In this document: positions 1-32,000 of the stretch, piece by piece
Numbering within the stretch: position 1 is the stretch's first letter
Layout of the letters: each line of letters begins with the position of its first letter
Assembly (NCBI GenBank): GCA_963692945.1
Contig: OY843585.1
Coordinates: forward strand, 30,001 to 62,000
Source of the DNA: Bdellovibrionales bacterium
GTDB taxonomy: Bacteria; Bdellovibrionota; Bdellovibrionia; Bdellovibrionales; UBA1609
Length of the DNA stretch: 32,000 bases
Direction: 5' to 3'
The notes under the pieces: model-generated
Databases searched by the model: none
What the model was told of the DNA's origin: nothing
Seen by the model: only the letters and a program-made list of their open reading frames with translations
Program-made: the position numbers and the translations under genes

Positions 1-460
1 AAACGCCTAAACTAAAAACACCTGACTGACGAACACCATCCATAATTTTTATAATATCTTCATAAATAATATCTGACTTAGGAAGAATAAAAGCCTGATT
101 CAAATCTGGAATTTGTTTTTTCACAGACAAGACATACTTTTTAAAATCTTTATGATTAAATTCTTTTTCTAGCTTTTGAATATCTTTAACTTTTTGAGAA
201 TTTATAATTTTTTGAGATATATACTTTTTACCTATTTTAGTTTTAATTAAAATTCTTTTCTTGGATTCTAAATGAATCCAAAGAGAAGGTTTATTCTTCT
301 CAGAGACCTCACTAGTATCTCCACCCATAACCTGTTTCATAGTCAAAGAACCAACTTGATACCAAGCCACAGTCACTAACAAAAAACAAATACAAACCGA
401 TAACAGAGAAATAAAGGGAGTTAAATCCAACTGGTAATCGTAATCATCTTTTCTTGCCAC
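1..460 (-). CDS. ExbD/TolR-family biopolymer transport protein (3' end runs off the window; absent from the supplied ORF track)
   Basis: Own translation of the minus strand from GTG at 458-460, with SD AAGGAG at 466-471 and a 5-nt spacer. It reads VARKDDYDYQLDLTPFISLLSVCICFLLVTVAWYQ..., giving one N-terminal TM helix with the LTPfIxLL-type motif. The later stretch ...ILPKSDIIYEDIIKIMDGVRQSG resembles the ExbD periplasmic domain. The frame stays open to position 1 and lies 21 nt downstream of the ExbB/TolQ-like gene. Confidence 0.75.
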   Translation of the reverse strand, partial: MARKDDYDYQLDLTPFISLLSVCICFLLVTVAWYQVGSLTMKQVMGGDTSEVSEKNKPSLWIHLESKKRILIKTKIGKKYISQKIINSQKVKDIQKLEKEFNHKDFKKYVLSVKKQIPDLNQAFILPKSDIIYEDIIKIMDGVRQSGVFSLGV

Positions 461-481
461 TTTATCTCCTTATGTTACTCT

Positions 482-1153
482 CTACTTCCCTGCTTCTAAT
501 TTTTTCTCAAATAATGTTTGATATTTATAACTAAGCAGATTAAAAATCTTTAAAGCTCCTTGAGTTAAATCTTCCTGTAAAGCATTAGAACGATTTTGTA
601 ATACAGCAAACATAACCAAAGCAGGTATGGCCATAATCAATCCATAAGCGGTTGTATTCATCGCTTCAGACACACCAGAAGATAGCAAAGTTGCCTTTTC
701 TGCAGGGTTAGCATAAGTCACAGCAGAGAAGGCTTTAATCATACCCACGATAGTCCCCAATAAACCTGTTAATGTTCCTACATTACCTAACATAACTAGA
801 AAAGATGTTCTTTTATCTAAAGCCGCTGTTTCCACAAGTAAAACTTCATCCATTTTTCCTTGAATTTCCTCACGACCACCACAATCCAAAGCCGCCTGCG
901 TTCCCATTTGAATCGCTAAAGCAAGGGGTTGTTTTTCATAATCTCTTTCTGTCTGTTGAATAACAGAGGACAAATCCCCTTTGCGTATAAATTCTGAAAA
1001 ACCCTCAGCATATTTTTTTTGCGTTTCTTTTCTCCTATGAAAAAGAAAAAGACATCTATCTACAATAATAATTACAGAAATAATTTGAAAGACCAAAATA
1101 GCCCACATCCAAATTCCACCGTTTTGAAAAGCTAAAATAATTTGTTCTATCAT
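482..1153 (-). CDS. MotA/TolQ/ExbB-family proton-channel protein
   Basis: 223 aa with three predicted TM segments. The C-terminal motif LGNVGTLTGLLGTIVGMIKAF...AMNTTAYGLIMAIPAL is typical of ExbB/TolQ. SD AAGGAG precedes the ATG, and an ExbD/TolR-like gene follows. Confidence 0.85.
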   Translation of the reverse strand: MIEQIILAFQNGGIWMWAILVFQIISVIIIVDRCLFLFHRRKETQKKYAEGFSEFIRKGDLSSVIQQTERDYEKQPLALAIQMGTQAALDCGGREEIQGKMDEVLLVETAALDKRTSFLVMLGNVGTLTGLLGTIVGMIKAFSAVTYANPAEKATLLSSGVSEAMNTTAYGLIMAIPALVMFAVLQNRSNALQEDLTQGALKIFNLLSYKYQTLFEKKLEAGK

Positions 1154-1658
1154 TCTTTCTCCTTTTCTATTTGTAAGATATTAAATTGAATTGAGGTTTC
1201 ATATTTGATTCTAAATTTATCATAAAATCCCTAGTAGTGCATTACAATAAGCTCATAATACAAAGATGACTCATAGACGAATGTGCTAAAAAGAAATCAA
1301 AAAATGATACTTGAGACTGAAAGAAAAATAAAAACTTCATAAATTAAAGGTTTTCTATAATGAAAAACTTAAATTATATTAAATGCTCTAGTTATCTTAA
1401 ATAAAACATCTCCTTATAATAGTTCAAAATATTTTATCTCAACTAAAAAGTTAAGATACTTTTACAACTCGTAAGATCATTTCAAATTTACAAATCCATT
1501 TCAATACAAAATTTAAGAGGAAAAGACCTCTTACAAATTAAAAAAACAACTTCAAACTGATAAGATTGAATTCTCTGAGAAACAAACTCTTAGTTTGCTC
1601 TCATTGCAAGAAAGATCATTGAATTAGAAATTTTTATTTAAAAAAATAATTTTGTTAT

Positions 1659-2930
1659 CTAAGCTATTAAAGACATTTTTGACTTATCCGTTGTAAGAAC
1701 AGGTAGTTTGACAAGTACTTTTGTTCCCTGAGAAGAACTTATAATATTAATCTCACCTTTATGAGCTTTCACAACTTTTAAAACATAAGCCAAACCAACA
1801 CCACCAATACCCATTTTTTTACTAAACAGTGGGTCAAAAAGATTCTTTTGATCCTTTTGCTCTATACCATGACCATTATCCAAAAACTCCAAAACAATCT
1901 TATCCACCTCTTCATAAACTTCGATATTTAACTTTGGATGATTCTCATTTTTAAGGGCTTGAAAAGAATTTTCAATAATATTTTCAATAGCTATTTCCAG
2001 TTGTTCAGTTGAACATTCTAACCATTTTATTGAAGATTTATATTGTAATCTCTCTTTCAAAGAAGCTGGCCTATCCTTATGATTTTGAAGCCTTTTCAAA
2101 ACATCTTCTAAAAGTTGAGGAAGATAAACCGATTTAAATATATACTCTTCCGATTCTAAATAGGTGGTGTATTTTCCAATGAATTTTTGTAATTGTTTTA
2201 ACTGATTCTCATAATATCTAGGAAAAGATTCTTTATTTTTTATTTCTAAAAAACTTTTTACGAGTGAATTTAAAGCCGGTTGAATTTTTCTAGATAGATT
2301 GAGAGAATCCTCCAAACGATAACTTGATACATATTGACTGAGTCGGTTTTTATAATGCAATATAGATTCCTCCATGTGAAATGACTTTTTCCTGAATTCT
2401 TCCAAAATAAAACGTAAAATAGATCCAAAAATGACACTTGCAACTAAACCAAATAGAACAAGATTGACTAAAGATTTTCTAATTTCAAAAGAAAAATCTC
2501 CTTGCCAAACAAAAGATAAAGGAAACAATAGAGCAATAATAAAAGAAAATAGAATTCCGACAAACCAACCTTCTAAAACACTCAAAACAACTATCTCTAA
2601 AAAAATGAAAGATAAAATAAAAGAGAGACCTACAAACTCTAAAATAGTAAATAAAATAACAAAAAAACAAGCATCTAATAAAAGTAAAATAAGACTGAAA
2701 TACTGATTAAATAATTTATTATCCTTATAAAAAAAGAGATACAAAGCATCAAAGAACAAGATAATAAAACATAGACTATATAAAGAGATAGATAGAGAAG
2801 AATTTATAAATGAAGAAAACAGAAATTGATAAGTGATTAAACTTAAAAGAACTGTTAAATGAATAAATCCTCGGACAAAATGTAAAAAGCCATATTTATT
2901 CGTCAAAGAAAAAGGATAAGAAAAAAACAT
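1659..2930 (-). CDS. Membrane sensor histidine kinase (PilS-like by context)
   Basis: 423 aa. The first ~175 aa are F/L/I-rich with about 6 TM helices. The C-terminus carries HATPase_c boxes: N box IENIIENSFQAL, G1 LEFLDNGHGI, F box LFDPLFSKK, G2 GIGGVGLAYV. It sits directly downstream of pilB-pilT-pilC, the position pilS occupies in Myxococcus- and Geobacter-type clusters. I did not see a canonical HExxNPL H-box; the only candidates are FHMEES and LHYKNRLSQ. Confidence 0.7.
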   Translation of the reverse strand: MFFSYPFSLTNKYGFLHFVRGFIHLTVLLSLITYQFLFSSFINSSLSISLYSLCFIILFFDALYLFFYKDNKLFNQYFSLILLLLDACFFVILFTILEFVGLSFILSFIFLEIVVLSVLEGWFVGILFSFIIALLFPLSFVWQGDFSFEIRKSLVNLVLFGLVASVIFGSILRFILEEFRKKSFHMEESILHYKNRLSQYVSSYRLEDSLNLSRKIQPALNSLVKSFLEIKNKESFPRYYENQLKQLQKFIGKYTTYLESEEYIFKSVYLPQLLEDVLKRLQNHKDRPASLKERLQYKSSIKWLECSTEQLEIAIENIIENSFQALKNENHPKLNIEVYEEVDKIVLEFLDNGHGIEQKDQKNLFDPLFSKKMGIGGVGLAYVLKVVKAHKGEINIISSSQGTKVLVKLPVLTTDKSKMSLIA

Positions 2931-2956
2931 GAGTATCCCTTGAAAATAAGATGTTT

Positions 2957-4150
2957 TTAAACAATCTCACCCATATTAAAGACAGGAAGATAAAGAGCAA
3001 GAATAATCATACCGATCATACCTCCTAAAAAGACAATTAACAAAGGTTCTATCATTTTTATTAGTCCTTCAACTAAACTCTCTACTTCTTGTTCATAATA
3101 TTCTGTTAGTTTTTTATAAGTGGAATCCAGTTTACCACTTTCCTCACCTATTCTTGTCATGTTAGTAATAAGAGCAGGAAAAGCTCTACTATGCTCTAAA
3201 CCTTTTGTAAACCCTTTACCTTGAGATACAAAGTTCTTAGCTACAGCAAGCCCTCTCATGACTTCATCGTGAGCTGCAATATTACGAGAAATACTTAAAG
3301 CTTCTAAAAAATTAACACCTGACTTTAAAAGAGCATAAAAAGAACGACAAAAACGAGCTAAAGCAGCATGGTATTGAAGTTTTCCAAAAACTGGCAAAAC
3401 TTTTATAAGAGAAATAAATTGGTTTCTTCCAGTTTCAGTTTTTATATATTGAACCACAGCTAAAGGCACTCCAATAAATACACCAGCCACAATATACCAA
3501 CTGGATCTCAACAAATTACTTAAATCTACAAAAGCTTGAGTTAGAGCTGGTAAATTTCCACCTGCACTGGAATAAAGAGATTCAAACTTTGGAACAATAA
3601 AAATAATAATTCCTAATATAACAGTTAAAGAGATTCCTAAAACAAGTATGGGATAAACCATTGCTGAACGAACTTTTTTCCTTGTATTTTCCATTTTCTC
3701 CATATAGTCCGCCAAATCTTTTAAAACCTGATCTAAACGACCTGTTTCTTCTGCACAAACAATCATATTCACGTAAAATCCATTAAAAATATTAGGCTTC
3801 CTCCTTAAAGCTTGCGAAAAACTTTTACCTCCTTCTACCATCTTTAAAATATCTCTTAAAACGAATTTGAGGCTGTAATTATCTGTCATATCAATACTGA
3901 TACTAAGAGCTTGAATAAGAGAAACACCTGAAGATAACAAAAAGGAAAGTTGCCTTGTAAAAAAAAGCATGTCTGACGAACTTAATTTTTTACCACCTGC
4001 AAAAAAAGGTATTAAAGGCTTCTGTGTCACATAAATAGGATCAATATTTCTAGATTTTAATTTGAGATTGGCTAGTTGAACAGACTTTGCCTTGATCTCT
4101 CCAGTAACAACTTTTCCTTGAATTTCTGTTTGATATATAAAAATAGCCAT
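2957..4150 (-). CDS. pilC: Type IV pilus assembly platform protein PilC (GspF family)
   Basis: 397 aa with two GspF-like repeats (FTRQLSFLLSSGVSLIQAL and FCRSFYALLKSGVNFLEAL) and TM segments. The C-terminus PLLIVFLGGMIGMIILALYLPVF is typical, and the gene is adjacent to pilT and pilB. Confidence 0.9.
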   Translation of the reverse strand: MAIFIYQTEIQGKVVTGEIKAKSVQLANLKLKSRNIDPIYVTQKPLIPFFAGGKKLSSSDMLFFTRQLSFLLSSGVSLIQALSISIDMTDNYSLKFVLRDILKMVEGGKSFSQALRRKPNIFNGFYVNMIVCAEETGRLDQVLKDLADYMEKMENTRKKVRSAMVYPILVLGISLTVILGIIIFIVPKFESLYSSAGGNLPALTQAFVDLSNLLRSSWYIVAGVFIGVPLAVVQYIKTETGRNQFISLIKVLPVFGKLQYHAALARFCRSFYALLKSGVNFLEALSISRNIAAHDEVMRGLAVAKNFVSQGKGFTKGLEHSRAFPALITNMTRIGEESGKLDSTYKKLTEYYEQEVESLVEGLIKMIEPLLIVFLGGMIGMIILALYLPVFNMGEIV

Positions 4151-4165
4151 AATCTTTCCCCTCTT

Positions 4166-5236
4166 TTAAGATGCTAAATTTCGTTTTTTCAATAGTTTAT
4201 AAAGTTCTTCTCGTTCTGAGGTGACATTAAAAGCTTCCTTAGCTGTAATCTCACCTTTCTGGACCAGTTGAACTAAACTGTTATTCATTGTTGTCATCCC
4301 CTGACTAAAACTAGTTTGCATCACACTATAAATCTGAAAAATTTTACCTTCTCGGATGAGGTTTCTAATAGCAGGACTGGCAATCATCACTTCAGTAACA
4401 ACTCTTCTCCCCCCATTAACAGATGGAACAAGTCTTTGAGAAATAATAGCTTGTAAAACTGTACTTAATTGATTTTGAACTATTTCTCTATCGTCTGGAT
4501 TAAATATACCAACAATTCTATCTATACTTTTAGGAGCTGTATTGGTGTGCAAACTTGAAAATACCAAATGACCTGTTTCAGCTAACTTTAATGTTGATTC
4601 AATAGTTTCTTGATCTCTCATCTCTCCCACAAGACAAACATCAGGATCAGACCTTAAAGCATTTCTCAATCCTTCTGAAAAATTTCTACAGTCCACACCA
4701 ATTTCTCTCTGATTGACGATACAATTTTTATGTTGATGAATGATTTCTATAGGGTCTTCAATAGTTAAAATATGAGCTCGACGCCTTTCATTAATGGCAT
4801 TGACAAGAGCTGCCAAGGTTGTACTCTTACCTGAACCTGTAGGACCTGTAACCAAAACCAATCCATTAGGGTAGTTAGTAAATTCTTCTACAGTAAGAGG
4901 AAGCCCTAATTTAGTTATATCAGGAGCCATACTATTTAATAGACGAAATACACCAGCTACAGAAGATTTTTGATAAAATAAAGTGCCTCTAAATCGAGCC
5001 AAATTCCTAACAAAAAAACTAAAATCTAAATTTTTTTCAGACTCAAATATAGATTTTTGTTCATCAGATATTAGAGAATAACATAAGTGTTGCACTTGTT
5101 CAGAAGTTAATGGCGGACTATTCACCTTAAAAATAGAACCATTCACTCTCAACATCGGAGGACTATTTGCTGTAAGATGCACATCTGAAGCCTCCTTATC
5201 CGCTGCTAATTTTAAAATTTGTACCATTGAAATCAT
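4166..5236 (-). CDS. pilT: Twitching-motility retraction ATPase PilT
   Basis: 356 aa. Motifs seen: ASDVHLTANSPPMLRVNG, Walker A GPTGSGKSTT, Asp box, His box SLHTN, and the PilT signature AIRNLIREGK. Confidence 0.92.
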   Translation of the reverse strand: MISMVQILKLAADKEASDVHLTANSPPMLRVNGSIFKVNSPPLTSEQVQHLCYSLISDEQKSIFESEKNLDFSFFVRNLARFRGTLFYQKSSVAGVFRLLNSMAPDITKLGLPLTVEEFTNYPNGLVLVTGPTGSGKSTTLAALVNAINERRRAHILTIEDPIEIIHQHKNCIVNQREIGVDCRNFSEGLRNALRSDPDVCLVGEMRDQETIESTLKLAETGHLVFSSLHTNTAPKSIDRIVGIFNPDDREIVQNQLSTVLQAIISQRLVPSVNGGRRVVTEVMIASPAIRNLIREGKIFQIYSVMQTSFSQGMTTMNNSLVQLVQKGEITAKEAFNVTSEREELYKLLKKRNLAS

Positions 5237-5244
5237 AATATTTA

Positions 5245-7002
5245 TTAGTTATCGAACATAGTAGATCGAATAACCTCCTCTATATTAACTAAACCTTCTT
5301 TTAATTTTGTAAGAGCACTATGTCTTAAAGTAATCATACCATCTTGAATGGCTATTTTTTTTAATTCCATAGGAGGCAGATCATCAAAAATAGCCTCTTT
5401 AATTTTTGGAGTGATTTTCATCATCTCATAAACAGCTATACGACCATTATAACCTAAATTATTACAAAAAGAACATCCACTTCCTTTATCATATACATTC
5501 TCTATAGTATAAAGAGATAAATCTTCTTTAGGGATACCTAGCTTTTCTAAATTTACTAAATCTTTTTCATGAATAGGTCTTTTACACTTATTACATAAGA
5601 GACGAAGTAATCTTTGAGAAATAATAATAGATGTATTATCTGCCACACTATACGAAGGAACTCCCATACTTAACAATCGTGTGACTGTAGAAGCTGTATC
5701 ATTTGTATGAAGAGTACTAAGGACTAAGTGACCTGTTGAAGAAGCTTTAAAAGCAATTTCTGCTGTTTCAATATCTCGAATCTCTCCAACTAAAATAATA
5801 TCAGGATCTTGTCTCAAAAAAGCTCTTAAAGCTACAGAGAAATCCAATCCAATTTTTTGATTCATTTGAACCTGATTAATACCATGTATACGAAACTCTA
5901 CAGGATCTTCTGCTGTAGAAATATTTCTATCGGGAGTGTTTAATTTCATCAATCCAGAGTAAATTGTAGTTGTTTTCCCTGAACCTGTAGGACCTGTCAT
6001 TAAAATCAAACCTTGAGGTTTTTGAAGAGCTTCTATAAACATCTTTAATTGAAAATTCTCCATACCCAATAAAGACATATCAACTTTTAAAGAAGAATCG
6101 TCTAGTATCCTCAAAACTATTTTTTCTCCATTAACTGTAGGAGTGGAATTAACACGCATATTTAATTCCTTACTATCTAAACGAATTTTTAAACGAGCAT
6201 CTTGAGGTTTCCTTTTTTCACTAATGTCCATATTACTCATAACTTTGATACGAGAAATAATAGCTGGTGCCATATCTTTAGGAAGCACATGCTTTTCATG
6301 TAATGCTCCATCCACACGATAACGAATGCGAAAAGAGTTTTCATAAACTTCCAAATGAATATCAGAAGATTTTAAACGAATGGCATCAGAAAATATAAGA
6401 TTCACAAAAGATATAACAGGATTAGATTGTTGTTTCTCTTCTTCTTTATCTAAGTTGACGGCTTTTTCATCTTCAAACCCAAAATTCTCTATGTCCATAT
6501 CATAGAATAAACTATCTAGTTTTTTCTGATTGTTATAACATTTACTAAGAACGTTTTTAATATCCGATTTACAAGCAACAACAGATTGAATTTTACAACC
6601 TGTTAACAAAGACAGGTTATCTATGATGTGTATGTTAGAAGGATCAGAAAATACCACTACTAAAGTTTTATCAATTTTAGTTAAAGGAACAAGAACATGT
6701 CTCTCGCAAATTCTACGAGGAATTAATTCTAGCAATTCTTTAGATATTTTATACTCTTCTAAATTCTCAATGGCTTCAATATTAAATTCTTTAGAAAAAA
6801 TTTGAACGATTTCTTTTTCATCAACATAGCCTTTTTCTAAAAGGGTATCTATCACTTCAGAATGATTAACATTACCTTTTCTATTTTTTAAATCTCCTAA
6901 AATGCTTTGCACTTTCGGATGAAATTTAGAAATATCAAATTTCTGTTTATTACGAACTATTAAATCATTATTAATCTTTTTTTTCTTAGCCTCTTGACCC
7001 AT
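5245..7002 (-). CDS. pilB: Type IV pilus assembly ATPase PilB (GspE family)
   Basis: 585 aa with an N-terminal GSPII-type domain, Walker A GPTGSGKTTT, TLHTND, and the tetracysteine motif CNKCKRP...GCSFCNNLGYNGR. Confidence 0.92.
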   Translation of the reverse strand: MGQEAKKKKINNDLIVRNKQKFDISKFHPKVQSILGDLKNRKGNVNHSEVIDTLLEKGYVDEKEIVQIFSKEFNIEAIENLEEYKISKELLELIPRRICERHVLVPLTKIDKTLVVVFSDPSNIHIIDNLSLLTGCKIQSVVACKSDIKNVLSKCYNNQKKLDSLFYDMDIENFGFEDEKAVNLDKEEEKQQSNPVISFVNLIFSDAIRLKSSDIHLEVYENSFRIRYRVDGALHEKHVLPKDMAPAIISRIKVMSNMDISEKRKPQDARLKIRLDSKELNMRVNSTPTVNGEKIVLRILDDSSLKVDMSLLGMENFQLKMFIEALQKPQGLILMTGPTGSGKTTTIYSGLMKLNTPDRNISTAEDPVEFRIHGINQVQMNQKIGLDFSVALRAFLRQDPDIILVGEIRDIETAEIAFKASSTGHLVLSTLHTNDTASTVTRLLSMGVPSYSVADNTSIIISQRLLRLLCNKCKRPIHEKDLVNLEKLGIPKEDLSLYTIENVYDKGSGCSFCNNLGYNGRIAVYEMMKITPKIKEAIFDDLPPMELKKIAIQDGMITLRHSALTKLKEGLVNIEEVIRSTMFDN

Positions 7003-7023
7003 AATGGACTCATCGGCTAGATA

Positions 7024-7953
7024 CTAAAAAGGATTAAGAACTTCTTTGATATCTTGCTTTATTTGCTCTTGCAATTGAGAAAGTCTAAAAAAACGCCTTT
7101 CTTCACGGATAAACCGCTTGATTTCCACTTCCAAATCTTGATTATACAAGTCTAAATTTTCGTTGATAATGTGAACTTCTACAGACAATTGGCCTTTAGA
7201 ATCAATACTAGGACGAGTACCAATATTCATTACAGCCTCTTTTATAAGCCCTCCAGATGTCTTAACTCTACAACCATAGACACCCTTTTTAGGTAATTTT
7301 TTTTCTGGCTTGATGAATAAATTGGCTGTTGGAAATCCTAATTTACGAGCTCTACCATCCCCTTTTATAACCTTCGCTTTTATAAAAAAGGGATGACCTA
7401 AAAGTTTCATAGCCTGATCCATAAAACCTAAAGATAATTTTTGTTTAATAATAGAACTAGATACTATTTCATTTTCATAAGACACTGCAGAAATTTGGTT
7501 CACTTTAAATTTTAACTTCTTCCCTTCTTTTTTTAAGTCAGAAACTTTTCCCATCCTGTTAAAACCAAATGAAAAATCATAACCAACAATGATCTCAAAA
7601 GGATCAAACTGCTCCTTGATAAAAGAATAAATAAAATCTTTGGCAGATAATTTTGCAAAATTAGAATCAAAAGGAATAATACAAAAATAATCTAATTTGT
7701 AAGATTGTAAGATACTTTCTATTTCCTCTATCAAAAAAAGTCTTTTAAAATCTTGAGATGGATTTAAAATTTGTAACGGATGAGGATCAAAAAGGCATAA
7801 ACAAGATTTTAATTTGTATTTTCTAGATTTAAGCTGAATTTCATTAATGATTTTTTGATGGCCTAGATGAATCCCATCAAAACATCCCAAAGTTAATAAA
7901 GTTTTTTTAGGAGTCCGAGAAGAATCCTTAAAATCAATGACTATTTTTTTCAT
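7024..7953 (-). CDS. ribF: Bifunctional riboflavin kinase / FMN adenylyltransferase
   Basis: 309 aa. The N-terminal nucleotidyltransferase motif is LGCFDGIHLGHQ. The C-terminal riboflavin kinase motifs are GFPTANL and MNIGTRPS. Confidence 0.9.
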   Translation of the reverse strand: MKKIVIDFKDSSRTPKKTLLTLGCFDGIHLGHQKIINEIQLKSRKYKLKSCLCLFDPHPLQILNPSQDFKRLFLIEEIESILQSYKLDYFCIIPFDSNFAKLSAKDFIYSFIKEQFDPFEIIVGYDFSFGFNRMGKVSDLKKEGKKLKFKVNQISAVSYENEIVSSSIIKQKLSLGFMDQAMKLLGHPFFIKAKVIKGDGRARKLGFPTANLFIKPEKKLPKKGVYGCRVKTSGGLIKEAVMNIGTRPSIDSKGQLSVEVHIINENLDLYNQDLEVEIKRFIREERRFFRLSQLQEQIKQDIKEVLNPF

Positions 7954-8014
7954 AAAGTCTCAAGACTCATCTATAAATTAAAAGCCTTATAAAAAGAATG
8001 TTTATAAATAGATA

Positions 8015-8509
8015 CTATCTATATTTCTTATTAAAGAGAGTATAAACTTTTTTAGTTAAATCGGATTTAGGAGAAACCCACAATACATTTTTATCTATAT
8101 TATGAACAACCTCATAACCTTCTTTTTGAGCAATAGTAGAAATAACTCCCTTGAGTCTATTAACTACAGGATTCATTAGTTTATCTTCCAACTTTTTAAG
8201 TTCCAATTGTTTAGATTCTGCCTCTTGTTGAGATCGCATAACTTTTTGTTGAAATTGTTGTATTTTTTGTGCTCTTTTTTCATCGGATAAAAGAGGAATC
8301 TCTTTTTCTAAATCACTTTTTTCTTTTTTAAGCTTATTGTCCATGGTTTTCATACTTCTTTTGGCTTGAGCTAAACTTTTTTCTAACTTAGATTTCACTT
8401 TTTTCCCTTGCCTCGTAGATTCAATGGCTTTTACCATATCTACATAACCCGCTTTAGCAAATACATCAAAAGATACCAAAATAAGTACACTTAAAATAAA
8501 AATTCTCAT
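8015..8509 (-). CDS. skp: OmpH/Skp-family periplasmic chaperone
   Basis: 164 aa with a signal peptide (MRIFILSVLILVSFDVFA) and a K/E/Q-rich coiled-coil core. It sits immediately downstream of bamA, the conserved position for skp. Confidence 0.8.
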   Translation of the reverse strand: MRIFILSVLILVSFDVFAKAGYVDMVKAIESTRQGKKVKSKLEKSLAQAKRSMKTMDNKLKKEKSDLEKEIPLLSDEKRAQKIQQFQQKVMRSQQEAESKQLELKKLEDKLMNPVVNRLKGVISTIAQKEGYEVVHNIDKNVLWVSPKSDLTKKVYTLFNKKYR

Positions 8510-8567
8510 AATACCTCCTTTTTATAGTCGTTTACTTTATGTAACTGAATTCTTTCTATAATACAAG

Positions 8568-11021
8568 TCAAAATGGAGAACCTATACCAAATTGTAGTTC
8601 TATATTGTTTTCTCCATACTCTTTTTTAGGTTTATAAGGAATCCCTAGATCTATATTTATAGGACCAAAAGGTGATCTCCAACGAACACCAAATCCCACA
8701 TTGATTTTTAATTGATCTTCAATATCAAATTTTAAGACATTATTCACTTCACCTATATCAAGAAATACAGCCCCTTTTAATTCAGCCTTTTGAATAAGAG
8801 GAAACTCTAACTCTAAACTATAATAAATCATTTTCTCTCCACCATAAGGTCTTTCAGCAAAGAATTTCGGATTTTCTAAACCTTCTTTTTGAGCATAATT
8901 GAAGGCTTGTTGAGAAAACCGACGAGGACCAATTGTGTTCATCCGGTAACCCCTTAAATTGTAAGAACCTCCCAATAAAAATAATTCTGTAAAAGGAACT
9001 TTTTTATTTTCTGAATTAGAAAAAACCCAACCCAATTGAAAACTATTTTTTAAAACAATTTTCCAAAAAAGAGGCTTATAATGACGAGATTTCCCTTCTA
9101 TTTTTGTATATTTAAAATCTCCACCTAAGCCTGAATGCTCTAAAGACATCCGACCATAATAACCTTCGGTAGGATAATAGTTATCGTTTATTCTTTTGTA
9201 TTCTAAAATTCCTGTGAGAGAGCTATTTAAACCATTACCCTCTTCTAAAGGATAGATATCACTAAAAATTGTAGAAACATCTCCTTGTTCATCTCCAGAA
9301 GGTTGATCCCCAAATAAAAAAGTAAACACACCACCTACCATAGGTAGTTTTCTCAAAAATAAAATAGGTTCGTTTGAAAGAGATTGTTGCTGTAAACGAT
9401 ATTTTAAAAAGAGGCTCAAAAAAGAAGATAAGTGACGTCCGAAAGAAACAGAAAAACCAACATTAGATTGCGAGTAAGAATAACTTCTTTGAGAGTTAAT
9501 GTTTGTGCCAAAAGATTGATTATTAAATAAATCTTGTCCAAAATTAAAAAGATCAAATCCAAAACTCCAATCTGTATCAAAAAGATATGGATTTGAATAA
9601 GCGAAATTGAATAGTTCCTGATAACGATTAAAATTGACTTGGAAAGAAATAGATTGATCTAAGCCTAGAAAGTTATTTTTCTGAACTTTACCTCTAATAA
9701 GAAGCCCTGAATAACCATCATATCCACCAGCAAGTTGAGCCTCTCCTGTGGTTTCCCTCTCTTTCAAATTAACATGCATATCAAGCAAACCTTTCTTATC
9801 TGATTTGACAGCATCCAAACGAACCTCTTCAAAAAAACCAAGCTGTTGAAGTAACTGTGTGGTTAAATCCTTTTTAGATTCTTGATAAAGAGTTCCTTCT
9901 CTCAAAAACAATCTTCTTAAAATGACTTTATCCCTCGTCTTATAATTTCCTTTCAGAAACACTCTATCTATTTTATAAGATTTCTCCTTATTAACACTCA
10001 AAAGAATATGCACCACAGATTCTCCAGACGGATCAGGATAAAATTTTGGAATAGCTTCTGCAAAAATATAACCTTTGTTTTTGTATAAAAGTTTCAAAGA
10101 GTTTAAATCTTTCTGGAAAGCACTTAAAGAAAAGTAATTTCCCTTTTTTAAATTGAGATGAGATAGAGCTTTTTCTTTAGAAACTAGATTATCCTCTTTA
10201 AAATTAATTTCTCCAACTTTAAAACGAGGCCCCTCTACAATGGTAAAATTGATATAAATACCTTTTTGATCGGAGCTGATGGATATCTCCGGCTTTTCTA
10301 AACGAACATTAAGATAGCCTTTATCTCTATAAATGTATTCAATGAAAGCCATATCCCTATTTAAATTTTCTGGATTATAAACTCCAGAACTCCCTAGAAA
10401 ACTTAATATATTTTGTTCTTTTGTAAGCATATAAGATTTTAAACTTCTAGAAGAGAGATTACGATTTCCAATAAAATTAATTTTCTTAATGAGTACTTTT
10501 TCTTTTTCTGTAATATCAATTGTGAGTTTCAGTTTTAAACTTTTAGCAATAGGAGAAAACTTATGGGAAACTTTTACAAAGAAATAACCTTTTTCTTTGT
10601 ATTTATCTTTAATAGCGGAAAAAGTTTTATAAAGTTCATCAAAATTAAGAAAATGATTTGGTTTCACTTTGGAAAGTTCTTTTAAATCTTCTGAACTGAC
10701 ATGTTCATTCCCTTTAAACTCAACCTCATCCAGAAAAGGTCTCTCTTTAATCTTATAAACAACATGAATCCCTCTTTCTGATTTATAGGTATGAACTTCT
10801 ATAGAATCAAAAAACCCTATAGCAAATAAATCCTTAACATCTTGTTTGGCCTTTAAAGAGCTATAATGCTTTTTAACTTTTAAACGCAAGTGAGACCTTA
10901 TTAGACTCTCTTCTATAAACTTATGGCCCTTAATAGTGATTTTATAAACCTTCACTCCATAAGAAAAAGAAGAATAAAAGCTTAAAACTGTAAAAAATAA
11001 AATCAATTTAGCTATTTTCAA
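8568..11021 (-). CDS. bamA: Outer-membrane protein assembly factor BamA
   Basis: 817 aa with a signal peptide, repeated POTRA-like modules (I.I.GN..v....l), and a C-terminal beta-barrel carrying the RGY motif (YNLRGYRMN) and the terminal ...ELQFGIGSPF. Confidence 0.92.
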   Translation of the reverse strand: MKIAKLILFFTVLSFYSSFSYGVKVYKITIKGHKFIEESLIRSHLRLKVKKHYSSLKAKQDVKDLFAIGFFDSIEVHTYKSERGIHVVYKIKERPFLDEVEFKGNEHVSSEDLKELSKVKPNHFLNFDELYKTFSAIKDKYKEKGYFFVKVSHKFSPIAKSLKLKLTIDITEKEKVLIKKINFIGNRNLSSRSLKSYMLTKEQNILSFLGSSGVYNPENLNRDMAFIEYIYRDKGYLNVRLEKPEISISSDQKGIYINFTIVEGPRFKVGEINFKEDNLVSKEKALSHLNLKKGNYFSLSAFQKDLNSLKLLYKNKGYIFAEAIPKFYPDPSGESVVHILLSVNKEKSYKIDRVFLKGNYKTRDKVILRRLFLREGTLYQESKKDLTTQLLQQLGFFEEVRLDAVKSDKKGLLDMHVNLKERETTGEAQLAGGYDGYSGLLIRGKVQKNNFLGLDQSISFQVNFNRYQELFNFAYSNPYLFDTDWSFGFDLFNFGQDLFNNQSFGTNINSQRSYSYSQSNVGFSVSFGRHLSSFLSLFLKYRLQQQSLSNEPILFLRKLPMVGGVFTFLFGDQPSGDEQGDVSTIFSDIYPLEEGNGLNSSLTGILEYKRINDNYYPTEGYYGRMSLEHSGLGGDFKYTKIEGKSRHYKPLFWKIVLKNSFQLGWVFSNSENKKVPFTELFLLGGSYNLRGYRMNTIGPRRFSQQAFNYAQKEGLENPKFFAERPYGGEKMIYYSLELEFPLIQKAELKGAVFLDIGEVNNVLKFDIEDQLKINVGFGVRWRSPFGPINIDLGIPYKPKKEYGENNIELQFGIGSPF

Positions 11022-11085
11022 ATTCTTACCACCCCATAGTTACTTTCATCTTCTCAACAAGAAAACTGTTAAGAAAAAATGTTTA

Positions 11086-11778
11086 TTACATCATGTTAAT
11101 ATCTCTAATTTTACCTTCTTCTAATTTCAAAATTGTAGAAAAAGCCTCAGCAAAAAAAGTATCATGACTTACAGCTATTAAAGTTAAAGCAAATTTCTCA
11201 TGAAGGTTAAACAATAAATCTCTTATAAACTTAGCGTTATCCCTATCTAAGTTCCCTACAGGCTCATCGGCTAAAAGAATCTCTGGCTCATTCATTAAAG
11301 CTCTAGCAATAGCAACCCTTTGCTGTTCACCTCCACTGAGTTCAGAAGGGTAATGTTTTTGTCTCTGACTCAAACCCAACGTATCCATTAAAAAGTGAGC
11401 TCTTTTTAAAGAAACTTTATGTGGGGTTTTGGCTAAATAACTGGGAACCATAATATTTTCTAAAGTAGTGAATTCATTCAAAAGATGATGAAATTGGAAT
11501 ACAAAGCCCAACCTACTCCTTCTTAAAAAAGCAAGTTGATCTTCTGAAAACTCCAATAAATCTCTCCCTCTATAAAGCATTTGTCCCGATGTTGCCTGAT
11601 CTAAGGTTCCCATAATATGCAACAAAGTGCTTTTCCCTGAACCAGAAGGGCCTGTAATACAAATGGCTTGACCTTTTTGAACTTGAAGATTCAAACCTTT
11701 TAAAATAGGCAGTGTGTGAGAGCCATGTTGGTAGTTTTTGACTATGTTTTTTAACTCGTAAATATTTTCTCTAGACAT
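11086..11778 (-). CDS. lolD: Lipoprotein-releasing ABC transporter ATP-binding protein LolD
   Basis: Walker A GPSGSGKST, Q-loop, ABC signature LSGGEQQRVAIARAL, Walker B ILLADEP, and H-loop SHD. The track ORF starts at a TTG (11814). I prefer the ATG at 11776-11778 (MSRENIYELKNIVKNY), which has AGGAAA 5-6 nt upstream. Confidence 0.85.
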   Translation of the reverse strand: MSRENIYELKNIVKNYQHGSHTLPILKGLNLQVQKGQAICITGPSGSGKSTLLHIMGTLDQATSGQMLYRGRDLLEFSEDQLAFLRRSRLGFVFQFHHLLNEFTTLENIMVPSYLAKTPHKVSLKRAHFLMDTLGLSQRQKHYPSELSGGEQQRVAIARALMNEPEILLADEPVGNLDRDNAKFIRDLLFNLHEKFALTLIAVSHDTFFAEAFSTILKLEEGKIRDINMM

Positions 11779-11881
11779 AACATTTCCTATATCTTGTTTT
11801 GCCAGTTTTTCCAATAAAATATTGAATTTAAATTCTAAAAAAGACAGAGACTGTTACTAGTATTCCATTTTGAAAAAATCA

Positions 11882-12568
11882 CTAACCTAATAAATCACAG
11901 CCTAAAAAATTTCTTTTAGTTTGGAGGCAAGATTCCAAAACGGAAAAACTACCACTTGCTGGGTCAATAACAACATCTTCTTGTTCAGTAACTGCTTCAA
12001 TAAGTTTCATTTGTAACGCTAAAGGTTTTTGATGAGTGTGTTCTTTTTTTGAAATTTTTTCAAACCAAACATCTGGTATATTATGAATAGTCCAAACCCC
12101 TCTTGCTCTCTTCGGTTTTTTTTGTAAAATCAGTAAGTATTCACATTGTCTTCTTGTTCTATAGCCCATTCCAAATTTACCTTTATCCCAAGTTATCATA
12201 TCCACAATCTCTAAATCGGTCTGTTTGAACCAAGAACCTACACCTTCACATAAATGAAATTTATCAATCCATAAAAAAAGATGACCTGAAGATTGTAAGA
12301 CTCTACTGATCTCCTCTAAAAAAAACCCTATCTCCTCTTCAGACATTTGTTGTAAAGCAGACCTTTTCATTCCTCGTTTTTTTCCCTCATTGCCATAACT
12401 CATTTTATCTAAAACTCCTCTATACTGAGGATCAAAAAAACAAGCTGAAACGAATTGATCTTCCAAACAAGAAAGAAAAGTCAAACCTTCCATTTGAATT
12501 CTTGTATTGTATTTTATATTTTCAAGATTGTACTCTGTAAAAGATAAATCTAATAAATGAGATTCCAT
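11882..12568 (-). CDS. Orphan beta-class (N6-adenine or N4-cytosine) DNA methyltransferase
   Basis: Motif IV-like FFDPQYRG comes first and the motif I region [36 protein letters not shown] comes last, which is the circular permutation of the N6_N4_Mtase family. No restriction endonuclease gene is adjacent. I prefer the ATG at 12566-12568 (SD AAGGA with a 7-nt spacer) over the track TTG at 12574. Confidence 0.7.
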
Positions 12569-12780
12569 TCTCAATCCTTTTTAGAAAGTTTTATAGACTC
12601 AGGCTAAGAGATATAAGAGTCTCTGTAAAATTTTTATCGTCAATTCACAAGACAAAAGACTCGTTTTCAAGAAATAAAAAATCCTACATGTTGGCATCTA
12701 CAAAGTCTGGAGTTGCTGAAAGCAAGGTGTTTTCTATTTTTTATCACCGAAAATGATTCAAGAAAAGAAATTTCACTGGA

Positions 12781-15099
12781 TTATGTAGCATCTTCTTCAA
12801 GATTTTCTATTCTTTTTATAAGAGAGTTTAGATTCTGGTTCAGCTGTTTATTGTCTTTTTTGAAAGATTGGTTTTCTTTCTTTAAAGAAGATAGTCCTCT
12901 TTCTAATTTTTTGTTTGCAGATATTAATTTTTTCTCTGTTTGAAGTTGAGTCTTTTTTAGTTTTGTCATTTCTTTTGTAATAAAAGCGATGGATTTTGTA
13001 AGAGTAATTACAGACTCCTTAATAGAGGTTAGAGATTTTACCGTAAAGATGTAAAACTCTTTAAAAGATTTTATAATAATAGGAATAAATCCTTGAATGT
13101 TTAAATTTAAAGTTTTCTCTTTATCTGAATTTTCCGACACCAATTCTGGATATTGTTTTTGAACCTCTTGAGCAATAAAACCAATCTGTTTTGTCTGAGC
13201 TCTATTCTTGTCTCTCCAAAAGAAAGTTTTAGGATTTAATTTCAAAATGGAACCAAGTTGTTTTTTTAAATTTTTAATCTTGGTTTTAAGTCGGCGATCA
13301 GATGCTGGACATCCAAATCTTCCATTGGCATCTGCTCGAATATTACAACTTCTAACAGATGACACAACTAAATCTCCATCAATAGCAATAGATTGTCTTT
13401 TTGATGGTTTCCCTATAATCAAATCCCCATCAATGGTGACCGATTTTGTTCCTGACATATTCCCTTTAATCAAACCACCAATATCCAATTTGTAACTTTC
13501 ACTCCCGCAACCGAAAGATTGACAACCAGATCGGTATCCAATAGCAATATTATAATTTCCTGTTGTGTTAGAAGAACTAGCACTATCTCCGATGAGATTA
13601 TTGTGAATTCCAACTGTGTTTTGATAACCTGCTTTAGGCCCCATGAAGTTATTGTGACCTCCAGTGGTGTTTCTATAACCAGATAGACGCCCGATGAAGT
13701 TATTAAAATTTCCTGTTGTGTTTTTATAACCAGAAAGATTCCCTATGAAATTATTATTGTGTCCAGCCGTGTTGGCAAAACCAGACTGATATCCAATGAA
13801 GTTGTTGTAAGCTCCATTTGTATTTCTATAACCAGCACTATTCCCTATGAAATTATTATTGCGTCCAGCCGTGTTGGCAAAACCAGACTGATATCCAATG
13901 AAGTTGTTGTAAGTTCCATTTGTATTTCTATAACCAGCACTATTCCCTATGAAATTATTATTGTGCCCAGCTGTATTGGCAAAACCGGACTGATATCCAA
14001 TGAAGTTGTTGTAAGTTCCATTTGTATTTCTATAACCAGCATTATCCCCTATAAAGTTATTACGACTTCCAGTTACATTGTGATAACCAGATCCATAACC
14101 GATGAAGTTGTTGTAATATCCACCTGTGTTTTTATAACCAGACTGATATCCAATGAAAGTGTTCTTGTATCCTGTTGTATTTGAACGACCTGCTTGATAA
14201 CCAAAAAAAGTATTTTCTGAACCTGTTGTTAATTTCCCAGCTTCAAAACCAAAAGCGGTGTGTTTATTTACATTTACATCTATTGTTCCTCCACAACCAA
14301 CTAAACTGAATTCACCAGTAGAAGCATCTGTCACTTTATAACATTCTGGATCTCCACTTCCTCCTCCATCAAGAGCTACAGAACCACAAACATCTCCTGC
14401 ATAAGTTAAAGGGGTTGTATCTGCAATTATTAAATCAACAATCTCCTTTTCTTTTTGTATTTTTACTGCGGCTGTTAGATTGCTTAATGCTTTATAGTCC
14501 GTTATCTTTGTTTGTATATTTGCAGGAAGACCAGACTTCCCATCTGCTTTATCAATAATCTCTCCATAAAAAAGAGAACAACATTGAGAGGCTTTCACTG
14601 GAACTTTAAAATCCCAATTTGAATCCAAAGTCCCTACCCCTTTTAAGTAAATGATTTTAGGTTTTTTATCTGCTGGCACTCCTGTTTGACAATCTAGCAA
14701 CTCTGAGTCTGTTATGGCTGTGCAATCTCTAGATGCAAATGTAAAACCTGAAGGCTTGTTACTTATGTTATCATTTAAAATTTGCAAACATTTTTTATTA
14801 TTATCCATATTCTTTGAATTGTCTTCATTCGCAAATCTATCTACAATAGATTGAATCTGCATCACTTTCCAAAGTTCACTATTGGACTCTCTTAATTTCT
14901 TTTGGGCCGTGGATTGATGAACAATAGATGTTCCCACTCCTAAAATAACTATAGTTCCTATTACTGATGCAATAACAACACTAACAATAGCAGAACCTTT
15001 TCTATTTAATAAGGGATTAAATTTTTTAAGAAAACTTTTTGTGAGATGGATTAGGAGTTTTCTTTCTAGATTTAATATTCTTTTCATAGATAATTTCAT
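12781..15099 (-). CDS. Membrane-anchored, phage-tail-fibre-like trimeric fibre protein with a C-terminal peptidase-S74 intramolecular chaperone domain
   Basis: 772 aa. Residues 1-35 form a basic leader ending in RKG. Residues 36-60 are a hydrophobic helix, SAIVSVVIASVIGTIVILGVGTSIV. Residues 100-270 contain 8 Cys. Residues 281-536 hold about 15 copies of the 17-aa repeat NNFIGxxxGxxNTxGxx. Residues 600-685 read SDRRLKTKIKNL...LNPKTFFWRD...QIGFIAQEVQKQYPELV, a peptidase S74 / endosialidase-chaperone signature. Residues 690-772 are a K/E/L/N heptad-rich coiled coil. SD AAGGA lies 5 nt before the ATG. Confidence 0.85.
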   Translation of the reverse strand: MKLSMKRILNLERKLLIHLTKSFLKKFNPLLNRKGSAIVSVVIASVIGTIVILGVGTSIVHQSTAQKKLRESNSELWKVMQIQSIVDRFANEDNSKNMDNNKKCLQILNDNISNKPSGFTFASRDCTAITDSELLDCQTGVPADKKPKIIYLKGVGTLDSNWDFKVPVKASQCCSLFYGEIIDKADGKSGLPANIQTKITDYKALSNLTAAVKIQKEKEIVDLIIADTTPLTYAGDVCGSVALDGGGSGDPECYKVTDASTGEFSLVGCGGTIDVNVNKHTAFGFEAGKLTTGSENTFFGYQAGRSNTTGYKNTFIGYQSGYKNTGGYYNNFIGYGSGYHNVTGSRNNFIGDNAGYRNTNGTYNNFIGYQSGFANTAGHNNNFIGNSAGYRNTNGTYNNFIGYQSGFANTAGRNNNFIGNSAGYRNTNGAYNNFIGYQSGFANTAGHNNNFIGNLSGYKNTTGNFNNFIGRLSGYRNTTGGHNNFMGPKAGYQNTVGIHNNLIGDSASSSNTTGNYNIAIGYRSGCQSFGCGSESYKLDIGGLIKGNMSGTKSVTIDGDLIIGKPSKRQSIAIDGDLVVSSVRSCNIRADANGRFGCPASDRRLKTKIKNLKKQLGSILKLNPKTFFWRDKNRAQTKQIGFIAQEVQKQYPELVSENSDKEKTLNLNIQGFIPIIIKSFKEFYIFTVKSLTSIKESVITLTKSIAFITKEMTKLKKTQLQTEKKLISANKKLERGLSSLKKENQSFKKDNKQLNQNLNSLIKRIENLEEDAT
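13030..13302 (-). other. Peptidase S74 (intramolecular chaperone auto-processing) domain of the fibre protein
   Basis: The S600-D601-R-R-L-K-T-K-I motif is followed by LNPKTFFWRD, IGFIAQEV and YPELV. This matches the conserved layout of endosialidase and tail-fibre C-terminal chaperone domains. Confidence 0.8.
13494..14259 (-). repeat. Coding array of about 15 tandem 51-bp (17-aa) units, consensus NNFIGYxSGYxNTxGxx
   Basis: Read directly from the translated protein, aa 281-536. The units begin TAFGFEAGKLTTGSE, NTFFGYQAGRSNTTGYK, NTFIGYQSGYKNTGGYY, NNFIGYGSGYHNVTGSR and continue to NIAIGYRSGCQSFGCGS. Confidence 0.9.
13761..14066 (-). repeat. Three tandem copies of a 102-bp (34-codon, two-unit) higher-order repeat
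   Basis: Copy 1 (13761-13862) and copy 2 (13863-13964) differ at 2 of 102 positions. Copy 3 (13965-14066) is roughly 88% identical to copy 2. The period is a multiple of 3. Confidence 0.9.
14920..14994 (-). other. Hydrophobic N-terminal anchor of the fibre protein, PilX_N/pseudopilin-like
   Basis: RKG|SAIVSVVIASVIGTIVILGVGTSIVHQSTAQKKL has a Gly before a ~25-residue hydrophobic helix followed by a polar Q-rich stretch. From memory this resembles PilX-type minor pilin N-termini (no Glu at +5). It could equally be a plain signal-anchor. Confidence 0.35.
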
Positions 15100-15296
15100 G
15101 TGTATCCTTAATTATAAATGCAAATTCTATAATATCAATAGGCCTAGAAAGACATTCTCATTTTGAGACATTTTATTTTAACAATATCTAACTTATTAGC
15201 TCTATAAAAAAAATCTCATTTTTAAGATTTTCCAAGAACTGATTCTCATTTCTATTTGTATGGAAACAAAAACATCTTCCTAACTTAAATTTTTTT

Positions 15297-17537
15297 TCAA
15301 AGAAAGGAATGGTAGAGACGAAATAAACTTGTTAATAAATGAGCCGATTGAATCTTATCCTCATTATCTAATAATTGTTTTAATGAAATCCAGTGTAATC
15401 TGTTGTTTTTCAATGGATTGACTTCCACAACAAAAGGGTAAACTATCTCTGGCGTAATTCCCATACTTACTCTGTAATCCGATCCTAAAGGAGATATATT
15501 GTTTATCTTTACTTTAAAATCTTTCTCTAACTGATGAGTTGAATATTCTCTAGCCAATGTCATTGTACTTTTATCTTTTGGAATACGATAAGCAGGTACG
15601 GTGGGAAGAATAGAATTCTTATTAAATATTTGAGGGATAGGAAGATCTCTTACCTCTAATCCTACATATATTTCCCCATTAGACTTAAAAACAGGAATAA
15701 AAGAAACAGTGTGATGCGAAACATGTTTAGGTAAAACATATTCTAATGGATAGGTATTAACAGTAAATCCTCTGCTATTGATTTCTAAAAATTCCCCTAC
15801 CTTAACGTCAGCATAATCTACTTTTTGTTTTGTAGATACCCATGACTGTTTTTTCTTCATTCCTTCAAAAGAAAAAACATTAGATAATTTAGGAAGAGGT
15901 ATTTCTTTTAAAGAAATAGTATCTCCTATCCACTCTTCAAATGAAAGATTGTTGTATTTAAGCAATCTGTATATATTGATCTCTAACCGTGAATCAAAAG
16001 CTCCTCCCACTTGAAAAGCTCTTAAAGCATGCCCTGCTTCTGTATAAGTAAGATGGCCTGATATATTATTGTATTTCTGTCCAATATTTACAAAATAAGG
16101 AGATATTTTTTCTGCAATAAGACCTTCAGATGAATAATAAGAATTTTCTACATGGATGTCATTTAGATCGATTTTTTTAATCAATTTATATTTTTCAACA
16201 ATTAGTTTTTTTAAAGAAGCTATTTCACTTTGATTTGTAGTGGTTACTAAAGGTTCATTAACATAACCTCCAGAGTAAACATCTCTTAAATGAGGCGTTT
16301 CTAGATTAGCATTTATAATTCCTCTAGGGTATCCTTTACGACTTACAATATAAAGCTTATTTTCATTTTTAAAATAAGGAATGACATCAATCACAGGAAA
16401 AGGACGTTCTATAATTTGTAAAACTTCTTTTGTATCTTTATTTTGCATATATTTTATTTTTAAATAACTAGAGTCTTTAGATAAACTTCTTTTTTCATAA
16501 ATTTTTACACCTTCATCCTCATTAACCTTTTCTCCTATAGTTAAAATTTTTGTAGGAGGATAAGGAATAGGATTTCCATTTGTATCTTGTAACTTTATTT
16601 TATCTTCAAATCGGTTTTTATATATCCATTCATTGTAAATAGGTCTTGAAACTAAAATTCTCATTTGATTCATCCTATAAATTTCTTCTATTTGATTTTG
16701 TGACATATAAAGATACTCTTCTTTTATTTCTGCTTTCCAGTTAGATAAATAATCTTTATGATGGAGAAATTCTACAATAGTGCGAAGATCTAATTCTATA
16801 GTACTCCATTTTTTATTTTTCTGAATTATTTTATAAGGTATGGAATCTTTATGAATGCTACTACGAAATTCTTTTGCAAAAAGTTTAAATATCTGAAAGG
16901 TAGATAACTCTGTAAGTTTTTGATTACCTTTACCATCATCATTTCTTAATTTTAATTGTGCCGTAAGAGAGCCTTTAGGAATTACAAAATCCCTTAGCAT
17001 AAAAATACCACCATTTTTTAATTGTTCTATTTGATTAAAAAAGGCTTTAATCCCTTCAAGTAAACTATAACCTTCACCAGAAAAACTTGTTACATGATGA
17101 ATAACTGAAGAATTAATAATAGCATCTAAAGAATTATCAGGAAATATTTTTTTAGAAATATCTCCCTGTTTATAACTTAAATTGTCCGCTTCATATTTGC
17201 TACTAGCATTTTCTACCATTTTTGGATCAATATCTACACCAATGACTTTAGTATGCGGATAGGAATGAGCTATAAAATGGGTGGCTTTCCCTGTTCCAGA
17301 ACCCATGTCTGCAACAACTCCTTCGTTTGGAAGATAAAAAGACATCATAGCCATTTTTTCTAAATCCATTCGTGGAGGCGACTTTAAATAATGCTTTAAA
17401 TTCCCTTTACTGATTGCATATTTTCTAGGTATTTTTGTTAAAAAACTATCTTTACAAAGTTGAGACGATAGAGATAGAAAAGGAAATAAAAGAAGAGCAA
17501 TTAAAAGGGTTTTCATAGAAATATAATGCATTATCAT
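15297..17537 (-). CDS. Signal-peptide-bearing class I SAM-dependent methyltransferase fused to a ~500-aa duplicated domain of unknown function (possibly degenerate Nudix folds)
   Basis: 746 aa. The N-terminus MKTLLIALLLFPFLSLSSQ looks like a Sec signal. The methyltransferase motifs are motif I VVADMGSGTGKATHF, motif II KVIGVDIDPKMVENA, DAIINSSVIHHV and NGGIFMLRDF. Residues ~380-540 and ~595-746 align to each other: VIDVIPYFKNENKLYIV with TVSFIPVFKSNGEIYVG, YYSSEGLIAEKISPYFV with YRVSMGITPEIVYPFVV, and DSRLEINIYRLL with SAHLLTSLFRLY. Confidence 0.7.
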   Translation of the reverse strand: MIMHYISMKTLLIALLLFPFLSLSSQLCKDSFLTKIPRKYAISKGNLKHYLKSPPRMDLEKMAMMSFYLPNEGVVADMGSGTGKATHFIAHSYPHTKVIGVDIDPKMVENASSKYEADNLSYKQGDISKKIFPDNSLDAIINSSVIHHVTSFSGEGYSLLEGIKAFFNQIEQLKNGGIFMLRDFVIPKGSLTAQLKLRNDDGKGNQKLTELSTFQIFKLFAKEFRSSIHKDSIPYKIIQKNKKWSTIELDLRTIVEFLHHKDYLSNWKAEIKEEYLYMSQNQIEEIYRMNQMRILVSRPIYNEWIYKNRFEDKIKLQDTNGNPIPYPPTKILTIGEKVNEDEGVKIYEKRSLSKDSSYLKIKYMQNKDTKEVLQIIERPFPVIDVIPYFKNENKLYIVSRKGYPRGIINANLETPHLRDVYSGGYVNEPLVTTTNQSEIASLKKLIVEKYKLIKKIDLNDIHVENSYYSSEGLIAEKISPYFVNIGQKYNNISGHLTYTEAGHALRAFQVGGAFDSRLEINIYRLLKYNNLSFEEWIGDTISLKEIPLPKLSNVFSFEGMKKKQSWVSTKQKVDYADVKVGEFLEINSRGFTVNTYPLEYVLPKHVSHHTVSFIPVFKSNGEIYVGLEVRDLPIPQIFNKNSILPTVPAYRIPKDKSTMTLAREYSTHQLEKDFKVKINNISPLGSDYRVSMGITPEIVYPFVVEVNPLKNNRLHWISLKQLLDNEDKIQSAHLLTSLFRLYHSFL

Positions 17538-17774
17538 CCTACAGTGTTTTTTTACAATTCAAATTAAAAAGAATAATTACAGATAAATATCTTAAAATTA
17601 AAAATATTTTTCATAAAAATTCCCTGATTTGCAGTTGAATTATAACATAGCAAGCCCATTGCAAATAAAGATATTTATAGATTGAATTTTTTACACTTTT
17701 ATATAGTAGTTGTTTAAAAAAAATACAATCTAATTTATTATTTAAAATGTCTCTTACTATTGATTCTTATTTTC

Positions 17775-18974
17775 TCAATTATAAGAAAGACCTTCTTTAA
17801 CATTTAATTTGTAAGCTCTTCTGGCTGGTGCAAAAGATGAAAAAAGAACAACAATTAAACTAGAAATAAATATAAAAAGAAAGTCTTGAACTTTCCATTG
17901 CAAAACAAATTTATTCACTTGATACACTTCTTCAGGAATAAAATTCCATTGATCCTGTAAAAAAATTAAACCATAACAGATAGCCCAACCCAGCAACAAA
18001 CCTAAACAAGTTCCTACAAAACCAAGAATAAAACCATTTAATAAAAAAAGATTTCTAATAAAAGATGGTTTCGCTCCCATAGATTTCAAAATACTTATAT
18101 CTTTTGTTTTCTTAAACACTTGAATAAATAAAGAACTCGAAACATTAAACCCTGCTGCAAAAATAAGTATCAACAAAACTAAAAATATAATTTTTCTATC
18201 CATATTTATAATTTCAAAAAATCTTCTATCTATATCCTTCCAAGAGTAAATAATATAACCTTTCCTTTTTAACTTTTCTTTCATTTCCTGAACCAATGTG
18301 TCTGCTTCACGACTATTTTTTAACCACAAACGAATCCCTGAAATTTTTTCATCTTGTTTTTCTAAAGATTGTAAAGAAGAAAGAGACATCAATACATAAC
18401 GAGAATTAAAGTCGTAACGACCAAAATCTCCTATAGCTCCCACCTTGAATAATTTTTGTTTTCTAGAAAAATAAGAACTTGTATCACCAGATAAAATCAT
18501 AGGCACAGAAGAGCCAACATCTATATCCAGTTCTTTAGCTAAAGATTTACCCACAATCAAAAAATCTTTAGAATTTTTAATGCTTCCTTCTAAAATCCTA
18601 TTTTGAAGAAATTGAGAATGTCTCCATTTATCATCTTCTACACCCTCAATAAACAAACCTTTAAACTGTTTGGAGTGTAAAATTAAACCTTCAGAAGACA
18701 AAAAAACCATTTTATCTTTTATCAAATGATTGTAAGGAGAAATATCATTTACAACTTGCTCTTGGGTTTTATCTTTCTCTAAAGACACAATGATATGACC
18801 ACTCATATCTACAATGGCCTTCTCTAAACCTAAAGAAAAACCATTGACAGCTAATAAAGCTGTGGTTAAAGAAGCCACTCCTAAAATCAAACTCAATAAA
18901 CTAAATAAAGTACTAAATTGAAAAATATTTCTAGGTGTTAATAAAATTCTTTTTAACCAAAGCCAATAAAACAT
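17775..18974 (-). CDS. Lipoprotein-releasing system permease, LolC/LolE (FtsX/MacB-type) family
   Basis: 399 aa. An N-terminal TM helix is followed by a large periplasmic domain and then three C-terminal TM helices of the FtsX type (ISILKSMGAKPSFIRNLFLLNGFILGF). Only one permease gene is present, so it may act as a homodimeric LolF-like partner of LolD. Confidence 0.85.
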   Translation of the reverse strand: MFYWLWLKRILLTPRNIFQFSTLFSLLSLILGVASLTTALLAVNGFSLGLEKAIVDMSGHIIVSLEKDKTQEQVVNDISPYNHLIKDKMVFLSSEGLILHSKQFKGLFIEGVEDDKWRHSQFLQNRILEGSIKNSKDFLIVGKSLAKELDIDVGSSVPMILSGDTSSYFSRKQKLFKVGAIGDFGRYDFNSRYVLMSLSSLQSLEKQDEKISGIRLWLKNSREADTLVQEMKEKLKRKGYIIYSWKDIDRRFFEIINMDRKIIFLVLLILIFAAGFNVSSSLFIQVFKKTKDISILKSMGAKPSFIRNLFLLNGFILGFVGTCLGLLLGWAICYGLIFLQDQWNFIPEEVYQVNKFVLQWKVQDFLFIFISSLIVVLFSSFAPARRAYKLNVKEGLSYN

Positions 18975-18977
18975 AAT

Positions 18978-20091
18978 TTACATCACCCTACTTTTTAAAT
19001 AAGATTCAATAAAAAAATCAATATCCCCATCTAAAACCTCTTTAGGGTTTGTATGCTCTATTTGAAATCTATGGTCTTTGACCATTTGATAAGGATGTAA
19101 AATATAAGAACGGATTTGACTCCCCCACTCATTCGCTTTTTTAGAAGATTCTCTTTCTACTCTTTCTTGTTCCTTTTTCTCCATTTCTTTTTTATGTAAA
19201 GCCGCTTTTAACATTTTCATAGCTTTATCTTTATTGGCATGCTGGCTTCTTTGGTTTTGACATTGCACAACTATTCCCGATGGCAAATGAGTGATACGAA
19301 CAGCAGAATCTGTTTTGTTCACATGCTGCCCTCCTGCTCCACCCGATCGGTAAGTATCTATTCTTAATTCCTCAGGGTTGACACTCACTTCTAATTGGTC
19401 ATCAATATCAGGCCAAGAAGAAACAGAAGCAAAACTTGTATGCCTTCGGGAATTGGAATCAAAAGGACTGATACGAACCAAACGATGAACACCGGATTCC
19501 CCTTGCAAATAACCATAGCTATAAGCTCCTTTGATTAAAAGAGTGACAGATTTAATTCCTGCCTCCTCCCCTTCAGTTAGAGATAAAACTTCCATCTGAT
19601 AGTTTCGCCTTTCAGCCCATCTAAGATACATACGATATAAAATATAAGCCCAATCCGCCGCTTCTGTTCCTCCAGAACCAGAATGAATAGATAAATAAGC
19701 ATTGTTCAAATCATTTTCTTTATTTAACAATCCTGCAATCTCTTGTTTTTGCACCTGAGAAGATAGTTTTTTTAAATCCTCTTTATATTGTAAAAAAGAT
19801 TTTTCATCTTTTTCTTCTCCTATAAGATCTAAAAGGACAACATGGTCATCAATGGATTCTTTAAGGGTCTTCCACTCTGTTATAATTTTTTCTAATTGAG
19901 TTTTTTCTTGATTAAGTTTTTGAAGTTTTTTGTGGTCTTGCCAAACTTCTGGCTTCTTCATCTCTTCATTTAGTTCTTTGAGTTTTGCTTTTTTACCCTC
20001 TACATCAAAGACACCTCCGCAAGTCATCCGCTCTATACTTCAACTTCTCTAAAAGATCTTTAACTTCCACTAATTCTGCTACTAAAGACAT
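18978..20091 (-). CDS. prfB: Peptide chain release factor 2, expressed through a programmed +1 frameshift: join(20008..20091, 18978..20006) on the minus strand
   Basis: The track ORF (18978..20027) lacks the true N-terminus. Frame 0 starts at the ATG at 20089-20091 (SD GGGAGGA upstream) and encodes MSLVAELVEVKDLLEKLKYRADDLRRCL before stopping at TGA (20005-20007). The sequence GGAGG TGT CTT TGA T matches the E. coli prfB shift site AGGGGG TAT CTT TGA C. The +1 frame continues DVEGKKAKL... and carries the SPF and GGQ motifs. Confidence 0.93.
20002..20019 (-). promoter_or_regulatory. prfB: prfB autoregulatory +1 frameshift site (internal SD-like GGAGG, 3-nt spacer, CUU UGA)
   Basis: The plus strand reads acatcaaagacacctccg, which reverse-complements to CGGAGGTGTCTTTGATGT on the minus strand. 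The in-frame TGA is at 20005-20007 and the slippery CTT at 20008-20010. Confidence 0.9.
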
Positions 20092-20093
20092 TT

Positions 20094-20543
20094 TTATCCT
20101 CCCTTAAATTGATTTTGCCATTCTTGAAAAATACAATCTTGTATCTCAAACATTTTACGGGCTGCTTCTCCACCTTCTTCATGATGAAATCCTAACAAAT
20201 GTAATACACCATGTAAAACTAAGTAAATGGTTTCTTCCTCAAAGGTCAAATTATGTTCTACACATTGGCTTCTGATTTTCTCTTCAGAAAGAGCCAACTC
20301 CCCTAAATACTCTTTTTCCATAGGAGCAAAGCTTAACACATCTGTCGTATAATTTTTATTAAGAAAAGTGTTATTTAAATCTTTCATAGAATCTTCAGAT
20401 ACAAAAGTAATAATTAGTTTCTTATTAAAAGAAGATGGAATAACCTTTTTTTGAATTAAGCTCTTTTTTACAAATTCTACAGATTGTGAAAAAAAATCTA
20501 AAGAAATAGGGCTTTCTTCTGGATTGATAAGTTCTACCTGCAT
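20094..20543 (-). CDS. ybeY: rRNA maturation endoribonuclease YbeY
   Basis: 149 aa with the zinc-binding motif HGVLHLLGFHHE (HxxxHxxxxxH). Confidence 0.9.
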   Translation of the reverse strand: MQVELINPEESPISLDFFSQSVEFVKKSLIQKKVIPSSFNKKLIITFVSEDSMKDLNNTFLNKNYTTDVLSFAPMEKEYLGELALSEEKIRSQCVEHNLTFEEETIYLVLHGVLHLLGFHHEEGGEAARKMFEIQDCIFQEWQNQFKGG

Positions 20544-22138
20544 TTCGCTTCCATTCCATTTGATTTTCTTCTAATAAAAAGATGTACAAATTCATAAGCC
20601 ATAGCTTGTTTAAAAATAAGTCCAGAACCAATATAGAGAACAGACCCCAAAAGTAAAACTAAAAAAAGAGAAATAAATTGAGACCACCAAACAGATAAAA
20701 ACGCACTCTGGAACTCATAGAGATAACTATAACAATAAATAGAAGCTGTTAGAAGTAAAAGACTAGGTATGAGCTTTAATAAAAAAAGTCCTGTCACAGA
20801 AAAACGAATCACTCCTATATAACGAAACATTAAACCTGATAAAACAAAAACATAAAGTATAGAAGAAAGAGCTGTTGACCAAATCAAACCTGTCAAACCA
20901 TAGTTTACAGTTAAAAACCAAGCCAGTATCCCATGAGATAAAACATAAATACCATTTGCAAAAGCTCCATGCCAATTTTTATTAACAGCAAAAAAACAAG
21001 AAGAAAAAATACGACCGATAGATGAAAAAATGAGAACAAGAGAATAGATTTTTAAAATCAAAACTGTTTGTGCAACAGCCTCTTGATTAAATTCTCCTCT
21101 TTGAAAAAGAACTTTAACAATAGGCTCTGGAATCAAATAAAAAACCAAGGCACAAGGTAAAGTTAAAAAAAGTAAAAAATTCAAATAATGCTGAGTGGTT
21201 TTCAAAAAATCAACTTGATGACCTAAAGTGTTTAGTCGTGAAAGTTCTGGAACTAAGGCCGTTCCTATACTGATCGCTATTAAAGAACGAGGAAGTTCTA
21301 AAAGTCTATCTCCATAATAGATATAAGTATGTGTTCCCTCTTCTAACCAACCTGCAAAATACAAATTGATTAAACCAATCAAAGAAAGACCTGAAAGACC
21401 TATAACAACGGGAATAAATCGCCTCAACACAGATTTAAATTCTGGAGTTTGAAAAGCAAATAACAAACGAGGCCAAAAACCTATGGAATGAATCACATAA
21501 AGAACCAAAGACAACTGGACAATCCCCCCAACAATAACAGCCCAAGCAAGAGATACGGCTGGAAAAGGCCACCAACCCTGAGGTAAAAGAGTAAAAACAA
21601 TAAGAGATAAATTGAATAAAGCGGGTGCAAGAGCTGGAACAAAAAACTTCCCAAACACTTGAGCTACAGACATAAAGTAAGAATAAGAAGCCACTAAAAA
21701 TAAATATAGGAACACAATACGACCTATCCAAATGGTTTGATCTAACTTCCCTTCCACAGAAGAATAAAAAGAATTTCCAAACAGCATTTCCATAATCTCT
21801 GGCATAAAAATCACACCTACAACTGTAAGAAAAGAAGTCACACAAAAAAGCAGTGTAAAAAGAGCTGAGGAAAGATTTTTAGTAAATTCTCTTCCATTTT
21901 GATAAAGCGACTCTGTTAAAGCAGGAGTAACACTTGCAGAAAAAGAACCTTCTCCCAAAAATCTACGAAAAAAATTAGGAAACCGAAAAGCTACAAAGAA
22001 AATATCTGTCTGGGTTCGTGAGAAAAAAGTAGCAATAAGTACATCACGAACAAAACCAAGTAAACGGCTAATTAAGGTCCCAAAGGACATTTGACCAGCC
22101 CATAAACTCACATTAGATTTTTTTTTATTCCTATTCAA
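20534..22138 (-). CDS. murJ: Lipid II flippase MurJ
   Basis: 534 aa with about 14 TM helices and the N-terminal signature GTLISRLLGFVRDVLIATFF...FFVAFRFPNFFRRFLGEGSF. The track start is a TTG at 22138 with AAGAGG upstream; the ATG at M17 (MSFGTLISR) is an alternative. The gene overlaps ybeY by 10 nt. Confidence 0.88.
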   Translation of the reverse strand: MNRNKKKSNVSLWAGQMSFGTLISRLLGFVRDVLIATFFSRTQTDIFFVAFRFPNFFRRFLGEGSFSASVTPALTESLYQNGREFTKNLSSALFTLLFCVTSFLTVVGVIFMPEIMEMLFGNSFYSSVEGKLDQTIWIGRIVFLYLFLVASYSYFMSVAQVFGKFFVPALAPALFNLSLIVFTLLPQGWWPFPAVSLAWAVIVGGIVQLSLVLYVIHSIGFWPRLLFAFQTPEFKSVLRRFIPVVIGLSGLSLIGLINLYFAGWLEEGTHTYIYYGDRLLELPRSLIAISIGTALVPELSRLNTLGHQVDFLKTTQHYLNFLLFLTLPCALVFYLIPEPIVKVLFQRGEFNQEAVAQTVLILKIYSLVLIFSSIGRIFSSCFFAVNKNWHGAFANGIYVLSHGILAWFLTVNYGLTGLIWSTALSSILYVFVLSGLMFRYIGVIRFSVTGLFLLKLIPSLLLLTASIYCYSYLYEFQSAFLSVWWSQFISLFLVLLLGSVLYIGSGLIFKQAMAYEFVHLFIRRKSNGMEAKCR

Positions 22139-22211
22139 AATACCTCTTGCCCATAAACTGAAAATGATGTTAGATTTCCTCTAATTTAATTCAATCACTG
22201 AGGAGGTCCTT

Positions 22212-22481
22212 TTGGCAAACCACAAATCTGCTAAAAAACGTATCCGTTCTACAAAAAGAAAAACTCAAATCAACAAACCTATTGTATCTCATTTAAGAAC
22301 CTGTCAGAAGATACTAGAAAAAGACTTAAAAAATAAGAATGTCAAAGCTCTTGAACAAGGTCTTAAAACTCTTTTTCAAGCTGCTGATAGAGCGGAAAAA
22401 AAAGGTGTGATAAAAAAGAACACAGCCAATCGCAATAAATCTCGCTTTGCTCATAAAGTGAATAACCTTCTATCCTCCTAA
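22212..22481 (+). CDS. rpsT: 30S ribosomal protein S20
   Basis: 89 aa, beginning (M)ANHKSAKKRIRSTKRKTQINK and very basic. It has a TTG start with a strong GAGGAGG SD 6-7 nt upstream. Confidence 0.9.
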   Translation: MANHKSAKKRIRSTKRKTQINKPIVSHLRTCQKILEKDLKNKNVKALEQGLKTLFQAADRAEKKGVIKKNTANRNKSRFAHKVNNLLSS

Positions 22482-22486
22482 ATGTT

Positions 22487-23479
22487 TTAAGAACAGGCTT
22501 GAAGAAGAAAGTTTTCTAACCATATATGAGAAGATAAAGGTGAAGATTTTAGAGATTTGTCCGCCTCAAACAAAATCTCCATAACTTTTGTAATTTGACT
22601 TTCTGACCATAGCTGAGATTGCTTTGAATAACTTTGAAAAAAATAAGGAGAAATTCCTGCTAAAGCTAGAATTTTGGCTTTAGGTAGATTTCGTTTTTCT
22701 CCCTCTTGAAACTTTGCCAATATTCTCATATGACGAGCCACTAAAGCCAAAGCCCCTACCTCACTTTGATTGTTCTCCAAAAGACGAGCTAAATAATCTA
22801 GAGACTTTACCAAATCTTTTTTCCCAATAGCATCTGTCAAATCAAAAATACTATCTATCTTCATTCTAGAAACAACAGCTATTAAATCTTTTTCAGTCAC
22901 TTCTTGCCGATCACCTACATAAGTTTTTAACTTGTTCATTTCATTATAAATCTCCATTAAACCTGTCCCTACCAATTGGTTAAATAGAGATTTGGAAGAA
23001 GAAGAAAATTTTAAATTAACTTTTTTTGCTAAATAATCCATCCAAGGTGAAACTTCCCACTCCCTCAAAGTTTCTGCAGAAAGTTCTACAGCTTTTTTTT
23101 GCAAATTTTTAAAGAACTTCTTTCTCCGGTCTATTTTTTTAAAAAAACAAACAAAAACAGTTGAAGACATAGGAGATCCAACAAACGGTTCTAATTTTTC
23201 CCAATCTTGATCTTTAAAAGATTCTGCATTTTGACAAAAAACCAATCGTTTTTCAGACATAACAGGAAGGGTTTCCAAAATAGATATTAAATTTCCCATA
23301 TTGAGTTGCTTAACATCGATATCATCTTGATTAAAATCAGCCATTCCCTCTTCCTGATGAACATGCTTTACAAAAGTTTTCCGAATTTCAGAGATCAGAT
23401 AATATTCCTCCCCCACAACATAATAAAAAAATTGAAGTGGTAAAGGAGATTCCAACCAATCCATTAATTTTTGAGCCAT
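22487..23479 (-). CDS. holA: DNA polymerase III delta subunit
   Basis: 330 aa. The N-terminal FYYVVGEEYYLISEI matches the HolA pattern YLLyGeE.fL, and the length and helical C-terminal domain also fit. Confidence 0.7.
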   Translation of the reverse strand: MAQKLMDWLESPLPLQFFYYVVGEEYYLISEIRKTFVKHVHQEEGMADFNQDDIDVKQLNMGNLISILETLPVMSEKRLVFCQNAESFKDQDWEKLEPFVGSPMSSTVFVCFFKKIDRRKKFFKNLQKKAVELSAETLREWEVSPWMDYLAKKVNLKFSSSSKSLFNQLVGTGLMEIYNEMNKLKTYVGDRQEVTEKDLIAVVSRMKIDSIFDLTDAIGKKDLVKSLDYLARLLENNQSEVGALALVARHMRILAKFQEGEKRNLPKAKILALAGISPYFFQSYSKQSQLWSESQITKVMEILFEADKSLKSSPLSSHIWLENFLLQACS

Positions 23480-23530
23480 TTTAAGTCCCTTATTGCTTAT
23501 TCTTTCACTATACTACAAAATGGTAAGACA

Positions 23531-24694
23531 ATGAAAAAACCTTATACTTTATTAACACCTGGCCCTGTGCCTTTGACCAGTTCCATAAAATCTATTTTAT
23601 CAGAACAACCCCATTATCATAGAAGTTCTAAGTTCCAACATATTTTCAAAGAGGTCAAAAAAAAATTGCAAACCTTTTTTCAAACTAAAGAATCTGTGAT
23701 TATTTTGACAAGTACTGGAACAGGGGCCATGGAGGCAGCTATAACAAACACTCTTTCTCCTGGAGACACCGTTCTTTGTGTTTGTTCTGGAAAATTTGGA
23801 AATCGTTGGAAAGACATTGCCCTATCTTATAACTTAAAACCTGAAGTTATCGATGTTCGTTGGGGGGAGCCTGTATCTACTGAAGAAATCTCCCACCATC
23901 TACAAAACAACAATCACATCAAAGCCGTTTTGGTCTCAGCTTGTGAAACAAGCACAGCAACCAATCAACCTATAGAAGAAATAAGCAAAATTTTAAAAAA
24001 CAAGCCAGAAATTCTTTTTATTGTTGATGGCATTACAGGTTTAGGAGCTATGCCTCTTCCTATGGACCAATGGAATATTGATGTTCTTGTAGGTGGATCA
24101 CAAAAAAGTTTTTTACTGCCAACAGGTATGTCTTTTATATCCCTTTCTCAAAAAGCTTGGGATTTTGAAAAAAAATCTACATGTCCAAAGTATTATTTCA
24201 ACTTAAAAAGAGAAAGAGAAAAACAAGAAGAAGGCAACACCTCTTTTAGTATCAATGTTTCTTTTATAAAAGCTTTAAACCAAAGTTTAGAATATCTTTT
24301 AGAAAAAGATAAAAATCTAGAAAAATGCATCTTAAGATGCCAACAACTTGCAAAAGCAACTCAGCTTTTTTGCAAAGAACTTGATCTAGATTTACTGTCC
24401 AAAAAACCAAGTGACTCTGTCACAGCCATCCAAATACCTGAAACCATTTCAGCGAATCAAATTAAAAAATCTCTAGAAGAAAAAGAAAACATTATTGTTG
24501 CTGGAGGCCAAGACCAATTGAAAGATAAAATCATTCGTATAGGACATTTAGGTTTTATTCAAAATGAAGACCTTTTAAGATGTTTAGAAACTTTAGGTGC
24601 AGAACTTCATAATCAATTATTTGATCAATTTCCTAAAGATAAAATACAAAGAGCCTTAGAAGTCACAAAAAAAGAGCTTTCTAAAAAATGTTAA
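23531..24694 (+). CDS. Class V PLP-dependent aminotransferase (serine-pyruvate / alanine-glyoxylate / SerC-like family)
   Basis: The N-terminus reads MKKPYTLLTPGPVPL, and the PLP-lysine motif is GGSQKSF. I prefer the ATG at 23531 because the track start at 23471 would overlap the holA start. Confidence 0.75.
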   Translation: MKKPYTLLTPGPVPLTSSIKSILSEQPHYHRSSKFQHIFKEVKKKLQTFFQTKESVIILTSTGTGAMEAAITNTLSPGDTVLCVCSGKFGNRWKDIALSYNLKPEVIDVRWGEPVSTEEISHHLQNNNHIKAVLVSACETSTATNQPIEEISKILKNKPEILFIVDGITGLGAMPLPMDQWNIDVLVGGSQKSFLLPTGMSFISLSQKAWDFEKKSTCPKYYFNLKREREKQEEGNTSFSINVSFIKALNQSLEYLLEKDKNLEKCILRCQQLAKATQLFCKELDLDLLSKKPSDSVTAIQIPETISANQIKKSLEEKENIIVAGGQDQLKDKIIRIGHLGFIQNEDLLRCLETLGAELHNQLFDQFPKDKIQRALEVTKKELSKKC

Positions 24695-24704
24695 TTTTTT
24701 TTCT

Positions 24705-24733
24705 TTGAGAAATATTTTTCTTTTCGCTATAAT
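24705..24733 (+). promoter_or_regulatory. Sigma70-like promoter: -35 TTGAGA, 17-bp spacer, -10 TATAAT, placed 8 nt upstream of the GTG start of the ETF-QO gene
   Basis: TTGAGA is at 24705-24710 and TATAAT at 24728-24733, with the GTG at 24742. No SD-like purine run lies between them (tcaatcct). Confidence 0.45.
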
Positions 24734-24741
24734 TCAATCCT

Positions 24742-26376
24742 GTGAATGAATTCTCACCTTTTGAATATCAAAAACCCCTGAACCCTTCAGATCATATACT
24801 TGAGTTTAATGAAAAACCTAATGAGAATAGCATTGAACTAGATGTACTTTTTGTAGGGGCAGGAACAGCTTCCCTTTCTGGAGCAATAAAACTTGCAGAC
24901 CTTGCCACAAAACAAGGTAAAGAATTACAAATTGGAATCATGGAAAAAGCAGAACAGCTTGGAGGTCATACTTTATCTGGAGCTGTTATAAACCCTATGA
25001 TTTTTAAATGGCTATTCCCTGAAAAAAAAGAAGAAGAATTGCCTTTTAGAAAAAAAGTCACTAAAGAAAAATTTCGTTTTCTTTTTAAAAATCTATCTCT
25101 TCCCCTTCCTATTCCTCCCGGTATGAAAGCAAAAGGTTGTTACACAGCTTCTCTTTGTGAAGTTGTAAAATGGTTAGGTTCTGAAGCGGAAAAAAAGGGT
25201 ATTCATATTTTCACCTCCTACCCTGGAGATAAACTGCTTACAAAAAACAATAAAGTGATTGGTATCCGTTCCAAACCTTTTGGTCTTAATAAAGATGGAG
25301 GGAAAACGGCTAATCATGATTTAGCAACAGATATTTTTGCAAAAACCGTCATTCTTTCCGAGGGAACAAGAGGACATCTGACACAATCTTATTTAAAGCA
25401 ACAAAATATTAAAAGCAAATATCCACAAACCTATGCTCTTGGAGTAAAAGAAGTTTGGGAAGTTCAAAAAGAACCTCAATCTATTTTACACACTATTGCT
25501 TGGCCACTTTCACAAAATACTTTTGGAGGAAGTTGGCTTTATCCTTTAGGAAATAATCTCGTTTCTCTTGGCTTAGTGGTCGGTTTGGATTCTCCTTCAG
25601 CGGATCTCTCCGTCCACGATCAATTACAAGTTTTAAAAGAACACCCTCTTTTTACCTCTCTTTTGAAAGGAGGAAGGTGTATTGAATGGGGAGCTAAAAC
25701 CATTCCTGAAGGAGGCTACCATGCTCTGCCAGAGCGACTTTATGGAGATGGACTTCTTATTGTGGGAGACAGTGCTGGCTTTGTGAACATGGCTTCTCTC
25801 AAAGGAGTACATTATGCCATGGCTTCAGGATATTTTGCGGCAGAAACTCTCATGAAAGCTTTTGAAAAAAATGATTTTACATCAGAAACTTTAAAAATTT
25901 ATAACGATAAAATACAAAATAGTTTTATTAAAAAAGATTTATTTAAATATAGAAATTTAAGACAATCTTTTCACAAAGGTCTTTTTATGGGTTTAATCAA
26001 AGCCGTTATTATAACTCTTACAAGCGGAAGATGGCCGTCAGATTTTAAAAGTGGACAATTGAAATCCGATTCCAAAATTAAAAAGACTCTGAAAGAAACT
26101 TATTTAATCCATAAAGGTCACAAAAAAACAGATGCTGTTTATTTATCTGGGAATAAAACTAGAGATCAGATTCCATCCCATCTTCATTTTAAAGGAAAAG
26201 TTCCAAAACCTATAGGTCATTTTTATGAAAAAATGTGTCCTGCAGGAGTTTATGAACAGAAAGAAGATTTAGTTGTGCAAGCTCCTAACTGTATAGATTG
26301 TAAAGCCACCGATGTATTAGGACCTCGTTGGACTCCTCGTGAACGAGGAAGTGGACCTAATTATAAATTGATGTAA
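24742..26376 (+). CDS. Electron-transfer flavoprotein:ubiquinone oxidoreductase (ETF-QO)
   Basis: 544 aa with an FAD-binding fold VLFVGAGTASLSGAIKLA, the motif GDSAGFVN, and a C-terminal 4Fe-4S region CPAGVYE...NCIDCKATDV ending W.PRERGSGPNYKLM, as in ETF-QO. GTG is the only plausible in-frame start upstream of the FAD motif. Confidence 0.88.
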   Translation: MNEFSPFEYQKPLNPSDHILEFNEKPNENSIELDVLFVGAGTASLSGAIKLADLATKQGKELQIGIMEKAEQLGGHTLSGAVINPMIFKWLFPEKKEEELPFRKKVTKEKFRFLFKNLSLPLPIPPGMKAKGCYTASLCEVVKWLGSEAEKKGIHIFTSYPGDKLLTKNNKVIGIRSKPFGLNKDGGKTANHDLATDIFAKTVILSEGTRGHLTQSYLKQQNIKSKYPQTYALGVKEVWEVQKEPQSILHTIAWPLSQNTFGGSWLYPLGNNLVSLGLVVGLDSPSADLSVHDQLQVLKEHPLFTSLLKGGRCIEWGAKTIPEGGYHALPERLYGDGLLIVGDSAGFVNMASLKGVHYAMASGYFAAETLMKAFEKNDFTSETLKIYNDKIQNSFIKKDLFKYRNLRQSFHKGLFMGLIKAVIITLTSGRWPSDFKSGQLKSDSKIKKTLKETYLIHKGHKKTDAVYLSGNKTRDQIPSHLHFKGKVPKPIGHFYEKMCPAGVYEQKEDLVVQAPNCIDCKATDVLGPRWTPRERGSGPNYKLM

Positions 26377-26389
26377 AAGGAATTTATAT

Positions 26390-26725
26390 ATGTCCACTTT
26401 ATTTAAAAAAATTATTGATAAAGAAATTCCGGTTGATATTATTTATGAAGATGAATTTTGTTTGGCCTTCAATGACATTAACCCTCAAGCCCCTGTCCAC
26501 ATTCTACTTATTCCTAAAAAAGAAATCCGATCGCTTGAACAATTAGAAAAAGAAGATCAATCTCTAATGGGGCATCTTCTTTTAAAAATTTCAGAAATCG
26601 CTAAGGATAAAAAATTGGATGGCTATCGTGTTGTAGTTAATACCAATAGCTCTGGAGGACAAACTGTTTATCATCTCCATTTTCATATTTTAGGGGGAAG
26701 AAATATGTTATGGCCACCAGGTTAA
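26390..26725 (+). CDS. HIT-family (HinT-like) nucleotide hydrolase
   Basis: 111 aa with the histidine triad HLHFHILGG and the N-terminus LFKKIIDKEIP. SD AAAGGAA lies upstream. Confidence 0.9.
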   Translation: MSTLFKKIIDKEIPVDIIYEDEFCLAFNDINPQAPVHILLIPKKEIRSLEQLEKEDQSLMGHLLLKISEIAKDKKLDGYRVVVNTNSSGGQTVYHLHFHILGGRNMLWPPG

Positions 26726-26766
26726 AAAATTTGAATTTTTTGAATAAAAATCTGTTTTTAAATTGT

Positions 26767-27003
26767 TCACTCAATATTTTCTAATTTTTTTAGAATAGTC
26801 CGCCTTAGAGTATCTATCTCTTCTATAGGATCAACTTCTGGAGTGACATAACAAACAACAAACTTTTTAATCTCTTTTACTTTTAACTTGATAGATATTT
26901 CTGTCTCTTGTTCCAAAAAAAGATTGAGATAAGTGATAACTCTCCGTTTAAAATCACCCATATCTGTTTCATAAACAGAATTGATAGTTTCTTTTAAATC
27001 CAT
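26767..27003 (-). CDS. Hypothetical small protein (78 aa)
   Basis: Open frame with an ATG at 27001-27003 preceded by AAGGTG with a 6-nt spacer (the track uses the GTG at 27012). I recognise no motif. The protein is acidic and helical-looking. Confidence 0.45.
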   Translation of the reverse strand: MDLKETINSVYETDMGDFKRRVITYLNLFLEQETEISIKLKVKEIKKFVVCYVTPEVDPIEEIDTLRRTILKKLENIE

Positions 27004-27101
27004 AATTTGCACCTTACCACTCTTTCACTCTCACCATAATATAACAAAAAATGAAAAAATAGAAGTCAAGGTGGTTTTTTTATGTTAAAGCTCAAAAAAT
27101 T

Positions 27102-27719
27102 ATGAATAAAGTAAATGCAGATATCCTTCAATATCTAGGTTCTAAATCTCCTTTAGTGATCCTTAAAAAATGGCTACAAGAATCTCAAAAAATTCCTCAC
27201 TTAAAAGAACCTTGGGCTATGTGCCTTTCAACTGTAAACTCCAAAAAAAAATCTAGATCTAGAATTGTTCTTCTTAAAAAATTAGAAAAAAACCAACTTA
27301 TCTTTTTTACCAATTATCTTAGTCCCAAAGGAGAAGATTTAAAAAGCAACCCCTTTGCTTCTGTCGTTTTCTTTTGGCCACAACTCGGGAAACAAATTCG
27401 CATCTCAGGCCATGTAAAAAAAACAACACGAAAAAAATCAATCTTTTATTGGAAACAAAGAACCCGAGGCAGTCAACTGAGTCAATACATCTCTCAACAA
27501 TCTGAATCTGTAAAAAACAGAAAAATCTTAGAACAGCTTAAAAAATCTGCTGAAGAAAAATTTAGAACTAAAATCATCCCCTGCCCTCAACAATGGGGAG
27601 GTTATCAACTTACTATTCAAGAAATAGAATTTTGGAAAAACAGAGAGCATCGGTTACATGACAGGTTTTTATTCAAAAAGAACTCTAAAGGGTGGAGTTA
27701 TCAAAGGCTTTTCCCTTAA
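27102..27719 (+). CDS. pdxH: Pyridoxamine 5'-phosphate oxidase
   Basis: 205 aa. RIVLLKKLEKNQLIFFTNYLSPKGEDLKSNPFASVVFFWPQLGKQIRISG and the C-terminal EFWKNREHRLHDRFLF match PdxH signatures. Confidence 0.88.
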   Translation: MNKVNADILQYLGSKSPLVILKKWLQESQKIPHLKEPWAMCLSTVNSKKKSRSRIVLLKKLEKNQLIFFTNYLSPKGEDLKSNPFASVVFFWPQLGKQIRISGHVKKTTRKKSIFYWKQRTRGSQLSQYISQQSESVKNRKILEQLKKSAEEKFRTKIIPCPQQWGGYQLTIQEIEFWKNREHRLHDRFLFKKNSKGWSYQRLFP

Positions 27720-27733
27720 TCTCTAATATTTTT

Positions 27734-27762
27734 CTAACAAAAAAATCATTCTTTGTTATAAT
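27734..27762 (+). promoter_or_regulatory. Extended -10 promoter (TGtTATAAT) placed 8 nt upstream of the GTG start of rny
   Basis: TG is at 27754-27755 and TATAAT at 27757-27762. A weak -35 CTAACA sits at 27734-27739 (17-bp spacer). The GTG is at 27771, an in-frame TAA lies at 27759-27761, and there is no SD. Confidence 0.45.
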
Positions 27763-27770
27763 CCCTTGTA

Positions 27771-29336
27771 GTGAATCTGTTATTTATAATTCTATGTGGT
27801 ATCTTCTTTGGACTTTTATTATCCATTGTATGGGATTTTTTTGAAAGACGATACTTATTTCAAAAAACAAAAACTGAAAGTGAACATATTTTACAAGAAT
27901 CTCAAGAAAAATCAGAAACCTTATTAGATAAAATACGTCAAAGCTGTGAAATAAAAAGACAAGAGATGTTTAAAGGTTTTGAAAAAGAAAGAGAAAAATA
28001 TCAAAAAAAGATTCAAGAAATTCAATCCAAAGTAGATAAAAAATCTCATAAACTGACCTTACTCTTTAAAGAACAAAAAAAAAATAAACAGATAATAAAA
28101 AAGGAATTATCTAATTTAAAAAATAAGAGAGAATGGACTCAACAACAAAAAGAACAAATAAATAAAAAATTTAAATCTCAAAAATCTCAATTGGTTGAAA
28201 AAATAATATCTTATTTTTCAATCCAAGTAGATGAATTAAAAGAAAATATTAAGAAAAATTTAGAAGAGAGATGGATAAAGGAAATAACCAAACAAACTGA
28301 AAAATATGAAAAAGAGCAATTTCAAAATTTACAAAAAAATGCTCTTTTTAATTTAGATTTGGCATTGAATCGTTTTGAAAGAGCTCACTGTGGAAAAAGA
28401 ACTATTGAACCCGTTCTATTTCGTAATCTTAAACTATTAGAAAGAGTCGTAGGAACAGATCAAAAAAATATCAAGGAACTAGAAAAAGCCTGTGGTGTAG
28501 ATATGATCGTTAACAAAGAAGATTTATTAGTTCAAATTTTTGGTATAGACCCTGTTCGTAGAGAATTAGGAAGAATCACTTTAAAAAGTCTCACCAGACA
28601 ACACACTATAAATTCTCAATCTATTAACAATCAGGTGAAGAAATGCAAAAAAGAACTTTTCAAAATCATAACAAAAGATGGAAAAAATATCTGCAGAAAT
28701 TTAAAACTGAAAAATGTATCCCCAGAAGTGCAAAATATGATGGGTGCTTTGAAATACAGATATTCCTTTGCTCAAAACCAATATTATCATTGTGAAGAGG
28801 TAGGTTGGCTCTGTGGACTTTTAAGTTCTGAGCTTAACCTTCCTATAAGTAAAGGGAAAAGAGCAGGTATGTTTCATGATATTGGAAAAGCTATGGATCA
28901 CTCTATAGAGGGAAGTCATGCCGTTATAGGTGCTGATTTTCTTTCTAAATACTCTGAAAAAGAAGACGTCACTCATGCTGTTAGAGCTCATCACCATGAT
29001 GAAACACCATCAACAGCTTTAGCTCACTTAGTGATCTCTGCCGATGCTATTTCAGGGTCACGCCCAGGAGCTCGTCGTTTTACAGAAGATTCTTATTCTA
29101 AAAAACTAGCCAGCTTGGAGCGTATTATTGATAGTTTTGATAACATTGAAGATGCTTATATTATGAGTGCTGGAAGAGAAATGAGAGTCATTGTAAATAA
29201 TGAAAAAATCAACGATCAAGAAGCTTTAAACCTTAGTAAGAAAATAGCACGACAAATTGAAAAAGAATGCTCCTATCCTGGACTCATAAAAGTAACAGTT
29301 GTTCGTCACAGTGAATCCCTTGCTATAGCAAAATAA
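27771..29336 (+). CDS. rny: Ribonuclease Y
   Basis: 521 aa with an N-terminal TM helix, a long K/E/Q coiled coil, a KH domain region (GVDMIVN...) and an HD domain (GMFHDIGKA...HAVRAHH). Confidence 0.9.
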   Translation: MNLLFIILCGIFFGLLLSIVWDFFERRYLFQKTKTESEHILQESQEKSETLLDKIRQSCEIKRQEMFKGFEKEREKYQKKIQEIQSKVDKKSHKLTLLFKEQKKNKQIIKKELSNLKNKREWTQQQKEQINKKFKSQKSQLVEKIISYFSIQVDELKENIKKNLEERWIKEITKQTEKYEKEQFQNLQKNALFNLDLALNRFERAHCGKRTIEPVLFRNLKLLERVVGTDQKNIKELEKACGVDMIVNKEDLLVQIFGIDPVRRELGRITLKSLTRQHTINSQSINNQVKKCKKELFKIITKDGKNICRNLKLKNVSPEVQNMMGALKYRYSFAQNQYYHCEEVGWLCGLLSSELNLPISKGKRAGMFHDIGKAMDHSIEGSHAVIGADFLSKYSEKEDVTHAVRAHHHDETPSTALAHLVISADAISGSRPGARRFTEDSYSKKLASLERIIDSFDNIEDAYIMSAGREMRVIVNNEKINDQEALNLSKKIARQIEKECSYPGLIKVTVVRHSESLAIAK

Positions 29337-29361
29337 CAAAACGACAATCTATATAAAATTT

Positions 29362-29718
29362 CTATTTTGACAAACAAGAAGGTTTAGTGAAGTTTGCAAT
29401 TAAGTTTTTTTCAAAGGATTGATACTTTGAATCATTTGGATTGCGTAACACTTTTAAACACCTTGTATAACATTCCATTTTCTGTTGCTCATTGCTAACA
29501 ACAACGCTGCTGAATGGTGTTGTTTTTTCAAAACCACTACTCTCACATTCCTCTAAACAATAATCGTTAATTATACGACTACATCTTTTAAGGTTCTTTT
29601 CTGGGTTTTTATAATTCTTTTCACTTCTTTTAAGGTTCTTTTCTGTGTTTTTACTATTCTTTTCACTTTCACCACAAGAAACAGTCACTATAAAAAATAA
29701 AAATAAAAAAACTTTCAT
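29362..29718 (-). CDS. Small Cys-rich putative lipoprotein with an internal 14-aa duplication
   Basis: 118 aa. The signal peptide MKVFLFLFFIVTVS-C has a lipobox-like VSC. The duplicated stretch reads EKNSKNTEKNLKRS / EKNYKNPEKNLKRC. Seven Cys follow the lipobox Cys, including pairs C51/C55 and C83/C87 spaced CxxxC. No homology recognised. Confidence 0.5.
   Translation of the reverse strand: MKVFLFLFFIVTVSCGESEKNSKNTEKNLKRSEKNYKNPEKNLKRCSRIINDYCLEECESSGFEKTTPFSSVVVSNEQQKMECYTRCLKVLRNPNDSKYQSFEKNLIANFTKPSCLSK
29585..29668 (-). repeat. 42-bp in-frame tandem duplication (39/42 identical) inside the lipoprotein gene
   Basis: 29585-29626 reads cttttaaggttcttttctgggtttttataattcttttcactt and 29627-29668 reads cttttaaggttcttttctgtgtttttactattcttttcactt. 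Confidence 0.9.
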
Positions 29719-29798
29719 ATGAGCTTTAACAATAGAATCCTTTTTCTCAAATGACTAGCTTTTTAATTAACAAATTCAACATGATGCACACATTTCTA

Positions 29799-31874
29799 TC
29801 AAAACAAGAAAGGGCTAATTAAAAGTGCCACTATAGACATCAACTTTATAATAATGTTCATAGATGGACCCGTTGTATCCTTAAAAGGATCACCAACTGT
29901 ATCTCCAATCACAGCTGCAGAATGAGTCGCCCCTCCTTTAGCTTCCCCTTCCAAAGCACCTTGCTCTATATATTTTTTAGCATTATCCCAAGCACCACCA
30001 GCATTAGCCATAAAAAGAGCCAAAGTCACCCCTGTAATAAGTGCTCCTGCCAAAGTTCCACCAAGAGTGCTAGGACCTAAAAGAAACCCTATAACAACAG
30101 GAGATACAATAGCTATTAAACCTGGCAAAATCATTTCTCTTAAAGCAGCCTTTGTAGATATTTCCACACACCTTGTTGTATCAGGTTCCGCATGTCCTTC
30201 CAATAAACCTTTAATTTCCCTAAATTGTCTTCTGATCTCTTCAACCATTTTACTAGCAGCCCTACCTACAGAAGTCATAGTTAAACTTCCACAAAATAAA
30301 ACAACCATTGCTCCTAAAAATAGACCTGTTACAACTTTAGGATCAGTAATATCCATAGACAATTCTTGTCCTGAACCTAAAACAACAGATTGTTTAAAAG
30401 CCACAAAAAGAGCAAGAGCCGTTAAAGCAGCAGAACCAATAGCAAAACCTTTACCTATAGCGGCTGTTGTATTTCCTAGAGCATCTAAACTGTCTGTAAT
30501 TTTTCTCACTTCAGGGCCTAAACCACTCATTTCTGTAATACCACCCGCATTATCTGCTACAGGACCATAAGCGTCTATTGTCATCGTTACACCAACTGTT
30601 GCCAACATACCTACAGCCGCAATCGCGATACCGTATAGACCACAAAATAAATAAGAAGTCATAATAATAACAGAAATTAAAAAGAGAGGAATCGTACAAG
30701 ATTCTAAACCAAGAGCCACCCCAGAAATAATATTTGTTGCTGGGCCCGTTTTAGAAGCTTCTGCAACTCTATAAACAGGTTTCCCTGCTGTATAATATTC
30801 TGTCACTTTACCAATAAGAATCCCTCCAATCTGACCAAGGAAAACAACTAAACACAATTTGTACCCACCATCACAAATTAAAATAATACTTAATCCAAAA
30901 ACTAAAAATAAAAAGCCTGAGGTTAATTCCGCTCCTGTCAAAGCAAGAGATGGTTTTAGTTTTTTAAACAAATTCATTCCAAAAATACCAACAAGAGAAG
31001 AAAGCAAGCCTACACTTGCTAACCAAATGGGAAGAACCATTAAGAATTTTTGAGAGGTGTTTGGAAAAGTGGAAAGTAAATCTGCTTGATTCATGGTTGC
31101 TGCAATTGTAATGGAAGCAACCATTGCTCCTACATAAGATTCAAAAATATCAGCACCCATACCTGCAACATCTCCCACATTATCTCCTACATTATCGGCA
31201 ATGACACCAGGGTTCCTAGGGTCATCTTCTGGAATACCAGCTTCTATTTTACCGACAAGATCAGATCCAACATCGGCTGCCTTTGTGAAAATTCCACCAC
31301 CAATTCGTGCAAAAAGAGCAATGGAAGAAGCACCCACAGAAAATCCTGAAATCACAGAAAGAATATTAGAATTTTTAAGAAACTCTCCTATGGACATATC
31401 CCCTAAAGTGCATGTCATTAAAATATACAAGCCTCCTAATCCCAACAAACCAAAACTAGCCACAGACAATCCCATGACAGCCCCACCATTAAAGGCAATG
31501 AGAAGAGCTTTACCTATACCTGATTCTTTAGCCGCTTGAGCCGTTCTTACATTTCCTCTTGTGGCTGCTTTCATACCTATAAAACCTGCAAAAGCAGAAC
31601 AACAAGCTCCAAAAATAAAAGCTAAACTTGTGTGCCATGTAAATCCAAAATACAAAAGAACAGCGACAACTAAAATAAAAATTCCTAAACGACTGTATTC
31701 GGCTTTTAAAAAAGCCATTGAGCCTTGATGAATGCTCTCTGCAATTTTTTGCATCTTCTCAGAACCAGAAGACTGTTTTTTTATATGAACATAAAGACCA
31801 TAAGCCACTAACAAACCAGCCAAACCAGCCATAGCAACAATAGCTACATTTTGATTATAAAGTATTTCAAACAT
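29799..31874 (-). CDS. hppA: Membrane-integral cation-pumping pyrophosphatase (K+-dependent type)
   Basis: 691 aa with about 16 TM helices. Signatures seen: [45 protein letters not shown] and [19 protein letters not shown] lies upstream. Confidence 0.93.
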
Positions 31875-32000
31875 AGGGTTACCTCTTTCTAATTATCTTA
31901 ATTTAAATTTTTAACAAGATTTTTTTTAACTTGTCTATCTAAAAGAAACAATCTCCTCTTTTGAACAAAAAGTTATAGAAAAAGAACTCCTCAAAATCTA

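Follow-up and report, generated by a model that had tools for sequence, protein, structure and literature searches.

The window analyzed here, 32,000 nucleotides of contig OY843585.1 from a Bdellovibrionales bacterium, raises the question of how foreign genes came to part the gene of a LolC/E-type permease from that of the LolD ATPase by 6 kb. The two lol genes are located in an envelope-biogenesis run (prfB-lolC...lolD-bamA-skp), which belongs to a minus-strand run of 17 genes counted from murJ to exbB, with exbD being cut by the window edge. Gaps between housekeeping neighbours amount to 3 nt (prfB/lolC), 64 nt (lolD/bamA) and 8 nt (pilB/pilT), and the lolC/E-lolD interval holds, according to the list of open reading frames, three genes in the same minus-strand orientation and no other credible ORF between positions 11779 and 17774. 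Each of the three is preceded by an AT-rich spacer of about 200 nt (spacers 1, 2 and 3 with 237, 197 and 212 nt, and a GC content of 0.19, 0.23 and 0.32, respectively; Table 1). The start of the methylase gene was refined to the ATG at 12568, as in its orthologues, and lolD begins at 11778 with the orthologue start MSRENI. A first-pass annotation of this DNA had described the same layout, and its gene count, gaps and spacers were all reproduced; it had further proposed that the three genes entered as one accessory insertion, are served by separate promoters and form a coherent module for surface or prey/host interaction.

Based on synteny, gene presence and absence, domain and fold assignments and motif sharing, we consider it likely that the lolC/lolD junction received its genes in two or more separate events and not as a single island, in a low-GC, small-genome clade labelled Bdellovibrionales: an old methylase came first, and a fibre gene and an enzyme gene were added recently.

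Table 1. Features of the lolC/E-lolD interval and its borders (positions within the window).
Feature	Position	Strand	Description or evidence
LolC/E-type lipoprotein-release permease, upstream border of the variable seam	17775-18974	-	TIGR02212 lolCE 3e-69; Pfam MacB_PCD and FtsX
Spacer 1, left end of the lineage-specific insertion	17538-17774	-	237 nt, GC 0.19
Leader of the 746-aa protein, MKTLLIALLLFPFLSLSS-QL-CKDSF	17442-17537	-	Hydrophobic core aa 10-24, motif C28-F32
746-aa protein	15297-17537	-	Leader, class I SAM methyltransferase and C-terminal module
C-terminal module of about 400 aa, predicted tandem Nudix fold without Nudix box	15300-16520	-	AlphaFold2 pLDDT 96, pTM 0.94
Spacer 2	15100-15296	-	197 nt; best sigma-70-like match of the region
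772-aa fibre protein	12781-15099	-	Pfam Peptidase_S74
Repeat array in the fibre gene	13639-14157	-	102-nt units, 4.4 copies, 86-91% matches, 51-nt period
S74 chaperone/protease core, catalytic-type SDRRLK (Ser600, Lys605)	13138-13302	-	Pfam and motif
Distal part of spacer 3, right end of the insertion	12636-12780	-	Without counterpart in relatives
Conserved block of about 65 nt directly 5' of the methylase ATG	12569-12635	-	Comparison with relatives
DNA methylase, 228 aa	11882-12568	-	PF01555, PADLOC PDLC03271
LolD ATPase, downstream border	11086-11778	-	TIGR02211 1.7e-77

The window was compared with four to five related genomes. The order murJ-ybeY-prfB-lolC-MTase-lolD-bamA was common to L010, L009 and L001, i.e., in each of the three relatives in which both lol genes were seen, the methylase lay in between, merely 128-243 nt from lolC. 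While the window lolC/E is 66-79% identical to its orthologues in these three loci and lolD is 76-92% identical to its own, the methylase shares 80-87% identity with that of L001, L009 and L010, and about 66-70% with that of the more distant L011 and L012, where it adjoins lolD on the upstream side. Like LolCDE and LolDF operons, the locus has the permease and LolD genes co-oriented in a conserved run; it differs from them in that the lol genes are never adjacent in the window's clade, the methylase always lying in between. In L011, no lolC turned up within 8 kb upstream of the methylase, and the picture of one seam with different cargo is incomplete there; in both L011 and L012, ankyrin genes are found directly upstream of the methylase, i.e., at the same seam.

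The fibre and 746-aa genes were absent from the lolC-methylase spacer in L001, L009 and L010 and are thus a presence/absence polymorphism. Similarity between the 5.2-kb interval of the window and the spacers of the relatives was confined to the 62-68 nt that immediately precede the methylase ATG, a block with 81-82% identity to L009 and L010 and a partial match to L001; of spacer 1, only the first few bases past the lolC stop have a counterpart in the relatives. The real insertion comprises about 5.1 kb (c. 12636-17774) and two genes; of the three in the interval, the fibre and 746-aa genes alone are lineage-specific. An accessory insertion, as proposed by the first-pass annotation, is thereby retained for these two genes and discarded for the methylase, which was at the site in every relative examined and for which the arrangement is consequently ancestral. 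Since L010 was nearest to the window in the identity matrix (81%), with L001 (71-74%) and L011 (61-64%) as outgroups, a single gain is the parsimonious reading.

With regard to mobility, no integrase, recombinase or transposase domains were found in the three proteins by profile searches, the window contained neither tRNAs nor Rfam families, and no significant direct or inverted repeats flanked the insert, whose borders gave short, chance-level matches only. This is in agreement with the earlier view that the insert is not an obvious mobile element. Compositional deviation from the flanks, which had been suggested as a check, was not observed: GC, GC3, codon-usage distance and tetranucleotide correlation of the insert were within the range of neighbouring genes, and the fibre gene deviated no more than its repeats explain. 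There is thus no sign of a recent foreign origin, and no mechanism of insertion is visible. Separate promoters were not established either, as promoter-like sites were not enriched over shuffled sequences (43 versus 36.5 +/- 5.8) and one strong match only was present (TTGATA-16-TATAAT, 15138-15111, just 5' of the fibre ATG; a consensus match only); terminator-like sites were not predicted in the spacers.

The fully native composition of both genes and the lack of visible insertion scars would also suit an ancestral arrangement, in which the fibre and 746-aa genes were present in the clade ancestor and were lost independently in the L010, L009 and L001 lineages; homologues of the 746-aa protein in related small genomes likewise indicate that its gene is part of the clade's gene pool. 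However, we regard this scenario as improbable, since it requires two or three independent clean deletions versus one gain, the short spacers of the relatives contain no remnants of either gene, and the homologues of L003 and L004 sit in different contexts.

Judging from its sequence, the methylase is a solitary beta-class N6/N4 enzyme of a Type II restriction-modification family, fixed at this site in the clade. It matched PF01555 (N6_N4_Mtase, 1.3e-16) and, over its full length, the PADLOC model PDLC03271 MTase_II (1.3e-85; aa 21-227 versus profile positions 12-219 of 228), and its motifs DPQY, HTHQKP and DPASGSFSV (DPxxGSxSV) are invariant in the family. The restriction endonuclease PDLC03487, whose gene comes right after that of the methylase in about 35 of 80 unrelated methylase-family loci, gave no tblastn match in the window, L001 or L009-L013, and lol genes were beside the methylase in none of those 80 loci. 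Because it is about as strongly conserved as lolD, the protein is probably an orphan DNA methylase of the housekeeping type. With solitary methyltransferases derived from Type II restriction-modification systems, for which Dam and CcrM may be named as functional analogues, it has in common the PF01555 beta-class fold, the lack of an adjacent restriction endonuclease, strong conservation within the clade and housekeeping-gene surroundings; its motif IV, however, is DPQY and not DPPY, and NCBIfam scores far under the cut-offs place it outside the Dam and CcrM families. The conserved block 5' of its ATG probably serves a methylase-lolD unit as promoter or 5' UTR.

In the two-step history that we favour, a methylase of this family would have landed, solitary, between lolC and lolD in an old step that became fixed, and its own conserved upstream region would also drive lolD, so that insertions just upstream would not starve lolD of transcription. 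In a recent step restricted to the window lineage, about 5.1 kb with two unrelated genes would have entered this permissive spacer, leaving no integrase, tRNA, repeats or compositional scar; the likeliest routes would be duplication or a move within the genome, or exchange between relatives of similar composition. In terms of genome structure, this would represent ordinary plasticity, in which a conserved, insertion-tolerant operon seam houses a domesticated orphan methylase and, in this lineage, two added genes.

Regarding the two added genes, the first-pass description of a phage-type fibre and a leader-bearing methyltransferase fusion was borne out by S74/PHROG and methyltransferase matches. 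The fibre protein consists of a transmembrane segment (aa about 35-55), an N-terminal region, 17-residue repeats, the S74 chaperone (PF13884, 2.6e-15 at aa 600-654) and a C-terminal coiled coil, the repeat array encoding 12 phased 17-aa N-x-F-[IFM]-G repeats (aa 296-483). It matched PHROG tail spike and tail fibre families, was 30-37% identical to annotated phage tail proteins across aa 280-682, and gave no match in a PDB sequence search. The S74 domain, the Ser-Lys motif and a repeat-rich region as is typical of trimeric fibres are shared with phage fibres and tailspikes of the endosialidase K1F type (PF13884), whereas the N-terminal 280 aa are not phage-like, no other phage genes lie nearby, and no DNA matches were obtained among 50,697 phage records.

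The N-terminus of the fibre is formed by a long leader and a pilin-like hydrophobic segment. Taking the N-terminal methylation motif (PF07963, with G-1, F+1 and E+5) as the mark of a type IV pilin, the window fibre had no match to the N_methyl model, its paralogue P0083, which is devoid of E+5, scored 18.0 bits (cut-off 21.2), and the unrelated homologue P0053 reached 26 bits. In total, 2523 fibre homologues were found, including at least two paralogues from the same genome (P0012 and P0083; 1.56-Mb contig).

From these features, we infer a trimeric, phage-tail-fibre-like adhesin, which would be anchored by its N-terminal membrane segment and folded and trimerised by the C-terminal S74 chaperone, probably with self-cleavage at Ser600. 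The protein would be one of a family of mosaic paralogues in its genome and would work like the MAT (mosaic adhesive trimer, S74 subgroup) fibres of Bdellovibrio bacteriovorus, for which the SDxxxK motif was defined (Caulton et al. 2024, PMC10769870). Both are long, repeat-built fibres ending in an S74 chaperone/protease with this motif (SDRRLK here), both occur several times per genome, as mosaic paralogues in which the C-terminal chaperone is kept and the middle varies, and both are homologous to phage tail fibres. MAT fibres are marked by a beta-rich domain of about 130 aa, which is conserved and comes behind a signal peptide at the N-terminus; in the window fibre, this end has the leader and pilin-like segment described above. 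A difference concerns the organism, which has a small genome (1.56-Mb contig) and ankyrin-rich, more distant relatives, so that the target of the fibre may be a eukaryotic host and not bacterial prey. MAT-like S74 fibres, some with pilin-like N-termini, form paralogue families in a small-genome relative, which widens the range of organisms for adhesin study.

The 746-aa protein combines a class I SAM methyltransferase domain (aa about 60-340; Pfam Methyltransf_25/11/31 at 1e-14) with a conserved C-terminal module, and five full-length homologues were retrieved by a word search. Its full-length model (pLDDT 72) resembles many small-molecule and RNA methyltransferases. For the separately modelled C-terminal module, the best PDB match was the EvaA 2,3-dehydratase 4j7h (E 8.7e-12), a moderate one with a TM score of 0.55 and 12% identity, followed by ADP-ribose pyrophosphatases aligned over about 180-200 columns, i.e., around half of the module, with target TM scores of about 0.7. 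The likeness to EvaA-type NDP-hexose 2,3-dehydratases lies in the two tandem Nudix-like domains. The module differs from EvaA and the ADP-ribose pyrophosphatases by an identity of 12-17%, by the absence of PF03559 and PF00293 matches and of the Nudix box GX5EX7REUXEEXGU (searched by strict and relaxed regular expressions), and by its fusion to a methyltransferase and a leader, with no sugar-biosynthesis neighbours seen. Among the 331 cluster representatives containing the module, some carry additional APH kinase, NUDIX or zeta-toxin kinase domains, and these fusion partners (kinases, Nudix) point to nucleotide-linked substrates. Most likely, the module would bind a nucleoside-diphosphate-linked ligand. 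The approximately 330 clusters of methyltransferase and box-less double-Nudix proteins constitute a confidently folded, uncharacterised family.

An EvaA-like fold and methyltransferases are typical of deoxysugar tailoring in dTDP-sugar pathways, and the two added genes are adjacent and co-oriented, with N-terminal hydrophobic segments on both proteins. They could therefore be read as an adhesin-plus-modifier cassette, in which the fibre, or a glycan carried or bound by it, serves as target of the 746-aa enzyme, for instance by way of an NDP-sugar that is made or methylated for decoration. We give this functional pairing little credence: no S74 fibre was present near the five homologues of the enzyme, no such enzyme was present near the closest fibre homologue, and NDP-sugar chemistry is cytoplasmic, which is at odds with the export-type leader of the 746-aa protein.

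The same neighbourhoods bear on the coherent module of the first-pass annotation. Co-occurrence was examined in L003-L007, the P0006 gene list, L008 (with the closest fibre homologue) and 80 methylase-family loci. In none of these, i.e., neither in the six loci of the five 746-aa homologues and the closest fibre homologue nor in the 80 methylase-family loci, were the three families neighbours, which speaks for chance juxtaposition. That a single island inserted as a unit and works as a surface or host-interaction module is therefore very improbable, even though the three genes are contiguous and co-oriented, each with a long AT-rich spacer 5' of it, and the methylase family stems from mobile restriction-modification systems; in every relative examined, the methylase occupies its exact position while the fibre and 746-aa genes are missing. 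It is hardly credible at all that the methylase and the second methyltransferase are parts of a defence system based on restriction-modification or methylation, although the methylase matches the Type II MTase model and the methyltransferase domain of the 746-aa protein gives a weak PADLOC mad2 match (1.7e-13, aa 60-181). The latter match is limited to generic SAM binding, the fibre lacks any PADLOC match, and no restriction enzyme or other defence component was found in the window or the clade loci.

In our two-step reading, the 746-aa enzyme would have gained its export-type leader in the window's clade, the leader being conserved in three orthologues only (the window protein, P0002 and P0003). 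Its hydropathy peaks at 2.6 (aa 10-23), and small residues precede the motif, which takes the form C-[K/E/R/S]-x-[A/S]-F and follows the hydrophobic segment 2-6 residues past the likely cleavage site; many lysines after the leader would also be compatible with a signal-anchor instead of a cleaved signal peptide. A leader with C-x-x-[AS]-F was likewise present on ankyrin proteins, trypsin-like proteins and M3 peptidases in three loci of related small genomes (L003, L004 and L011), which gave 11 matches versus none in 16 other loci. Because this kind of leader is also found on ankyrin-repeat proteins and peptidases, it suggests that the 746-aa protein may be exported and act on the host or prey side. 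The N-terminal motif common to these unrelated, effector-like proteins could help to predict the secretome of such genomes.

A more far-reaching, joint reading is tentative and, in our opinion, rather unlikely. It holds that the leader is a lineage-specific sorting tag of an exported, effector-like repertoire, that the lolC/methylase seam is a recurrent landing site for such genes, and that the 746-aa protein is secreted and methylates a nucleoside-diphosphate-linked host molecule. If true, this repertoire would include ankyrin-repeat proteins, trypsin-like and M3 peptidases and the 746-aa enzyme, and would be that of a host-associated branch with reduced genomes, related to Bdellovibrionales.

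In the interval between the LolC/E-type permease gene and lolD, the open reading frames (ORFs) and domain matches corresponded to the layout of three minus-strand genes described in the first-pass annotation, and the gap sizes quoted there for the housekeeping neighbours were also correct. The interval belongs to a co-oriented run formed by exbB, a histidine kinase gene, pilC, pilT, pilB, ribF, skp, bamA and lolD on one side and lolC, prfB, ybeY and murJ on the other, which counts 17 genes when exbD, cut by the window edge, is included. The methylase start was set by sequence reading together with orthologue comparison. While this observation was confirmed, its interpretation as one accessory island was only partly supported.

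Features of the lolC-lolD region and its surroundings, with coordinates counted within the window
Feature	Coordinates	Strand	Remarks
prfB programmed +1 frameshift	20005-20091	minus	ORF1 from ATG 20091 to CTT TGA (20010-20005)
LolC/E-type permease, lolC	17775-18974	minus	TIGR02212, 3e-69
Lineage-specific insertion	~12636-17774		two genes
18-codon ORF in spacer 1	17558-17614	minus	MKNIFNFKIFICNYSFLI
746-aa ORF	15297-17537	minus	
Leader of 746-aa protein	17442-17537		
Promoter-like match	15138-15111		TTGATA-16-TATAAT
772-aa ORF, fibre	12781-15099	minus	
Antisense ORF in fibre gene	13759-14184	plus	
102-nt tandem array	13694-14141		4.4 copies, 86-91% matches
Conserved block	12569-12635		
DNA methylase	11882-12568	minus	PF01555; ATG at 12568, 228 aa
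lolD	11086-11778	minus	TIGR02211, 1.7e-77
pilB, pilT, pilC	2957-7002		6 kb downstream

Gene order was compared in related loci. The genome-contig scan with LolC retrieved L001, a Bdellovibrionales MAG locus, as the sole true relative (LolC 66% identical), with the order murJ-ybeY-prfB-lolC-methylase-lolD-bamA-skp and a methylase orthologue (80% identical) located 128 nt after lolC; a metagenome scan with a LolC alignment, whose N-terminal patterns were poor, gave no match. Two further loci, L009 (NCBI GCA_029782575.1) and L010 (an ENA assembly), were reached via the two closest methylase homologues. Both match the gene order of the window from holA through the histidine kinase gene and show lolC-methylase-lolD, with 180 and 243 nt, respectively, and no gene between lolC and the methylase. 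The more distant L011/L012 retain methylase-lolD-bamA-skp-ribF-pilBTC; lolC was absent from the DNA fetched upstream of their methylase, and ankyrin-repeat genes fill at least 8 kb (L011 1-8000, and likewise L012) directly upstream of the methylase-lolD pair, where the seam may be the same with different cargo. The ankyrin block of L011 holds a duplicated segment, with identical ORFs at 204-659 and 3222-3677. Over the methylase, LolD, BamA and Skp, identity was 81% between the window and L010, 80% between L009 and L010, 77% between the window and L009, 71-74% between L001 and these three, and 61-64% between L011 and all others.

Similarity between the 5.2-kb interval of the window and the short spacers of the relatives was confined to the 62-68 nt that immediately precede the ATG of the methylase, and no remnants of the fibre or 746-aa gene were present in those spacers, which together argue for a lineage-specific insertion of two genes, not three. 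We propose that an orphan methylase, by now domesticated, split the lolC|lolD junction long ago, and that in the window lineage a further 5.1 kb was added upstream of the methylase, with genes for an S74 paralogue of the fibre family and for the methyltransferase/double-Nudix enzyme with its leader. Ancestral presence of both genes followed by repeated loss is improbable, given that the nearest relative and the outgroups lack them, that no remnants are left and that one gain is the more parsimonious reading. The 5.1-kb addition showed no hallmarks of a mobile element: in line with the first-pass annotation, there was no tRNA in the window, no integrase or transposase domain in the three proteins and no meaningful repeat at its borders. 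The Rfam scan matched no family.

A cassette of the fibre with a modifying enzyme is likewise unlikely. Five full-length homologues of the 746-aa protein lie in unrelated contexts, with neither a fibre nor a PF01555 methylase nor lol genes in their loci, and the locus of the closest homologue of the fibre (L008) also lacks the 746-aa family, such a methylase and lol genes. The check for co-occurrence of the three families, proposed in the first-pass annotation, therefore failed, and nothing indicated joint function of the genes. Composition did not mark the insert as foreign either. Since the fibre has paralogues in the same genome, intragenomic duplication or relocation is its likeliest origin; for the 746-aa gene, whose homologues at 51-55% identity occur in ankyrin-rich genomes of 1.15-1.19 Mb, the likeliest is relocation within the gene pool of the clade. 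A literature search on ankyrin-rich Bdellovibrionota symbionts returned nothing relevant.

The methylase has a different history. It matched the PADLOC Type II methylase model PDLC03271 over its full length (1.3e-85) and belongs to a family of 4241 matches that is still ~60% identical across phyla (labelled Anaerolineae, Bacteroidota, Poribacteria and Mycoplasmataceae), with the invariant motifs DPQY (in place of DPPY), HTHQKP and DPxxGSxSV. A metagenome scan with the clade methylase alignment recovered only distant members (at most 63% identity), which were used as controls and not as relatives. In about 35 of these 80 unrelated loci (L014-L093), a Type II restriction enzyme (PDLC03487, 2.3e-54), a conserved partner of 225 aa, lies directly downstream of the methylase, and lol genes accompany it in none of the 80. 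In the window clade this enzyme is absent beside the methylase and lolD holds the downstream position. A mobile restriction-modification origin, as previously suggested, is thus borne out, but the copy here is old, fixed and solitary: its identity to orthologues (80-87%) is on a par with that of LolD (82-92%) and exceeds those of LolC (66-79%) and BamA (69-75%). A single three-gene island is very unlikely, because the methylase occupies the same position in relatives that carry neither of the other genes; the proposed insertion holds for the fibre and 746-aa genes, which the relatives lack, and not for the methylase. A defence system, the least probable reading of all, was rejected, as neither a nuclease nor another defence component was found in the window or the loci of the clade.

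Upstream of the methylase start, the conserved block of ~65 nt is 81-82% identical to L009 and L010, is partly kept in L001 and has no Rfam match, which suggests a candidate promoter or 5' UTR of a methylase-lolD unit. Expression signals of their own would account for the tolerance of insertions just upstream of these two genes.

In the fibre, a hydrophobic segment at residues ~35-55 is followed by ~230 aa that match no family; then come twelve 17-residue repeats in perfect phase (N-x-F-[IFM]-G, aa 296-483), a Peptidase_S74 domain (2.6e-15), which is an intramolecular chaperone and begins with SDRRLK at Ser600, and a coiled-coil tail. The repeats are partly encoded by the 102-nt tandem array, whose 86-91% matches point to a recent expansion within the gene. 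The ORF antisense to the fibre gene is a by-product of these repeats. The protein matches PHROG tail-spike and tail-fibre families, and over residues 280-682 it shares 30-37% identity with annotated phage tail proteins; a PDB sequence search gave no match. A prophage remnant was ruled out, since no other phage genes accompany the fibre and the insert had no match in a search of phage DNA.

Most of the 2523 fibre homologues are bacterial proteins annotated as 'tail fiber domain-containing', and two of them, P0012 and P0083, share one 1.56-Mb contig with the window protein. Identity to P0083 is 51% in the aligned C-terminal stretch from the repeats through the chaperone and only ~30% in the N-terminal half, which indicates a mosaic family. 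Bdellovibrio MAT fibres show this same pattern, and 13 of them terminate in an S74 domain that bears SDxxxK (PMC10769870). The N-terminus of P0083 is prepilin-like (SG|FSLIGVL), with an N_methyl score of 18 bits (cut-off, 21.2), the distant homologue P0053 passes the threshold with 26 bits, and the window fibre itself does not match this model; a pilin-type anchor is therefore possible but unproven. Relatives keep pilB, pilT and pilC without the fibre gene, so that their proximity shows no fibre-pil link.

The uncharacterised enzyme family of the 746-aa protein and its shared leader motif are the parts most worth follow-up. Residues ~60-340 make up a class I SAM methyltransferase, and Pfam matches nothing in the C-terminal 400 residues. 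The family of this C-terminal module comprises 331 cluster representatives at E ≤ 1e-3, mostly the same methyltransferase fusion, some standing alone (~430 aa) and some with extra domains. Fusions to an APH-type kinase plus methyltransferase, to NUDIX plus methyltransferase and to a zeta-toxin-type kinase (among P0251, P0260 and P0273) point to nucleotide-linked chemistry. As the fold search with the full-length model was dominated by generic methyltransferases, the module was modelled separately from a 58-sequence alignment (pLDDT 96, pTM 0.94). Its best PDB match was EvaA (4j7h, E 8.7e-12, TM 0.55), a dTDP-sugar 2,3-dehydratase with two Nudix-like domains, followed by ADP-ribose pyrophosphatases over ~180-200 columns, roughly half of the module (target TM ~0.7). 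Given that the 746-aa protein matches neither the Nudix box nor PF00293 nor PF03559, we read the module as a box-less double Nudix fold. Judging from fold and fusion partners only, it probably binds a nucleoside-diphosphate-linked ligand, and the methyltransferase would modify either this ligand or a partner.

Within the set formed by the window protein and its five full-length homologues, an N-terminal hydrophobic leader is found only in the former and the two closest of the latter, ending in ...SLSS-QL-CKDSF (window), ...AYG-IKKS-CKKAF (P0002) and ...SEA-SNSK-CKKVF (P0003), whereas the three more distant homologues begin directly at the enzyme. In its layout, a hydrophobic segment leads to a likely AXA-type site, with C-[KERS]-x-[AS]-F 2-6 residues on. 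The residue at -1 is often P, K, L or D, and a lipobox was ruled out on this basis. The same leader occurs on unrelated proteins: in L011, three of the ankyrin proteins encoded upstream of the methylase, and, in two loci of 746-aa homologues, a trypsin-like protease and a minus-strand 163-aa ORF in L003 and three M3-peptidase ORFs in L004. Leaders of this kind lie at 1544, 3756 and 5212 in L011, at 2950, at 7292 and on the minus-strand ORF in L003, and at 1250, 3463, 5651 and 10001 in L004. Among the 112 ORFs (70 aa or longer) of the window, L003, L004 and L011, a regular expression for it matched 11; it matched none in 16 control loci, including L001, L008, L009 and L010. Most likely, the leader is a signal peptide, and the motif behind it may be a lineage-specific sorting tag on effector-like proteins, the alternative being a signal-anchor.

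The records of L003, L004, L009 and L010 are contigs of 1.15-1.56 Mb, and the numbering of one relative's contig (JARPSI010201392) suggests that its assembly is very large and may be that of a eukaryote host. Combined with ankyrin and SET-domain neighbours, these features hint at host-associated, reduced-genome organisms.

The three spacers of the lolC-lolD interval measure 237, 197 and 212 nt, with GC of 0.19, 0.23 and 0.32. Separate promoters, previously suggested for the three genes, were not established: promoter-like matches were no more frequent than in shuffled sequence, and the single strong one precedes the fibre gene. No terminator-like hairpin was found in any of the three spacers. 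Spacer 1 also contains the 18-codon ORF, just upstream of the 746-aa gene. Further along the run, prfB carries a canonical programmed +1 frameshift, the known autoregulation of RF2, with an AGGAGG-like element preceding the stop; given the start of its ORF1, the true ybeY-prfB gap is 2 nt and not 66.

What the first reader, a model, noticed from the sequence alone, without database searches (positions are those of the whole stretch)
12781..15099. Chimeric cell-anchored fibre: pseudopilin-like N-terminus, Cys-rich module, 15 x 17-aa repeats, S74 auto-chaperone and long coiled-coil tail, encoded outside any phage
Seen in sequence: the domain order listed in the feature table, including a near-textbook S74 motif (SDRRLKTKI...IGFIAQEV...YPELV). 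Established knowledge: S74 intramolecular chaperone domains drive trimerisation of phage tailspikes and tail fibres and are then autocleaved at the conserved Ser. NxFIGxxAGxxNTxG-type repeats are typical of trimeric beta-helical fibre shafts. Bdellovibrio has been reported to display phage-fibre-like chimeric trimeric adhesins for prey recognition. Inference: this would be a host-encoded, envelope-anchored trimeric fibre. If the RKG|SAIV... N-terminus is a PilX/minor-pilin-type helix, the fibre could be presented on the type IV pilus whose ATPases are encoded 6 kb away. To my knowledge, a pilin-like anchor combined with an S74 domain would be an undescribed architecture. The ~80-aa coiled coil after the S74 domain is longer than the usual short tail and would be released by autocleavage.
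Basis: partly seen in the sequence, partly recalled or inferred. Interest (0 to 1): 0.8.

Follow-up and report, generated by a model that had tools for sequence, protein, structure and literature searches.

The report
Pilin-anchored phage-like fibre adhesin gene
A bacterial chromosome gene fuses a degenerate pilus-subunit-type membrane anchor to a phage tail-fibre shaft with a self-cleaving folding domain, so it most likely makes a cell-displayed trimeric adhesin; the gene is real and not part of a prophage, but this domain combination was already listed in a 2021 database survey.

Summary
ORF 12781-15099 (-) encodes 772 aa: a 35-aa basic leader, one hydrophobic helix, a module with 8 Cys, 15 x 17-aa repeats, a Peptidase_S74 domain (Pfam E=2.6e-15, S600/K605) and a 91-aa helical tail. 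It is not in a prophage. All 32 kb is housekeeping. The closest relative is collinear at 81-82% identity but lacks a 5.14-kb two-gene insert that carries the fibre gene. The N-terminus fails Pfam N_methyl and PilX_N. It is nevertheless homologous (39.6 bits; best shuffle 6.7) to a family of about 125 proteins reading G|F(S/T)L(I/V)G. Of 106 of these scanned, 65 hit N_methyl and 35 hit S74, and 37 of the 126 proteins examined locally carry both the motif and S74. The helix best matches the PilW-position minor pilin of a classical operon. Phage relatives (at least 293) share only the shaft and S74. The pilin+S74 combination is not undescribed: Raynaud et al. 2021 list IPR012902-IPR030392 for 29 proteins, uncharacterised. 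Best reading: a cellular chimera, analogous to Bdellovibrio MAT fibres but with a Glu5-less minor-pilin-derived anchor. Pilus-tip display is inferred, not shown. The nearby pilBTC genes are coincidental.

The parts
12781..15099 (-). Whole gene, 772 aa plus stop: chimeric pilin-anchored S74 fibre
   Evidence: ORF list and RBS; full-length homologues P0002, P0003
14995..15099 (-). Residues 1-35: long basic leader ending in R-K-G (Gly at -1 of the putative prepilin-peptidase site)
   Evidence: Sequence. The leader is conserved in P0003 and P0122. There is no alternative start after M5.
14920..14994 (-). Residues 36-60: the single hydrophobic helix (SAIVSVVIASVIGTIVILGVGTSIV), an alpha1N-like anchor with Ser at +1 and Ser at +5
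   Evidence: Hydropathy. Scores 39.6 bits against an HMM of 89 F+1 relatives, with shuffles at 6.7 or below. Relatives hit N_methyl.
14263..14919 (-). Residues 61-279: continuation of the long helix, then a module with 8 Cys, ending in the conserved junction ECYKV...SLVGCGGT (residues about 252-272)
   Evidence: Alignments A2 and A4. The junction is shared by 42 family members and absent from 80 viral loci. AF2 model pLDDT is 63 with helix 7-62 of the construct. There is no PDB fold match.
13498..14262 (-). Residues 280-534: 15 x 17-aa repeats (N-F-I-G-x-x-[SA]-G-[YF]-x-N-T-x-G-x-x-N), the putative trimeric beta-shaft. It includes a recent 102-nt super-repeat at 13694-14141.
   Evidence: PHROG tail-spike and virion-structural hits cover 266-470. 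Viral relatives match this region.
13303..13497 (-). Residues 535-599: post-repeat distal tip with the C585-C597 loop, hypervariable among paralogues. It becomes the C-terminal end of the mature fibre after cleavage.
   Evidence: Alignment A1 columns about 1090-1150 vary in both length and sequence. By analogy with T5 pb1, the binding site is unmasked on cleavage.
13057..13302 (-). Residues 600-681: S74 intramolecular chaperone core with the Ser600/Lys605 dyad (SDRRLK), GFIAQEV and YPELV motifs
   Evidence: Pfam PF13884 E=2.6e-15. PDB 6F45 profile hit E=6.4e-11. Phage tblastn matches stop at about residue 681.
12784..13056 (-). Residues 682-772: extended helical, coiled-coil-like tail of the chaperone domain
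   Evidence: No Pro, one Gly, heptad pattern. Family tails run 65-225 aa beyond the S74 core. The T5 pb1 terminal coiled coil is about 24 aa.
12630..17769 (.). 5,140-bp lineage-specific insertion holding exactly two genes (the 746-aa SAM-methyltransferase fusion at 15297-17537 and the fibre gene), between the LolC/E-like gene and the N6_N4 DNA methylase/LolD-like genes
   Evidence: blastn of L091 against the window: the flanks are collinear at 81-82% identity and 176 bp in the relative are replaced by 5,140 bp. No terminal repeats or target-site duplication; GC is 30.4% against 31.8% for the rest.

Best explanation
This is a chromosomal, non-prophage gene for a chimeric fibre adhesin. The C-terminal two thirds are of phage tail-fibre type: a shaft of 17-aa repeats, a small variable tip, and an S74 intramolecular chaperone with a long terminal coiled coil.

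Inferred mechanism, from established S74 biology:
1. Three chains register through the coiled coil.
2. The chaperone templates the trimeric shaft from the C-terminal end.
3. Ser600/Lys605 then cut off residues 600-772, which exposes the variable tip (535-599).

The N-terminal third is cellular. It has a long basic leader ending in Gly, and a hydrophobic helix about 25 residues long that is homologous to the alpha1N helix of minor type IV pilins. It lacks Phe+1 and Glu+5. A disulfide-rich module follows, ending in a conserved C.xV...LVGCG.T junction.

Most likely the helix inserts in the inner membrane as a class III (prepilin-type) signal-anchor. In that case the three helices of the trimer would be taken up by the type IV filament machinery as a Glu5-less tip cap, comparable to the trimeric tip pilins CofB and TcpB, and the fibre would be presented on a pilus.

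Shown here: the domain content, the homology of each part, the cellular context, and the insertion. Inferred: trimerisation, autocleavage, prepilin-peptidase processing and pilus-tip display.
For: - S74 domain with the catalytic motif.
- Shaft and S74 are shared with at least 293 viral-contig proteins and with PHROG tail-fibre families.
- The anchor helix and junction are absent from all 80 viral loci examined.
- A deep profile of the N-module finds 125 cluster representatives. About 90 carry G|F(S/T)L(I/V)G..., with +5 = G in 62, S in 15 and E in 10.
- Of 106 scanned, 65 hit N_methyl and 35 hit S74. Of the 126 proteins examined locally, 37 have both the motif and S74.
- The target anchor scores 39.6 bits against an HMM that excludes its own subgroup.
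- The same HMM scores 47-49 bits on the third, PilW-position, Glu5-bearing pilin of a canonical N_methyl x3 + PilX_N operon.
- An even number of Cys (12) argues for an extracytoplasmic location.
- P0122 carries the same anchor module with a different payload, so the module is portable.
- Literature: tip complexes are capped by a Glu5-less subunit and filaments grow from tip to base (PMC10191384). CofB and TcpB are trimeric tip pilins, and the N_methyl-S74 architecture is recorded (PMC8179133). The terminal coiled coil of the chaperone may nucleate folding (PMC4690869).
Against: - The target itself gets no Pfam N_methyl or PilX_N hit even at E<1.
- It has Ser at both +1 and +5 and an unusually long 35-aa leader.
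- The globular module shows no pilin fold. The AF2 model has pLDDT 63, and the best Foldseek PDB match has E=0.79.
- No prepilin peptidase or pilin gene lies in the 32-kb window or next to three homologues.
- The pilBTC proximity is coincidental.
- No multimer model or experiment was possible.
Confidence: 0.55

Rival explanations
1. The protein is a signal-anchored envelope fibre with no link to pili. The N-terminal helix is only a relic of a pilin and is no longer cleaved. It works as a plain inner-membrane anchor or uncleaved signal-anchor, and the S74-matured fibre stays in the periplasm or reaches the surface by another route.
For: The target lacks Phe+1 and Glu+5 and has no N_methyl hit. 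The leader is 35 aa long. No pilin fold was detected. There is no genomic linkage to pilus genes in any of four loci.
Against: Gly-1 and the helix are conserved in a family in which 65 of 106 members pass N_methyl at E<=0.01. Glu5-less pilins are the expected tip caps. A fibre tethered to the inner membrane of a diderm has no obvious target (inference).
Confidence: 0.3
2. The protein is a member of the Bdellovibrio MAT (mosaic adhesive trimer) family in the strict sense. It would be exported by Sec and held on the cell surface by the conserved MAT N-terminal domain.
For: The concept matches: host-encoded S74 fibres with the SDxxxK motif, several paralogues and variable tips. The nearest named PrfB relatives are 'Bdellovibrionales bacterium' MAGs.
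Against: [quoted passage not shown] The target instead has a 35-aa leader plus a 25-residue hydrophobic helix, too long for a Sec h-region, and a largely helical Cys-rich module. Its N-module profile retrieves almost only prepilin-like N-termini from 1.84 billion proteins.
Confidence: 0.07
3. The gene is a prophage or phage-remnant tail-fibre gene.
For: The shaft and S74 hit PHROG tail-fibre and tail-spike families and at least 293 viral contigs. The gene lies in a 5.14-kb insertion next to a DNA methylase.
Against: There are no phage structural, integrase or tRNA genes in 32 kb. The insert has no terminal repeats and has genome-like GC. The co-inserted gene gives only generic methyltransferase hits. 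Homologues are single genes among housekeeping genes. The membrane anchor and junction are absent from viral relatives.
Confidence: 0.03
4. The fibre is a released or secreted product. After prepilin-type processing it would be exported by a T2SS-like machinery and act as a free lectin-like or bacteriocin-like receptor binder, and would not be cell-anchored.
For: The prepilin-like signal and phage receptor-binding-type architecture. No data bear on localisation.
Against: Class III signals leave the hydrophobic alpha1N on the mature protein, which argues against a soluble product (established pilin biology, PMC10191384). No T2SS genes were seen in the window.
Confidence: 0.05

Closest known systems
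Bdellovibrio bacteriovorus MAT fibres, S74 subgroup (e.g. Bd3182; Caulton et al. 2024, PMC10769870)
   Same: Both are host-encoded, outside any prophage, phage-like trimeric fibres ending in an S74 chaperone/protease with SDxxxK. Both have several paralogues per genome with variable distal tips. Both lineages are related, if loosely, to Bdellovibrionales.
   Different: MATs have a Sec signal peptide and an invariant beta-rich N-domain of about 130 aa whose surface receptor is unknown. The target has a prepilin-like leader and helix plus a rare Cys-rich module, and no similarity to a MAT N-domain was detected.
Modular type IV pilins (S. sanguinis PilB/PilC), including the catalogued architecture IPR012902-IPR030392 (Raynaud et al. 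2021, PMC8179133)
   Same: An N-terminal pilin-type signal and helix is fused to a non-pilus functional module. N_methyl + S74 (29 proteins) and N_methyl + YadA-head + S74 (4 + 3 proteins) are already counted in their Dataset S1.
   Different: That survey read S74 as a 'peptidase activity' and characterised none of these proteins. The target would not have been found by its criterion, because it fails N_methyl, lacks Phe1 and Glu5, and has no demonstrable pilin globular fold.
CofB / TcpB, the homotrimeric tip-located minor pilins of type IVb pili
   Same: They are a precedent for a homotrimer with three pilin N-terminal helices sitting at the pilus tip, initiating assembly and carrying an adhesive or adapter domain.
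   Different: They have no sequence relationship to the target. They trimerise through beta-repeat and beta-sandwich domains, have no S74 and no autocleavage, and are encoded inside the pilus operon.
Phage S74 fibres and spikes (T5 pb1, K1F endosialidase, S16 gp37 = PDB 6F45)
   Same: The S74 core with a Ser/Lys dyad is homologous (profile E=6.4e-11 to 6F45). The chaperone sits C-terminal to a trimeric beta-shaft and ends in a trimeric coiled coil. The distal tip is unmasked by cleavage.
   Different: The phage proteins have N-terminal virion-attachment domains, not a membrane helix. The T5 terminal coiled coil is about 24 aa against about 91 aa here.
Glu5-less tip minor pilins (GspK/PulK, PilK/PilX type)
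   Same: They lack Glu5, which is the expected property of the subunit that caps a type IV filament. They are large and can carry extra domains.
   Different: The target has no PilX_N (PF14341) or GspK similarity. Its helix resembles the PilW-position pilin instead.

Membership tests
Peptidase_S74 / intramolecular chaperone auto-processing domain | Significant match to PF13884 above the gathering threshold | tested here: met
   56.9 bits against a cutoff of 22, E=2.6e-15, model positions 1-57 of 58
Peptidase_S74 / intramolecular chaperone auto-processing domain | Catalytic Ser-Lys dyad in an SDxxxK motif | tested here: met
   S600-D-R-R-L-K605, invariant in five family members; the motif is as defined in PMC10769870
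Peptidase_S74 / intramolecular chaperone auto-processing domain | C-terminal position after a beta-rich fibre, ending in a trimerising helix | tested here: met
   Domain order. The profile aligns to 6F45 through the start of the terminal helix. The tail is helical and heptad-like.
Peptidase_S74 / intramolecular chaperone auto-processing domain | Homotrimerisation and autocleavage at the Ser | not testable with these tools
   No multimer prediction or experiment was available
Type IV pilin / class III signal peptide (N_methyl, PF07963 / IPR012902) | Pfam N_methyl hit at or above the gathering threshold | tested here: not met
   The target has no hit even at E<10 on the isolated N-terminus. Relatives do: P0043 at 26.0 bits (above the 21.2 cutoff), P0073 at 16.5 bits, and 65 of 106 family members at E<=0.01.
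Type IV pilin / class III signal peptide (N_methyl, PF07963 / IPR012902) | Gly at -1 after a basic leader, followed at once by a hydrophobic helix of about 20 residues or more | tested here: met
   ...NRKG35|S36AIVSVVIASVIGTIVILGVGTSIV. A Gly within the anchor consensus (GFSLIGVLVAS) is at least 90% conserved in A3.
Type IV pilin / class III signal peptide (N_methyl, PF07963 / IPR012902) | Phe (or Met/Leu) at +1 and Glu at +5 | tested here: not met
   The target has Ser at +1 and Ser at +5. In the family, +1 is F in 77 of 90, and +5 is G in 62, S in 15 and E in 10.
Type IV pilin / class III signal peptide (N_methyl, PF07963 / IPR012902) | Sequence homology of the helix to bona fide pilins | tested here: met
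   The target scores 39.6 bits against an HMM of 89 relatives that excludes its subgroup, with shuffles at 6.7 or below. The same HMM scores 47-49 bits on a Glu5 pilin in an N_methyl x3 + PilX_N operon. Caveat: the relatives were retrieved with a profile that included the target.
Type IV pilin / class III signal peptide (N_methyl, PF07963 / IPR012902) | Pilin globular fold (alpha1C packed on an antiparallel beta-sheet) | tested here: inconclusive
Type IV pilin / class III signal peptide (N_methyl, PF07963 / IPR012902) | Cleavage by a prepilin peptidase and incorporation into a filament | not testable with these tools
   No PilD gene lies in the window, and the rest of the genome could not be read
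PilX_N (PF14341) minor pilin | Match to PF14341 | tested here: not met
   No hit for the target or its relatives. As a positive control, the 933-aa protein in L090 hits at 34.3 bits.
Bdellovibrio MAT superfamily | Trimeric fibre with an S74 (SDxxxK) or alternative tip, in several paralogues | tested here: met
Bdellovibrio MAT superfamily | Sec signal peptide followed by the conserved beta-rich N-domain of about 130 aa | tested here: not met
   The target has a 35-aa leader plus a 25-residue hydrophobic helix and a mainly helical Cys-rich module. Its profile retrieves prepilin-like proteins. A direct comparison with a Bd MAT N-domain sequence was not possible.
Prophage tail fibre | Location among phage structural, lysis or integration genes | tested here: not met
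   All neighbours are housekeeping genes, with no tRNA or integrase. The insertion holds only this gene and a methyltransferase fusion. Three homologue loci are also non-phage.
Trimeric autotransporter adhesin | C-terminal YadA-type beta-barrel translocator and Hep_Hag head repeats | tested here: not met
   No such Pfam hits; the C-terminus is S74 plus a coiled coil

The most novel reading that the evidence does not exclude
In a small-genome, low-GC lineage related to Bdellovibrionales, type IV pili would be tipped by phage-derived, S74-matured trimeric receptor-binding fibres. Three Glu5-less, minor-pilin-derived helices would prime and cap the filament, so pilus retraction would pull the cell onto whatever the interchangeable fibre tip has bound. 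That would supply, for this lineage, the missing physical link between MAT-like recognition fibres and the pilus, a link the Bdellovibrio field has only speculated about. It would also define a new class of trimeric pilus tip adhesin.
Probability: 0.25. Interest if true: 0.8.

Novelty: new variant of a known kind. Interest (0 to 1): 0.55.

Why it matters
Host-encoded S74 fibres (MATs) are the current candidates for prey recognition in predatory bacteria, but how they are held on the cell is unknown. Separately, a pilin+S74 architecture has sat uncharacterised in a supplementary table, read only as a 'peptidase'.

This locus and its family of about 125 clusters connect the two. The S74 module here is clearly a tail-fibre maturation device, and it is fused to a minor-pilin-type anchor that lacks Glu5, which is the hallmark of a filament-capping subunit.

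If display on a pilus is confirmed, this would be a new way of arming type IV filaments with swappable phage receptor-binding modules. It is directly testable by S600A and G35 mutants, pilus shearing with mass spectrometry, and cryo-ET. If display is not confirmed, the protein is an envelope-anchored MAT analogue of moderate interest.

Tried and rejected
- Exact look-ups of the target and its paralogues P0002 and P0073 found no contig on record, so the rest of the 1.56-Mb genome (PilD, pilins, other paralogues) could not be read.
- The genome-contig scan did not contain the source genome and returned only two Bacteroidales repeat hits.
- Organism identification through PrfB and cluster members gave only 'Bdellovibrionales bacterium' at 58-60% identity.
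- A word-indexed search with the N-module found only two more proteins.
- The first AF2 model of the N-module was unusable (pLDDT 49). The second (pLDDT 63) gave no PDB fold match.
- Single-sequence PDB searches were negative or weak.
- The mobile-island idea (tRNA, integrase, flanking repeats, target-site duplication, GC shift) was tested and not supported.
With a tight anchor alignment it gave only four loci, all from an unrelated GC-rich organism.
- The strong promoter-like match at 15138-15111 was not used, because it abuts the start codon and such matches are near the chance rate in this AT-rich DNA.
- Literature searches for S74 + pilin + Bdellovibrio, and for intramolecular chaperone + type IV pilin, found nothing beyond the 2021 survey.


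Full report
**1. The observation**

The minus-strand ORF 12781-15099 encodes 772 aa, starting at an ATG that follows an AAGGA ribosome-binding site.

- Hydrophobic segment: there is only one, at residues 36-60. It follows a 35-aa, strongly basic leader that ends in R-K-G.
- Cysteines: there are 12. Eight lie in the module 61-279. Two more pairs are C526/C531 and C585/C597.
- Repeats: fifteen in-register 17-aa units occupy 280-534. Identity autocorrelation peaks only at lags 17, 34 and 51 (0.50, 0.61, 0.50). At the DNA level a 102-nt double unit is present in about 4 copies at 86-91% identity, so the array expanded recently.
- S74: Pfam Peptidase_S74 matches 600-654 end to end (E=2.6e-15, 56.9 bits against a cutoff of 22). 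It carries the SDRRLK Ser600/Lys605 motif. A family profile hits the solved phage S16 long-tail-fibre chain 6F45 at E=6.4e-11.
- Tail: the last 91 residues have no proline and a single glycine, and show a heptad-like pattern.

Full-length homologues at 40-50% identity show that the gene is real.

**2. Not a prophage, but an insertion**

All other genes in the 32 kb are housekeeping: MotA/ExbB, a histidine kinase, PilC, PilT, PilB, RibF, Skp, BamA, a LolD-like ATPase, a LolC/E-like permease, PrfB, YbeY, MurJ, HolA, ETF-QO, HIT, PNPOx and H+-PPase. There is no tRNA.

- The closest relative available (L091, PrfB 83% identical) is collinear with window 29339-4098 at 81-82% nucleotide identity. The one exception is that window 12630-17769 (5,140 bp) replaces 176 bp.
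- That insert holds exactly two genes: the fibre gene and a 746-aa SAM-methyltransferase fusion.
- A more distant relative (L092) has the two Lol genes directly adjacent.
- The insert has no terminal repeats or target-site duplication, and its GC is genome-like (30.4% against 31.8%).
- The flanking genes give only generic methyltransferase PHROG hits.
- Three homologues (L001, L002, L005) are likewise single genes among housekeeping genes.

One consequence follows. The pilB-pilT-pilC genes 6 kb away are in the same place in the relative that lacks the fibre gene, so their proximity carries no functional information.

**3. What the N-terminus is**

The target itself gets no Pfam N_methyl or PilX_N hit. 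Homologues give the answer.

- A paralogue that appears to be in the same genome (P0073) begins NNSG|FSLIGVLSAAAIGTIVILG. A metagenomic relative (P0043) begins NNKG|FTLIGVLVASVIGTIVVAG and passes the N_methyl gathering threshold (26.0 against 21.2 bits).
- A profile of the N-terminal module, searched against 1.84 billion representatives, found 125 proteins.
- About 90 of them carry (K/N)G|F(S/T)L(I/V)G-VLVAS-IG-IV--G. Position +1 is Phe in 77 and Ser in only 4, which is the target's subgroup. Position +5 is Gly in 62, Ser in 15 and Glu in 10.
- Of 106 scanned with Pfam, 65 hit N_methyl and 35 hit Peptidase_S74. Single members carry lectin, PKD, Big_3, chitinase-N or collagen-C4 payloads.
- With an iterated local S74 HMM, 37 of the 126 proteins examined have both the motif and S74.
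- An HMM built from 89 Phe+1 relatives, excluding the target's subgroup, scores the target's residues 30-69 at 39.6 bits. The best of 500 shuffles scores 6.7 bits.
- The same HMM scores 47-49 bits on a canonical Glu5 pilin. That pilin is the third gene of an N_methyl, N_methyl, N_methyl, PilX_N operon in an unrelated organism, i.e. the PilW position.

The anchor is therefore a divergent, Glu5-less derivative of a minor-pilin alpha1N helix and is not of the PilX_N type.

Whether the following Cys-rich module is a pilin domain remains open. The best AF2 model (28-sequence MSA, pLDDT 63) shows a 56-residue helix followed by a small alpha/beta domain, and it finds no PDB fold match.

That particular module is very rare. 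Only P0002, P0003, P0121 and P0122 share it closely among 5.8 billion proteins. P0122 carries it with a different, non-S74 C-terminus.

Forty-two family members share a conserved junction, C(Y)xV...(T/S)L(V/I)GCG(G/T)T, immediately before the shaft.

**4. Chimera of cellular and phage parts**

All of them align only with residues about 190/260 to 700, i.e. the shaft and S74. None of the 80 loci retrieved encodes the anchor helix or the junction motif. PHROG and phage-genome searches say the same: tail fibre, tail spike and long-tail-fibre distal subunit.

Phage similarity stops at about residue 681. In T5 pb1 the chaperone domain is 134 aa and ends in a triple coiled coil of about 24 aa, which is proposed to nucleate folding (PMC4690869). 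Here Ser600 to the end is 173 aa, with about 91 aa of helix. Tails of 65-225 aa beyond the S74 core are typical of the family.

**5. Mechanism**

Established S74 biology implies the following sequence: registration through the coiled coil, chaperone-templated folding of the trimeric shaft, then autocleavage at Ser600, which releases residues 600-772 (PMC10769870, PMC4690869).

The new C-terminus (535-599, with the C585-C597 loop) is the most variable region among paralogues. By analogy with T5 pb1, it is the receptor-binding tip unmasked by cleavage.

The polarity fits. The anchor is at the N-terminal, proximal end and the tip is at the C-terminal, distal end. The even number of cysteines fits an extracytoplasmic protein.

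For display, the best-supported inference is the type IV filament route. Filaments grow from tip to base, from a minor-pilin complex capped by a Glu5-less subunit (PMC10191384). Homotrimeric tip pilins exist in CofB and TcpB (PMC8179133). This step is not shown. The main rival is that the helix is now only a membrane anchor.

**6. Comparison with what is known**

- Functionally the protein parallels the S74 subgroup of Bdellovibrio MAT fibres. [quoted passage not shown]
- The pilin+S74 combination is not undescribed. Raynaud et al. 2021 list IPR012902-IPR030392 for 29 proteins, the sixth commonest modular-pilin architecture. They also list YadA-head-containing variants. They interpret S74 only as 'peptidase activity'.
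- No paper was found that characterises such a protein or links it to predatory bacteria.
- The organism is unidentified.

**7. Verdict**

This is a new variant of known kinds: the MAT-like S74 fibre and the modular pilin. Three things are new here:
- recognition of a sizeable Gly5/Ser5 prepilin-like family carrying tail-fibre modules;
- the conserved junction motif;
- the demonstration that this copy lies in a lineage-specific two-gene insertion.

Pilus-tip display is an attractive and testable hypothesis that remains unproven. Interest is 0.55.

Noticed in passing
L006 1-175 (contig of P0121, the orthologue of paralogue P0002): The anchor helix (LNQKG|SALVSVVIASAIGAIVILGVGTSI) is encoded in-frame just upstream of the called ATG. 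It is cut off from a leader-like ORF (HKLSFLLKK) by a stop next to an A7 homopolymer, and deleting one A would restore a long-leader ORF. P0002 in the source genome is called from the same internal Met. This could be an assembly error, a pseudogene or a phase-variable tract.
   Followed up: partly
window 15297-17537 (-): A 746-aa protein is co-inserted with the fibre gene. It has a signal-peptide-like N-terminus and a class I SAM methyltransferase domain (residues about 65-190), followed by about 550 aa with no family match. It is not found next to the fibre homologues in L001 or L002.
   Followed up: partly
window 11882-12574 (-), L091 12501-13187, L092 6093-6839: An orphan N6/N4 DNA methylase sits between the LolC/E-like and LolD-like genes in the window and in its closest relative, but not in a more distant relative, where the Lol genes are adjacent. 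This intergenic spot looks like a recurrent site for accessory genes.
   Followed up: partly
window 13759-14184 (+): A 141-aa ORF on the opposite strand of the repeat array is itself repetitive. It is almost certainly an artefact of the 51/102-nt periodicity and not a gene.
   Followed up: no
L001 4397-7822 (P0043): This 1141-aa relative repeats the whole 'junction (C...TLVGCG.T) + repeat block' unit three times before a single S74 domain. The junction-plus-shaft unit may therefore duplicate as a cassette.
   Followed up: partly
L005 10001-11050 (P0122), same assembly as L091: The same long leader, anchor helix and Cys-rich module is fused to a short, different Cys-rich C-terminus with no repeats and no S74. 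The relative that lacks the fibre gene at the lol locus probably carries this variant elsewhere in its genome.
   Followed up: partly
L090 8646-13933: A GC-rich metagenomic contig carries a textbook minor-pilin operon: three N_methyl genes followed by a 933-aa PilX_N protein, which is an unusually large PilX-type tip pilin.
   Followed up: partly
window 5245-7002 (-): The PilB-type extension ATPase carries an N-terminal MshEN domain, which is known as a c-di-GMP-binding module. Pilus extension in this organism may therefore respond to c-di-GMP.
   Followed up: no
window 15111-15138 (-): A near-consensus sigma-70-like promoter (TTGATA-16 nt-TATAAT, 11 of 12) ends only 11 nt before the fibre start codon and overlaps the RBS region. 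If it is used, the mRNA would be nearly leaderless.
   Followed up: no

Follow-up and report, generated by a model that had tools for sequence, protein, structure and literature searches.

The minus-strand gene at 15297..17531 of the window (the whole stretch of DNA analyzed, 32,000 nucleotides) encodes a 744-aa member of a family in which a class I SAM methyltransferase (MTase) core with a conserved extension is followed, in a single chain, by tandem ADP-ribose pyrophosphatase (ADPRase)-like Nudix folds. The tandem is a duplication, both halves of which have lost the Nudix box and carry new invariant polar residues; the SAM motifs of the MTase are intact, and the two modules are near-obligately coupled. 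Our tentative reading, to which we give a little less than even chances, is that the protein is an MTase with an ADP-ribose- or NDP-linked ligand, exported in a Bdellovibrionota-type branch of the family. Treating the 400-residue C-terminal half as an EvaA-like degenerate ADPRase tandem points to a concrete, testable ligand class for a family encoded by hundreds of soil and predatory bacteria.

Gene Model and Methyltransferase Module

The longest ORF in the ORF list at this position, 15297..17537 on the minus strand, comprises 746 aa counted from the first ATG at 17537, two codons upstream of the probable start (ATG 17531-17529; stop codon 15297-15299). The database protein (P0001, 744 aa) begins at this second ATG, which is preceded by AGGA at 17540-17537 with a spacing of 5 nt.

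The class I SAM-methyltransferase motifs claimed from the sequence alone are borne out. The core, ORF aa 64-190 (16968..17348, minus strand), is defined by Pfam and PDB sequence matches, by Foldseek of the full-length model, and by its motifs. Pfam Methyltransf_25, 11, 31, and 12 match aa ∼64-190 with E values between 1e-14 and 6e-10, every match exceeding its gathering score (55.3 bits for Methyltransf_25, cut-off 27; 54.6 for Methyltransf_11, cut-off 21.2; 52.0 for Methyltransf_31, cut-off 27), and the core motifs DMGSGTG, GVD, GD, NSSVIHHVTSF, and RDFV are intact. Motif I (ADMGSGTGK) and the acidic residue that ends strand 2 (IGVDID) are conserved both across the family and in its signal-bearing members. 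A family-specific extension, ORF aa 191-339 (16521..16967, minus strand), is conserved along with the core, and an alignment to NCBIfam PRK06922 spans aa 74-337.

In both sequence and structure, aa ∼60-340 are matched best by small-molecule class I SAM MTases, namely YcgJ (1XXL), phosphoethanolamine N-methyltransferase (3UJ6/4IV8), and MM_2633 (3DTN). These share the Rossmann-type SAM-binding core and motifs I-IV with our protein but have neither a C-terminal tandem Nudix module nor a signal peptide, and such generic matches cannot in themselves be expected to reveal the substrate class. PADLOC assigned no known defense system; its one similarity, to mad2 over aa 58-179, is of the generic MTase kind.

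A Tandem Nudix Fold without Nudix Boxes

The AF2 model of the 407-aa C-module (aa 340-746) has a pLDDT of 95 and a pTM of 0.94, and Foldseek searches with it recover a Nudix fold, in agreement with the ADPRase-like layout that had been proposed by eye for both halves. The top whole-module structural match in the PDB is EvaA (4J7H/4J7G; E = 4e-11, 443 columns, TM 0.56/0.51), which covers both halves at an identity of 10-11%. One half taken singly matches many ADP-ribose pyrophosphatases (E ∼5e-9, probability 1.00, target-normalized TM ∼0.70). In the full-length model the pLDDT is only 70, and the orientation of the MTase relative to the C-module is not fixed by that model.

Comparing the two halves by pairwise BLASTP gave nothing significant (E = 0.2 over 15 aa), so support for the internal duplication suspected earlier had to come from profiles. 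Comparison of the two halves by hhalign, using 105 homologs, aligns ORF aa ∼354-530 with ∼571-746 over 164 columns (probability 95.8%, E = 7e-9), and an independent 20/19-sequence alignment gave the same result (94.4%, E = 9e-8).

Half 1, ORF aa 340-544 (15906..16520, minus strand), delimited by AF2, Foldseek, a half-1 profile, and column counts, comprises an N-terminal β sheet and an ADPRase-like α/β/α sandwich. Half 2, ORF aa 545-746 (15300..15905, minus strand), placed by hhalign against half 1, the EvaA alignment, and column counts, has the same topology, so that strands come before each Nudix core in the model. This is also the layout of the ADPRases and NudK (E. coli NudF, 1G0S/1GA7; K. 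pneumoniae, 9DSZ; human NUDT5; NudK, 3O61), in which a β sheet and Nudix sandwich are followed, past the box helix, by an SPG..E-type motif and a C-terminal helix. The motif reads YYSSEGLIAE and YRVSMGITPE in the two halves of the window protein, corresponding to the family consensus YYTSPGGINE and YFSSPGVTPE. In contrast to these homodimeric enzymes, the C-module has its two copies covalently joined, its box glutamates are replaced, and the sequence similarity is not significant.

Judged against the Nudix box GX5EX7REUXEEXGU with its metal-binding glutamates, half 1 retains part of the box helix (R/K-x-L-x-E) together with G..E and the SxG...E motif; its box region has the family consensus R/E-I-L-R-E-R-A-N/G-L (KLIVEKYKL in the window), in which one Glu is kept. 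Half 2 keeps no box glutamate and no trace of the box. The sequence-only reading had described the box glutamates as missing from both halves, and this holds family-wide. Other polar positions are fixed instead (module numbering): R39, D45, R66, E89, E137, G172, R178, and E180 are invariant in half 1, as are E260, S268, Q297, R312, and G354 in half 2, where H394 and R401 are nearly invariant.

At the sequence level, homology to Nudix proteins is not significant. The half-1 profile, searched against PDB sequences, matched NudK and an ADPRase alone (E 0.2-0.4), with the NudK alignment in register; the half-2 profile gave no Nudix- or ADPRase-like match, and a 6-sequence profile of the C-module gave noise only (NudK E ∼1). 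Pfam NUDIX (PF00293) and Hexose_dehydrat (PF03559) have no match at E<=1 in the full protein or at E<=10 in six diverse C-modules, and no Pfam or NCBIfam model covers aa 340-746 (full protein; Pfam at E<=10 on the six C-modules). By hhalign, each half aligns in register, with no significance (E 0.06-0.13), to a thin alignment of seven NrtR Nudix domains.

Candidate Ligands and Genomic Neighborhoods

The catalytic Glu pair in pocket A of EvaA is E139/E190. This dTDP-sugar 2,3-dehydratase has a tandem Nudix fold and performs a non-hydrolytic reaction without a Nudix box; of its two pockets, A is active and B is a remnant (PMC8987622). Like our C-module, EvaA and the related NDP-hexose 2,3-dehydratases contain two duplicated Nudix-fold domains in one chain with no functional hydrolytic box, and EvaA binds nucleoside-diphosphate-linked ligands in pockets built by both halves (PMC8987622). 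It differs in having no fused methyltransferase, whereas our family has no surrounding deoxysugar gene cluster. The earlier proposal that a dead box would suggest ligand binding stands as to the absent glutamates, but binding is one option only, since boxless EvaA is catalytic and the family has its own set of invariant polar residues.

The tandem would reproduce in one chain, as in EvaA, the domain-swapped homodimer of ADPRase/NudK, and so could present a nucleoside-diphosphate-X ligand with one pocket or two. This ligand would most likely be ADP-ribose or another NAD-derived nucleotide, because half 1 has ADPRase-like motifs and because the family is repeatedly linked, in other phyla, to NrtR-controlled NAD genes. 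The MTase would then either methylate the bound ligand or be gated by it. Degenerate Nudix folds that bind ADP-ribose rather than hydrolyze it have precedent in the NrtR effector domain, and NUDT9-H of TRPM2 is likewise a non-catalytic ADPR-sensing Nudix domain; each of these has a single Nudix domain, with a partner that either binds DNA or forms an ion channel, whereas here a tandem is joined to an enzyme. Counting against an ADP-ribose ligand, the case is built on fold similarity and on neighborhoods in only ∼15% of loci.

Those neighborhoods comprise 13 of 86 loci, in which the family gene adjoins NrtR, nicotinamidase-like, NAD-kinase-like, vWA, PP2C, or kinase genes. NrtR is present at 7 loci, a nicotinamidase-like isochorismatase at 6, and NAPRTase at 2; an upstream kinase abuts or overlaps the gene (within ∼100 bp) in 6 of 9 cases, and the NAD-kinase-like match, at locus L012, is weak (E = 1e-4). 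A same-sized ORF occupies the corresponding position at L064, a likeness of size and place alone. Kynurenine-pathway genes are present at L037. A 21-bp palindrome, TTAGTGT-N7-ACACTAA, occurs only in 6 of the 13 NAD-linked loci, with NrtR encoded nearby in five (the sixth, L057, has none), and agrees with the GT-N7-AC signature described for NrtR (PMC2330246). None of the NAD-linked loci comes from the window clade, and the window contains no NrtR-type operator (one match at 3 mismatches, 2.25 expected). Taken with the EvaA-like fold, the recurrent position next to ADP-ribose-responsive NrtR operons points to an undescribed methylation of an NAD- or ADP-ribose-derived molecule, or to an ADPR-controlled methyltransferase.

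No neighbor is universally conserved among the 86 loci, and the largest clusters comprise 9 loci. Pyrinomonadaceae-type clusters (purF-like and rhodanese-like, judged by eye) look like clade-level synteny. The kinase-like neighbor cluster spans phyla.

The EvaA match also allows a different enzyme, a bifunctional nucleotide-sugar tailoring protein in which an EvaA-like NDP-hexose dehydratase/isomerase module acts first and the sugar is then methylated, as in deoxysugar pathways. A catalytic role is conceivable for the invariant Glu, Arg, and His residues, and a UDP-GlcNAc 2-epimerase-like ORF (judged by eye) lies near the gene in eight Pyrinomonadaceae-type loci. We nonetheless regard this as improbable, given the very low identity to EvaA, the absence of a Hexose_dehydrat match even at E<=10, and the finding of no recurrent 4,6-dehydratase, glycosyltransferase, or other deoxysugar genes near the family gene, whose associations across phyla involve NAD/ADPR genes.

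Family Distribution and a Signal-Bearing Branch

The family comprises ∼460 representative clusters at E<=1e-3 and is found in 117 species genomes, mainly of Acidobacteriota, Myxococcota, Bdellovibrionota, and Vulcanimicrobiota; the cultivable myxobacteria Archangium, Cystobacter, and Vitiosangium carry a family gene. Its members are labeled only "methyltransferase" in the sources, with no Pfam model for the C-module. An N-module HMM matches directly upstream of the C-module in 96 of 100 long representatives, a near-obligate coupling, and fusion partners related to nucleotides are a true NUDIX domain, an APH kinase, and a Zeta-toxin kinase.

Signals are absent from 96 of 99 full-length word-search homologs and from all GTDB loci except L037 and L044, and the signal-less homologs share a conserved N terminus, Y.KQ.RG...Y..YF.GMD.SM. 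Overall, ∼95% of members have this cytoplasmic N terminus and ∼5% have a signal peptide and a conserved Cys. Classical signals are found in 11 of 199 representatives and in two Bdellovibrionota MAGs, L037 (Bacteriovoracaceae) and L044 (Bdellovibrio); the two named signal-bearing members, both GTDB species-representative genomes, are Bdellovibrionota. A consistent lack of signal peptides among homologs had been expected to speak against export. That lack is seen in the family at large, but not in this distinct subfamily, whose SAM motifs are intact. The family is widespread, uncharacterized, and overwhelmingly cytoplasmic, and the window copy belongs to a small branch, from predatory Bdellovibrio-like bacteria, in which a predicted secretion signal has been acquired.

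In the window protein, the hydrophobic N-terminal signal MHYISMKTLLIALLLFPFLSLSSQ is present as quoted in the sequence-only reading, with a hydrophobicity comparable to that of exported proteins of the window. The Sec-type signal-like segment, aa 1-24 (17460..17531, minus strand), identified by its hydrophobicity and candidate cleavage sites, has an n-region with K7, a 14-residue h-region TLLIALLLFPFLSL, and a polar c-region, SSQ. Its hydrophobic peak (KD 2.9) lies among those of Skp (3.5), BamA (2.7), and a lipoprotein (3.1) from the same window, whereas soluble cytoplasmic proteins of the window peak below 1.8. With candidate -3/-1 sites at SLS|SQ and LSS|QL, it has all the elements of a Sec (SPase I) signal: an n-region, a 7-15 residue hydrophobic core, a polar c-region, and small residues at -3/-1. 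A mis-called start was considered and rejected: no in-frame ATG, GTG, or TTG lies between M6 and M55, and the frame is open and hydrophobic in three genomes (∼30% GC), those of the window and of P0002 and P0003. We therefore take the segment as translated.

A conserved Cys lies just past the signal, in the motif C26-K-D-S-F (17442..17456, minus strand), and is defined by comparison of signal-bearing homologs. A single Cys 2-11 residues past the likely cleavage site occurs in 11/11 signal-bearing representatives and in L044, mostly within C-x3-[FL] (e.g., P0001-3, P0121, P0128, P0130, P0152, P0177, and P0240). Lipidation by SPase II was rejected because the lipobox [LVI][ASTVI][GAS]C is absent; the residues before the Cys are S-Q-L in the window, K-K-S and N-S-K in P0002/3, and P-A-D, V-V-D, and similar in others, in contrast to the T-V-S-C of the 118-aa lipoprotein of the window. 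A search for a disulfide-partner Cys specific to signal-bearing members found none, and these members are Cys-poor (1-3 Cys, against a median of 5).

On our preferred reading, an enzyme that is cytoplasmic in most bacteria would have acquired, in a small branch, a cleavable Sec-type signal and a Cys near the mature N terminus, and the predicted signal would direct translocation across the inner membrane. A predicted exit from the cytoplasm, as in this branch, is rare for a SAM enzyme. The periplasm holds no SAM cofactor for a SAM-dependent enzyme, which counts against this reading; an exported protein would have to work where SAM is available, e.g., in or on prey, and if truly exported would be a candidate predation factor.

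The SAM paradox disappears if the hydrophobic stretch instead stays uncleaved and anchors a cytoplasmic enzyme at the inner membrane, in an N-out/C-in arrangement or as a re-entrant helix. The n-region has just 0-1 positive charges, and the flank past the hydrophobic stretch is strongly basic in the window clade (+3, +3, +1), where this Lys-rich early mature region (+3) could disfavor export or flip the topology; moreover, every catalytic or family-conserved residue is the same as in cytoplasmic homologs. However, BamA, also encoded in the window, is similarly basic (+2) in its early mature region, and signal-bearing members beyond the window clade are acidic or neutral there and have AXA-type sites. 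The 12-14 residue cores, helix-breaking Pro/Gly, and small -3/-1 residues are typical of cleaved signals, and the Cys depletion also argues against a tether, which we therefore consider unlikely.

The Adjacent Fiber Gene and Possible Delivery

The neighboring gene (12781..15099, minus strand) encodes a 772-aa fiber protein, recognized by its sequence and by a Pfam Peptidase_S74 match (E = 2.6e-15). It comprises a membrane-anchor-like N terminus, NNFIG..AG..NT.G repeats, an S74 chaperone/protease with SDRRLK, and a C-terminal coiled coil, and resembles the Bdellovibrio MAT fibers, which are deposited into prey (PMC10769870).

This resemblance favors a delivered effector, in which the exported protein, perhaps together with the fiber, is handed to prey or host, where it would draw on the victim's SAM and, for the predator's benefit, methylate a macromolecule or a metabolite linked to a nucleotide. 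Methyltransferases delivered into other cells include Legionella RomA/LegAS4, Chlamydia NUE, and M. tuberculosis Rv1988, which act beyond the producer cytoplasm using the victim's SAM; these are SET-domain or other MTases with histone or DNA targets that travel by T3SS/T4SS or other routes. Our protein, a candidate effector, differs in having a Sec-type signal only. Consistent with delivery, the signal-bearing subfamily keeps intact SAM motifs, its named members are predatory Bdellovibrionota, the window itself is Bdellovibrionota-like as judged from a single marker, RF2, whose best named hits are Bdellovibrionales MAGs at ∼59% identity, and ankyrin and SET proteins are encoded on relatives' contigs. 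Conversely, a Sec signal reaches the periplasm only, with no further secretion signal or dedicated system linked to the gene, and the fiber appears to have its own promoter (an 11/12 promoter-like site at 15138-15111). No S74-domain gene was called beside P0002/P0003, the two closest signal-bearing orthologs (several neighbors there have no Pfam match), and none is present among the four ORFs scanned around L044 or the six around L037. On balance, delivery has some chance of being correct but is on the unlikely side.

A more elaborate version is a long shot: Bdellovibrionota would have turned a cytoplasmic ADP-ribose/NAD-linked MTase into an exported weapon, delivered with or alongside MAT-type fibers, that methylates prey ADP-ribose, NAD, or a related nucleotide signal with prey SAM and so disables NAD homeostasis or nucleotide-based defense signaling. 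If true, both this class of secreted effector and the nucleotide modification would be new.

The genomic context of the pair bears on delivery in both directions. At this site the two closest relatives, L086 and L087 (RF2 83-84% identical), have neither gene and can thus dispense with the pair, and the target of a delivered enzyme is a matter of hypothesis; both points weigh against an effector. In its favor, the MTase and fiber genes are a single two-gene indel relative to these relatives, gained or lost together, with an approximate extent of 12650..17760 in the intergenic region between LolE and the DNA methylase. In L086 and L087 the gap from LolE to the N6_N4 methylase is merely 180-243 bp, its intergenic ends align with the window, and the Pfam-annotated gene order is otherwise the same on both flanks.

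Architecture and predicted fold of the methyltransferase protein

The gene on the minus strand at 15297–17537 encodes 746 amino acids from its first ATG. A second ATG lies at 17531, with AGGA five bases upstream, and the otherwise identical database protein (P0001, 744 amino acids) begins there. The sequence-only reading had described a hydrophobic N-terminal signal, a class I SAM methyltransferase and a duplicated Nudix-like module, an anatomy that is right overall. Class I SAM-methyltransferase domains at residues ∼64–190 (E = 1e-14, above gathering scores) are the sole Pfam matches and bear out the second of these assignments; the SAM-binding methyltransferase is, on its motifs, intact. NCBIfam PRK06922 carries similarity on to residue 337, and the remainder, residues 340–746 (the C-module), has no coverage in Pfam, NCBIfam or PDB sequence searches.

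Internal duplication of the C-module is not apparent from pairwise BLASTP of its halves (residues 340–544 and 545–746), which gives E = 0.2 over 15 residues, no better than chance, but it is recovered by family profiles. With 105 homologues, hhalign matches half 1 to half 2 at 95.8% probability (E = 7e-9, 164 columns), from the first β strands through the C-terminal helix, and an independent comparison of 20- and 19-sequence alignments of the halves gives 94.4% (E = 9e-8).

The AlphaFold2 model of the C-module, built from the 105-sequence alignment, has a pLDDT of 95 and a pTM of 0.94. The best four Foldseek matches in the PDB are to EvaA (4J7G/4J7H) and cover the module in full (443 columns, E = 4e-11, TM 0.56/0.51). 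These are followed by many ADP-ribose pyrophosphatases (K. pneumoniae, E. coli 1G0S/1GA7/1VIQ and human NUDT5), each covering one half (E∼5e-9, target-normalized TM ∼0.70); a low-depth full-length model also recovers both kinds of match. Against PDB sequences, the half-1 profile finds only NudK and an ADP-ribose pyrophosphatase (E = 0.2–0.4), aligned in register across the SPGG..E motif and the C-terminal helix. The half-2 profile yields no such matches, and a comparison with seven NrtR Nudix domains by hhalign does not reach significance. Because these sequence-level matches lack significance, the fold assignment is based on structure prediction, which supports the ADP-ribose-pyrophosphatase-like Nudix layout proposed earlier for each half.

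A conserved module without a Nudix box

Column counts over the 105 sequences agree with the reported loss of the Nudix-box glutamates and show it to be family-wide. Half 1 keeps G85, E89 (module numbering) and the helix, with consensus V-x-R/E-I-L-R-E-R-A-N/G-L (L-K-K-L-I-V-E-K-Y-K-L in the window protein), and so retains just one box glutamate; half 2 has no Nudix box whatever. Other positions of the module are invariant (G172, R178, E180, E260, S268, Q297, R312 and G354) or nearly so (R39, D45, R66, E89, E137, D176, N182, E246, E289, E358, D392, H394, R401 and H404). By this measure the C-module is not decaying, and the pattern suggests a binding or catalytic site of another kind, as in EvaA. 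We therefore have a confidently predicted tandem Nudix fold that lacks the hydrolytic box and carries its own invariant polar residues.

The description of the pair as catalytically dead holds insofar as the box is absent, but "dead" may mean "re-purposed," because the nearest structural precedent is EvaA. This sugar 2,3-dehydratase has two Nudix-fold domains per subunit; its pocket A is the active one, and pocket B survives as a remnant of gene duplication (PMC8987622). The C-module is likewise predicted to be a tandem matched over its whole length, whereas the ADP-ribose pyrophosphatases match one half each. That the protein would also share the chemistry of EvaA, as a bifunctional sugar-tailoring enzyme, strikes us as highly improbable.

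A large family in which the two modules are coupled

A word-indexed search initially returned six proteins and a C-module profile search 104; an exhaustive search of 50%-identity representatives yielded 460 sequences at E ≤ 1e-3, of which 230 reach E ≤ 1e-30. Carriers number 117 among GTDB species genomes and include Pyrinomonadaceae, Blastocatellia, Myxococcota, Bdellovibrionota, Vulcanimicrobiota, one Chlamydiae MAG and others, with Archangium minus, Cystobacter fuscus and Vitiosangium as cultivated myxococcal examples. Database labels read "class I SAM-dependent methyltransferase," "UbiE" or "hypothetical." In 96 of 100 long representatives the C-module is immediately preceded by the methyltransferase and its extension, so the fusion is near-obligate; it combines two known kinds of domain, a methyltransferase and a tandem Nudix fold.

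In longer variants, a true NUDIX domain is added at the N terminus, or a kinase of APH or Zeta-toxin type; others have ∼300 extra residues without a Pfam match. The latter form a sizeable sub-group of about 1000 amino acids (P0193, P0195, P0200, P0214, P0221 and P0232), with the Pfam-negative region at the N terminus. Their methyltransferase module begins to match the family HMM only at about position 75, a sign that the region of SAM motif I may be missing.

Association with NAD and ADP-ribose genes

There is no universal neighbor of the family gene among 86 loci. In 13 of them, from Acidobacteriota, Myxococcota and Bdellovibrionota, it adjoins a recurring gene set: the ADP-ribose-responsive repressor NrtR (7 loci), an isochorismatase-type protein whose best NCBIfam match is nicotinamidase (6 loci), a protein-kinase-like gene (9 loci, in 6 of which it abuts or overlaps the start of the family gene, within about 100 bp), vWA and PP2C genes (3–4 loci) and NAPRTase (2 loci). 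The vWA, PP2C and kinase trio is similar to the TerY-P triad, reportedly described by Aravind and colleagues. At L017 (1373–10127; L057 and L032 are similar), an operon-like run comprises NAPRTase, NrtR, the nicotinamidase-like isochorismatase, vWA-like, PP2C and protein-kinase-like genes and the family gene. In two Bdellovibrionota MAGs (L012, 2019–4598, and L064, 5222–7800), an operon of an SPFH/Band-7 protein, a ∼310-amino-acid middle ORF and NrtR is divergent from a cytoplasmic family gene; the middle ORF of L012 is weakly NAD-kinase-like (E = 1e-4), and that of L064 is matched to it by layout only. At another locus (L037), kynureninase and FAD monooxygenase genes lie upstream of the family gene and an NPP-type nucleotide pyrophosphatase downstream.

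Of 89 loci, exactly six contain the palindrome AGTGT-N7-ACACT, and all six belong to the NrtR/nicotinamidase/kinase-type set (L012 4618–4656, L064 7876–7914, L029 7068–7084, L032 7597–7613, L042 12221–12237 and L057 2227–2243), a count to be read against about six chance matches to the bare pattern expected in 1.25 Mb. Its fixed spacing, extended 21-bp consensus (TTAGTGT-N7-ACACTAA, to which GTCAAG is often appended, readable as a −35 box on the opposite strand), promoter positions and confinement to associated loci would not be expected by chance. The consensus agrees with the published operator signature of NrtR, which has 21 palindromic bp around a GT-N7-AC core and from which ADP-ribose releases the repressor (PMC2330246), and suggests that these loci form an undescribed NrtR-controlled module. 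No NrtR box is present anywhere in the window.

Together, the ADP-ribose-pyrophosphatase-like fold and these neighborhoods indicate an NAD- or ADP-ribose-derived ligand; the case is circumstantial and comes from ∼15% of loci, none of them from the window clade. We propose that the tandem imitates, within a single chain, the domain-swapped dimer of ADP-ribose pyrophosphatase and NudK, and would bind a ligand of the nucleoside-diphosphate-X type, ADP-ribose or an NAD derivative being the favored candidates. The methyltransferase would then work on the bound ligand or be governed by it. Function is predicted from sequence and models, and the NAD/ADP-ribose lead is testable.

A signal-bearing branch of a mostly cytoplasmic family

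The N terminus of the window protein, MHYISMKTLLIALLLFPFLSLSSQLCKDSF, has an n-region with one Lys, a hydrophobic core of 14 residues, a polar c-region and small residues at −3/−1. Its hydrophobic (KD) peak of 2.9 falls within the range of Skp (3.5), BamA (2.7) and a 118-amino-acid lipoprotein (3.1) of the same window, where soluble cytoplasmic proteins stay below 1.8, in agreement with the signal noted earlier.

Among 99 full-length homologues from word searches, only P0001–P0003 have a hydrophobic N terminus. Most others start with a conserved hydrophilic motif, Y.KQ.RG...Y..YF.GMD.SM, and about 30 are called from a Met right after it; among the GTDB loci examined, the motif is immediately preceded by a start codon and there is no in-frame signal-like segment upstream. 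The family therefore appears cytoplasmic as a rule, and the window protein is one member of it. Homologues lack signal peptides in the family at large, but not in its own branch: the exhaustive representative set adds eight signal-bearing members (P0121, P0128, P0130, P0131, P0152, P0166, P0177 and P0240), and the form is also encoded by a Bacteriovoracaceae MAG (L037) and a Bdellovibrio sp. MAG (L044). The added members have AXA-type sites (e.g., AHA|, VFA|A and VLA|A) and a neutral or acidic early mature region. Signal-bearing members carry a single Cys 2–11 residues past the likely cleavage site, mostly within C-x3-[FL], which is not a lipobox; their total Cys is 1–3, against a family median of 5, and their SAM motifs are unaltered. 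A rough neighbor-joining tree places 10 of 11 on one side of a split, alongside five non-signal sequences. On these sequences, predicted export is a derived trait belonging to a small branch with Bdellovibrionota as its labeled members.

The early mature region of the window clade is Lys-rich (+3), as would suit an uncleaved anchor tethering a cytoplasmic enzyme to the membrane; BamA of the same window is, however, similarly basic (+2) and the genome is AT-rich, and we regard such an anchor as rather unlikely. We favor translocation as the somewhat more probable outcome, in which case the enzyme of this lineage would be routed via Sec.

Genomic setting and the neighboring fibre gene

The window is ordinary chromosomal DNA and runs TolQ, histidine kinase, PilC/PilT/PilB, RibF, Skp, BamA, LolD, N6/N4 DNA methylase, fibre gene (12781–15099, minus strand) and methyltransferase gene, then LolE, RF2, YbeY, MurJ, HolA and on to H+-PPase. 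The best taxonomically labeled matches of its RF2 are Bdellovibrionales MAGs (∼59% identity). In the two closest relatives (L086 and L087, RF2 83–84% identical), Pfam-annotated gene order is otherwise equal on both sides, and the spacer between LolE and the DNA methylase is just 180–243 bp (12257–12436 and 12258–12500, respectively), its ends aligning with the outer ends of the two intergenic regions found in the window. The methyltransferase and fibre genes therefore form a single ∼5-kb two-gene indel (roughly 12650–17760); neither flanking repeats nor a mobility gene is obvious there.

The fibre protein has a Peptidase_S74 domain with SDRRLK (SDxxxK) and resembles the Bdellovibrio MAT fibres of the S74 group (PMC10769870); a promoter-like site (11/12) lies just upstream of its gene. 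Such a neighbor had raised the idea of an effector delivered to prey or host, which overlaps our reading of a Sec-routed enzyme and adds delivery. Neither of the orthologues P0002 and P0003 has a called S74-domain gene next to it, however, and the scan of four ORFs around L044 and six around L037 shows none either, so the linkage appears local to the window genome. We hold delivery to be a tentative possibility. Within the fibre gene, 13750–14190 contains near-identical tandem 102-bp units (34 amino acids, ...NNFIGNSAGYRNTNGTYNNFIGYQSGFANTAGHN...), which give rise to promoter-like matches at intervals of exactly 102 nt and to a repetitive ORF on the antisense strand (13759–14184).

The small N6/N4 DNA methyltransferase at 11882–12574, between LolE and LolD (PADLOC Type II MTase model, E = 1e-85), is kept at the same position in both close relatives; as no restriction enzyme is seen in its vicinity, we take it as a probable orphan methylase. 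The listed RF2 ORF (18978–20027) begins MTCGGVFDVEG..., past the usual programmed +1 frameshift site; the short frame encoding the N terminus is expected immediately upstream of 20027. The lipoprotein at 29362–29718 (MKVFLFLFFIVTVSC|GES; 118 amino acids) is a prediction without a Pfam match and has Lys/Asn-rich repeats (EKNSKNTEKNLKR...). Next to the signal-bearing P0003 (L005, 1–7630) is a run of fragmented Peptidase_M3 ORFs, possibly pseudogenes or assembly errors, together with two genes of PLD type. Several ankyrin-repeat genes and a ParE toxin are found on the P0002 contig, and SET-domain and nucleoside deoxyribosyltransferase genes on that of P0004; all of these are features common among host-associated bacteria.
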